The position numbers and the translations under genes are program-made. Below are positions 1-64,000 of a DNA stretch of 64,000 bases, one piece after another (the first letter of the stretch is position 1; every line of letters starts with the position of its first letter). This stretch comes from Paecilomyces variotii (Eukaryota), in assembly GCA_004022145.1 (NCBI GenBank), contig RCNU01000002.1, one strand, 5' to 3'. The notes below the pieces were generated by a model. It was given only the letters and a program-made list of their open reading frames with translations, did not search any database and was not told the DNA's origin.

Positions 1-152
1 TGAAGCGCCGTTCGGAAGATAGCCCGTCGAACCGAAGTTGTGAGGACGAGGCTGGTGCAATGTTTTTGTCAGTCTCAACTGACATCCCAAAAGCGCCTGT
101 GGGAGCTTGCGCTGCGCGAATCTGGAGGAACACATGCACTTACAGAAGCCAT
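1..152 (-). CDS. 5' end of a gene running off the window edge (MASPRPHNFGSTGYLPNGAS...), possibly a DUF2433/metallophosphoesterase-like protein
   Basis: ATG GCT TCT (152-144) is followed by a GTAAGT donor, a CTGAC branch and a CAG acceptor (intron 143-52). Exon 2 (51-1) is open. The upstream sequence is CT-rich on the minus strand. The family guess rests only on recall of similar N-termini. Confidence 0.55.
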
Positions 153-837
153 GAGGGAGGTATGGAGTGAACTCAAGGTCGTATTTCAGAAGGAGACGTG
201 TTAGAAGAGAGGAACGTGGGACGGTCGTCAAGGACGGAGGCGGTGGTTGAGATCTCAAAAGGACAGGGTAGGGGGAAAACGCGCTAGAGGAAAGTAGAGG
301 CCGAAGTGAACCGTTAGGAGTTGCGTAAAGGCTGAGGATAGAAGAAGACGGCCTGGGGAGCTGCCGGCTATGGGAGGGAGTAAGGAGGAATGATATTAAA
401 CGGGGCGGGATTCAGAAGACGAAGGAAGCGCAGTCAGACAACAACAGGAAGAGGCGTTGTTCGTTTCCTTTCGGTCTGGGGCAGCACCGTATCTTATGTA
501 AGCACGCGGCTCAGCGATGTTGTTGTTGCCTCAGGCGCCGACTGAATACCAGATGGCATTGAGGATGCGTATTATCGCGATACATTCATGCGAGAATAAC
601 GAATCTCGAGCCCTTTTCTACGGGCGTCTCTTTGTATTAGAAGAAATCTGATAAATCTTTCTTGTCCCGGCAACAAAGACCTTTATGATTGGCAATACTA
701 CGGACTTAGATCCCGAAGATGGTTATCAGCATGTAAGTAAGTATTTTGTGATTGCGGGAAACTTATGCACAGTGTATATGATTAGCAAATATATGTGCTG
801 TCTTATATATTTCTGTTGCAATCAAACACATTGTTGC

Positions 838-3038
838 TCACAGGTCCTCGGTTTTTAAACCAGCAGTATTCAAGTCCTCTGCATCCGCAGTTGCCGACCT
901 CGTGGACAACGCGGAAAGTGAAACAGATCCAGGACCCTCCAGCGCCAGTAGAGCCAAATGACCGCCCACTGTCGGCCGCGCTTTGCACAAAACTCCTACG
1001 CCTGGCTTGTTGCCTTGAGCGGATGTAGAGATGTACCGATCAGAGAAAGGCCATGCATTCAATCCATTCGTCATGAATGCCCAGAGATCGTCTACAAACT
1101 GGTCTCGGGTCGTGGTACCAAATGTGCCAGCCAACCACATGTTCCAGTCAGACTTGGCCCAATCTTGGCGATTGTCAAGAGCGACCCCGTATTCACCTCG
1201 CACAGTTTGGAAAAACTTGCTTCCCATTGCATAGGCGGACGTAGGGAACGTTTCGAGGTCTAACAACACATCCGGATAAAGGTTATAAGGGGTCTTCCAT
1301 GTGGAGGGCATATCTGGGTACTCTAGGACGAAGTGAGTCCTGTTCGGATCTGTCCCGAGTCCGTCAGTATAAAAGATCTTTGCGTGCTCGTCACCGATAT
1401 CCGAGTAGTTTGTGAGTCCGCTGAGTTTTCCGAACGCCTTGAGACCGACAGCAGCCTTGATAGCAAGGTTTGTCTCGTTCGGAAGTGGGCCAGCCGCATC
1501 GTTAGTGGAAAGTTGGTTAGCTATGTTGATGCTATTGTCCACCAGATAATCTGCATATTTTTGCAACATGCCGGTATATTGTGCCGCCCACTGTGTGTCA
1601 CCAGTCGCCTTCGTGTATGCGTATGTAAGAATCATGAGATTCCCCGTTTCTTCAATGGGCATGGGTTCTGCTAGTTGATCGTCGTGGCCGGTAGCATTGG
1701 GATAGCTACTCCCAATGTCGTGAATCACGTAAGGCAGATGCCAGCGTCCAGCTGCCATATACCTCATGACCGGTTCCAGTAGGAGTCGAATGTAGTCAGG
1801 GTCCATGACGTAGTAGATTGGAAAAGCAGGCATGATAATATCCACTGTATTAACATTGCCGTCGCTCGAGATTTCTTTTATGAAGGCCAGAGGATCGCTG
1901 GTATCAAGCGTGTCATAGGGAATGGTTAAATCAATTCCAGCATAAGCTTGTCTCACAGACAGTGTCACTATATCAGAGTACTTCTGGCCGGCGACAGCTG
2001 TTGCTTTCGCCGAGAGTTTCGAGTCCAGCTCAATTGATTCGCTCAGTGCACCTGCGTAATCGTCCAGAAAGTATGACACCGCTTCTGCAGTCGTCGGGTA
2101 CTTTGAGCGATAGTAGCCTGTGTATGCTTCCCCCAGATAGTTGATCGCCTTTTCTCTCACGTAGCCGACAGCATAAGTCACGGACTGGCTTCCCGTCACG
2201 CGGCCAAGGCTATGAGAAAGAGCAACAACTTCACCAGGATTCCACTGCGACTGCGGCACAGTGAACGTCCCATGGCGGGCAAAATCAGATCTCGCGGTAT
2301 TAGCTGGCCCAGAAAAAGCAGAGAGATTAGATGATAGAGATGGCTTTGAGGCGAATACCACTTCGCCCCAGAGAGCCATATCATCGATCTCAGTGTACGT
2401 TGCGGCATTTTCAGCAGTCAATGTAAACACGGAAGTTGCTTCCTGGGTCCTAAAATTCTGTTCAGTATCAGTCGAGCCAGTCCATTCATCTCCGATATCC
2501 GAATATATCTGGATATCATGGGATCCCGGACTCGACACGGATACCGTTAAATAACCTGCGATCTGCGTTAGTACGGAATTGGACTCCGATCTTTGGCATT
2601 GTCACTCTTACTGAAAGGAAGCGATTGTCGGAGATAGTTGGAAGGAGACACGGGAGACAGGAAGTCCAGAGTAAATGTCACTGGGCCAGCATTGAGAGTA
2701 AACATCGAGTGAGTTGTTGTATATTCTGCCTTCTGGACCTGCGCTGGGATAGTAGTGTTCTCAGAATTGGCTACTCCCATCAAACTGTATGCTTTTCCGT
2801 CGACGCGGCCAATTATCGACCACGTAAGATCCTGACCGGTCCAGAACTGAGGCGTTGATGTTGGTAGGCTTTCTACCAGGCTGCCAGGAATCCATGTTGA
2901 CAGATACGGATTGCGTACTGCCAAGGGATACGAAGGAGGCAGGGCAGGCTCATAGTCAACGCCAGCGTTGACTGAAAGTACAGACAGGTAAAATGCAATA
3001 CATTGACCGACTCCTAGTCGGGCACTAAGCTGGTACAT
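838..3038 (-). CDS. gtaA: Secreted glutaminase GtaA-like protein
   Basis: Exons 3038-2612 and 2555-838, with a 56-nt GTAAGA..CAG intron joining RQSLPF-S-YLTVSV. Has a signal peptide and motifs PPSYPLAVRNPYLSTW, KEISSDGNVNTVD, MPIEETGN, TNLAIKA, AKSDW and ARPTVGG. Confidence 0.9.
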
Positions 3039-6000
3039 TGGTTGCAGGATGGTACTGACCAGTTGATCGGAATCTAAATGTATCCCGAAGAGACGTTCGA
3101 ACGACGCGTGTACCAGCAGCACGAAGGACTGAACACTTGAGACAACAAGATCAGAAAAGCGACGAGCACCAGGCTCCATATATTGCTGGCGCCATGCTGG
3201 CGCTTCGTGTAGGAGATACGCCGCCATTCTCTAGCTGGAATGCGACGGCCCAAGTCCAGAACGTTGACTTGGGGAGTATGTCGATGTTGTCTCCATTCCC
3301 TCTCTCCAAGGCCTGAAACGGGTGCATAGATGACTAAGCTCTCGGCATTGTTAACTATGTTAACTTGTAGTCTTGTACATACAGTTTGCTTTTTGATCAG
3401 ACGAGAATCTGGCCATACACATTTCTCCTTTGTCTAGATCGATTGTCTAAGTTGTAAATCATTGCTCGTTATGCCTCCTTCCCCGCATCACCAGATGCCA
3501 TCATGTGCGCCGCATCTCGGCTGGAGCTATAAGATCTCAGCTGAATGCACAAAATACGTAGCGTGCATCTTCTGTAAGGCTACACAGTAGAGTCACCACA
3601 TTCGGTATGGCATGATTGTCATTCGATACATGAAAACACTCGAGTGGTTGGAATAAACTAGACTAGGTTCCCCCGCAAAATCATTTGGAAGTTGATACGA
3701 GAGCGGAGGGATTTAGCGTGCGGGAGACGGCTCGTTCCCTGGTCGGCTGACTTGAGACAGAACTACAGTATGTATATCGGAACCCTCGTGTTACAATGCA
3801 CGCCATCAAGAGTGCTGAGTACATGCACTTTGGCAAGTGGAATATTGGAAGTTCTTGGAATTTTTCTTAGGAGCTGATTGACGCACCCGAAGGAAGTGAC
3901 ACCCCGGTTTGGGTCGAGTCTTCCTTGAAGACAACTGATAGGCCTCATGTAAGGTGTGTGTGATCTATATATGCCGCACTAGTGCTTACCTTAGGAGCAC
4001 TGGAATATTTCTAAAGCCTTGTATGTACCAGAAGGAAATTTGCTGTTAACCAGCTTTTCATCGTTCAATGTTGTTTCGTGTTCGAACCATTTCTGAGTGT
4101 ATCAAGCCAGCGGTGAATATCTCCGCACCAAATTACATTCCCCTCCTTGTGAAAGCCGCAAGGATGGAAACTTTATAGGTCAATGTTTACGATAACTATT
4201 GATGTCGTGGATCATTAGCGGTGATTATTATTCACCTAAAGCAAGCAGATGCACCTACGTCATCGAATCTGGGAAAATATAGACGTTTTAGCTGCCAAAT
4301 GCCCTATGCATCATCAACTACCACATGCTGCATTTGGAATATACATCAACCTATTTTGAATTGATGACAGAATAATAATAAATCAAACCTGGAGCATGGA
4401 AATTTTGTCACGTAATGATGCCAAAAAAAAAAGGAGCGACCTCTCCGTTCAGTGCTCGAATATATTTTGATGAAATGGCGGAGTTCTTCAGTTACATCGC
4501 CATTGATCAGCAAGACAATACTTACAGCAGTGACTCCCTGGAAATCTCAAACTATTTAAGACTGCCTCGCCAATTAGCAGAAATAGCCGCAATTTTCTTG
4601 CGTAGAGTGTTTTGTACAGTACATAGGCGGTATGAGGATCGAAGGGTCTAAGATGGACAAGGAAGCTGCTAATAAAATGAAGTTGTCCTGCTCAGTCTAA
4701 CTGTCTAAGGTTAAGCATTTTAAGCACTTGATGGTGCCTGCATATTTAACTACTCATATCGGAAATACCTCCCTCAGTTTGCACAGATCGGTCGGACAAG
4801 GGAAGGTGCTGGCACTCACGAAGGCCTGAAAATTGCTAGATATGCGGTGAAGGTAGGAGATCTTGAGACATCGGAGCCACTGTTACCCACTTGGCTTATT
4901 TCTTTCTTGGGTCTTGAGTCTTGAGACACCGTACTTCGGTTCGGATGTGGGCGCATGAGAAGTGGCTGATAAACGTGGGATCAGCTGTCTAACTCTTGAA
5001 GTAGAAAAAGAGTAACACGCTAATCGTCGACCTCGTAGATCGTGGCTGATCTACAAAATTAGAGTAAATGTATTCCGTACCGTACCTACTACGACCTAGT
5101 ACCTACACACCGCTCTGCATATTATTACTATTCTGCCTTACCAGCAATGAAGCGTTATTCGACCTCGGCTACGGAGTAGTTACTTGAGATTCAGCTTTAA
5201 TAAGCCCAGCTGATGAGTTGGTCAACGGGTTTTCAGCCCGTTTCGCTAGCGTGTCTTGGAAGCGTTGGCAAGTGCATTCTAGCTGCTTCCAGGAAAGTTG
5301 TGTTTTTCTTTCTCCACAGAAGCTTCTGAGCTTTGTTCCCAACGTCGCATATAGAACCTATTAATATCTCTTTCAGTGTGGCACTGGATAGTAGCAGGTG
5401 GCGGTATCAGGTAGGTTTGCTATCCGTATTCGAGAATCTCTTGGCGACTATCTAATCTTGTCAGGTCTGGCTTGTCAAAACATTGGGCACTGCACGTCCT
5501 GACGCAGTGATTTCCATGATCCACATGCGCTATAATGGTCTGCACTCCACAAGCTCCTACGTTATACTACTTACTGTGTAGTCTGGCGTTGGCAATCCAC
5601 AACGTCTAGCATCATGGAACCGGAAACCCAGCTACCGGGACCCTCTATGTTCAAATTGGGGAGGCCGTTTCTAACGGCGTGCAATGCAAGGGAACCGATC
5701 TGGATGCCAAGTCAGACCAAAATATAGAATGTTTCCATCTCTACTTGCGGTGTGGAGAAGAATATTATTATTATTGCTGGACTTCCTCAACATGCCCAGG
5801 ACCCCATACTTCAGATGTCCTCTGAAAGATGGATTACTCGTCCATAAGAGTAAGGAGTCTCCGTTGCTATTACTGTCACCACGTAATACTTCAAAGCAGC
5901 TTTTATATGCAGGTATGACTTCGTTGTCTAGCATCAACAAATTAGACTACTGCACTTAGGGAAACAGTCTGACTGTCCAATGTCAATCACTCATACTAAG

Positions 6001-6277
6001 TGAACCAGTGTTTGAGACCAGACTTGAAGCCGCTCACCCGCGCAGAGTTACTGGAGATGGACAAGGAATATCAGCTGCGCCTGGCCAACAGTTCCCCATA
6101 GGGTTGATTTAGCGTCCCACGGGGCTTTCACTTAATCTCTGGAGGGGCAATCTTTGATATCGTGAAGGTATAAAGAGGGGTCACAGTTCTTCATTCCGTC
6201 CCCCCGTCCTTTGATATCCAGAATCATCACTCTCAAGTTCTCCCTCAACTTCTATAACACCAGATCTACTATTCACA

Positions 6278-6808
6278 ATGTCTTTCCACGTCAGCTGCGA
6301 AGACATCCGCATCGAGGTTCTGCCCGGTGACGCCACCTACCTGTGCTGTGCTGGCAAGGACGTCGATGGCAACTGGCACCCTAACCGTCTCCGTCTCGAC
6401 GACATCATCGGAAACAGCGATGGTAAGTCGCGACTACCTGTCTGGCTTTCTAGAGATATCACCTTGGATCCTATATTCTATATCCTATATCCTATATTGT
6501 CCTTGGTCGTTACTTAGAAGATGTCAAGTATATCGCTGACTTCCCCAGGCTGGTTCATCTGGGGTGGCCGTGACTTCACCCACAGTGCTCGTGAGATCCA
6601 CCTCGAACACGGCGCCAACGGCCCTCACCTCACCGCTGAGCTGCCCATGCGGGATGGCGGCTACCGTGAGCGCCAGGGAATCGACCTGGCCGACAAGATT
6701 CGGAACGAGAACGGTCGTCTGATCTTCCTGGTAAGTGGTCAAGAATATTCCCTAAATCACCATCATAAGGCCAGAGTCCTAACCGCTTGAATATGATAGG
6801 GACCTTGA
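6278..6808 (+). CDS. Cyanovirin-N homology (CVNH) lectin-domain protein, 111 aa
   Basis: Exons 6278-6422, 6549-6730 and 6800-6808 (GTAAGT donors; 336 nt in frame). Motifs MSFHVSCEDIRI, LDDIIGNSDGWFIWGGRDFTHSA and IDLADKIRNENGRL. TATAAA at about 6169. Confidence 0.9.
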
Positions 6809-7151
6809 AACATCCCAAAGTCAGTACATGCAGTTAAACGCGCCTCCGCATCTGAGAAGAAAGATGATGGAATGATTTAGGGCCCATCCACACAAGAAAC
6901 GTGTGATGTAGATGCTAGAAATAGAGATACCAATACACATGGACTATCATGGGAAATGCCATGAGTCGATCATAACTGTGGGAAGGAAATCGTAAACTGT
7001 CTTTTTTGTAGAGAATAGACATTAGTTGAAGCAGATTCAATGTTGGAAGTACCAATGTGATGGTACATGTCTATAAAAACTCTGGTTAACTACCCATAAC
7101 TAACCCCCCCCTTTTTTGAGAGCTGATTATCAGAGACGACAAAGACCACCT

Positions 7152-9047
7152 TCAACTCCTAAACAGTCTCAATCCACCCTCTTCCGCATCCTCATCACTC
7201 TCCACACCATTCTGGCCCGCTTCCTCGTCATCATCCTCTTCCCGCAGCTGACTGCTAGCAGTCTTACCCAGCAGCGACGCGAAGAACTCTTCACGCGCCT
7301 TATTGGTCCACGTCCCCCGATCCTCTGGTACCATGAAATTCTGCAGCTTCTCATGCACGGTATACCGCATCTTGCGGCCCTTAGAGGCCTTGGTGTCAAC
7401 AGCTCGCTTGACCTTGTCCTTGCGCATGCCCGTCGTGGGGTTAACGGCTGGGAGTTGGATATGCAATGTCTCGACGCCGTTGGTGATGGCGTCGGAGGAA
7501 GACATGCGTTGCTCGACAAGGTCGCGGAGGAGAGATTGGTAGAAGAGGGTGTCGTCGTAGACTGGTTGGGGGACGTCGTTGGAGTTTGATGTAGTGCCAT
7601 TCGACTGCCGCGAGCGCTTGGAGGCGCGTTCGCCGTTCTCCGAGGCGATGTGGGCATCTAGAACAGCAGTGATGGTTTGCTGAGAGCCAGAGGCACTTCC
7701 CAAGAGCTTGCCTCGGGCGTTTGGAAGAGTAGCGTTCGACCCGCGCACTTTGGCTGACCATTTGTCTAGAATGGCGCGGCGGTGGGCGACAGATTCAGCT
7801 TCGAGATCCATCATTCGCTTCCAGAGGGAGGCAGACGAAGTCGTAGCAGACGCGGGAGATGGTCGCTTTCTCTTCTTGGACGAGTCCTTTGACTGTGCAT
7901 CAGATAGAGCAAGTCGTAGGTCCTCAAGAGTAGTCCAGAGAGCCAAAGCAGCGGATTCAGCAGAGCGGATGGCCTCTTCGTCGACTGAGTCCGCTTCCTT
8001 CGCAACGACTGGGAGAGAATTGATAGCAGTGAGTCCCTTCTGCAGCTTGATACGAGTATTGAGCAAAGCATCAAAGGTGGATCGTTGTTGCTTGACAGCA
8101 AAACCCTTGGCCGCATCCGCCTTTGCAGCTTGCGAAATGGTCGCCGCAATGGTCTTTTGATCGGTAGCCATCAACCTGCGAAGTTCCTCCCGCTCTTCAG
8201 ACTGACCGACTGCCGGCGCCGGGATGTTATCATCTTCTTCTTCCTCGTCTTCGTCATCCTCGTCTCCGCTGAGAGCGTCGGAATCGCCTTCGGAGACTTC
8301 CTCACTGCCCTGGTCGCTAGCAGAACCGTCGACCTCCATTCCATCCTCGCTATCTTCCTCTTCATCCTCGCTATCTCCCTCTCCATCCACATCTGCGACC
8401 CGAGACTGCTTGCTAGCGCGGAATTTGAAGTCCTTGAAACGTTCCTCATCGCTCTCTCCGAATGCATCAGCGCTATCGATCTCGTCGTCGTCATCGTCAA
8501 TCTCATCTCCTTCATCTCCAGACTCCTCATCTTCCTCTTCTTCATCATCGGAGACGTCCTCATCTTCTGACCGCTTGGCGAAAGGATCGTCGTCACTCTC
8601 CGCTTCGAGGTCCGTTCTGCTCACTTTGGAACCGGCATATTCCTTGCCTAAGCTTACCGTCTGCGGCTTGCGCAACTTGCTCTTTCTATTACGACTGTCA
8701 GATGACCTCTATTTTTTTTTTTTTTCCAACATGGAAAAGGAACACAGTGAAAACTCACCCTACGTCCTCATAATGTTCCCTTCCAGCATTATCATCAGCC
8801 ACAGATCGGTCATCGTCGCTGCGCAATCCATCGTCCTGGTCTTCGGGATCGAAGTCTGTAATAATAATAGAGAATGTTAGCGATCTGATCGCACCTAGCG
8901 AACATGAAAGATCCCCTCAAAATACGATCCGAATTGCGACACTGTATAAAAACCATACATACCCTTAGGTGTAGGATCCTCCAAATCTTTCAGTTGGTCC
9001 GCCAGGCTTCTACCCAGCGACGACCGAGGTTTCTCTTCTGGCGCCAT
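7152..9047 (-). CDS. BFR2: Ribosome biogenesis protein Bfr2 (AATF/TRAUB family)
   Basis: Exons 9047-8963, 8855-8759 and 8685-7152. Has DFDPED, REHYEDVGKSKLR, an acidic tract, and C-terminal YDDTLFYQSLLRDL and VDTKASKGRKMRYTVHEKLQNFM. Confidence 0.95.
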
Positions 9048-9350
9048 GACTGCAACACTGCGTTGCTGCGTCGCGTTGTCTGACTGCCGTTTTCCTTTTC
9101 CCTGCGTTGCGCAGAAACCAAGCAAAAGCTATCTCGGTCGTCTTATTTTTCTTTTTTTTTCTGGTCCAAAAATTCCGCCGGGAAAAATTCCCCCCAGCGG
9201 GACCGACGAGAGCTAAGAGTTTCCGCCTATCACAGCTCAGAATAAGCAGGGCGGTGAGAACAGAAAACAAAGAGGCGCCGCAGTCATTGAATTAAATCGT
9301 GAGATAAACGAACTTATTCCAAGTAGACGAAGAGCTACCTGTCAGTCAAG

Positions 9351-9758
9351 ATGCGCCAACAGCGTCTCTTCTCGACGCTACGGGCATTACAGTCCCATGA
9401 TAACCCTCTGGTATGCTAAACCACTTGACCCTATCCATTATACCATCTCCAGGAATTGCTAGCTGAATCGATTCTCTCAAAGGGTCTACCGCGCTCCGGT
9501 ACTCCGCCATCGTTCCCCCGCCGCCGCGGACTCCCAGAGAAGCGCAAAATCAGAGATGTAAACAAGGTCATTGCCGTCTCTTCCGCAAAGGGCGGAGTCG
9601 GAAAGTCAACAATTGCAGGTACATATACATATCAATTTCTTCCAAAGGGCCTATTTCCCTCGTGAGAGCTAATGTCTCGGTGCTGTCGTTCCGCAATGTC
9701 TTACTATATACGACCTGCCGGTACTAAATGGCGGAGGATGGCAATACGGAACATTTTC

Positions 9759-9797
<39 letters not shown>

Positions 9798-10720
9798 GCA
9801 TACATATAGATGTTGACTGTATATTCCTAATAGTGAATCTCGCACTTGCTTTCGCCCGTCGTGGCATTCGAACAGGCATCCTCGATACTGACATCTTCGG
9901 CCCTTCGATCCCAACACTCCTCAACCTCTCCGGCGAGCCTAGATTAGACGACAGTATGCACGCCCTTTCTTCAACTCTACTTCGTCTTCATTTTATCTTC
10001 CCTCACAAAAGGCATACAATAACTAACCAAGAAACAATTCGCTCAGAAAACTGCCTCGTCCCACTCACAAACTACGGGCTCAAGTCCATGTCAATGGGCT
10101 ACCTCCTCCCTCCACCGCCATCATCCACCACTGAATCTGACCCCTCCGGCTACCAACCCATGGACACAACCCCGATCTCATGGCGTGGCCTCATGGTAAC
10201 GAAAGCCATGCACCAGCTCCTCCACTCCGTCTCCTGGGGCCCACTGGACGTGTTGATCATGGACTTCCCGCCAGGGACCGGCGACGTGCAATTGACAATT
10301 GGCCAGGAGATCGTGGTGGATGGTTCGGTGATCGTCTCGACACCGCAGGATATCGCGCTGCGGGATGCCGTCAGAGGATACGGGATGTTCCAGCGGATGA
10401 ATATCCCCGTGCTGGGCATGGTGAGGAACATGGCATTCTTCGCGTGTCCGCATTGTGGGAAGCAGACTAAAATCTTCTCGAGAGGGGAGCATAGTCATCA
10501 TGATCATGATCATGAGACGGATCGGGGTGTGATTGCTGAATGCAAGAGACTGGGAATTGACTTCTTGGGTGACATCCCGCTCGACGCCAAGGTCTGCGAG
10601 GATGCGGATCGAGGTGTCCCCACGATGGTCGCTGAAGAAAGCGACGAGCGCAGCGCCAGAAGAAACGCTTTCCTCGGTATCGCGGAGAAAGTCGCACATA
10701 AAGTTGGGCTACCTTGGTGA
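9351..10720 (+). CDS. IND1: Mrp/NBP35-family P-loop Fe-S carrier, mitochondrial Ind1/NUBPL type
   Basis: Exons 9351-9410, 9483-9618, 9834-9953 and 10047-10720. Presequence-like MRQQRLFSTLR, SAKGGVGKST, DTDIFGPSIP, WRGLMV, DFPPGTGDVQL and CPHC. Confidence 0.9.
9762..9794. repeat. (AT)n microsatellite, about 16 units, inside IND1 intron 2
   Basis: Uninterrupted ATATAT run seen directly. Confidence 0.95.
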
Positions 10721-11101
10721 GATAAAGTCCCATGCGTTTCAGCAGTGGGTTATCCCACTGTCGATGCTGGAGGCTACAGAATCTGTATACTATTGTGCCA
10801 TTTTACGAGAGCGCGGATCTTCAAATCTCAATGTATTATAATATATGGCGTCCAGGCGTCTACTGTGATTGGACTATATGCAAAGGGGTATGCGAATGGG
10901 AAAACAAACGGAAAATCTGTGAAAGCGCACTGTTGGATCCACGATAACGAAGGATTTCGTACTCTAACAAAAAGAAAATTGCCACGCTTCTAAATGCTTG
11001 TAAATAACGTATATATAGGGTATAAAACGGAGAAAGAGATCGAAACGAAGGTGGTCTATCCAAAAAGAGAGTTTGCTGCCTTGCTAAAAGCATGCATGCA
11101 G

Positions 11102-14100
11102 CTATTGTGAGAGTGGGATTTCCGGGGCGGTAGTGAACTCGTCGCGCTCAGGCATAGCAGGCCGAGTCTCGTTCGAAGACTGTTCAATGCCCTTCCCTTC
11201 ATCACCGATGGGTGATACCACGCCCGAAGCACAGTTAATGGACCGCACACTTGCTGACATCCTCGAATGATCGGGTTCTAAACCATCAGTGAGAGGACCG
11301 GACTGTCCCGTATTGTCAGACTCTTGTCGGTATATGGAGTGGACTTCGTGAGACAGGCCGCTCTGTCTCTTGGCTTTCTGTCCGATAACGCCGGGGGCTC
11401 CAATGATCGCGATCGTGCTTGCGTTTGGATCTGGGCCCCTATCTCCATCAAGACTGGGTGCAAATCCATCCGACACGATGCTCATGCTTTCTCCCATGTC
11501 CGAAGTCACAGTAAGAGTAGGTCCCTGTGATCCTGCTGCCGAGGGCGGTCTATATTCAGCACGCAACGACGACCCTCGAATTAACGGAGCCACGCCCCTG
11601 GCGTTACGGAGAGTTTTAGTGCTTGTATTATCATCAGTGATGACAGATCTCGAATCGCCCGCATCAACATCGGTTAGGATGTAGGATGCCGATATATGGG
11701 AATCGGAAACAGGAGGTTGCAATGATGTAGTGTCGGTAGCCCCAGCAGAAGTTGCCGCAACAATACCACCGTCGGCCCCATTCTGTGTGATCGTAGTCGG
11801 AATACTGGATTCTCCAGAGATACTGGCTTGCCCAGTATCACTCACGGCACGTCTTCGACTAACAGATCTGCTTCGACCAGCTGATGAGAGTGAAGCCGCA
11901 TCCCTTTTCTGTAGGGATTTACTCCGACGACGGGATGTAGTCGCAGCTAGAACCGTTGGCGCATCACCACCGGTGATTCCGATGTTCGCTGTTTGGTCTG
12001 CCTGTCCCGCTCTGATCTCTCTTCGCAGTGTCCTCTCATCGTGTTTAGTGCTCCAAGCGTTCCACATCATCACGAGGGGGCTCCTTCGATGACGTCTCTT
12101 GCTCGTACCCAGAAGAGCCGACCGTCTGCCTGCCAGTGCACTTGGAGGTGGAGTTTCACCATCAAATCGCTCGATACCAGCTGCCAACTCTTTGATGCGT
12201 GCACTCTGGACCTTGAGCTTCTCTTTTGCGAATTTGTGATCCCATTCTTTCTTGGCTGCTATCCATTTCTTCACAACGTCAGGATTGATGGCACCAACCT
12301 TCTCAGGAGGTTGCTGCAGAGCTTCAAGTGACTCGGGAGGATCCAGAGGGTAGATGTGGGCTTTCGTGTCGACTCTCTGGCGGATCATGTGGTGGTGGAA
12401 TGGTGGCAAAGGATCACCGGCTCTCCCAACGGAAGAGGGCATCGTGTTAGTTCCTTTCCGCTCTGAATGGTCAGTGTTATGGTCATCGGTATCGGTGCCA
12501 CTAGTTGAGATGACGGAAACATCGTCGTCATCAAGGATGTCGATCTCTGTCCTCTGTGCACGAGCAAGTGCCCAAGCTCCAAACTGTGCAATTGATCTGA
12601 ACATGTACTTGGCAGGTCTTGTAAAACTCAATGTTGGTGCCACATGGCATAGGCCATCCCACACCTGCAACTGCACAAACGTAGGTGCGTATTTATTGAG
12701 AATCTCTCGGTTCGGATCATACTCGTTGAGATATACGTCGTTGGGAGGGTATTTCTTTGGATCGGCCGCCTTGTGCGCGAGGTAGATCTGTTCATCGCGC
12801 AACATCTCACCGCCTCCTGTAAGAATCAAAAGGGGAGGAAGACCACCAAGCGACGGTTGCAGGACAGGAGATACGAGTGGGTGAGAGATAAGTTGGTTTG
12901 TCGTGTACATTTGAATCTGATCCTTGATCTCCAGCTCCTTGTCGTCCACGATAACCCGCAAGTTGTCAGCAGGTTTGACCGGCGCTTGAGGTTCTTCTGA
13001 TGGTGGCACTTCATCTTGATGACCTGGATATGCGAAGTGCGCCGCCTTCTGCTCTTCGGAAAGATTAGTTTGACGCACGGTATAGCCGTGAACGTGAGCC
13101 TCGTGCGACTCCCTGTTATCGTTTGAGGTGGCCGGCTCCAGGCCCTTGCTTTTAGCAATTTGGTCGTGAGCACCTTGCTCAATCGCAAGCATATCATCTG
13201 CATTGGGAGGCGGCCATGCAGCAGATGGTTTCTGCATGAAGCCGTAGGGCGGAATATAGTCTCCAGGGTTGTCTTTGACTATACTCGGAAAGGAATGTGT
13301 TAGGTCAACCCAAGGAGATATAAGTATACCGCCAGCTGGGAGCGGTATTCCACGGTCACGAATTGTAACCAACATACTATAGAATTCATCAGCTATGGAA
13401 CTTCCCTTGTATGATTCGGAGAGACTCACGACACCACCATTCCACCGCCAGCAGAATCTCCGGCCAGGATGATCTCCGTCGGATCATGTATGCTGAGAAG
13501 ATATAGATACGCTGCTAGGCAGTCATGAAGTGCACAAGGAAATGGAAATTGCGGCGACAAGCGGTAGATGGCTGTTCTCTGTTAGTTTCGTCATGTTATG
13601 CATAGTTACATCTGGAACTCACTGCAACTAGTTAGCTAAAGCTGACAACGGATCATAAACTGGGTTCCAGGGCCATACCGTGCAAATACTCGAGCTTTCA
13701 GCTTCCGTGCATGTCGCTGCATCTGATACCGATGCGTCTCCATGCCACCGAAGAAATATGCTCCGCCGTGAACATATAGCATGACGCGCTTGCAATGAGC
13801 ACCAGAAGCTTTGTTTTCATTGTAATCGCCTCGCACCTCGATCCATTCCGCCTTCAGATCTTGCCCGGGTAATCGCCATTGCCACCACTTCTCACCCCCA
13901 ACGCGCTTGACGCCCTTGGGACCCAACTCATCAATCACCGTCTTTGCCGCCGTCGCCAGATACTCCTCGGGTATCGTCACGACCTCCGACCTGACCCAGT
14001 GCGGACTTGGAATCGATTGATTTGTGAAGGCCTGGAGGTCTTCGACTGTATGATACGATGCATAACGGAGAAACTCGCGGAGGACATGCAGGGCCTCGTC

Positions 14101-14305
14101 GTACGATAAATGATGGGTAGGCTTATGGCGCAGTGATTTACGATGAAGGTACTGTCAAGGCGATCCGGTTAATACTCACTCGAGCATGTATAGGGTCGTC
14201 AACTGGGCCGACAGAGACACTTTCAGGGGTACTCACATGGGATATAAATGTCGACACTACTGTAGGGGCCACAGCTGCACCCAGTGATAGTGTATGTATC
14301 GTCAT
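11102..14305 (-). CDS. lipS: Alpha/beta-hydrolase (HSL-like lipase/esterase) with a long disordered C-terminus; probable lipS orthologue
   Basis: Exons 14305-14237, 14151-13680, 13571-13430 and 13376-11102. Motifs [51 protein letters not shown] and CHV. The gene symbol is tentative. Confidence 0.85.
13572..13679 (-). other. [D1,2] spliceosomal twin intron (stwintron)
   Basis: Minus strand reads G | GTATGG...GCTAAC...TTGCAG (internal intron 13678-13622) | TGAGT...ACTAAC...AACAG (13621-13572). Removing the inner intron creates a GTGAGT donor. Removing both restores the frame FA-P-IYRL. Confidence 0.85.
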
Positions 14306-15573
14306 AATGCTGGTCTTTCCAAAGCACACCTCGAAACAGAACGAGCGGAGGACCTATTTAAAGGGAAGTTTGTATTCGAGGGACTCAATGACACTGTGCA
14401 TGTGGAACAATTGCTTTGCTGTTACTTGGCGTTCACGGGGCAATGCGACAAACAGTCCAGCTATACGCGCTCCAAAAGCAGAGCAGTGTCCAAAAAGGAG
14501 GGAAAGGGAGATCTTTGATATACAAAAGGGACTGAACCTGGACGGGCAAACATGGAACCAAGTTCGCCTGGGCCCCTGGCGCCGAAGCAGGACGAAAGGA
14601 ACAACTGGGGAGAAGAGAGACTACGGTTGGTCGGATCAGCAGTTGATCCGGTTGCACAAGATCTGGGGAAGGAGCGACTCAACCCTGGCGTCGGTGATGT
14701 CATGCGGCTTGCTCCTGCCAGGTTGGCGGGAGAGCTTCTTCGCGCCTTCCTCTTTCGAGTGTAGCTTTGTTTACGTCACGGTCGCTCTTTCCTTCCCGCC
14801 ATCGCAGTCGTTGATTGCCCTTTCCCAGCGTTTGTTTGCTTCCGACCAACAGTTGGCACCAGCTTCATCCGATCATCGATGCGAGGAAATCTTGCAGAAG
14901 ATGCTTTGTATTCCAGAGCAACTATGTGGCGTCCTCTTATGGTAGATTATGTAGACGATATGCCGATATGCTCCAGTTGATATTTCCCCCCCTGCATGCC
15001 GGAATCCACCGAACGTTCCTGCGGGTGGTGGTGAAGAGGGTGTATGACTGAATATAGGCAACTGACTTTGTAGAAACAACACAGATATCCCATTTGGCCA
15101 CATCCTAATATTTCACAGTTATCGATCCATATTTGTGGAAGAGATGCGCCAGAACTAGTTAGACATCAGATGACGGCATAACTGTATTGAAGGTTAATAT
15201 TGATAGAACTACACATAGTACTTCCTACAGAGCAAAAGCGCCAATATGTGTCCAACAGAAATAAGGGACTGGACCATGTGCTTTGCTACACTGGCCAGAA
15301 CATTGACATTATGGTTATTCACTGTGATAATATTATTAGGATGAAGGCCCAAACCATATGTCCTGATATAGTTATCCCTGCTCTAACGCCTAGCCTTCCT
15401 GAGACAAACGTCAAACGTCGCACGAACCACGGCACCGTTCCCATCCAGCTCCGCTAGCGTTTTGTGATAGCATCCATCCCGCACCATAATAATAACTCCA
15501 ACTCATTGTTCCCAACAACATCGACGGACTAGAGGGTCTGTTATACTACAGACTCGAAAACAAGCTCGCCACT

Positions 15574-16593
15574 ATGGCCGATTCCGATAAACTTCCCACG
15601 CAGATGAAAGCATGGCTCTACAGCAGCACTGCTGGCGGGATAGAGAAGAACCTCAGCCTCTCCACTTCCGCACGCGTGCCGCCAACCGTCCGCCAGGACC
15701 AGCTGCTAGTGCAGGTGATTTCCGTGTCTATTAATCCCGCCGATATTAAGGTCCCCGAAGGCCCTATTACTCGAGTGATCATATCGAAGCCTGCTTCGCC
15801 GTGTATGGACTTTTGTGGCAAGGTCATCACCGTGGGCCCTAATGTCACCGAATTCGAGCCCGGCCAGTTGGTATATGGATCCCTCGGGTTACCGACGCAA
15901 TTCGGGACGTTAGGAGAGTATATCATCGCTCCCACCAGCGGCACTGCGCTTCTCCCAGGAGGGGTCGATCCCGATCATGCAGCAACCCTTGGAGTTGCCG
16001 GTCAGACGGCGTACCAGGCTCTTGAACCCTACGTGAGTGCGGGAGACAAAGTCTTCATCAACGGAGGCTCGGGGGGCTGCGGTATATTTGCCATCCAAAT
16101 TGCCAAGCTGCTTGGTTGCCACGTTACCACATCTTGCTCGACGAAAAACGTGCAGTTTTGCAAGGATCTCGGGGCAGATGAAGTGCTCGACTACACCGCT
16201 GTGGACGTCACGGCGACCCTGAAGGACAAAGGCCAGGTGTTCAGCCATGTAATCGACCACATCGGTATCCCGTTGAACCTCTACAGCGAGTGCCATCACT
16301 TTCTCCTGCCTGGGAAGAGTTTCGTGCAAGTGGGTGCAGCATCGATGCTGACCTATGTCAACCGCGTAGCAAGACCCAGGCTGTTGGGGGGTGGTCGGAG
16401 AAAGTTCGACATCTTGCTGTGGAGGAACAAGAAAGATGGTCTGGTACGTGTCGGAGAATGGATGCATGAAGGCAAGATCAAAGCGGCTCTTGACAGCACG
16501 TTTGAATTCGAAGACGCCGTCAAGGCCTTTGAGAAACTGCGGACGGGTCACGCAAGAGGAAAGATAGTGATACACGTCACGCCAAAGCCGTAA
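15574..16593 (+). CDS. NAD(P)H-dependent medium-chain reductase (quinone/enoyl reductase-like, RTN4IP1/AST1-like)
   Basis: Intronless 339-aa ORF with SINPAD, DFCGKV, INGGSGGCGIFAIQIAK, LGADEVLDY and GHARGKIVI. Confidence 0.9.
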   Translation: MADSDKLPTQMKAWLYSSTAGGIEKNLSLSTSARVPPTVRQDQLLVQVISVSINPADIKVPEGPITRVIISKPASPCMDFCGKVITVGPNVTEFEPGQLVYGSLGLPTQFGTLGEYIIAPTSGTALLPGGVDPDHAATLGVAGQTAYQALEPYVSAGDKVFINGGSGGCGIFAIQIAKLLGCHVTTSCSTKNVQFCKDLGADEVLDYTAVDVTATLKDKGQVFSHVIDHIGIPLNLYSECHHFLLPGKSFVQVGAASMLTYVNRVARPRLLGGGRRKFDILLWRNKKDGLVRVGEWMHEGKIKAALDSTFEFEDAVKAFEKLRTGHARGKIVIHVTPKP

Positions 16594-16900
16594 AATGCCT
16601 TATTCGGACATTATGCCAACATATCTTCTTAAATCTTAACCAAGCAATTGCGGGCAATTGTCTCCACTGTTATCATGTGAAGATTGAGGTTGTTTATGTA
16701 TTATACTAACAATCGTTTTCATGGGCTGCATGTACACTTATATTTTGCGCCCTCTGCAAACAAAATTTCATCCTTACATCTAGGATGGCATGATCAGAAA
16801 CTATTGACACGAGCGTTATAACCAGTATCATGCTCGTCAGTATATAACATAGTATCTCTAGTTCAATCATCACCAGCAAAGCTTTTTTCTTTCTTTTTTC

Positions 16901-18259
16901 TCAGTTGAAGAATGTCAAAGCAGCAAGAGACATAGCATCGATGCCCGTTTTTAGTGTTGGCTCAATAACAGGCGCAAAGAACGGGGAGTGGTTACTAGGA
17001 AGCTCTTCTAATTTCCCCCGTGCCTTGGCATCCTCCCATTTCTCAGCATCCACACCACCAAAGTTCCAATAGACATACGGAGCGCCAACTGCGGTAGCCA
17101 GAATCGAGAAGTCTTCACTGGCAGTAGATGGTTTCGATTCCACCATTCTGTCCTTGAAGTAGGGATTGAATGTCCCCTTGAGCTTCTCTACTGTTGCCTC
17201 ATCATTAACAGTTGATGGGCTAGAGAATGTACGTTTGATAGTCGGCTTCTCTACAGCACCGGAGGCCTGGCACTCTGCTTCGATGATTCTGTGCAGAGAA
17301 TTTAGGACACGTTCCCTGATCTCTGGACTGTACGTTCGTACGTTCAGCTTCAGATCCAAGAAGTCAGGGATGACATTCTCCGCATCACCGGCATGGATGC
17401 TGCCGCAAGTCACAACCGCTAACTCGCCTGGCGTAACCTCTCTACTGACTATCGTCTGTAGACGAGACACGAGCGAACATCCGATGACAATGGGATCGAT
17501 GCAATGATCCGGCATTGAGCCATGCCCTCCGCGACCGTGAATGCGAACTGAAAACGAGTCGCTGGCAGTCAGAATAGGGCCAGCAAGGACAGCGACGGTC
17601 CCCGTCTTCATTTTCATAACGTGCTGTCCGAGTACAACATCCGGCTTCGGAATCTTGTTATAAAGCCCATCGTCAACCATCGCCTGCGCACCATTAAGGT
17701 GCTCTTCAGCTGGCTGAAAGACGCAGATAAGCGTTCCACTCCAATGCGCTCGGGAGGAATGCAACACAGTCGCAGCAGCCATTAAGCTCGTAACGTGTGT
17801 ATCATGGCCGCAAGCATGCATCGTTGGTTTTTCGACGCCATCAGTGTCGACCATGCGTTTCTTGCTTGCGTACTCAAGGCCTGTCTTCTCAAAAACAGGC
17901 AGGCCGTCCATATCTGCCCGCAAGAGAACCGTTTTACCGGGTCCATTGCGCAAGACACCAGCTACACCATGGCCGCCAATCTTGGTGTGTACCTCAAAGC
18001 CTAAGCTCTCAAGATGCCCAGCAGCTATGGCAGCTGTCTGCTCTTCTTGGGACGAGAGCTCTGGTGAAGCGTGAAGGCGCCGATATATGGCCTCGAAGGG
18101 GTCCAGCTGTGGACGATATTTCTCCACAATGGCCCCGAGGTCTGTGGTCGCAGGTCCTAGAACATATGTCAATATACCATGCGGTCGTAGCAATCGACGA
18201 CTTAGCTCGGGGAACAGAGATCAATCATTAAACTTACGAACGATGCGTTTTATCGTCAT
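16901..18259 (-). CDS. Peptidase M20 family amidohydrolase (M20D/Acy1-like)
   Basis: Exon 18259-18238, a GTAAGT..TAG intron, then exon 18156-16901. Motifs HASPELS, LRADMDGLP, MHACGHD, FQPAEE, GRGGHGS, SEDF and NHSP. Confidence 0.92.
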
Positions 18260-18687
18260 ATTTTAGCGTTCGTCACTGCCAGAGAGCGAATTGCTGTTTC
18301 GAATAAAACATTGTCTGAACAATATCTATAAGGAGAATTTTCAATTGCGTCCTCGATTGTTGTTACTTTATTACTTTAATGCTGGCTGGCGGCTCCGGCC
18401 GTCAATGTTCCTGATAAGCACGCCCTATCTTAGAAACAGCCCAGCCCAGCCTCGGTTTCTCTCCGTCTTGATGCAACTAGCACTCTCCGCTTAATCGAAT
18501 CAGGCAGGCGGGCGATATTTTGGTGTTCATTGCTCCCCGCAGGCCTCCGAGCTTAGGAGCGGGGTATTCGGAGCTCTAAGAGTCATGATGTAAGACTCGT
18601 ATTCAGGATTTTCGTCAAGTCTTTGGAGTCTTTGTATCGAGCTGGCAGATTGGCAAGGTACACGATTAAAAATCCATCTATTGTATC

Positions 18688-20433
18688 TCAAAGATTCAAT
18701 ATGACCGCACTAGAATACGGGACTTCGATCTCAACAATACCTCCCTTCTGAACAGGCACCGTCTCCCCTACAGTAACATTATGCAGCCGGACAGGCTTTC
18801 CTTCATCCAGCTCATAATTATATGACCAACCATCCCATGTAATTCCCGTTACGGCATTACTTCCATTCGCGGACAGTCTCTGCACCGATAATGTACAATT
18901 CGTTGAAGGGATCTGGAAAGTATATTTGGCGGACGGTCTTTCGGCCGTTGGGTTCGCATCAGTGTAGTTATACTCCACCAGATTAACAACAGCGATGCGT
19001 TTCAATCTATCCTTGACGTAGGCAGCATATGCAGCCTCAGTCTCTTTGTGAAGGGGTAGATTGACAATCTGCACGTCGTCGCCTCCACGGACCATTTCTG
19101 CCACAAAGACGTTTCCGTAATACGGAGCTTTTGTTCCAATGGTGGTCTTATTTGTCTGGATTGGTTGCCACGCGTTATAACGGTAATCGAGGCCCTGGTG
19201 CATGTGCGTTCGGCGAATACCCTGTGATGCACAGTATAAGTTGAAGTCAACGCCCCAAAGAGCAGCGCCGAAGGCATTCGATAACCCCGGAGCGCCCTCG
19301 TTGTATAAAGAGTTTGTTTCCCCGAGAATATATGGAATGCCTGGAGTTAAATTCTCCGACGAAAGGATGCGAGAGATATTGACATGTTGAGCCACGCTGT
19401 TGACAGTAGAAGTGTGGTTCATCAGTGTGTGCTGCAAAGTCACTCCAGGTTGAGTAGCGCCGCCAATATAACTGCACGTAGGTCAGTACTCGATGAGATA
19501 CAGAACAGACCAACGCATACAGGGTCTCTTACTTGTGTTCCGAATTCAGAGCGATATCATGGTCAGTGTTGAGCCCCTCCCTCCAAGTCGTCACAGGATT
19601 TAAGCTGTTTGAGACCCCAGCAAAAGATGGCGCGATATACTGATATTTTGAATCGTTCACCATATCTGGACAACTCTTCTCGAGGGCGCTCTTGATAAGT
19701 CTGGTCTTAGTCAACCATTCATCGACGTAGTCTTTCTCCGTCCAATTCGATGGTCTGACCGGCCCTTGGGCAGAAGTTTTGTACAGGTCTGGCTCATTGC
19801 CCAATTCCCAATAAGCCAACTTGCCGCCTTGCAAAGCTTTGCACGCCAAAGGCACGGTCGCGAGCAAGCTGTCTATACCTTCGCTTCCGTTCTTGCCGAG
19901 ATTAAAGCCATGGCTAAACTTCGTTCCTGGCCACGTGGAATAGGACTCAAAGTATGATGGTCCGATAGACAATATTGTGGGATAATCGGTTGATTTGCTT
20001 GGAACGATAGTTCCATTCGTAGCGCTCTTCAATAATGGATCATAGAGCGCATAGTCCCTATATTCCTCTGTTAACTAGCAGAATAGCTTTTTTCCCGGTC
20101 GGTCTCCAAACGTACTGAGTATTTCCTCCTACGCGAATAATCGGTTGTGCACCCTGGATATTCCCTATATTATCTAACAGGTTCTTGGAGAATATATTTG
20201 GCTGAGATTTATTGCCTGTAGTGCATCAGCACACCCGGTATTTGTGAATAATCCAATTCAATTATACCTGCAAAATCCGGGAAAAAAGCGAATTCGATCG
20301 AGAAGCCCACGAAAGGTTGCAATACCGGAGGGCCTGCGTCTGCTGGAACTTTCTCATTGACAGCGACGGCATTGCTGGAGAGCGGCGTTGCAACAGCAAC
20401 AGAGGCCGCAGCAAGAATAACTGGGACTAGCAT
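18688..20433 (-). CDS. Secreted glycoside hydrolase family 79 (beta-glucuronidase-like)
   Basis: Exons 20433-20268, 20215-20116, 20057-19533 and 19471-18688. Signal peptide, FSIE, IRVGGNTQD, WELGNEPD (acid/base), LGETNS (nucleophile) and FGAALWGVDF. Confidence 0.9.
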
Positions 20434-20998
20434 CGCGTGGAATAATTGAAATGAGGCGTGCTTGCATGAACACTGAACCAGCGGCCATGGTCATCATTTA
20501 AGTAAAGAGGGCCTCCGCAATGTCAGATGCCATTGTTGCTACAAACAGCCCAGCCATTACAGTATGGCCGGGTTAATATGCCATTAGTCTAGATCCAGGA
20601 ACATTGCTTTTGTCATTGGAGCAAGATCTTGGGAGTTGGAAGTATCGTGCGGGGCGTGGGATCAAAGTGCCTGCGTGGCTGAGGAGATCTACAAGCGGAA
20701 ATGAATGTTATTGCTGGAAAAATTACTGCCTCTAACAGCGCTATGCATTAGGAAAATTAGGCAGAATTATCCAATTTTTTGCTGAGACATTGTATTCTGC
20801 CTATCAAGATTTGAACAATGGGGTTGTGCTCACTGCCTCAGAATTTCAGATCTTCTGACTTTTCCATCGAACGAATGTATAGACAAGAAATATACTATGG
20901 TGAAAACAAAGGCCATGTGCGATAGGCCAGGATCGATGAGTGAGCTGTTATCCAACTTACCACCTGTCATATGACAGTAGAAATTGAGAAGATATCAT

Positions 20999-21974
20999 CT
21001 AGATCTTGACGACGGAGAGATCCTTGATTGAATATGTTGTGTCTAGAAAACAGCAGTGTTAATATTCTGAAACAACAATCAAGATACGAGGGGCCTACTT
21101 GTTGTTGGACCCGGAGAGCCAGAAGACCCTTCCATTTGCAGGTCAATAATACTGTCGAAAGATCAGTAAACACAGGCATCATAAAGTGTTGTCACCAAGG
21201 TTCTACTTACAGCCACAACGGTTCGTCAATATAGTCAGAGCCATATTGAGTGGTCATGAGAATACCATCTAGGTAGAACTTGACGGAGATGTTCGAGCCA
21301 TCTTCGTCCCGAATCTCAGCTTTGACCGTGTGGAAGTTATCCGGTGAATCATATTCCAAGTTCTTTGCTTCGACGGAAGAGGAAGTCTGACCACTTGTGA
21401 GATATACAATCACTGCGAGAAAACTTCACATCGTAACCAGGACTTACGTTGAATGTATTGAAAGAGATGTCGCCGTTTCCTGAGACAAAAGTTGTTTGCA
21501 TTGATATCTGGAAAACATAGACATATCTTGCTGACCTTTCCACTCGGCGATATCAATCTCCGGAGGCCACGAATTTGCACCAGTGACCCAGAATGCTGGC
21601 CAAGTCCCTTTTTCTGTCGGAGCTTGAAACGACGCTTGAATGTCGTAACCAGATCCAGACTCAACAGTGAGTTTATTCAGAGCATACACTGTTCCAGAAA
21701 GGTAGTCGATATCAATGCCGCCGCTGGTGGCTGGCTGACCGCTTGTAGGTACAGCAGTTAGCGTAAGGGTACCTGCAGTCTTGATCGTAATGTAATCATG
21801 GTCAGACGAGTTTCCGACCATTCTTGCGGCACCATTATGATCGGAACCCCACGGGTACAAATATCCAAAGTAGGTTTCCAGCTCAGAGTACGAATTGAAG
21901 CATGAAGTGGGTATAACCGTTGTTGAAGCATAGGCCAAAGTGGCCAACGAGAATATGGCTGACAGGTGAGGCAT
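20999..21974 (-). CDS. Secreted glycoside hydrolase family 16, endo-beta-1,3-galactanase-like
   Basis: Exons 21974-21536, 21479-21448, 21386-21211, 21151-21099 and 21042-20999 join in frame. Signal peptide, YLYPWGSDHNGAARM, GTWPAFW, WPPEIDIAEWKG and LIIDLQMEGSSGSPGP. The GH16 call is firm; the specificity is from recall. Confidence 0.85.
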
Positions 21975-23911
21975 TTCTGTTGAATTTGAAGAAGCCAAGA
22001 GTTCTGCAAATCTGAATATAAAAGTGGTCTCCTCACGAAATTACTTGCTAGTCCGGACGAAGCCGAATACAATCGAAGGGAGACAGACGCGGCTTTTATA
22101 TGATGAGGCCTCATACGTATAGAAAAAAGGAATAACTGAATAGGAGACCACGTCCGGTCAGCGATTCCAACCCTTTTTTTATTTTCCATACTACCGGAAG
22201 CATAGGGTCCGCGACGAAGCTAGGTCCATTGGTGGAAAATGTAAACTGTTGCGTTATAATTTGTTTCATGTTTTTTGAGTTCCCTGCTCATACCACGAGA
22301 GCCGATCGAGAGCCCTGAGCAAAGCGATCAGCTCACTTAAACTTGACGCTGCAAAGTCGTTCGATTTGGCAACTTTCAGTTTAGGTGCCAAGAAAAACCA
22401 GTTTCTAACCAGAAATGATGATCTCGGTATGTTTCTTGCCGCATCTCCATGTTCATGAATACGTCGCACTAATTGTGCATTTACTCTCAACCTAGCGTTG
22501 TAACGATTTAGATTGGTTATACGAATATCTTTCCATGAACAACCGCACATGTATATGAGGGCAATTCAACAACTTTTTTGTTCCTGCTTTACATACCTAA
22601 GTGTCCATAGACCGAATCCGAAATCATATCAGCAAAAGAGGGAAGCTTTCCGGTGGCGGATATCCCAGCAACAGCTCGCAATGTTCCTTGCACGCCTCAG
22701 GATGCGATTCAAGAACAAATATTCTTCAGAAGTGCAGAGACGTCGTCATACCTGAAGGGAGTATTGCTGAATGTCGACGGATGCTAGTTGGGTTCGCTGG
22801 ATTCGTTCCAGGGAATCAGGAGAATCCGAGACCAAAAATCGAGTCCTCAGCGATTCTCTGTATGCCTTCCAAAGTTTGCGGGATTTTCAGTTCTGGAGGC
22901 ATGGTATGCATCTCTGTTTCCTACTTTTTGCACCAAATTTGGCTACCTGCATCTCTCTGGGGATATTGAGTCTCCACAACCGACAAGCGACCTTTGGCTG
23001 CTTTGATATCGAACAAGCCATTTCAATAGTTCATTATTGAGGCGTAAGTTCTATCAACACAAAAGTCGTCGGTCCAACAATCAAAGTTATGGATGACAGG
23101 TCACGTCGAAGCTGGGAGGGGGCATACTCTTCAAAGATTAACCTTATTATTGACTACTTGGGACCAAGAATAGCGGTGCTTCTTCGCCACAGTTCATACA
23201 AGGTATTATTTGAATTGGTTGAAACCAGAGAAATTCCCTGTCCAGTAATAAGTGAGTCTTCTGCTTCATTGCGAGATTCTCCCCACACGTGTAAACTTGG
23301 AGAAGACATCTGCGACAAGTGTCTGATGAGTTTCCTATACTGAGAAGCCATAAGCGGTCTTTCGAAAAATGTGCACTAAGACATACTTCGATAGATTGCT
23401 GCATATACCTGCAGCCACATTCAATATCATAAATGGAACGCCCCAGTAGGTCCGAATTTATGACCTCTATCAGGCACATCCAGGCCGCGAGCTAACCATG
23501 AGCTTAAGTTGATGGTTATCGAGAGATCACACATACCCACCTCTGGTTTTCGCCTTGTCCAATTGAAACCAACAAACAGAATGTAGTTTCTGTTATATGA
23601 GACACTCAACTCGAGCAAATGGGAGAAAAGACAAAGAGGCCGTCCGAGGGTGGCGCACTGATCAGTATAGCAGTGGAACGTCGCACATCATGAACTCAAA
23701 GACCGTACTTTACACATGTGACACGTACAGTACAATAATAGCAGTATACAATTTCTGAATTACTTCACTCTAGGAAAAGATAAGACTGTTTATTCAGATA
23801 TAGAGCGAATTTTCTCTGACACTGGGGGATTAAATGCCTTCCACGGTCTGCACATTGCGAGTACCTTCCTCCGTCCAGTGCATCTTTGCTATCGGTGGAC
23901 AGCAGCGAATA

Positions 23912-25494
23912 ATGGCAGGCAGCGAGACAGGTTCTAAGAAGGAAATCAAGGGCAAGCGCGAAGAGAAGGAAAAGCCAAAATCGAAGCCTATATCCGAGAA
24001 AAGGCGACTTCAGAACAGACAATCTCAAAAGACATTCCGTAAGTCTCAGGACCCAAAAGCATAGAGGACGCAACTGACGTTGTTTCCAGGAGAGAAACAT
24101 AGACGCCAGAAGCAACTACTTAAGAGGGTTGAAGGCTCACGGAACCTCAGACCACTTGCGGTCTCGCCAATCTCGCCATCATCCTGGAGTTATTCATCTT
24201 CATCAATGCAGTCGAGCGAGGTGGCTGATACAGCCATCACGCCGTTGTCAACTACCTATGGCGAAAACAGCGGGATGTTTATTTCCCCGGGAAACCTATA
24301 CCACAAAGCCAACCACTCTCTCGATGACCTATGCTATCTATCGCCGTATGAAGAGCAACCCATGCATGTTTCTCCGCATTATCTGACTCCTCGACCGAGT
24401 CTGCCCAATATACCCAGTCCAGACTGTTGGAACTTGTCATCGTGGGCCGATCCTGCTAAGCCAGGTGAATTGAGCGAGCATCAGAGTATGATCCCTCGAC
24501 ACGTGTTCAAGATAGTTATTCTATATCTAACTGTCGTTCATCAGATGTGCCAATCTTAGAGGATCACCATAATGGGGAATCTAGAGAGATTCTTTCTCAA
24601 TTACTTATGCAGGTGGACGACAAACTCGACCAGGATGTTGTCGAGCAGATTATACGAAGACAGCTGAATGTTTACGACGTACTTACCGCCGGTTTGAGTC
24701 TCTTGCCACCAGAGACTCCGGTTGGAGAATCAAGAGATCAGAGTAGATCGCCTTGGGGCGACGAGACAGGCAATTGCTCTCTTCAGCAGTCCCACTTGAG
24801 GAGACGAAACGTCCCCTCGTGTCCAACAGAGACACACTTATTCTTTCCCCCGGCACAGCTAGCTGGTATGCAGAATAGACTCAGCCTCATCTGCATGTCC
24901 TTTTGTGAAGCGTCCAAAATAAATGCGACCATGTTGAATATGGCTAGGGCATCTATGGGCCCGGGATGGAACGCAATCGAGCCATTCTCGGCATCTACAC
25001 CAGGAAATCAATCAACCGGTGGAATACTGTCACCATTCTTCGAACCAGGGATAAGCGAAGAAGCCGCGGTGAAGATGTGCAGCGTGAGCTTTGCAAACAT
25101 GAAACCGTTTCTACGCCCTGTACCCGCGCAGCTTATGAAAAGTCATTATTCCTATATCGACACGATTCCATTCCCGAGCTTCCGAGAACGAGCTATCAGT
25201 ATGATCTGTACGAATCCTCCGATGATCGACGAGAAGGAGCTTTTCCATGATCTCCTGCATGATGGACTCGTATGCTGGGCGCTAGATCCCACAAAACCAA
25301 GCTCTTTTGAAACAGGCAGTGCCCCATGGGATCTTCGCAGCTGGGAGGCTCGACCGTGGTTTTTGAACAAATGGTGGATACTAGTTGGTGGGACCCAAAG
25401 CGAAATCTATAGACAAACTGTGTGGTGGCGTGAAATGCGTGGTGAAACAACCGTGGATCTGTTGCCCGGTGTTGACACGGACTTATTGCATTAA
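23912..25494 (+). CDS. bZIP-type basic region + DUF3425-like protein, putative transcription factor
   Basis: Exons 23912-24038, 24090-24485 and 24545-25494. KRRLQNRQSQKTFREK; C-terminal LRPVPAQL..HYSYIDTIPFPSFRERAI..PWDLRSWEARPWFLNKW..WWREMRG. Confidence 0.8.
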
Positions 25495-26183
25495 CGCATC
25501 GGAGTTCTGGTTATACATGTACTATATGGGAGGAATACTTGTGTCTGTATTTATACTTTTCATTTCATCTTGGTTCATCTTTGGCGTGTCCCGTTTGAAG
25601 AGATAGGTAGTCCCAGAAGCAGTGAAGCAAACTTGTAATACTCCATATCATGTAAGAACTTGATGGCGATGGCGCTTCCTATAGACTTGGATAGTAATCA
25701 GAAAGGAAGAAATAAGGTATCTGTCATTGTTGGGTGCTAGACAGGGGGTCGGATCACACATACCACAGCAAAGGTACTTGTGGCACGGGAAAGCAATCCA
25801 TATTTAGAAGGCAGCAAAAAAAGCTAGAATCATCCGCAGAGTCAGGATAAGCAGTGAAACACTAGGATCATATTTAACTCTCTCACAAAGACTAGATTTC
25901 TTTATTCCTATCCCCATGTTTGCCGTATCTTTCGTCCGGCCCTTTGATTGGTCGTTCGTTTTCTTTGTTCGAAATAATCGAGATACTTTGCGTCGGACAG
26001 GCGAAAACAAAACGAAAATGAAGGCAAAAGGGGGATTTTCATTGCTTTCAATCCTTTAGTATTAAATGCCGCTGCACTCCACAGTACTAGATCCCATCAT
26101 CCATAATTCGAATCGCGCACTTGCCATACTCGATATCGCAGCCGTCACAGATCCTAGGCCACAACTATATATATCCATCCACC

Positions 26184-26491
26184 ATGAAAATCTTCAGCTT
26201 CGTCCTCTCATTCATGTTCCTCGGAGCTGCTACCGCAGCGGTCGCTTCAAACTCGAGCAGTCAGAACGGCGACGAAGTTCTACGCAGTAATTGCGGCCAG
26301 CTCTGCACGAGCAATCAGGACTGTCGCGATGGAAAATGCCCCGTATGCTCTAGTAAAGATAACGTCTGCAGTGAGTATCCGGTCTATGTTTTTAATTTAT
26401 TTCTTCCGGTCGAGAAGAATTGGGTTTCTTTAGTTTTTCTATCTTCACTTTTTGATTGAAAAGAATGCTAATCTGTGAAGGCACCAAATGA
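26184..26491 (+). CDS. Small secreted cysteine-rich peptide (6 Cys, knottin-like), about 65-aa precursor
   Basis: Signal peptide MKIFSFVLSFMFLGAATA, a pro-region ending LR, then CGQLCTSNQDCRDGKCPVCSSKDNVC. GTGAGT donor at 26371, GCTAAT branch, AAG acceptor at 26480 giving ...CSTK*. An alternative CAG acceptor lies at 26496. Confidence 0.75.
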
Positions 26492-29400
26492 TTCAGGGCC
26501 GTATGATGCATGGTTTTCCAGAGACTGTGGGAATTATCGAGATGAGATTGATGACTCGGGGAAGCTCAAAATTATAGCGAAGTGGCTTCTTCTGTCAGAT
26601 TGCAGCGGAGAATGACAAAAGGAGGAAAAGCGGAGTGCGAAAGGTGCTACTATTACTTGGTTCACATCTTCGGAATGTTATTCGTCTTTATGTGGAAGAA
26701 TCTGTCAGAGACTATCTACCCTCCAAATCAAGCTGAGGATATTTGCAGAATGGAAGGATATGACTCTCTTTAATCTGAAAGCAAATAAGTCACTGAACTC
26801 TCCACTTTCACATCGATGAAGCAGTGCCCGGCAGATGTAGGTATTTGACGCAGTGGAGACGACAAGAAGTACTGTTCTTTGTTCAAATTTCGAAGATGGC
26901 GCAGTTGCAGATATGAATTTGTAGCATCGATCAATGGATATTACGTAGTTTGTTGATCGAGAGGTAGATGCTCTCTGGTTGTGTATCAATTGGGCAAACA
27001 TGCATGCTAGTACCGCATGAAGTTAGACTACAAGGGAATCAGTGGCAGAAAGCAAGATTGAAAAGGAAAAAGGTCAGATCCTTTAGCACTCTACAGTGTA
27101 AGTAGAATCTGAAGTGAGTGGCATTTGTTTAGAGAGATATACAGCTTCTTAATACTCTTTGTCGGGTGTTCTACGCCAGGTTTAAAGAAATGAAACCTAC
27201 ATCCACGCTCATCTGGAACCGTTGTCCCTTTTCATAATGCGGTGTACTTGAAGCAATATATAACCGGGCAGTAGGAGAGTTATCTATACTCCCTCGAGGG
27301 CACCGCTGGAATTACACCCATTAGCATGTCAAGATATCACAAGAGATAGAAGTGAGCGAGAACTGTGTGAGGGTACACCCAAGTGGTGGCAACCTAATGT
27401 CACTCAGCGGCAAAAAGCAAAAAGACCATTGCGGCACACTGCAGCCTATAATCAAGAGGACATGTAAGTCTGAAACTAAAGGACTTGCTAGAGCTTGGAA
27501 GAAAATAGCGCATCCACTGCATTATGCAGATTTCTACGTCAGACAGTCAATCACATGGGACCAACAGCCCCAGGTAGTGAATATCCGCCTTATCTCAAGG
27601 CATAAGGGTGGCAATGGTTAGAAGCATGACCGATTTGCGGTTGATCGGTTTAACAGAGGTGGTCAGAGTCGATAATGAAGAATGCTGCCTAGTATCAAAC
27701 AGACCCCAGCTGATCACAATGATGACAATGAGATAGCAGACGTTGCCTTGTCGTCCATGAAGGAAAGTCAAGTGGCAAGAGGTACGAAAGTTGCTCCTAG
27801 AAAAGAGACAGATCGTCAGAAAGGAACAGAGAGGATCGATAGTAGTCCCTGCGGATAGCGGGAAAAACAGACTGGTACACGAGGCTGACTAGGAGGCTGA
27901 AGAGGGATTGTCATGCGGCGCTTCCTTGTGGCGGCCCCGACCAACGGCCATGGGAAGTGTACTGAAAATGGGAGCGATCCGAAATCTGGTCGAGGTGACC
28001 TGAGGCTGAGGCATGAGCAAGCCACATACCTGGTTAGGCCAAGCAATATGATCCTGCAATAAGCGTGGACATGTGGCGGCTGATGGATCAGGGTCTTGTG
28101 ACAATATTCGTGGAAATGCGCATTCCCTCAATGAGCAATTGACCACGAATATTGCGAGCGAAATTGTACAATGGGCGGCTTTCTATGAAAGCACAGCAGG
28201 AGATATTCTTGGAGATATTCCTGTACCTCTGAAAGATAAGAAAGTCAGTAACTGCCAGTGAAGGGACACGTTTTCGCAGACCACAACTATATCGGCGGTA
28301 TCTCAGGAGCCGCTTAGGACCAGTGTCTAGAGAAGCAATCCCATTTAGAATAGCTCATTGATGCGGCTTTGGCTGAAGTCAATCTTCCCGTGCATGCAGG
28401 AAGATGTTTTGCACCATACTGCTCGGATGGAAATGGTTTGCCGCGGTCGTGTTGAGACTCTGAGTGTAAGCGCTAGGGTATTAGAAATCGCAACGGGCCT
28501 TTCCCGAATTCCTATGATTGTTAGAAGATGATGTCGCAGGAGACCATAGCGTCGCTATGTTTAGTTCTCGAAGATCATGGAGAACCGCTGGGGCGTAGAC
28601 ATGAAACGTTCCACTGCCACGATTGGTAGGCCAAAGGGGGCCGTCTTGCAAATTGCGAGCTTCAGCGGTAAACCGAGTGCGCGTCAAAGAGATATGGACA
28701 GCGCGAACACTTATTTTTCGGAGACTTCTTTTGACATGCAGTCTCTTGTAAGCACTTTATGATGGGTGTGCATTTCGTGCAAAGCAGAGCCTGTCCGCAA
28801 ACATCCTAGAGTATGCAGATTTCATGTATGTAGTGGCCTCTTTTCTGCATGCTAAGCAATGACTTCATGCCAGGGACGGGATCTGGGATGATTGACTCTT
28901 CTCCGCGCGCCTGTGATATCGGCCAGTTCGAGCTAAAGTCCCTGGGCTGAGGCTGAGTTCGTATTGTTGAAGTGGATTGGCGCCTGGAAAGGCCCCATCT
29001 TCCTTAGGCAACACCACACGGGATCATGGAAGGCGGGTGGAAATCGATCGCCTGAAACGGGGAGATTAGATTCTGTAGGGAGTAGATATCGGCGATATTC
29101 TTAGAAAATCGATATTTTTGTAATAGTGGTTGCGGGAGAGATCGCGGGCCAGAGAAGAGATCTAATGACAGGGATTGAATCGTTTGAAGTGCTGTCTCAT
29201 CAGTCGCCGGCGGCCCGAGGCCAGCGGCAGGGGAACGAATGCGAAGTAGCGATGTTGAAGCATCTTGCAGAGCATGCAACAGGGGCGTCATCGACTCAAA
29301 CTGCATTCACGGATCGAAAGGTCTTCACGGTCGACAGCAGCACTGGTTCTCGATCACTGCGGGGAAAGCAAGCTCTGGAGCGGATAATTCCACCGACATC

Positions 29401-30495
29401 GTGTGCGTGCGGCTAGCGAAGGGATCCTGGTGTCTGCTGGATGAGTCGATCTCCTGGACGGTCTGCTTGTCTCTGAGCGAGTCATCACCAGCTGGCTGGC
29501 TTCATGAGGGTCTCCGCTATGTAGTCACTCTCTGGCGTCATGGCCAGACAGTCGAATGATGGCATGGCTGTGAAGATACGGTCGAGTCCGCAATAGAACG
29601 GTCGGCGTATGCACCGCCAGAAGCACGGTTGGAATAGCGCAGGATGCTCATGCTTGACCGTTCTTTGAGCGTGTAGACAAATCAGAGGACGTGCAAAGGG
29701 CCGTTGTTGGTGCAGAGCTGGAGCAAAGAGTGTCGGAGAAAAGCACGCTTGACCGCTCCAGCCTCAAGCTAAGCAGTTCATGGAGGCCGCCAGAACGAAC
29801 AGCCACCACGATCAATGCCATCTGTCTGTTGCTGGTCCACTCAGCGAGCTTTGTCGCTTACTTGGAGCCACCAAGACGGCCCACGAGTCAATAAGGGACC
29901 CTGATCCTGTTCGTCTGCTCTAGTGCGGATGGAGACGCCAGTCGCTGCTGGTCTGCAGAGGATTCCTCGTTGCCTGGTATCTTCCCACTGGCCGGTTGTG
30001 CTTCTATATATGAATGCCGCGTCTCGTATGGCCAATGTCTGGGGTTTAAGAAGAGCGACCCTCCCTGCCTGCACCAGGAACTTCTATACAATACATCCCA
30101 GTCTTTCTTTCACTGGATTTTCTTATATAAAACCCGTGGTCTCCATCATTGTTTCGCTGCTCATCCTCGTGACTTGGTCCTGAGTCAAGTACATACATCA
30201 ATCAGTCACCAGTACCAGTTTCCGACCATAAATACTTGGACGCTGCCCCCGGCTACTATTCTTTCCTGAGGACACACAGGCTTCTTGCTGCGCTCTTCAA
30301 CACCTTTTGACAGACCATCTGCTGTCTACACTCGCACAGAAGCAAACCCCTTCAGACAAAGTGTCTCCCATTCAGTACACCCACATACGCTACTACTATC
30401 CAGCTTCTCGCCAACCAGGCCAGAAGAAGACAGCCCACGAGGGTGCTCAACAACCGGGCACTGCGCCGTCTAGAGTTCACTACTATTCGCCCACA

Positions 30496-31086
30496 ATGCC
30501 AGCCATCGAGGTCTACGAGTATCCCGTCCATCTGGAGTCGGAGCTCCGGGACGACGAGCTGTATGTCGTTTCCAGATACGAACACCATGCAGAGCACTGC
30601 GCACGCTGTGCCAACCCCCTTCGAGCCCTGAAGGAAGACAGTGGATTGTGTCAACGAGGCTACGGCCACGCGGAGCTCGTCGCAACCTATCTCTTCTCCA
30701 GACATGACAAGGTCTATTCCGTCGCTCGTGAGAGCGGCGAGCCTACCCGCGTGCACATCCCACGTGAATACAAGAGCGCCAATGCTTTGCTCCTCGCCCT
30801 TGAGCTTGGCCTAGAGCTTCGAGAGGAGAAACCCCTTCCAGTGATCACTTACGATGTTGGCAAGCCAGCTACTCCCCGTCGATCTGCTGAGGTTGAGGAT
30901 CCATATCCCTGTACCGAGATTATTGAGCGATCCCCTCAGACTTTGAAAGGCTCGCGGACGATCTGCTACCGGTCCCCACGAGGCTCCCCACACCGTGGCT
31001 CTCTCTACGAGACTGATGCGGTGGACCGTCTTGAGCGTCACTCTCAAGTATACAAGACCCGCCGTTCCACCAGATACTTCCGTTGA
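30496..31086 (+). CDS. Conserved-looking fungal hypothetical protein, 196 aa
   Basis: ATG in ACAATG context, TATATAAA at about 30124, C/G-ending codon bias. Motif RDDELYVVSRYEHHAEHCARC..LCQRG resembles a Pezizomycotina family as I recall it. Confidence 0.7.
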   Translation: MPAIEVYEYPVHLESELRDDELYVVSRYEHHAEHCARCANPLRALKEDSGLCQRGYGHAELVATYLFSRHDKVYSVARESGEPTRVHIPREYKSANALLLALELGLELREEKPLPVITYDVGKPATPRRSAEVEDPYPCTEIIERSPQTLKGSRTICYRSPRGSPHRGSLYETDAVDRLERHSQVYKTRRSTRYFR

Positions 31087-31461
31087 TGAGGGACGCATCC
31101 ACATCTCTGGACTACTGCTACTCCGTATAAGGATTACGACTCTTGGATTTCCTATCCACAAAGATTCCCTGAATCGACCCCTCAGAGCAGGCCTCTCTGT
31201 ACCCGTCGATACTTGATGTAGCTTTCGATGCTACACTACACTCCACCCGGAGGGAACACGCATTGCCTCGGTTTCAGCTTCATACTGTCGACATTGCTGC
31301 GCATTCCTGTTTCTGGAGACCAAAACAAATCTGGCACACCATGCCTTTCCCAATACCACATTACCGCTAAATCGAGGGATTTATGCATGTGGGAGAAAGC
31401 TAGCCATGATTTCATTTCGCCGGCAACTTGCCTTTGAGCCTTTCACAGACAATACGGCGTC

Positions 31462-31516
31462 GGTGGTAATGATGCGCGAGAGCGCATCACAAATGCGAGA
31501 GCGCATCATTACCACC
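31462..31516. repeat. Perfect 16-bp inverted repeat with a 23-nt spacer
   Basis: GGTGGTAATGATGCGC (31462-31477) pairs with GCGCATCATTACCACC (31501-31516). Confidence 0.9.
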
Positions 31517-33035
31517 ATGGATTGGACCCACGGGTTCGAAAAATGACTACAAAAAAAGATTTTTTTCTTTGATTGATACGAAAATTATCATATCACAGAG
31601 ATTTCCCTCTCCACCAAAAGAGAGAACAAAAAAACAAAATGAGCCAAATGACTCACCACACACACTCCCTTGTCATGTTCATTTTCCTTCTATCTCCTAC
31701 TATGTATGTACTACACTTCGCGGAGGGCCGATCAGTGGATGCATACTACATAAAGTACGCTACTACCACCAAGACAAGACGGGACCCTTCCCGCATGGGC
31801 CAGTTCTTTCTGATAGGAATATTATTGGTTTCTATATACCCTCCTTCATGCAGAGTAAACAATACTAGCAAGTTTAGATTCCTACCGAATCAACTCAAAT
31901 CCAGTCCCAATCAAAATACCTTCCATCCCGCGATTTAGCTGCATACACTTAAGACATGATTAGCCGTCCCAATCTGTCCCCATGACTCAGCAAAACACTG
32001 GGAAACGATAAAAAACTTGGTAATTCCTATAGTCGACGATGTCTTCTCCAACACCACCATCTCAGATATATGTCTCGTGGTTCGTATATCGGAAGAGAAT
32101 CGAGTGTAGATCTATTATGAATATATCGCATGACAATATGCATGCATGCATGGATATAATGAGCGACAGACAGACAGACAGGCACACAGGTACTGGATGC
32201 ATTAAATCATGTAGAGTTAAAACACTACGCTCCAACAACCCAACCTCATTCCTGTTGCACTACTGTAGAATCCTCGGGAGGATGGCTCGTGCACCAGGCT
32301 ATCTATTATCTACCCATGATATCCATCTAACTCTCATTATCCGCCTGCATTAGAGTAGTATGTATGCGGCCCGCGGGGGAGGGAGGCACTAGGCAGACAG
32401 GATACGATAGAGTCAGACTAAAACCCTTGCTTTTTACCAGTCATCATGAAGGAGGGGAGATTATCCCGCACGTGGGTACAAATATCTTTTCTCTCTTGTT
32501 CCCTGCTGCAGTGTATGCACAATCCGCACATATACGACCTGTCATCTTTGCGTTGTGGATCTGTGGCTGTGCGTGGGAATGGGGTAGTAGATAGCCTGTC
32601 CGTGAGTTTAAGGATTTGAATGTATCTGCCTGGGGAAAAGAGGCTAAGATTTATTTGTTATATTCGACTGCCCCCGGTTTAGTGTAAGTAAGTAAGTAGT
32701 AGTAGTTATCGGGGGAGAAAAGAACTTTCCCTAATTCGGAACTGCCTGAAGTGAAGGTTGGAACCTTGGAAGTTACCTACCTTTCTCGCTCTGTTCGCTT
32801 CAACATTCACTACCCTTTATTCTGCAGCCTGGAGCAGCTCATTCACGAAAAAGATATTCGAGGATAAATCCATCCCTGATAGTGGGGGACAACCCATTAA
32901 AAAAAACCACCATCACCTAGATCTATACAAGATAAATCAATTCCGAGCAACCACAAGAAATTATTAATACATCATTATTTGTTCCTTTTTATCAAATTCT
33001 TTTACGAGATTAAAAATACTAGCAGAGTCCAAGAA

Positions 33036-33947
33036 ATGCAGCAACAGACCAGAAATTCAAATCGTTCACCATCACCTATCCGCAGGAATATATCACGCAG
33101 TTCAGAATCAAATGCCGATTACGACCCAACTTATGGGATTCGATCCGGCCATAATTTCGAAACACGACAAAAATTCACTCGGTTTCTAGAGGAGTCCTAC
33201 AAGAGGTTTCAAAGCTCCGGCGGGCCACAGTATGTTATGGCTAGGGGCATTAACAAAAAAGCCCTCGACTGGCTGGACAGTCGCCGCCGCACACTCCCAC
33301 CCATGCGGGTATCTCACGATGAAATTGAGGAGAAACTCATTATAAAACTCGTCTCACGTCAGCATGAGGCTCTACACCGTATATTTATGCATTTCGTGTG
33401 TAAGGAACTTGAGAATATGGGAGTTAAGATGCTTGACGACTTTTGGCTCGAAGGTGCTGGTCGTGAGGAAGGCAGACAGTCGCGAAAAAAGGAGCCGGAT
33501 GATTCATTCAAACCTCTTCATACTCGTCCCAAATTCGAAGACTCACCGACGTTTGTCATTGAGGCTGGTTTAAATGGAACTCTTAATAAACTTCGCAACG
33601 ACGCCTTTTACTGGTTAACACAACCCAGCCAGCGTGTTAGGATTGTTGTGCTTATACATGGCTTCACAGAACGCAAGGTCATCACTATAGAGGTATGGCA
33701 ATTTCTTGATAATCCACGGCCGCGTCGAGCAAGATCTGCAGCTAGATCTAGAAGACCTACGAAAACGCAAACTTTAACAATCAGGAAGCGGGATAATAGC
33801 CCGCCCATTGTAACTGGTGCACCGCTTCTGCTTCCAGTCGATGCTCTCTTCGAAATTGTCCCGCCTTCGGTCACTGAAAATGCCGTTTCACTTTCTGCAC
33901 AGATCCTCGAAATGTATGCAGGTCCAATATTCAATTCCATGCAATAA
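33036..33947 (+). CDS. Hypothetical protein with a PD-(D/E)XK / Uma2-like restriction-endonuclease-fold signature
   Basis: Intronless 303-aa ORF: LIIKL.S.QHE, KKEPDDSFKP, PTFVIEAG, LRNDAFYWL, VRIVVLI and ITIEVWQ. Confidence 0.65.
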   Translation: MQQQTRNSNRSPSPIRRNISRSSESNADYDPTYGIRSGHNFETRQKFTRFLEESYKRFQSSGGPQYVMARGINKKALDWLDSRRRTLPPMRVSHDEIEEKLIIKLVSRQHEALHRIFMHFVCKELENMGVKMLDDFWLEGAGREEGRQSRKKEPDDSFKPLHTRPKFEDSPTFVIEAGLNGTLNKLRNDAFYWLTQPSQRVRIVVLIHGFTERKVITIEVWQFLDNPRPRRARSAARSRRPTKTQTLTIRKRDNSPPIVTGAPLLLPVDALFEIVPPSVTENAVSLSAQILEMYAGPIFNSMQ

Positions 33948-35052
33948 CTATGTACGGATATATCCAATGCTTTTCAAAGTCGTCTATGATAAATTCCAGA
34001 TTTTGAGGCGATAAGGGGCATACTTTTTCGTCTCTAAGTAAGCGATTTTCTCTTCGTACATAACTTGGAGCGTTGGAGCAATTCTCCGCAACTAAGAATG
34101 ACCGACCTGGAAACTAAGATTCTGCTGATATGATCACAACTTCCTCTACCATGAAAGGCATCACTATCCCCGAAGTCTGGCAATACGGCGACGGACCTGG
34201 CAAGGAACCAAACCCTACGCCGGGACATCCGGACACGGATACATTCGATACACGGAAGCTAGTAAACGTACTCTGGGACCCAGTTATTTATGGTTACCCA
34301 CCAGAGTACGTGAAACTATGCGACGCATGGGTATACGTGGTCGTTAAAACGATGTCGCTAGCCATTCGAGCATATTATACTATCCACGCTAAAGATAAAT
34401 GGCCAGCTCAGCAAGACCGCAGAGATACCTTGCAATTAATCTGATACTTTCCTTACATAGTCTCTAGGAGCTTATACTATGTAACTAGCCAGCTGTATAC
34501 AGATAGATATAGAATGATTCCCATCACGCTTAACTACTACACATGCTGATATATATCTATACTGCACATAGATGGTACCAGCACATCATAGGATTACAAG
34601 ACTATTTCCAATAGCAGAGATACATCACAAAGAAATGGAAATCCGTGAAGTAGCTCCCAGAATAACCCAACGTAGGCGGTCAGAGATAATGATGGCAATA
34701 ACAAGAATTGACTCTGTTGTGATAAACAACACCTCGCTTAGCGGTGAACTCCGTGCTTCTGAACAGTGAAATTCACGCACAGTGTTGTCCTTCTCGTTCG
34801 ATCCTACAGAGATGAGACCTTAGCCAGCTGAGGTCCGTTCATCGTTCCTAGGTCGTCAGACTGTGTATAGAGCAGTTCTCACGCGTTCGAAGTTGGTCGA
34901 TATCGAAACATCTCTCCAGCCCGTTGCCAGGTAGGGAAAAATATCTCCTTTTTGGCGTTGTTCCCCATAAACCACAATAATCAGTTTGTTTTGTGTCTGA
35001 CATATTCGGTTATTCCCGTATATTAGGCAATTTTAAGGCAAAATTTGCTGCC

Positions 35053-36120
35053 ATGGTCACTGAGGGCCATAGACTCAGGGGAACGATGCCTTCTAATCCC
35101 CGTCTAGATGGAACAACCGAGATCGATGAGCTTTGCCGCTACCTTCGCTCTCTCGTGGTCCTGGAAAACATAGACGAGCTTTTGGAGGAGCGTTTCGATG
35201 ATGTTCCCCCCGAGTTCGAACCTGCTCTTTTGTCTTGCATGCGGAATCAGTCAAACTCCATTGATAGCGACGATGAGGACGAGTCTCTTGGACTCAGCGG
35301 CGTCCCAGTCAGTGCTGTCAACGGAGACCCCGCACGGATCTCGCGTCGCAGGAGAGTTGATGAGGAACGTCATCATGCTTTGGAAGCTGCCGAGCTCGAG
35401 CTTCGCGAGTCTGGGGATTTGTCTCAAACTCCACGTGAGTATCTTATCAACGGACGGACCGTCGATTGGGTGCGTAGCTTCTACGAGTCACCCCCTGAAG
35501 ACCCAGAGCAGTACGACGTGACCCAGAGCACCACGAGTCCGGTTCCTTTGGGATTGCTTCATGGTTATGACCCTGAAGAATACGAGAATGAATCCCCGCC
35601 CCAGGTCCAATACATGGTGCATAATCGACGCTGGGGCCTCCGCGATGTCGATGTCATACCAACTATCGAGGAGGAAACTTCTGCTGACATCCAGATTGCT
35701 GAGGACGGGAAAATCAAAGAGGAAAGCGATCAAATGGATTGGAAAGCAGACCTTTCTAACGAGAGTGTCGATGATGCAGACCGGGAGAGTAACGGAGATG
35801 CTGAGGTTCCGCCCGACATGCGCATCACCAGGAGTGGCCGTACGTACCATACCCGCGAGGCGCCATCTCCAGATAGCCGTCAGCCGGGCAGAGCGCGCCG
35901 TCGTCCCGAGGCTGCGAGGGCCGCCACGAACAAAGGCAATCAAAGGAACAAGAGAAAGACTGCGAAGGGGAACGAGCAGGCACCGAAAACTAGAAAGCGT
36001 CAGCGATCCAACAGTGATGACGACGGAAGGTCTGAGGACCAACAAGGTAGCTCAAAGAGACAGCGGCCACTGAGACGCAGCAGTCGACTCGCAGAGGCAG
36101 GAAAGGCATCTTCCGTCTAA
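35053..36120 (+). CDS. Orphan protein with an acidic middle and a basic, disordered C-terminal tail
   Basis: Open frame of at least 355 codons. A GTAGGG..CTGAC..TAG intron-like segment (34931-35026) suggests extra 5' exons. NLS-like KTRKRQR and KRQRPLRRSSRL. Confidence 0.6.
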   Translation: MVTEGHRLRGTMPSNPRLDGTTEIDELCRYLRSLVVLENIDELLEERFDDVPPEFEPALLSCMRNQSNSIDSDDEDESLGLSGVPVSAVNGDPARISRRRRVDEERHHALEAAELELRESGDLSQTPREYLINGRTVDWVRSFYESPPEDPEQYDVTQSTTSPVPLGLLHGYDPEEYENESPPQVQYMVHNRRWGLRDVDVIPTIEEETSADIQIAEDGKIKEESDQMDWKADLSNESVDDADRESNGDAEVPPDMRITRSGRTYHTREAPSPDSRQPGRARRRPEAARAATNKGNQRNKRKTAKGNEQAPKTRKRQRSNSDDDGRSEDQQGSSKRQRPLRRSSRLAEAGKASSV

Positions 36121-37322
36121 TTATGTCTCAATATGGCCACGGTAGTTTGGACCTTCTTGTAAAGACCGAAGGATAGAGCCTTGAATTTCATTTTCACGGT
36201 TGTGGGGGCCTTCTTGAGACAGCTGTTGGCAGGTCAATATTTTCTTTGGCGTTTTCCAACGGATGGTCGGCATGTATGTTTGCGAATTCCAAATGTGCTT
36301 CAGAGGGTAAACAATGGTGGTTGACAAGATTCGTCCCACATGATTAATGTATTCAGCTTGCCCGTCTCGATTAGGGGGCGGATGTAAAGATCAGATAGCT
36401 CATGCGAATGAGACCTGCTATCCTCAAGAGTGACACATTATATAATGTATATTTTATATGTAGGGAGAATCAGTTGATACGACAAAAGCAAGCAGCAATT
36501 CTCGCGAAGGAATAAACCACGGCGTCTGCAGAGACTTGAACACAATGCCAACCGTCATTGATGTAGTCAGAAGAGGATTAAAGCAACTCATGTTATATGC
36601 ACGAAGAACACCGAAATAAAAATGAACCAGCTTTGCTATCCCCAAAAATAACATTGTGCCGTAGTGACAGATCATTTGAGGCGTAGTTCAGTTTACACGT
36701 TAATCTGTTCGGAGAGAGGTAGTTGCTGATGTGGATATAAGATATCAATCTAGTAGCAATATGTATACTTCTGCGGCGCAGATACAAGGAGAAGCTGTGG
36801 CTGGTGTGCCGCCTTCGAGATCGATCAAGTGCGGTTGGATTGGTCGCCTGACGTAAAAACTCATACTACCAGATGGCCTGTCGATGATCATATTACCGCA
36901 TCGGTTAACTCGCAGCACCCAGGACTGGTCGATCGATCCGAAAGTCTGTTCCGCGTTTTAAATGGGGTGTAGTGTCTCATCCGAAGGAAAGCTTTTGTAA
37001 GACAAGATTGGCGGTCATTCATAATGATTTCCTCCATCATCTGATGAATTTGCGGATCGTCTCGACATCTCGAGTTGGACGCGGGTAACAGTGTGGTCAG
37101 AATGGGTCATGTGACCATCCAATATGTACCTGCTGCTGTCCTCGTAAACTGACGGATTGACGGATTGTTGCGTTAACGGATCAGCGTGCGCCTAGCAGGT
37201 AATGAACGGTAACTGCGAATGTATCTAGATCTAGTTCTCGCAGATAGCTGCAGAGGACTAGGTGCACAGTTCTGGGCCTCTTGAAGGTTGATGTAAATCC
37301 CGGCTCATAGTTGATAACTGAG

Positions 37323-37868
37323 TCATGAGACTACCTCCCGCTCTTGGAGCATATCCCAGGTTGGTATCTTCACAAGTTCATGTGTAGAGTCTGGACTATT
37401 ACCAGCCCTCCATCGCCCGGCCTCCTTTTTCTTCGCGACATAGTCCTTACATTGCCGATCAATAATGCTCCAGTCGACGACTTTCGATTCCGACAGCACG
37501 CCATCTGCATTGAGTCTCTCAATCGCGCTTCTCACCCATGATATGCAATTCCAGTCTGGGCTTTCCTGAATGATGGGGACGCCTCGTAAGCTTGCATCGA
37601 CACTTGAAGGGTCAGCTATCTTGGCGATCAATACGCGAATCAAAAGACGATATCGAGTGTCAGATTCTCCGAGTCTGGACGCTTCGAAAACCCAGGGTTG
37701 CCCTGATACACCCGGTCTAATTGTGTTCTTAACGTGGTACTGCACAGCATCATAGGGATCCTCGTCGCTTTTGGGCCCGACCAAGAGAGCCCAATGGTAG
37801 CTGTCGGGAGGCGCCTGTCCAGATCGAAAATAGAGAGACACGTAGAGACGTGGTTTGTTAAACCGCAT
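37323..37868 (-). CDS. DUF6914-like fungal protein, 181 aa
   Basis: RLYVSLYFR, YHWALLVGPK, YHVKN, LLIRVLIAKI, WNCISWV and PTWDML. Family name recalled, not searched. Confidence 0.7.
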   Translation of the reverse strand: MRFNKPRLYVSLYFRSGQAPPDSYHWALLVGPKSDEDPYDAVQYHVKNTIRPGVSGQPWVFEASRLGESDTRYRLLIRVLIAKIADPSSVDASLRGVPIIQESPDWNCISWVRSAIERLNADGVLSESKVVDWSIIDRQCKDYVAKKKEAGRWRAGNSPDSTHELVKIPTWDMLQEREVVS

Positions 37869-38420
37869 ACTGAAAATAGAAACAGGTCTAATGTTTTGAT
37901 GCTGCTATACTGCAGAGGGATACGAAGAATAACAGCGTTGAGGTACCATGCAGACGTGGTCAAAATGTACCTAAGGTGACAGCAAAGTGGGTCAGGACGA
38001 AGCAGGAACATAAATAGTTCTGAGACAATGCTTCAAGCAAACGACGACAGTTCTGATCAAAGGCGCATAATGAAGCAAAAGCAAGGCTGGATGTTGCTTT
38101 AGTGCGGTAGCCTATTGATAAATTCGAGACATCTGGACCGTACATACATACAGAACCTTGGCCATGTATCGTTGGGTTAGTGAGTGAAGGCGTTGTGAGT
38201 TATTGATGCCGCTTTGCGTACAGACCTCTGAAGCAGCGGGCTAGATCAGATCCCAAAACATCAGAATAATGCGGGAGTTTGTCCAGAAAATAGAGACGTA
38301 AATCAAGCTCGACAACGAGAGATGTTGAAGTTGGGAGTTCCTGGCCAAGGGAGCAAGTCGACCACTCGGCCTCGACCGTCTGGTCCGCAGCTAACCTAAC
38401 CATATCTGGCAGTGTATAGC

Positions 38421-38428
38421 CACGTGAC
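38421..38428 (-). promoter_or_regulatory. GTCACGTG extended E-box about 280 bp upstream of bL33m
   Basis: CACGTGAC on the plus strand; matches the bHLH (Cbf1-type) consensus RTCACGTG. Confidence 0.4.
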
Positions 38429-38706
38429 TTCATCTCGCGATGAACTTCTTTGGCCGCGGAGCCGGAGAGCTTTCGGAGCGACAAGAAACATTTTGCGCCT
38501 TGCGCTACGCAACAGACAATTCGTCGAGCTGAGAATTCATATCTCTCCTGAGATACCTGCTCAGCGCCTTCGCTTCAGTCTATTCGACGGGCCTGTTGAG
38601 TCGGGGACTTCTGGATTCACTTGGAGGTTTCAACGAAATCGCTTTTCGGGGCTCGGCCTCAATCCGTCCTGTCCTCTCAGATCAATTCACATTCACACTA
38701 ATCACA

Positions 38707-39016
38707 ATGGCGAAGAAAGGTTTGTATATTTCCAGCCAGAACTGGCTTCCTTGTCTAGGATATTGTCGGCCTGCAAGTCCAGCTGGCTCTCCTCATTTTC
38801 CATCTTAGCGATGCGGAGACTGACATGCTTCTTTTTCTGTATATAGCTAAGTCGCGCACTGTCACCGTCCGCCTGATCTCCATGGCAATGACTGGCTTCT
38901 ACCGAACAATGATCCGACCGCGTACACATCGTCCACTGAGCATGTTGAAATACGATCCGGTCGTGAAGAAGAAGGTGCTCTTCCTCGAGGCGACAAAGGG
39001 AGGAAAGGCAAAATAA
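38707..39016 (+). CDS. MRPL39: Mitochondrial ribosomal protein bL33m
   Basis: 13-nt exon 38707-38719 plus 38847-39016: [23 protein letters not shown]...[18 protein letters not shown]. The symbol is the yeast name. Confidence 0.93.
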
Positions 39017-39498
39017 ACGAGCTTGTGGTGTATGGATAGTTAGTCGGCCAATTGGGTGAAGACATTAAGCCAGGATGGGACGCATAAACCGCAGCCATTC
39101 TTGAGGAAATGGGCGAGTTGATCTTCCCTGTCTATTGTCAGTACCCTTGACCGAGTTCTCCGTTTCTCGAGATGGATTGGGTATTCACCCAAAGTGATTT
39201 ATTGTACATTGTACGACTACGGCTGTGAGAGCGACGGATCATCTCCTTCGAAGAGTCGTGCGTGTGCCGCATTAAGAAGTCTCATCCCTGACTCTATATA
39301 AAGGTTGGCGTTAATAGCAATGGATATTGATATTTCTATGTTTAAATACTGCATATTCTTCTAAACATGGCTCCTATGGTTATTATTCATCCTTGAATGA
39401 AACATCCGCTTCTCCCTGCTACTGACGCACATAACTCTACATATTAGCACATTGAATATTCGATATTGCGTCTCCTTTTCAACCCATGGGTCTGACTG

Positions 39499-42400
39499 TC
39501 ACTTTGAAGCCTGGATTTCCCGATTGAAACGGTCACCGTAATACTCTCCTTCTTCTTATCAGTTTCCTCGTGGCAATCTATGGACGTCTTAGCTTACCTC
39601 TAGACCTGCGACGACCACGAGTGGTGCTGCGCGTCGCCGGGAGATGGTGTTGGTGGTCTCTCCGTTTAGGACGTTGGCTTCCGGAAGCCGAGATGAGAGG
39701 ACTAGCACCATTATCAAAGTACCCAGAGACGGTTGGTGTGTCCGTAACGGATAGAGAGTCTGCTACAGAGGTCCCATATCGTTTTGCTCTTTTGTTTCTT
39801 GGACGCTCTGGCGTTTTTATTGCGGCACCTTTCTGGATGTTGCTCTCCATTAATGTAGTAGACCCTTTCAGAATGCCTTTCGGCGCTTCTCCGCGCTTGA
39901 TCCGATAATTTGCTTCTGACTGGTTATGGATAGGAGATTCGCCATTCCGGCTCGCGGAAACAGAAGGCGAGTCCACGCTGGTGAGGCTGTCTTGTGTTAG
40001 CTGTCCTCTAGATTTCCGTTTGATACCAGTCTTTTTGGTAGCAGCTGGGTCAAGTCTAGACTTCGTCTCTCCATCTCCTTTGAGATTAGGTGCATTCTGC
40101 TCTTCTCTCTTCGGCATTTGTTTTCCTGCTACATGATGGTGATCGAGGGCCGCAGCACTTTTGTCTGGCATATGCTTCACAGTTATTTCCTTTTCGGCAT
40201 CGTGGGCGGATTTTGCGGTGCTGATTTCCTTTCCGGCGGCCAATGTGTAATGCCCCTCCTTTTCTGATAAACCTTCCTGCGGCGTAGAAGGTAACTGGAT
40301 TCTGATATCGCTCAAGCTCTCGCTTGGTGAACAAGGGACATGAGTGATCGCATTTTGAACATGGGAGAAAGGAACTATGGAGCTTGGAAGACGTCTAGAA
40401 GAGCCGTCAGCCGGGCCGCTGGCAGATACTTGGGCTTGAAATGTCACATGTGGGCTCGGAGACGTATGGCCACTCGCATGGACACTTTCAGACCGATAAA
40501 CGACCTCTGTGCGGACAAACTCCCTGGACTGTATATCTGTGGCCTCGTTCAGTATTTTTATCATGCACTATTCAGAACAGTCAGGCGAGATTCTTTATCT
40601 TACCGTTGGAAATATGGCGAACTTTCTCCTGTCGTGTATTCGGTGTTTTTTGTACTCGAGTATCGAGCATCTCGTTCAACCGCCCCTCAATGATCGGCCA
40701 TGAGACCTGAGGAGGATTCCCGGACTCGATGATACCCAATTTCTGGAGGACTAATTCTCCTTCCTTCTTCCATGATTCCGATTCTTGGATCCTGTGGAGA
40801 AGTGAATGCATCTCTGATTTGGCCCTGGCCTTTCCCGACTCGAGTGCACTTTTCGCCGATTCTGCAGTAACGAGTCTTTCTGATACGGACCTAATTTCAC
40901 CCTGTGCCCCTGATAGTTGTCCTTCTAGGACATCAATTCTTTTCTGTAGTTCCTCAGAATTCTCCACAGGCCTTCCTTCTGTACCTGCACCGGCTTCTTG
41001 CCCTGGCGTTCCTTGTTGCCTATACTCCCCTAGTTCCGTCTCTAGTGATACGGCTCGAGCCTCACATTCAGCTAGTCTGTGCTGCAGATATCGTATATCT
41101 TCCTCCCTTGCAGTGAGCTACATAATTGTCAGTAAGGCCCATCCGTCTGCGTTGGGGAAAACCGACATTTTCCTCCATCTCTCTTTGTTTCACGCTTGAT
41201 TTATCTTCTGATTGGCACTAAACAAATCAGTCTATCTTCGCTTCTGACTGAACGTCCAACTTACAATGGTAGCTTTCAACTCGCTGATTGTTTGCTCCAG
41301 CTTTTGTGCACTCGTCTGTAGAGCAGTCTTCTCCTTTTGTGCTCGATGGAGTTGCTGCTCAAACTGAGCCTTGATTTTGTCTCGTGCTATAATACTTGCT
41401 CTCCCCAGTTCTTCGCGAATTTTTGCTTCCATGTGGCACATCTCATCTTTCAAAGTCGCCTTCTCACGTTCGAGTTGTTCAAGGCGCTCCTCAGCATTTG
41501 CTGTGTTCAATCTCGTCTCAACTAACTCCTGCTGCAAAGTTTCTATCTGAGATTCCTTGTCCTTTATCGATTCAAGCGCTTCTGTAAGAGCAGCAGACGT
41601 GGTTTGAAGCTGAATCTGGAGTTCTGGTACCGTGGGAAACATATCCTCTCTGCTTTTGATAGCGGCATCGTTCATCTCCCTCTCGCAGTTTGCAAGGCTT
41701 TCCTTTAGTCTCATCGACTCTCCTGTCAGCTCAGTCTCTCTTAGTTGAAGCTCCTTTGTTATCTCTCGAAGCTTTAGAACAGTCTCTTCTGATGTTTTCA
41801 GTTTCTCTTCAAGTCTTCCTTGACGTTCCCGTGCATCTGCAAATTCATGCGACGTAATGAGAGAAGAAGACATGACATCTTCCACTCTTTGTAGCTGTCC
41901 ATGCATCTCAGTTCTGATCACATCCTGTATTTCCTTAGTAATGTCGAGATTTCCAACCGAATTGGTCACAAGCGCCTCTAGACTATGAAATGTAAGAGCA
42001 AGTCATCACCTGAGGATCTCATGTATTACCTTGATATCTGAGTAGCAAGTGATTGGTTCAGGTCTCGAATGTCAGACTTCTCTACTGGATTCTTCTGAAG
42101 CAGGACGTTCACTGATTCTAAACATTCTTGTAGCACGGGAGGTATGGCGGACTGAAGGATATCCTGCGAAGATTCCCACCTTTGCTTCACATGCTCAATG
42201 ACAGTATCTAGTCTACCTAGAACCTGCGATTGCATGTCTTTCGTGAACTTCAGCTGAAGGCTATGCTCATTTGCTGAAGATTGTATATATCGTTCAAGCT
42301 TCGAGACGCGCCTCTGCTCATAAAGGAGCCGGTCATGGTAATAGGATGTCTTATCCTGTGCTGAACGTAAAGCCTGCGTCATAACATTGAAGTCTGCTGT

Positions 42401-43965
42401 AATTGCGGCGACATGTGCGGGCTGCTGACTGACTTTGCGGGAAGCTTGATCAATGTTCACTTTTATTTCATCAAGGCACTTTACTAACTCGCTTTTCTCT
42501 TGGAGTAGTCCCGCTTCTGTTCTCTTAAGGTCATTCGCCTCGTCTCGCAGAATCTTGAACTCCTTTCCCAGGCCGTTGAGGACACGTCTTAACTTGGAGA
42601 GTTTCATTTTCCAATGTTCCGACTGGCGTTTCCTAGTGTCGATTTCTATTTCCTGCTCTTCTTGTCTGGAACGACACTGCTCCATCTGGGCCCTCAACGA
42701 CTGGTTCTCCTCGCTTAGCTCAACTATATCTGATTTCATTTGCTCTCTTAAAGCAGAATTACTTGCTTCCTGCTCCTCTCTTTGACGAAGTCTCTGGATC
42801 AGAAGGTAGAAGAGATCTTCTTCCGACGGCCGTGAGTCGTCGTTCGAGAGAATAGGAGATTCCCGCCGTGAACCTCCGACTCTAGATCGCTGCTTCTTTC
42901 GATTCTTAGTAACTTTGTATTTTCGAGTCGTCAATGGTGTTGGCAGCACTGGCCCACCAGCGGTCTCGTACTCGCGAGTATGGGTTTTTGAAATGCATTG
43001 TTTCTCACTTCTAATAGACTCCTGTCATATAAAGTCAGTCTTTATTCGCGAGCGGGATCCATAAAGACCCAGAAAATCCAAAGTTCCGCTATCAGCGTCT
43101 ATGGTTCTTCCAGATATGGCTTGCATGAGCTGTTCTCCGAATTGTCCGGAAAGGAACCATCCTGCTGACACTTACCGTCTGGTCTTGAGGATCGGTCGCT
43201 AGGCAGTATTATATTAGTCTCAGACTCTTATTTATAGACTGTAAACTTACTTGAATGTCCCTGTTCCCCGGGTGCATCATCACCATTAGCCCCGGGTCTT
43301 TCTTGTGTCAAGCCACCATTTCCCGTAGCGATCAAAGCTTGGTGCTCTGGTGCACTGTATTCGCGAGCTTGATCAGGCCGTTCTAAAAGTCCATCGGGAT
43401 TTGGTGATCCATAACTTGCTGCCCTATTATTGTGTATTATCACTTGGGGATAGGGCATTCGGTTTGGGGCGGCTTGACTTTCAACCAGTCAACACAGATT
43501 CAAATGTAACGGACCATATACGTACTCATTTCCAGTAGACACGTTTTCGTCTTCCAAAGCTAGGGGCTTCTGTCTCTGTCTTTCTGTTCCGGGATTACTA
43601 CGCTTCGAGACGTTGGACTGTCGCCCTGGTGGTGGACGGAACGAGAAGGTAACATCTGTCTGACTAGGGTTTGCATAACCGAAGTCTAGCACGGTTGATC
43701 CAGATCTGGAAGGACGCTGAATTGTAAAGGGCGTTTCCTTCTTCGCTCCTGATGGCGTAGCTGTGAATGGCACCGTGTTCTTCTCGATAATTTTCTTTGA
43801 TGTTGGGGATAGTGCATCATCACCGACTTGCGACATATGAAATAGTAGTTCATCCTCTTCGGAATAAGCCAGTTGAGATACTGAATTATCCTCACTCTGG
43901 ATAGCAGGGCGATTACCGGCTAACGATGATTCTGATATCGCCTCTTTGCGGACTGAAGACTCCAT
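39499..43965 (-). CDS. Large coiled-coil protein, about 1317 aa, 9 exons
   Basis: Exons 43965-43526, 43477-43251, 43198-43176, 43021-42030, 41982-41265, 41217-41167, 41117-40604, 40536-39598 and 39548-39499 sum to 3954 nt in frame with GT-AG introns. The centre is a heptad-like E/K/L/Q-rich region. Confidence 0.75.
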
Positions 43966-44781
43966 TTCCCAGATATCACCTACTAGGTACACTAGGAATG
44001 GATAGAATTGCCTTAAATGAGCCGACGCGATCCGGCCTGAGATGAAACCAAATAGCTCGTGAACATGGACAACTGGCTCGAGATATTTGTCTGGACAGAA
44101 TGCAACGATCAAGAAAAACAAGAACCTCTCGGGCTCCTTTTAAGGGAGATCCAATATTTAGACAATATCAGTTGAAATTTAGAGACCAAGGCCGTGGCTT
44201 TGCCTGCTCTGTTGTGAGGACTCGATGAGAGAACCCTCTGGATAAAAGAGCAGAGGTGGACGCAGGAGGTGGCAGGGCGGGCATACATGATCTAGAAAAG
44301 GAAGGTACCCACTAACATTTGCCCACCGGGCTCGCAGGCGCCCTTACTACTTGTATTACACCATGAGGCAGGAGTATCTATCCTGGTGCACTAAGACGCT
44401 TATTATTAGAGAGGAAAGCCCAGACAAATTCTGTATATTGCACCGCTACACTCATCAACAGACTCGATATATCCCACCTTGTCTAGTAAATGCACTTCTC
44501 GTATGGTATCACGTAACCCAATACATCCGTTACCCAGGTTGTAACGCTGAACCCACGATATTGCTCTCTTTCTCTAGGGTGTGAGAACAGAAAGGCCGAT
44601 TTTATTGGCAGAGGCACGGTGGACAAAGCGTAACAAAGTCTGAATAAAGATCCAAACTTGGCATCTTGTTATGATGCTTCCCATTGTCGAGGATCGGGGC
44701 CAGACGTATTTAACTAATCGCCATCCAAGCACGCTGAAATCGCAGGACACCTTTGCGGTACCAAAGGCTAGAAAGCCACGT

Positions 44782-46342
44782 CTAAACTTCTCTCCTTGAG
44801 AGGTATTAGTACAGATTGTCGGTTTGGGAAATGGAGTAGTAACCTACCAAGTAGGCTCGGGATTTTCAACAGCGGGTGTGCGGATAGCATTCCTATCGCC
44901 GAAAGGATTATTTTCGTCGTCACTATCGTCAGGCTCCGACTCCGTCTGTGTCTCGCTACGACCACCTGGAGAGTTCCGGAAGGCAGATGAAGAGGTGGTA
45001 TTAAAGGATAGACTAGTAGGCCTGGGCGGCCGGGGCGGTGCTTTGTCGAAGACCAATCCTGCAAACCCTTCGCTAAGATCCCTGTCGCGCGTCGGCGAGT
45101 AGCTACTTCTCGTAGGCGATGAATATCCCTCGAGAGCGCCATTCTCATCACTGTCCGAATCATAGTCAACGCTCTTGTCCAGGACCTCAAAGGCCATTAG
45201 CGCAGTGACAAGCTCTTCGTTGGCATGGATGAGACCTCCCAGAAACTCCTCGCTCTCGACGTGCTGGATGTAGCGCAATATTTGTCGTCTAAGTTGCTTG
45301 CATAACTCAAAGCGGTTCATCACTTCGGGGTCATCGCTCACTCGCTGACTTTCGCGATCCACCAGTCTAAGAGCGTTCAATAGGTTTGTACCGGCTACTG
45401 ACGCGGCAGCGATCGTCTGCAGAATCTCAGGTTTCTCCTTTTCGAGGTTGAACGGCCGGCCTCTGGTGTTCCTTTTGTCCTTCTTCTTCGAAGAGCTCAA
45501 TAGACTGGATTTGCGTGTGTGTGAAGACGAGGTCGGTTTCGGACTAGTGAGTATCGTTGATGGTCCGTCTCCAGCGGAGACAGATACAGAATGACCCATT
45601 GGTGGTTCATCTCCTGTCTCCCTCAGGACTTTCGCTTGCGCCTGGCGTGCGGGTTGTTTACGCTGCGGCAGCTGCTTATAGAGAGCTGCCACCCGCTCCA
45701 TACCTGGAGTGTTTTTGTAGGCGGCGGCCCATTGCGCAAACAGTTGCTTGCATTTCGCTTTAACCTCGACGTCCGAAAGAGAATCCGTAGCAGCGATGCG
45801 CAGTCTTTCGAGCAGAGGTTCATCTGCAAAGCCACGCAGGAACCGTTCTCCTGCATTCTGGATTAGAAAATCTAGGATAGTAAGAGCCCGTAGTTGTCGA
45901 TGAACATTTCCGTACTTGCTGTTTCTCCAAGTTAACGATTTGGCGCAGCATTCCAGAGCACCAGGGGAACTCACAGCTTCTTGCGGAGAGCTCTACTCGC
46001 CTCCGTCGGACCGCTGCTTTGTAGACGCACTACTTCGATGAGATCGACAATTCCACTAGAGTCATCAACCTCATATTGCTCGCTAGTGAGACGTTCAATC
46101 TGCACTGTTATAGCGGAGTACGGTTTCTGGGAGAGTAGGTATTAGTCATGGTCCTGTGTATGTATACGCAGTGAATATAGAAAGCGGAAATCGCAGTTGC
46201 AGGATGAGTTCGTCTTCAAGAGTGAGATACAAGCAGGGCTGATGTACAACACACCCTGTTTTTGGTGTTTTAGGGACTGAACTGGTGGTATCAATCACAC
46301 GGATAGAAATTCTGTGATGGGACTCACCGATCCTGAGAACAT
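44782..46342 (-). CDS. LSB5: VHS + GAT domain endocytic adaptor, Lsb5-like
   Basis: Exons 46342-46328, 46126-45975, 45918-44848 and 44794-44782. KPYSAITVQIERLT, EASRALRKKLKYG, LIHANEELVTAL and a C-terminal NPFGD motif. Confidence 0.85.
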
Positions 46343-47257
46343 GATTGATAACTAACGTGCCGGCGTTCGTTACCGACTAATATTATAATGTCGTACAATT
46401 GTTCAAGTAAATTATTCGAGAATCGCCCTTATAACAGGAAGATAGCAGGATATCGCGATAGATCCGATATGATTCGAATTATAACTTTGGCTTCTGTGAC
46501 CCAGTTCACAGACACTGGTATATGGAAGCAGATCCAGTGATATGTAAATGACTGCAAAGTTGTAACTTTGATAATGGATGTGTCAAGAGTCAGAACCCAT
46601 TCAGTCACTCGTGCATGTCAAGCGTTCTTGGCGTGTAGACGAAGCCGCGCTGAGGTGGTGTGCAAAGTGTCACTTCTCAAAAGGGAATGACAGTAGGCAA
46701 GCCTTTCCAATCACCACATAAAGGCCTCTCACTGAGTGTATATACACCGTGGGACTTTAGCGGACGTGAAAGTACAATAGAGGATGAAACACAGATGAGT
46801 TGATATCAACCACTTGGACAAAGCGTGCTCGTGACTGCCCCTCTCCAGTAACCAGTTCCTGATGGCCGGCTTGGAGAGGCTTAGGGCGGGGCCGATGGCC
46901 CGGTATCGTGACGTCTCCCACTCGAACGGTAAGTTACAGATAGACAGGTAGGCAATTATTATTTACATGTACTGTACCAACTGACTACCTACCTATATTA
47001 CTGCTTCTTCGAAAACAAGAGCCATTGATTCTCAGTGTATATCCCCAGTTTTGTCCATCCTTCAATTTTTAAGCTACATGTCAGCCCGCTCCGCGCGTAC
47101 CAAGCCATCTTCACGCAAGGGAAACAACGTTGTTGCCAAGTTAGTTATCTGCTCCACTCTCATCCTGGCTCTAAGCGTTCTCATTAGGTTCCGTTCTCGC
47201 CTGGGCCTTTTCTCATCCCACTTCCCCTCCTCTACTCCTACAATACAAATCGCAAAG

Positions 47258-48319
47258 ATGTCGTACCAGAAAGAGCTTCGTGTGGCCGAACTCGCGGTCC
47301 AGCGAGCGACACTCCTAACCCAAAAAGTCTTCCACGAGAAGGCCAAGGGTACTCTGTCCAAGGATGACAAGTCGCCAGTCACCAAAGGCGATTTCGGTGC
47401 GCAAGCCCTGATCATTCAGGCTATCCGCAAGAACTTCCCAGACGACGAGATCGTTGCTGAAGAGGAGGCCAGTGAATTGCGCCAGGACAAGGCCTTGAGT
47501 GCCGAGATCTGGGACCTGGTCAAGGACATCAAGTTGGAGGATGCTGAGAGCGACAGTCTGCTGGGCGGACCGTTGCCCAGCGAAGAGGCCATGCTGGATA
47601 TTATTGACCAGGGAAAGAGTGCAGGTGGACCGAAGGGCCGCATCTGGGCCTTGGACCCCATTGATGGCACCAAGGGTTTTCTGAGAGGAGGCCAGTATGC
47701 GGTCTGCCTCGGTCTCATCGAGGATGGAGACGTCAAGGTTGGAGCAATTGGCTGTCCCAATCTCCCCGTTGATGATACTGCGCCGCTTTCTGCCGATATT
47801 GGTGGACAGCAGACCGACGACTCCGGAAAGGGAGTCCTCTTTGCTGCTGTGAAGGGTGCCGGTGCAACCAGCCGACCACTATCAGACGGGGCTCTCTCTC
47901 CTAGCAAGCCCATTTCCATGAGGCCTGTCCCTGATATTTCGCACGCTGTCTTCTGTGAGGGAGTCGAAGCCGGACACTCCTCCCAGGGTGACAATGCTGC
48001 TGTGGCTCAGCGCCTGGGAATCACCTCACCGAGTGTGCGACTGGACTCGCAAGCGAAGTATTGCTCCATCGCCAGAGGAGCGGGAGATATCTATCTACGT
48101 CTGCCAGTCAGACAGGACTACCAGGAAAAAATTTGGGACCACGCAGCTGGGGACCTCATTGTCCGCGAGGCCGGTGGCAAGGTGACGGACATCCATGGCA
48201 AGCCCCTCGACTTCAGCAAAGGCAGGACCTTGGCTGTAAACAAAGGAGTCGTCGCCGCTCCAAAGGCCATTCAGGATCAAGTTATCGATGCAGTGCAGGT
48301 GGTCCTCAAGCTGAAATAG
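47258..48319 (+). CDS. MET22: 3'(2'),5'-bisphosphate nucleotidase (Met22/Hal2; inositol monophosphatase family)
   Basis: KDDKSPVT, AEE, WALDPIDGTKGFLRG, DSQAKY and EKIWDHAAG. An in-frame upstream ATG lies at 47078. Confidence 0.95.
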   Translation: MSYQKELRVAELAVQRATLLTQKVFHEKAKGTLSKDDKSPVTKGDFGAQALIIQAIRKNFPDDEIVAEEEASELRQDKALSAEIWDLVKDIKLEDAESDSLLGGPLPSEEAMLDIIDQGKSAGGPKGRIWALDPIDGTKGFLRGGQYAVCLGLIEDGDVKVGAIGCPNLPVDDTAPLSADIGGQQTDDSGKGVLFAAVKGAGATSRPLSDGALSPSKPISMRPVPDISHAVFCEGVEAGHSSQGDNAAVAQRLGITSPSVRLDSQAKYCSIARGAGDIYLRLPVRQDYQEKIWDHAAGDLIVREAGGKVTDIHGKPLDFSKGRTLAVNKGVVAAPKAIQDQVIDAVQVVLKLK

Positions 48320-48448
48320 ATTATCTCGGAGCGGTTACTTGGTCGATGGCGTGTAAATACCCTCTAAAAGTACATTGATACCAATGAACAGAAGAAAACC
48401 ATGCTTAGATAGATATACATGCGCCAGAAAATAGACAAAATAATAAGA

Positions 48449-49328
48449 TCATTTGATCTTCTTGGCCTTCAAGCGGATTGTCTCCCCATTCACGAAAATA
48501 CCCTTTCCCTTGTACGGTTCAGGCTTCCTCCAGGCTCTGATCTCTGCCGCAAACTGTGTAACAACTTCCTTGTCTACACCTTCCAGCAGAATGCGCGTCG
48601 GCTGCGGCGTACTGGCTTTCACGCCCTTCGGGATAGGCAATTCAATTGGGTGAGAGAATCCAACTTTGAGGGAGACGAATTGCTGGCCAGGGTATTCGGC
48701 AGTAACGGTTGTAGCTGTCGATTCAATGGAAGCTCTGTAACCCACACCAACCAAACTCAGAATGCAGACATGGCCTTCTGAGACACCGAGAATGTAGTTT
48801 TGCAAATGTGCTCGAATTGTCCCTATTCATTAAAGCTGTCAGAGCCGGGCACCGGAGCAATGCAGATTGGCAACGTACCCCACATAGCACGTTGATGAGC
48901 GATAGAAGGGTCTGCAACAGTAAGGGAAGCTTTCTTCTGTGCTTCGTCATGGGCAACATTGAGGAAGGTCGGAATCTTAAGAGTCATCTCGCCTGGCGTA
49001 GCATAACGCGTTAGTAACTGGAGAGCTCCGAGGACAGCATGAGCAGCATACCTAGCGGCCCCTTCACCTGGACTGCGGTCTTAGGGATATCCTTCGCTGA
49101 TCTTCCGCGAGTCTGCGCCTGCGGCAGATCAATAAAATTCAGGGACACATCTGGAGGTATCGATATCGGGGCACCGCCGACACGAGATTGCGCCGGAGAT
49201 GTTGTCGAGAAACATTGTGCCCGCAGCGGTTGTGAAAAGGCAGGAACGAGAAACGAGGGGACTGCATTGTTCCGGAGAGGGTCCCGCATCAGCTGCCTGA
49301 AGCAGCTCCGCGATACTGCGCACGACAT
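48449..49328 (-). CDS. MRPL6: Mitochondrial ribosomal protein uL6m
   Basis: Exons 49328-49052, 48992-48879 and 48822-48449. Presequence, VKGPLG, RAMWGT, GVGYRA, GFSHP and RKPEPYKGKGI. Confidence 0.95.
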
Positions 49329-49430
49329 GGCTGCTTATGTTGCCGGAAACACTTTTGTATTCCGATCTCGAATCTCGAATTTGTCCCCCGGGCCGGAGAT
49401 ATGATTGTCCAAATGCAGCTAGTGCCATGA

Positions 49431-49439
49431 TCACGTGAC
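49431..49439. promoter_or_regulatory. TCACGTGAC E-box between divergent MRPL6 and KAR5
   Basis: Palindromic TCACGTGA about 100 bp upstream of the MRPL6 ATG. Confidence 0.45.
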
Positions 49440-49842
49440 TATGTTCATACTGCCTTGCAATATCCTCACCACTGCTATTTTCAGCAATTGCCGTCTTCAA
49501 AATTGCTTTTCCGTGATTTTGTAGCGTGTGGTATAAGCTCATAATGTGAAGCAACCCTCACTAGTGTGAGTGCTGAGCAGCTGATAGCCGTCTCTCAACT
49601 GAGCTGTAATCCCGTACTCGTCTACACTCTCCTCCTGAAGACTCATCCTTGCTTCGCTCCCAGCGACCGTGGAGAGATTGTTCATTTGCTCATTTTTACT
49701 CATTCAAGAGCATATATCTTCTTCGTGGATTTCCTTGATACAGTGGATTATCCTGCCTTAGAGGACGGTTCAGTTGAGATACCTACTTGATTTGCATTTG
49801 ACTTAATTTCATTCTAGCCTCTTTGTCCAATTTCGCGTCGAC

Positions 49843-51685
49843 ATGCATCCCCGGAGGATTCCATTTCATTTCCATATTTCCATGCTGTTGTTATTTTTAA
49901 TTTCTCTTTTCTCGATTATCAGTAATGCGAAATCTAAAGGAGATGGTATGTGCTTGGTTATGGCAACCCTTTACCCGACGCTTCTCTTTCGACTTGTGCT
50001 GATTATTTAGTAACATCTTCTCCTAGTCCTAATAGATCTAACTACGACCTGGATCTGGTCGACTTTCTGCACGTGAAAACATCGGAACATGATAACGTAT
50101 TCAAAGGGGCAATTCAGCTATTAGAATCCATGCAATCATCCCCTTCCTGCAACCGGATTGCAGCATCTAAACTTCTCGCATCGTGCAAATCTATTGAGAA
50201 AAGCGCTTCAAATGAGAGGCAGCCTACACTCACATCATTAGACCGCGTGAAATCCGTATACGCAGCTAGGCTTGCTCTCTGCGAAATCGCCGAGGCAGGA
50301 GCCGCTATTCCCTCATCATGTTCACCGTTATATATCTCTTCGTCTCCCAAGAAGGCTGTGTCAGGATCGATATTTGGCCAGCAGTGGGCTACGCCCGATC
50401 AGTTAAATCCGAGTTCAATGGAATCGTTGGACTTATGTCTCCATGCACTGGAATCGCGACCGCAATGGTGGACCAGCTACAGTAATAGCAGACAGAACGC
50501 TGTGATGATATGCCAAGCAGCGAGATTTGACATCGAGAAAGAAGAAGTGCTGGAACTACATAGAAGGATAACAGAGAATACTCTACGGTTAAACAATGGG
50601 TTACAGGACGCTATTCAAAATGCAGCCGCCATGTCTGCTCAGCATAGAGCTTTCATCCTCGCAACAGAATCAATGCAGAGAGATCTTCTTCGCGATATAG
50701 AGGAAGCTGGAGCTTCAACTCTAAGTATATTTCCTAGACTCATCAATGGGATCGAAGCCGCGGTAGGTTCGACTATAACACGCATTATATCATCACTCGG
50801 AGGTGTGGAAAAGGACACAGCCAACTTGCAAAAGGTGAGGCGTGCAGTCATTGCAAAAAGGCAATATCTAAGTCGTACAGGATGTCCGGGACACTACTCA
50901 ACAAGTCAGCCATCTACGAGATGGTCTCCGCGTCACTTATGAGGAAGCTATAGCGAAAAGTGCTCAACTTGCTCGATCACATCAAATGAATGCAGAATCG
51001 AATCAAGAACTCGCGGTATCTATTCAGACTTCGCTAAAGTCTCTGTTGACTGAGGATGTGGTAAAGTTGTCGGAAAGTCTAGAAGGCTTTGGAGGTTCTA
51101 TGGTACGCGATGTTTTCTTTCGTCTAGACCGAGTATACTGATTATGCCTTTAGCAATGGCTTACGGAAGCTCTCTCTTTGATCTACCAGCAGGAGGAGTT
51201 GATCCTTGAGGTATGTTATCAACGCAGTTTACTAGCAGCCGGTTGACCTGTTTTAGCGACTTCAAAACTTTCAAGAATCACTGGCGGAATCTGAAATCAA
51301 GTCCGAAAATCTACGCAAAAGCCAGGAATTGCAGGCAGAATCTCTCAAAGACCAGACTAAAGCACAGGAAACACTCGGTGAAAATGTTCGAATCGCACAA
51401 GCCTTGCTTGATCGGGTCGTAACCACCGCTGCAAACCTTCAGGCTACTGTCGAAGAAACAGCGACTGGGTTTCAGGGCCTCCCTAGTTTTCCCGGCATGG
51501 TTGGAGTTTATTTTCCGTGGACTCTATGTTCACTTCTTGCTTCTGTGGTCGCTGCGCAGCATCCTAGAATCATTGCTGGTCTTCTCTTCCTCTCTTACGG
51601 GAAGTACAACCCGACCTCACTCTCTCAGAAAACTGGGCTAACTATTCAGGCAGGCGCTTTCTATATCTTCAGATTCATCAACTAG
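49843..51685 (+). CDS. KAR5: Nuclear membrane fusion protein Kar5/Tht1
   Basis: Exons 49843-49945, 50011-50834, 50881-51102, 51154-51210 and 51257-51685 (3' end uncertain). Signal peptide, Cys-rich domain (CNRIA..LLASC, AARLALCE, CLHALESRPQWWTSYS), coiled coil and C-terminal hydrophobic segments. Confidence 0.85.
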
Positions 51686-52869
51686 CATTCCAAGTTTATG
51701 TTCTTATTTAACGCCCTGATAACTCCCCTCATCCGCAGTAATTTCTGCCTTGTTCGATCGGCATTGGTAAATTCAGGCGATTCAGATTCTTTGTCAACGC
51801 CTTGTCTCTTTCTCCAAGTCTCAGTGGTCTCTTTTTTTTTTCCACTTGAAGCATGATGCCCATGTTGTTATCGGTTTGGCATTGTCTAACCGTGGTGGGG
51901 CTTTATCTCTGTTTTTATTTATTCTTTCCCTTCTGCCAACTATGCTACATGTTATTTGGAGCTTTGTATTCAAGCAGTTGTGATGAATACTTCCCGCTCA
52001 TCGATATCACTTAGATGATTAAAATTACAGTTATTATATGCTATCACTGTCACACAAAATAGATGGGATGAGCCCTCAATTACCATGCAGTATAATCAAC
52101 GTTCAATTTTTTGGATGTTTATTGATCCTGCAAATCATAGTGGCAGAAATTCCCTGACATAAGTAATGCGGAGACAGGCGGTGGCAGCCGGCAAAACCAG
52201 AGCATATTAACAAAGGATGGCAGAATATAGTAGCAGAAACCTTTAATATACATGTATAAGAGACGTTTTATGGCTATTTCTGGATTTCGGATGTACTGAA
52301 CAAAGATCTTGAAGAGCGAAACTATTACTTAGACGAAGCTATGGGCACACAGTGTCCGTGTTATTACCGCCGACTCCCAGACCGCCCTAGAGACTGTAGG
52401 CGCCACTCCACTTCCAGCCCTGCGGTTTTTGAAATACAGCTGTAATGCAAGGCATCTCCTTCCTCTGTTACTGCGTCATTCTTATCATGTCTTGGGCCCT
52501 GTAGGTGTCTACTAATTCTGTCTACAATTATTGACCTGGTGAAGAGCACTCTGGCTTTCCAACTAGAAAGCTGCTTGATGTACCGTCAGGCTCTCCACTC
52601 TCTTTAGCTGAACCCAGGCGCGCGAACCCCGCTGAAAGCGTTTATGCCCTTCCATCCCCGCTGCAGTGGGACTTAGTGAGCTTTCTACAAAGAAACAATA
52701 TCCCATTGATACCCAAAGTTGAAATCGCTTTCTGCTCTCGTTTCTACTAGTTCGCGCACTATCTCGTTGCTTAATCGCGTCAATAAGCGCTTCCTTCTCC
52801 GCGGTTCGGCGAAGATCCTACTGCATAACCGATTCGCAAATTCCGTCTGCGCAAATCACAATCTCCAAA

Positions 52870-54137
52870 ATGGACGACCACAATCCGGACATGGAAGTTG
52901 TCGATGAGTTCGCGCAGACGCGTGGCGCGGATGACCTTTTCGATGATGAGATTATACCAGTTTCTGCAGAAGAACAAGCGCAGACAGTTACGGTGGAAGA
53001 GGCGACGGAGGATAGACCCGCGAAGCGCGAAAGCGATATACAGGCAAAAGAAGGAACCTCTCCTCCGAGGTTCCGTGGCGGCGAAAGAGGAAGAGGCAGA
53101 GGGCGAGGGAGAGGTGGGCGTGGTGCCAAAGCATTTCACGATCGAGGTTCAGCGCGCGCGGAGACTCATGCAAAGAACAAACCGGGCGAGAAAGCGGCAG
53201 ATGGGTCTGGCAAGGAAATAGACGAGACAGCCGAAGGTACACAGGATGACAAGTCTGCCGAGGGAAAGGAGAAAGCTGAAAGCGAAGGATCTACTGGAAA
53301 GCCTTCAGATGGCCCCCGCGTTCAAGCTGTCCGGGGTGATAGAAGTGGCACAGGAGGAATCCGAAAGGTATGCCAGCCTTGCCCTATATTTCTTCTTCTT
53401 CTTTTGACTCGCCATTACTCACCTCTTTCCAGCCGAAATTGACGGAAGACGAACTTTCTGCACGCATTGCAGCTGCAAAATTGCATGCCGCCAAGATCGC
53501 CGCTGCCCACGCTCGCGCTGAAGCTGACCAAGCATCATTCCAAGAACGCGAGAAGGTTGCAGAAGAGAAAAGACGCCAGGAGTTCCAGAACCGCCGTGCG
53601 ATGGACAATGAACGTGAACGGAATAGGCTACGAAAACTTGGCGCTCAGACAGGTCGTGAATGGGATTCTACCAAGCGGGAAGAAGACTATAACCCTCGTG
53701 GAGGCGGCAGCCAGTATCGCAGAGGAATGCATGGTGGTGTTTCAGGATACACGCGGCATACCCACGAAAACGGCTCAGATAGCGGAGATAGCCACAGAGG
53801 CGGCCGCGGTCGTGGTGGCAGAGGTGGTCGTGGTCGAGGCCAGCGCGGTGGTAGAGGAGATCATTTGGCATCTAATGGTCACGACCACACTGCAACGACA
53901 ATAAACGCTACTACACCATCCGCACCGGTGATTAACAGTGACAACGAATTCCCAGCCCTCCCCGGCAGTTCAACAAAAGAGCAAGGTCCAGGGCCTACTA
54001 TCGTCACCGGTTCTACATCTCCCGGAGACGCCCTTTCGGGAGGAACCAAATCGCCATCAGCGCTCTCACCATTGACACCGTCTGGCGGCGGATCCTGGGC
54101 AGAGCAGGTCGAATCGAGTGGAGCAGCAAAGGCCTAA
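52870..54137 (+). CDS. Conserved-looking RGG/RG-rich protein, probably RNA-associated
   Basis: Exons 52870-53367 and 53433-54137. DDLFDDE, AVRGDRSGTGG, PKLTEDEL, REWD, two RGG boxes and EFPALP. Confidence 0.8.
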
Positions 54138-54944
54138 ACACGATTGACCGTTTCTTCGAGTTCCGTACTCTGTGAATGCGATGAGGGTTATCCCATGACA
54201 CCATTATACATGATATCCTTTTTGTTTTTGTTTTGTTTTCTTCTCTCTTGTGCGAGCATTGCTTGCATTGTTAATTTCTATACAAGAAGTTGTCGCTCTA
54301 GAGTGCTTATACTTTGACCTTGCTTGGGGGGGTTCTCCTTCCAGTTGTCCTTGGATTCTGCAACGCTTGTTTTTCCATTGCCATACTGTTTTACGCTCAC
54401 GAAGAAAACATGTGAATACGTATTGACGCTACTTCGATGTTCAAAGCTCGATGTTGACGATTCTGGGAATGATGTTGATGACTAAGCCAGCTGTACCAAT
54501 GGCAAACGAAGTGAACCAAGCTGTGTTCATGATGATCTCATAATGCATCCCTGCCAGGGTTATCATGTCTATCTTTCCGTAGAATAGAATAATATATAAA
54601 CTGGAAAAGTCCGTTTGATTTACGCTACTTGCTATACTTAAGGTAGCTGAAACTCCGGGTCTATTGCCGTTGACAGTGAACTATAAACCGCAGGTAAGGT
54701 CACCTTCCGCATTTATACACATGCTCCCGGACAACCACCAGAGCCACCTAGAATTAAATCGATTTATTTCCCCAAGGATAAATGACACGTCGATCAATTT
54801 CCAGTCAATGAATAACAATATCAAGAGTGACGCTAACATGATTCGTATCCATTCAACAGTGATTGAACCTGAGTTATATCTCTTCTTTACACAAAGTCTA
54901 TCTTTCAATAAACACAACATCAACGCTCGAAAAAAAAAAAAAAA

Positions 54945-55561
54945 ATGTCAAGCCCATACTCTAACGAAGGTGCTTCGAACCACCCCACTACAGGATCGCG
55001 CGGCGGTGCCAGCGCGATCCCTACTCCCGCCAACAATACCGGTGGCGGATCTGGCTGGGGCGACAAAGGTATGAAGAAAGGCGGCGGAGGCGGCGCAGGT
55101 GGAGTGAACCTTGGCGGCGAGGGTATCGGTCATCATCAGGTATGTGAATGTCTTGTTATGTTATATGCAATCCATGTTAGTGTCAATTCTGTCGAAGAGA
55201 GATGAAAAGCTAGTTAATACTTTCGATGGGATTGCGTAGACACCCAACCCAGCAGCGTCCTTCGGAAACTTCCTCGGACTCCAGGACCAGAAAGAGGCTG
55301 CTCACAATAACTTCGAGCAAAAATTTGAACACGCTGCTGGAATTGAGCCTCCGAGGACGTTGGATGGTGAACCGACCTGCGAGAGTGAGGACCATAGCTT
55401 CGCCAACCATAAGCCCGGATGTCCGGAGACCATGCCGGGGTGGAATAAGGTGAAGGACGCTTATAACAGGTGAGTTGTGAACTGCCGGGATAGTTTTGGA
55501 GTTGCTGGGTTAAACAAGGTGCTAATGATCTGTGTGATGTAGTGCTACCAAGAGCTTGTAG
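54945..55561 (+). CDS. Small Gly-rich hydrophilic protein, 147 aa, 3 exons
   Basis: Exons 54945-55139, 55240-55469 and 55543-55561 total 444 nt in frame. Donors GTATGT and GTGAGT, TAG acceptors. TATAAA at about 54682 and an A-run before the ATG. Confidence 0.7.
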
Positions 55562-55797
55562 ATGTGAAGGGGAGAGCGCAAAGGCCATGATGATACTTAT
55601 GATGACATTTGTCGAGGCTTGATTTTCTTTAATTGGAATTTTGACGTGAGGCGTAGTCTGGCGATATATTTTGATTTTATGTACAAATAATGATGTATGA
55701 TGGCTTGATAAATTGCATGTTAAAACATTTAATTGGGATTTCAAGTATTGTACATCTAGAATGTCTTAGCGTATGGGGCCTTTGTAGACCGTATTAT

Positions 55798-57698
55798 TTA
55801 TTCCACCTTGACAGCCTTTCCGCTCAGTTTATCTTTGAGAGCAATAATCTTCCCGCGAAGCCTCGACTTCAGTGTACCTGAAGTGAGTGCAGCCACCTCG
55901 TCTAGTGCCACGAAGCGACGAACCAACAAGTTGAATATGCTTCCAAATGCGAGGGCCATAACTGTACTTGTAAGAATGATGACATTATAGGGCATGCTGA
56001 AATCAGGGGTAGGCAGAGGAAGAAGGAGGCTAGTCGTGCGGATATATACTGGCGATCCGGTAGAATTGTCCTTGAGCTTAATCACCGCTGGGGCAACGTT
56101 GAAGCCACGATTGGCATCTGGCGGATACTCAGTATATCGAAGAATTGCCTTTTCAAAGTCGTAGATCAAAGTGACAGTCGAAGCGGCGGGAACACTTAAA
56201 GCGAGCTCTAGCTGAGTGCCTCTTTCTCTGTCAACGGCGGGTCGGTAGAAGATATCCTTGACGATCTCAGAGACTGGAACATGTCTTTGAATGCCATCTT
56301 TCCCTGCAATCTTCGCCTGGAGTGTGTGCAGATAGGGGCGCATAAACCAGGGAAGGCTTTCGAAATAAATGAAATCCACGGTCTCTGTTTCGGACGGATT
56401 GGTCAAGATGGTCCGCATACCGCCACGCTCCTGGCCGTGGCCGATTATCGTCCTTTCCACGTGCAGACGAGGTTGTTCCAGCGGCATCTTGGTCTGAAGT
56501 TCTTGTTCTGGAAGAACTAGGTCGAAAGGATTGGAGCTAAGCAAGGTATAACTCCGAGAAAACCCTTCGGGGTCCCTTGATTCAAATGCCCCTGCGGTGA
56601 TATAAACCTCCCTCTCATGCGGTGCGTTGATGCGAATCGTCTTTGAACCGGGACCCGAATCGTCTGTGAGAGGGCAAGCACCCTTCACATTTCGACCAAA
56701 TATTTCAGTCAGACTCCAACCCTTTTCCGTACCCTTTTCCAGCGGGTAACATGTATCTTGAGAATTGTACTGCTTGGAAGGATCGCAGGCAAGCTGTTCC
56801 ACAGGGACCGGACGAGGAATCGGATTGTCTTCAAAGGTTAGAACATTGAGCAAAATTAACGACAGGTAGATTCAGTATCTTACCTCGTGGTCGCTTCGAT
56901 CTATCAATGTCAAGAACCATGTCAACGGTCTGCTCAATCTCGATGAGACACTCGCTTTGATCCTTTGGACAGACGGGTCGCACGTCGATAGACATGCTCT
57001 GCCATGACGCATCGAATAGTTTGTGTCCATCGAGCAAACTCGATACACCTGCTTTGCCCTTACATGGGAGCAGCTTTAGGAACGGTGTAAGGTTCTCCGT
57101 ACATACTACCTCTCCGGGGAGCACCCCGTGTAAGAGGTGAAGCTGGCTGGAGGATTTATGATCACCGGCCTGCTCGAAAGAGACAACGGGTCGAGTTGTA
57201 CGTGTAGAATCAATGAAGTTCAATGACGCGCAGAACAAACCGGACAAGGACTGAGTCAACGTAATCCATTTCGCGAAGGCCCTGGTTCAAGTTAGCATCC
57301 TGACTCTCCTAACAAACAGTAGCTAGAGAATTGCCATACTTCTCCTCTGTCGGAGCATCTATCCATGCCCATATTTCCACTCCAGTTGCTCCTTCCTTCA
57401 CGCCATTCCACGGCCTTGTGCCCCAGCTCTCCGCGTCCCAGCGACCCGTTGTAAAGCGAAGATGGAGCTCTTCAGCGTTCGCATGCTGCAGGATCTGACC
57501 TAACGAGCGCGGGAAATATCGAAAATTTTGTTGCTTGAACGATTCGAGTGATGCATTGCTTCTGAAATTAAATGAGGCTAGCAGCGACGAGGAGGGAAGA
57601 GGCGTAAGCTCGAGCCGTTCATGGTAATCTGACGCCGCGGATATTGAACAGAACAGCGCCGCCAAAAGGATGCGGAGAAGGAAAGAAAGCGAAGTCAT
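55798..57698 (-). CDS. GPI16: GPI transamidase subunit Gpi16/PIG-T
   Basis: Exons 57698-57340, 57281-56884 and 56828-55798. LSGLFCASLNF, EVVCTENLTPFLKLLPC, EYPPDANRGF, LPTPDFSMPYNVI and a transmembrane segment. Confidence 0.96.
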
Positions 57699-58233
57699 AC
57701 CGGCATGCTTGGCAAAGGACAGACTCCTAGGCCAAGCAGCTGGTCTGCCACGGTATCTGGCAGCAAGGAAGAACTTGGTACTGTTTTCTATGAGCTCCAG
57801 GCCCTTTTTGTCCCTTTATGATGCTGCCATGTTGGAGATGCGCTACGGAGGCCGGGGTCGCAGTCCCGATCGGGTTTAGCCCAAACACTCCGCAAAATGC
57901 ACATAGTTGAGATCGACGCACGCTTTTACTGTACGAACTTCTTTCTTGATTTATTTTATACAATTACTCACACCAGAGATATAAGTGGAAAAAAATATTC
58001 AGAAGCCCATTACTTACTGTACTATGTATGAGCAACGGTGCCTGGGAGCGCATATTGCCTCTCCGCATGGATGTGATTGGTCCAGGAGCCGCAACCGCCA
58101 CTAGCGCCACTCCGCTCCATCTGTCGCATCAAAAAGAATCGCGAGGGAGCTCGAACAGCTCTAGCATCAGGCCACTACAGCTTGCGAAGGAGAGGAAACC
58201 CTTGCTTTCAGAGCGCCAGTAAATTTATTCAGG

Positions 58234-59223
58234 ATGGCGGCTGAACAAAGAAAACTGCTCGAGCAGCTTATGGGAGGTTAGTGTCCCCAAGTCCACCCTC
58301 GCGCAATCTGAAAGGCATCAACTGACAAGTCCGTAGCGGACCAGCTCATGGGCACAGGTGCTGGGTCCCGTAATTCTCAGCTCTCCATCACCGACCCGAA
58401 AGTCTGTCGGTCCTATCTCGTCGGAACCTGTCCGCACGATCAATTCACGAACACGAAGCAAGACCTTGGACCATGTCCTAAGGTTCACAGCGAAGGGTTG
58501 AAGGCCGAGTACGAGGCTGCGTCACCAAGTGAGAAGGCCAAGTGGGGGTTTGAATTCGACTACATGCGCGATATGCAGAAGTATATAGAGGAATGCGATC
58601 GCAGGATCGACACGGCTCAGAAGAGACTTGAAAAGACCCCAGACGAGATTCGACAGACGAACAACTTGGTAAGTCGCATAGTGCCCGCAGCAGAGCTGTA
58701 GATAAGGGAATAAAGCTAACAAGTTCTTTTTTGTTTCTGATTCTAGCTGAAACAAATATCTGATCTCACTAAGACCATCAACACCGGTCTTCTCGAGATT
58801 TCTGTCCTCGGTGAGACGGGCTCTGTCGCCATGGCCCTGAACGAACTCCACAAGATCCGCACTGCCAAACACCAGAAGGAAACGTTCGAGCGTGAACTCA
58901 AGACTCTCTCGGATACCTCTGGCCCATCCGGCCATCAGAAACTGCAGGTGTGTGATGTATGTGGAGCGTATCTGAGTCGACTGGATAACGATCGCCGTCT
59001 GGCGGATCATTTTTACGGAAAGATGCACATGGGATACTCCGATATGCGCAAGACATATAAGAAGCTCAGTGAGGAGCTCAAGGGCCGACCGCCGCCTGTT
59101 AGACACGATGAGGATGACGCAGGCTGGGGTGGACGTGGAGGTGGCAGAGGGCCTCGATATGGTGGAGGCGGCGGATATAGGGGGTACAACAAGCGTGGCG
59201 GAGGCGGTTATGGGCGGTGGTAA
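58234..59223 (+). CDS. LUC7: U1 snRNP subunit Luc7
   Basis: Exons 58234-58276, 58337-58668 and 58747-59223. Two zinc fingers (CRSYLVGTCPH..CPKVH and VCDVCGAYLS..HFYGKMH) and an RGG tail. Confidence 0.96.
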
Positions 59224-59956
59224 TCTTCGCGTTCTTACGGAGTTGTCTTTGCATAGCGTGGGCGTTCTGCGTGCCTTTTTTCTAGGTCTACTCGCCGTAT
59301 ATTATCTAAAACTACGACTTTGTTAATACGCATGAGTGATAGTGGATGTAGTGTAATGGGATCAGTTTCAATAGTGGATACTGAAAAATAACTTCTTCTT
59401 TTACTATACAATGTCTGCAGTTTAAACCGACTCGCCATTATGACTACTAAGGGCACCAGGGAGATGAAAGTCCTCATGCGAGGAAAGGCTGGATTCCATA
59501 TCATTAATACTCAGATGCACAGCAAGATAGTAATGACAACGCCATTCACCTTCCCACCCAGGTATGTACACCATGAGAGATACATCGCTGGCGGAGTGGA
59601 AATAGCCCCAGGAAATGTCCTGGGCTAGAAAACTCGGTCCACCTCAGCACAGGATGGAGGTTCGTAATTTTTGGTCGCAGAACCCGAGATACAAGAGATC
59701 AAATACAATAGCATAAACACTTCGAGGACCAGTTACCGAATTCAGTGGACGACCGGGCTTCATGAAGAAAGAAAATAGATCCAGGCTTTGGGTATGGAGT
59801 AGAATGCCCCCGTTAACAGAATATGAGAATCAAATAAGCAAAGAAATAACACAAAACCAGTTGGTATTCATGGTCCAGAGCAGAAACATAGTGTAAGAAG
59901 TGGGTGAACAGAAGTCGCAGGGCTACACGCAAAAGGACCAGATGAATGGATCCGCG

Positions 59957-62738
59957 TTATCCTGCTCTCTGCAGCTGTCCACCAGTCGTAGCCTTGTAAA
60001 GCTCTTGCGTCAACAGATTGTAGTCATTGGCAGCAGCTGGCACCCTCAGGAGAATATCTCGTACAGTACTCAGCTGTGACATGTCAGCGTTTGGTGCTCT
60101 CTGTAGCAGCTGCTCGATCGCTGGAGCCTTTGCTTGAGGGCCAAGGAGCTGGGCCGCGGCAAGAGCACCAGTCAGCTGCATGTGGTGAGGCTGTGGAGGA
60201 TGATACCGCTGCTCTCGCGCAGCTAGATACGACTGCTGCAAATGCTGCTGAGCAGGATCAATTGGAACATTATGAACAGGCATGTTTCCCACATACGCCG
60301 ACTGGGGAGGTGGAGAGATATGAGACCCTGGCACAGCAGCAGCGGGCACAGTGTGAGACTGTTGCGGCGTGGCCGACGTAGATGTTAAAGGGCTTGCAAT
60401 ACTCATGGGAGGTTCCTGGCTCGGCCGATAATGAGCTGGCTGAGCTGAAGGTGTATTGTTGCTGGAATCGCCTGTCTTGACCACAAAGACCACTAGAAGC
60501 ATCCTCTCCAGAGTAGGCTCTTCAAGTGTATTGTTCTCCAAGAGCTCGATAAACTCAGGCTTCTTCGTTGACCCGGCTTCGATGGGCACTATATACGTAT
60601 CTTTGACTGAAGGGAGTGGGTGTTTCCCGATGACACCGTATCTTTTGCGGTCCGCAAAATAGTTGAAGAGTTTGTCGAACCCAGCACGATCTGCCGGAAA
60701 TTCAGGGGCAGAGATCGAAATAACTGTAACATCCGTCGACGTACTGAACCTCAAACCACAGAGGTAATTGCTGGCAAGCTGGATATCTATCCGACCATCG
60801 ATCAAGAGGGTCGACGGAGCAAGCTGGCTCCATGGGATCCTGCCACTGAGGTCTGCTCCTCCAACATGCTTTGCAGACGCTGAAAACTCAGCAACAGGAT
60901 TCATCACAACCCTCCCGCGCCAGATCAGACCGTCATCATGGAAGTCCTTCGGCGAGTAAGGCGGAGACTCCGCCTCCTCGTCCTTGAGCAGTTGGTCGAT
61001 TTCTGCATCTGCCTGCACTCTTCCTCCGGTAACAGGCTCACGTATGTTCACAGGCACCTCGGGGAAGACCTGATCATGAGTGGTACCGCCAGGTGACCGA
61101 ACAGGCTGCCAGGTGTGCTGGTCCCCGTCAATGTCTTTATCCCCGGCACCTGTATTGATATGGTGAAGACGAGCAGAGCCATGCTGATGTTGTACATTAG
61201 GGCTAGCTGGGCTATGTCTCTGGTTGTCATCGGAATCGTCGACTGGACGAGTGGGAGCCTTTGAAAAGATGGACTCAGATGCCACGTTCTGGTTGTCGTC
61301 TTCGATGATTTCCTCCCCTTTGTGGGTGCGTCTTATCCGTGGCCCTAGCTCTTGTACGATGATGTGCTGCTTTTCAGCCTCCCTCTTGATCTCAGCATCT
61401 TTCTGCTGGAGCTCCTCACTTGCCATATCCTGTGAACTCATCTTTGATAGTGCCTCGGGGGAAAGACTACCTACGAGCAGACGATCCCGCAGAGAAGGAT
61501 TCTTCTTTACGTTGAACAGGATCGTCCGTAGTTGTAACTTATATGGCTCGCTCGGTTCTCCTGACCCCCCGCAAATATTCTGATACATGGCATTCTCGAT
61601 AGCAAGACCGAGCTGCCGCCCAACATCCTCGGCTGATTTCTCGGCTGGGAGCTGGAAAGAACCACGCTTCAGAGCTTCAGGAATTTGATCTACAAAGAGC
61701 TTGACTAGGGCGCTCGCAACACTCCTGCGAGCTGGGTTCGCAATCTCTTCAGGGGTCCCGACCGTACCTGGTGCGGCCTTCTCTTCGACTGGAGCTTGCT
61801 GCGGAGGGCTCGCAGCAGTATTCGGATTTTGCCCATGGCCTGGTGTCACTCGCCCGTTGTGATCTGCATCCGGTTTGCTCTGAGACGACAGCCGTCGTTG
61901 CTTGGACTTTGATTCCTGTTTCATGGTTGTTAGTTATCTTATCCACAAAAGGAGTGGTCTTGCAAGACTTACCACCTCAAGTTCTGTGGCTTCTTGATTC
62001 TCTTCGAACTTGCGCTTCTGGCCGCTATTCTGAAGGGTTTCGGACGTCGCTCCATTCTTCTGATCATGTACGGGCGTCGCGGCTGGAGCTGGAGTCGGGG
62101 TGGCCGTTGTGGCAGACGGGAGTTCAACGCTCACCTCAGACTTTGCATCGCTTGGGCGAGCCTTCTTGCCTCCTTTCTTGCCTTTCTTCCGCCGTGCTTT
62201 CTTCTCTTCGGCCTGTTGTTGTCTTATCTTGGCAGCCTCCTCCCAAGGCTTCTCGCCACGAGCGATCTTATCCAGAAGGACTTTGTGGTTCTCGGGTTTG
62301 CATTGTTCACAGAAGTATTCCGCCGGCTCTTCTCCTTTCGCGAAAGTGAGACCCATACAATCATTGTGCTGCCATGCTGAACACTTGTCACAACATATCA
62401 TATCACGTTCCACGTCTTCCTCCTCCTCATATTCACCACAGATGCACCGGATGATTTCTTCCTCCTCGCTCGGTGCCGGGGTAGGTTCGGCCGAGGGTTT
62501 GGGAGGTTTGTCCTTAGACTGAGATTTGGCCTTTGATTTCTTTGTCGGAACATCCGGCGTTAAATCGAGGTTCTTGTGCTGGCCCTTTGTGGCCCGTCCG
62601 GAGCGTCGAGGTTCATCTGGTTTGTGGTTAGCTGCGTGCTCGTGTCTCAAAATCAGGGGATATCGCCAGAACGCCACCGCTCGCACGAGGGAGTTCTATG
62701 ATCCCTTGGACTCGGGTATCTAATAGCTTACCAGCCAT
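59957..62738 (-). CDS. BYE1: Transcription factor Bye1 (PHD + TFIIS-central + SPOC)
   Basis: Exons 62738-62732, 62616-61973 and 61915-59957. PHD finger IRCICG..CDKCSAWQHNDC..CEQC; YKLQLRTILFNVK and RRTHKGE; SPOC domain with WRG, DGRI and RYGV. Confidence 0.93.
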
Positions 62739-63188
62739 GATGAGGATAGACAATAATGTATGACTCGAAATTCTACGACCAGAGCGATGTCTTGAGGTTG
62801 TTGCGCCAGCGGGCAACTATCTTTCTACGGCATTGAAAAACTAGTAATACACGAGGTTGGAGAGACTGGACTGAAATACGAAATATCAGTCCGCTGTTGG
62901 TATTATTCTTTTCCAACGGTTCCCGCGCGCTCCGGTGAAGATAAAGCGACCTCAGTGACCACGCGGTGCGCGAGCCTGCCGGTTGTCGCGAATCCTAATC
63001 CTGGGTGGTGTTACCGGCCTGGATCAACTCCAGTGGTAGTCAAATCGCGCGGTACTATTGAACGTATCGCGATGGAGATCGAATGCTCGAGTGGTGTGTT
63101 TCAGGCGTGGGTCTTGCTGAGGAGATGAGCTGAAGTCGAAACAGACGGAATTTGAAGTCGCCTCGCGCGACGAGCTTACCTAATAACT

Positions 63189-63197
63189 GTCACGTGA
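63189..63197. promoter_or_regulatory. GTCACGTGA E-box between divergent BYE1 and the ZNF830-like gene
   Basis: Exact motif seen in the shared promoter. Confidence 0.4.
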
Positions 63198-63404
63198 ATA
63201 GAGGCTCCGCGGGGAGTCTTGGCAGCCGTCACAAGATCGGAGCCGCGCCCAGATCAAGGCTCAGCGGGTCATCATTCTCACCTCCAGCTCTTTTCCACTC
63301 GAACGCAACAAGACATTCACTGATCTCGGTTGTCATCACTCAGATCTTAAAATCTTAAAATTAGAATAACAAAGCATCCACTTCAGCCTTTGTGGTTACG
63401 CGCC

Positions 63405-64000
63405 ATGGCAGACGTACGATCGTTGCTGCGCAATGAGCTCGCCTCCCGAAGGGGTACTTCACAAGCAGGCCCCTCAAAAACGCGACTCAACAAGAAGCGC
63501 AAGGTTGATGCTGACGACAATATTACGCGCAAGAAGCTAAGGCCTGCTGGTTCAGGTGCTGCGCGATTACCACCAGATACGGGAAAAGTTGAACCTCCCA
63601 GCGCAGAGGCTTTCAAGGACGAAGAATTGGGGGAAGAAGAAGAACATGCTGGAGTCGAGCCTCCGCCAGAGGACACGGATCTCGAAGCGCGTGATACAAG
63701 TGATACTGCAGCGGCAGGTCAAAGTAACCAGGCCATTGACGAGGATGAGTGGGCAGCCTTCGAACGCGAAGTAGCCTTGCCGACACGCGTACCTCAAGCT
63801 ACTATACCTGCTGCTGCCGCAGCAGCTCCGACAATCTCAGCAGCACCGATGACCGCGGAGGAAATAGCCGCGCAAGAAAAGCAAGACAATGAATCAATAG
63901 CACGCGCGCGGGAAGCGGAAGCAGAGGGGGAGCGTGAGGACGCGGCCCGGTTCCTCGAAGAAGAGTTTGATGAGATGGATCAGTTGGAAGAGCGAGTGAG
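63405..64000 (+). CDS. ZNF830/CCDC16-like coiled-coil protein, 5' part (runs off the window)
   Basis: Open from ATG 63405 (MADVRSLLRNELASR) to the window end. Contains IDEDEWAAFEREV, TISAAPMTAEE and LEEEFDEMDQLEERV. Confidence 0.7.
   Translation, partial: MADVRSLLRNELASRRGTSQAGPSKTRLNKKRKVDADDNITRKKLRPAGSGAARLPPDTGKVEPPSAEAFKDEELGEEEEHAGVEPPPEDTDLEARDTSDTAAAGQSNQAIDEDEWAAFEREVALPTRVPQATIPAAAAAAPTISAAPMTAEEIAAQEKQDNESIARAREAEAEGEREDAARFLEEEFDEMDQLEERV

Follow-up and report, generated by a model that had tools for sequence, protein, structure and literature searches.

The lipS orthologue of Paecilomyces variotii carries what is very probably a two-step [D1,2] stwintron

We analysed a 64,000-nucleotide stretch of contig RCNU01000002.1 (assembly GCA_004022145.1), hereafter the window, from Paecilomyces variotii, whose sexual state is named Byssochlamys spectabilis. 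The results indicate with high confidence that lipS of this fungus, an orthologue of the Aspergillus gene, contains a [D1,2] spliceosomal twin intron (stwintron), which occupies 13679-13572 on the minus strand of the window and is removed in two steps. The mature junction left by its removal and the GG..AG ends of the missing segment were observed directly, as was the conservation of the nested layout in relatives. The order of the two steps in P. variotii we infer from that layout, from its conservation and from splicing intermediates of the A. nidulans and A. niger orthologues. The stwintron itself is already known, since the phenomenon, the gene, the position and an entry from the species complex were all published in 2017.

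The original prediction, made from the letters alone, had described this nested intron on the minus strand, and when the sequence was re-read and the gene rebuilt, all of its coordinates and motifs proved correct. Exon 2 of lipS ends with ...TTT GCA C at 13680 on the minus strand, and is followed by three parts:

13679, minus strand: lone G, the first base of the external intron donor, split off from the rest by the internal intron
13678-13622, minus strand: internal intron, 57 nt, with donor GTATGG, branch element GCTAAC at 13636-13631, 6 nt and CAG
13621-13572, minus strand: remainder of the external intron, 50 nt, starting with TGAGT, with branch element ACTAAC at 13586-13581, 6 nt and CAG

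A complete standard intron begins directly after the first G (13679), and its excision rebuilds a standard GTGAGT donor. Together, G13679 and 13621-13572 make up a 51-nt external intron with this donor, its own branch element ACTAAC and the acceptor CAG. A G at position 6, as in the internal donor GTATGG, is less common in fungal donors.

Removal would proceed as follows. In the first step, the spliceosome would excise the 57-nt internal intron (13678-13622) by means of its own donor, branch point and acceptor, bringing G13679 against TGAGT at 13621 to form the standard donor GTGAGT. In the second step, the 51-nt external intron would be removed through the branch element ACTAAC and the CAG ending at 13572, and C13680 would be fused to CC at 13571-13570 to give the codon of Pro181. 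The whole [D1,2] layout pattern was searched on both strands of the 64-kb window, and its single match lay exactly at 13679-13572. Among 200 dinucleotide-preserving shuffles, none was matched by the strict pattern, while the loose pattern gave a mean of 0.175 matches, with at least one match in 30 of them. As real introns are missing from shuffled sequence, the RNA evidence described below carries more weight than this control.

The lipS gene was rebuilt by coordinates in a script from the minus strand, the region inspected being 12300-14700. The resulting model consists of the following parts:

14305-14237, minus strand: exon 1, 69 nt, with ATG at 14305-14303 and His23 as the last codon
14236-14152, minus strand: intron 1, 85 nt, a standard intron (GTGAGT...CAG)
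14151-13680, minus strand: exon 2, 472 nt, whose C13680 is the first base of the Pro181 codon
13679-13572, minus strand: the whole [D1,2] stwintron, 108 nt, in phase 1, inserted after the first base of the Pro181 codon, CCC
13571-13430, minus strand: exon 3, 142 nt, with a conserved 10-residue stretch and the GDSAGG nucleophile motif
13429-13377, minus strand: intron 3, 53 nt (GTGAGT...TAG), in phase 2, splitting a Ser codon
13376-11102, minus strand: exon 4, 2275 nt including the stop, with the remaining hydrolase domain and a long C-terminal extension

Translation of the joined exons (2958 nt) gave a protein of 985 amino acids with a single terminal stop, in which the joining of 13680 to 13571 reads Val-Phe-Ala-Pro-Ile-Tyr-Arg. 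When the exons were scanned separately against Pfam, Abhydrolase_3 (PF07859) matched exons 2, 3 and 4, and the motifs HGGAY and GDSAGG were present in the product at family spacing. Judged from its sequence, the product is a putative hormone-sensitive-lipase-like alpha/beta hydrolase; the word lipase is likewise a putative name in the paper on lipS (PMC5639578). The PF07859 domain occupies the N-terminal half of a much longer protein, which is the arrangement of the lipS orthologue group, and that group is described as having one orthologue per species.

No single standard intron at this site yielded the conserved protein. As had been predicted, splicing in one step from GTATGG to the CAG at 13572 caused a frameshift, with 51 stops in the translation of the spliced model. 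Retention of the external intron introduced a stop five codons after Ala180.

Public sequencing runs were then consulted for the junction. Those matching 12400-14350 filled 24 rows, of which 20, from eight studies, hold the stretch or part of it, and four runs from four studies, all of them in the form of assembled contigs, were compared over 12900-14350. In run X1 (study P1), a 4577-nt contig joins 13376 to 13430, 13571 to 13680 and 14151 to 14237, with all three introns gone and 0 differences over the aligned parts, and it continues unbroken across the part of exon 4 at 12900-13376. In run X3 (study P3), a 228-nt contig joins 13571 to 13680, and another contig joins 14151 to 14237. The contigs of run X5 display the intron 1 joint (14151/14237) only, their cover leaving out 13537-13732, which includes the stwintron site. 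The RNA label of X1 and X3 is no more than a software guess, and we took them as RNA because introns are cleanly removed in them (all three in X1, intron 1 and the stwintron in X3). Two runs, each from a different study, thus contain RNA-derived contigs with the predicted mature junction 13680/13571.

The ends of the skipped segments set the stwintron apart from its neighbours. Both ordinary lipS introns (1 and 3) have GT..AG ends in the contigs; intron 1, which is skipped in three runs (X1, X3 and X5), reads CT..AC on the plus strand, that is GT..AG on the minus strand. The skipped 108 nt, on the other hand, read CT..CC on the plus strand, corresponding to GG..AG on the coding strand (X1 and X3). 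The cut at 13571/13680 is unambiguous, with no letters fitting both sides, and the mature mRNA accordingly lacks a segment whose GG..AG ends fit no single standard intron. A separate observation concerns run X2, an RNA library from a food-fermentation metatranscriptome, in which a 14,957-nt contig carries 12900-14345 unspliced and with 16 differences, probably by DNA carry-over or as an unspliced transcript of another strain. Much of lipS is also present in runs from food fermentation studies.

The GG..AG ends of the mature joint could be read differently, namely as those of a single 108-nt intron whose donor is a non-standard GG and whose acceptor is AG, excised in one step, the internal signals being incidental. 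In keeping with such a reading, a joint skipping only 13678-13622 was absent from the contigs of the four runs, assembled contigs being of a kind that drops rare forms. We nevertheless regard one-step removal as very unlikely in view of the orthologous loci. When metagenomes were scanned with the protein encoded by exon 2, 11 loci were obtained, 10 of which reach the junction (L011, ending inside exon 2, was omitted). In three of these ten (L003, L004 and L005), the nested layout G/GT...CAG/TGAGT...TAG was found at the identical codon. The printed sequences of L004 and L005 across the stwintron site are identical. L003 has an internal intron of 47 nt and an external one of 56 nt; the corresponding lengths in L004/L005 are 59 and 49 nt. 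An alignment was made of the three distinct stwintrons, those of the window, L003 and L004. The exon end, the G/GTA start, part of the branch element and the CAG/TGAGTT junction proved invariant, and the remainder of the intron sequence has diverged. An internal donor, branch element and acceptor followed by TGAGT are therefore kept in three of the ten loci (as two different sequences) within otherwise diverged introns. If the segment were removed in one step, nothing would constrain the internal CAG/TGAGT, so that its conservation supports two-step splicing. Moreover, intermediates lacking only the internal intron were obtained by RT-PCR and sequenced in A. nidulans and A. niger (PMC5639578), which again argues against removal in one step.

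The other seven loci are intron-free at the site and read straight through as Ala-Pro-x-Tyr-Arg or Ala-Val-x-Tyr-Arg. In two of them, L006 (1223-1330) and L007 (2974-3080), an intron of standard appearance, GTGAGT...CAG, lies about 60 nt downstream of the stwintron site, after ...Cys-Gly-Leu-Tyr-Asp, a position that is empty in the window.

A single standard intron from GTATGG at 13678 to a GAG acceptor ending at 13577 deserves attention because it leaves an open frame with one terminal stop. It is in frame, as had been predicted, and replaces Pro by Arg-Thr-Ala, adding two residues. The corresponding joint, which the original prediction had named as evidence against a nested intron, was seen in the contigs of none of the four runs, as opposed to the 13571/13680 joint in two of them. 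The GAG also sits just 5 nt beyond the branch A. Protein relatives speak against this splice as well. Of the 8000 sequences scored in a search with exon 4, 2046 were relatives at E <= 0.001; the list of the best 120 is headed by the P. variotii protein P0001 at 98% identity, and among the matches listed, the relatives are 545-1279 amino acids long and have PF07859. The landmarks HGG(A/G)(Y/F) and GDSAGG are both present in 93 of the best 120 of the 2046 relatives. The distance between them is 67 residues in the stwintron model and in 82 of the 93, and 43, 45, 72, 75 (four times), 76 (twice), 78 and 81 residues in the remaining 11. Use of the GAG acceptor would give 69, a spacing that does not occur among the 93.

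The fit to the PF07859 profile points in the same direction. Residues 124-156 of exon 2 correspond to profile positions 1-33, exon 3 to positions 37-85 and exon 4 to positions 129-191. With residue 156/157 of exon 2 at position 33 and residue 2 of exon 3 at position 37, the positions flanking the junction leave room for exactly one residue, the Pro, whereas the GAG acceptor demands a two-residue insertion in the profile. We therefore consider it extremely unlikely that this single intron accounts for the site. Splicing to the GAG may occur as a rare isoform, a form that contigs drop. It is equally unlikely that the public model P0001 is correct. In this model exon 2 extends into the internal intron as far as a weak donor, GTCAGC, which is paired with the CAG at 13572 (a splice that adds 11 residues and changes Pro to Ser). 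Although its frame is open and it is the deposited annotation, its joint is absent from the RNA contigs, its landmark spacing is 78 where 82 of the 93 relatives have 67, and it also has a 17-residue hole in exon 4 that is contradicted by the X1 contig.

Of the 82 relatives with a spacing of 67, 79 have Pro at the junction itself, two have Val and one has Cys. Replacement of this Pro by Val (L009, L010, P0010 and P0024) or Cys (P0039) was noted in a few intron-less relatives, so the junction Pro is common rather than invariant. The Penicillium proteins among the relatives are intron-less, in line with PMC5639578.

The nested intron in P. variotii agrees closely with the published one. The original prediction had pointed to a stwintron reported in an Aspergillus putative lipase gene called lipS, and this lead was sound, as the gene in the window is a lipS orthologue with a [D1,2] stwintron at the corresponding codon and in the same phase. 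Flipphi et al. (2017; PMC5639578) reported for A. nidulans and A. niger that lipS, a putative lipase gene, is interrupted by a [D1,2] stwintron. This stwintron is in phase 1, falls in the Pro codon of Val-Phe-Ala-Pro-x-Tyr-Arg, and is presented as single, ancient and conserved in position. According to the same paper, exon 1 of lipS measures 69 nt, with His23 on one side of its end and Tyr24 on the other, exon 3 measures 142 nt, and the third intron lies within a Ser codon. Comparison with these published positions, which had been proposed as a check, showed a match in stwintron position, phase, exon 1 and exon 3.

The likeness to A. nidulans lipS (AN7524) and to that of A. niger ATCC 1015 thus extends from the shared gene, intron position and phase to a GTGAGT donor interrupted after its first base by the internal intron, the His23/Tyr24 boundary after 69 nt, the 142-nt exon 3 and the placing of intron 3 in a Ser codon. 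With A. niger, P. variotii further shares the internal spacing of GCTAAC, 6 nt and CAG. The stwintrons differ in size, being 108 nt (57+51) in P. variotii, 99 nt (53+46) in A. nidulans and 109 nt (52+57) in A. niger, and apart from the elements mentioned the intron sequences of P. variotii and the Aspergillus genes are unrelated. They differ also in how they are documented, the intermediate having been demonstrated in Aspergillus lipS, whereas the stwintron of P. variotii is known from its mature junction.

The suggestion that the locus might be a new instance, if not a new phenomenon, was too generous. Table S2 of PMC5639578 already has an entry for Byssochlamys spectabilis (BAUL01000201, gene c9708-6496, stwintron c9080-8972). 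Compared by lengths and offsets, the stwintron lies 628 nt from the ATG in that entry and 626 nt in the window, is 109 nt long as against 108 nt, and sits in a gene span of 3213 nt as against 3204 nt. These length differences suggest that the BAUL01000201 record is probably from another strain. The [D1,2] stwintron families of Hypoxylaceae (PMC9024468 and PMC12403724) are likewise nested U2 introns with the donor split between bases 1 and 2, but they are described in the abstracts as recent, repeated, species-specific insertions with similar sequences, unlike the stwintron of lipS.

For biology, the gain from the P. variotii stwintron is small. We believe that, among the sources consulted, the X1 and X3 contigs are the first transcript support for the mature junction outside Aspergillus, the cDNA in the available text of PMC5639578 being from A. 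nidulans and A. niger only. It is conceivable, as speculation and with little probability, that an obligatory two-step removal acts as a checkpoint on lipS expression. If it did, the amount of working enzyme would be tuned by a slow or conditional second step, given the early stop met when the external intron stays in, or by splicing to the in-frame GAG. Such tuning could account for the persistence of the nested layout in three fungal classes, where it has not collapsed to an ordinary intron.

The practical value is more tangible, as the stwintron can be found correctly from raw sequence alone and deposited models of the gene are wrong. The expectation that gene finders would mis-model the site was borne out by P0001, the deposited P. 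variotii model, and by ten further models among the 93 relatives spanning the site, which either carry false residues or have lost the 46-residue exon with the catalytic GDSAGG motif. P0001 equals the stwintron model except in two blocks, the stwintron site and the hole in exon 4. At the latter, P0001 is without 17 residues at about 13329-13279 on the minus strand, and the lost stretch holds a conserved 13-residue motif. The gap is apparently a false 51-nt intron call, GTATAC...TAG; an intron at about 13329-13279 is unsupported by RNA, because the X1 contig is unbroken over 12900-13376.

Models found wrong at the stwintron were P0002, P0083, P0093, P0094, P0096-P0099, P0103, P0106 and P0117. 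Their errors consist of 5-14 false residues inserted or of skipping of the GDSAGG-bearing 142-nt exon, the latter being lost entirely in P0002 and P0103. The taxa with mis-modelled lipS include Paecilomyces lecythidis, several Aspergillus species, Penicilliopsis, Rhynchosporium and Xylographa.
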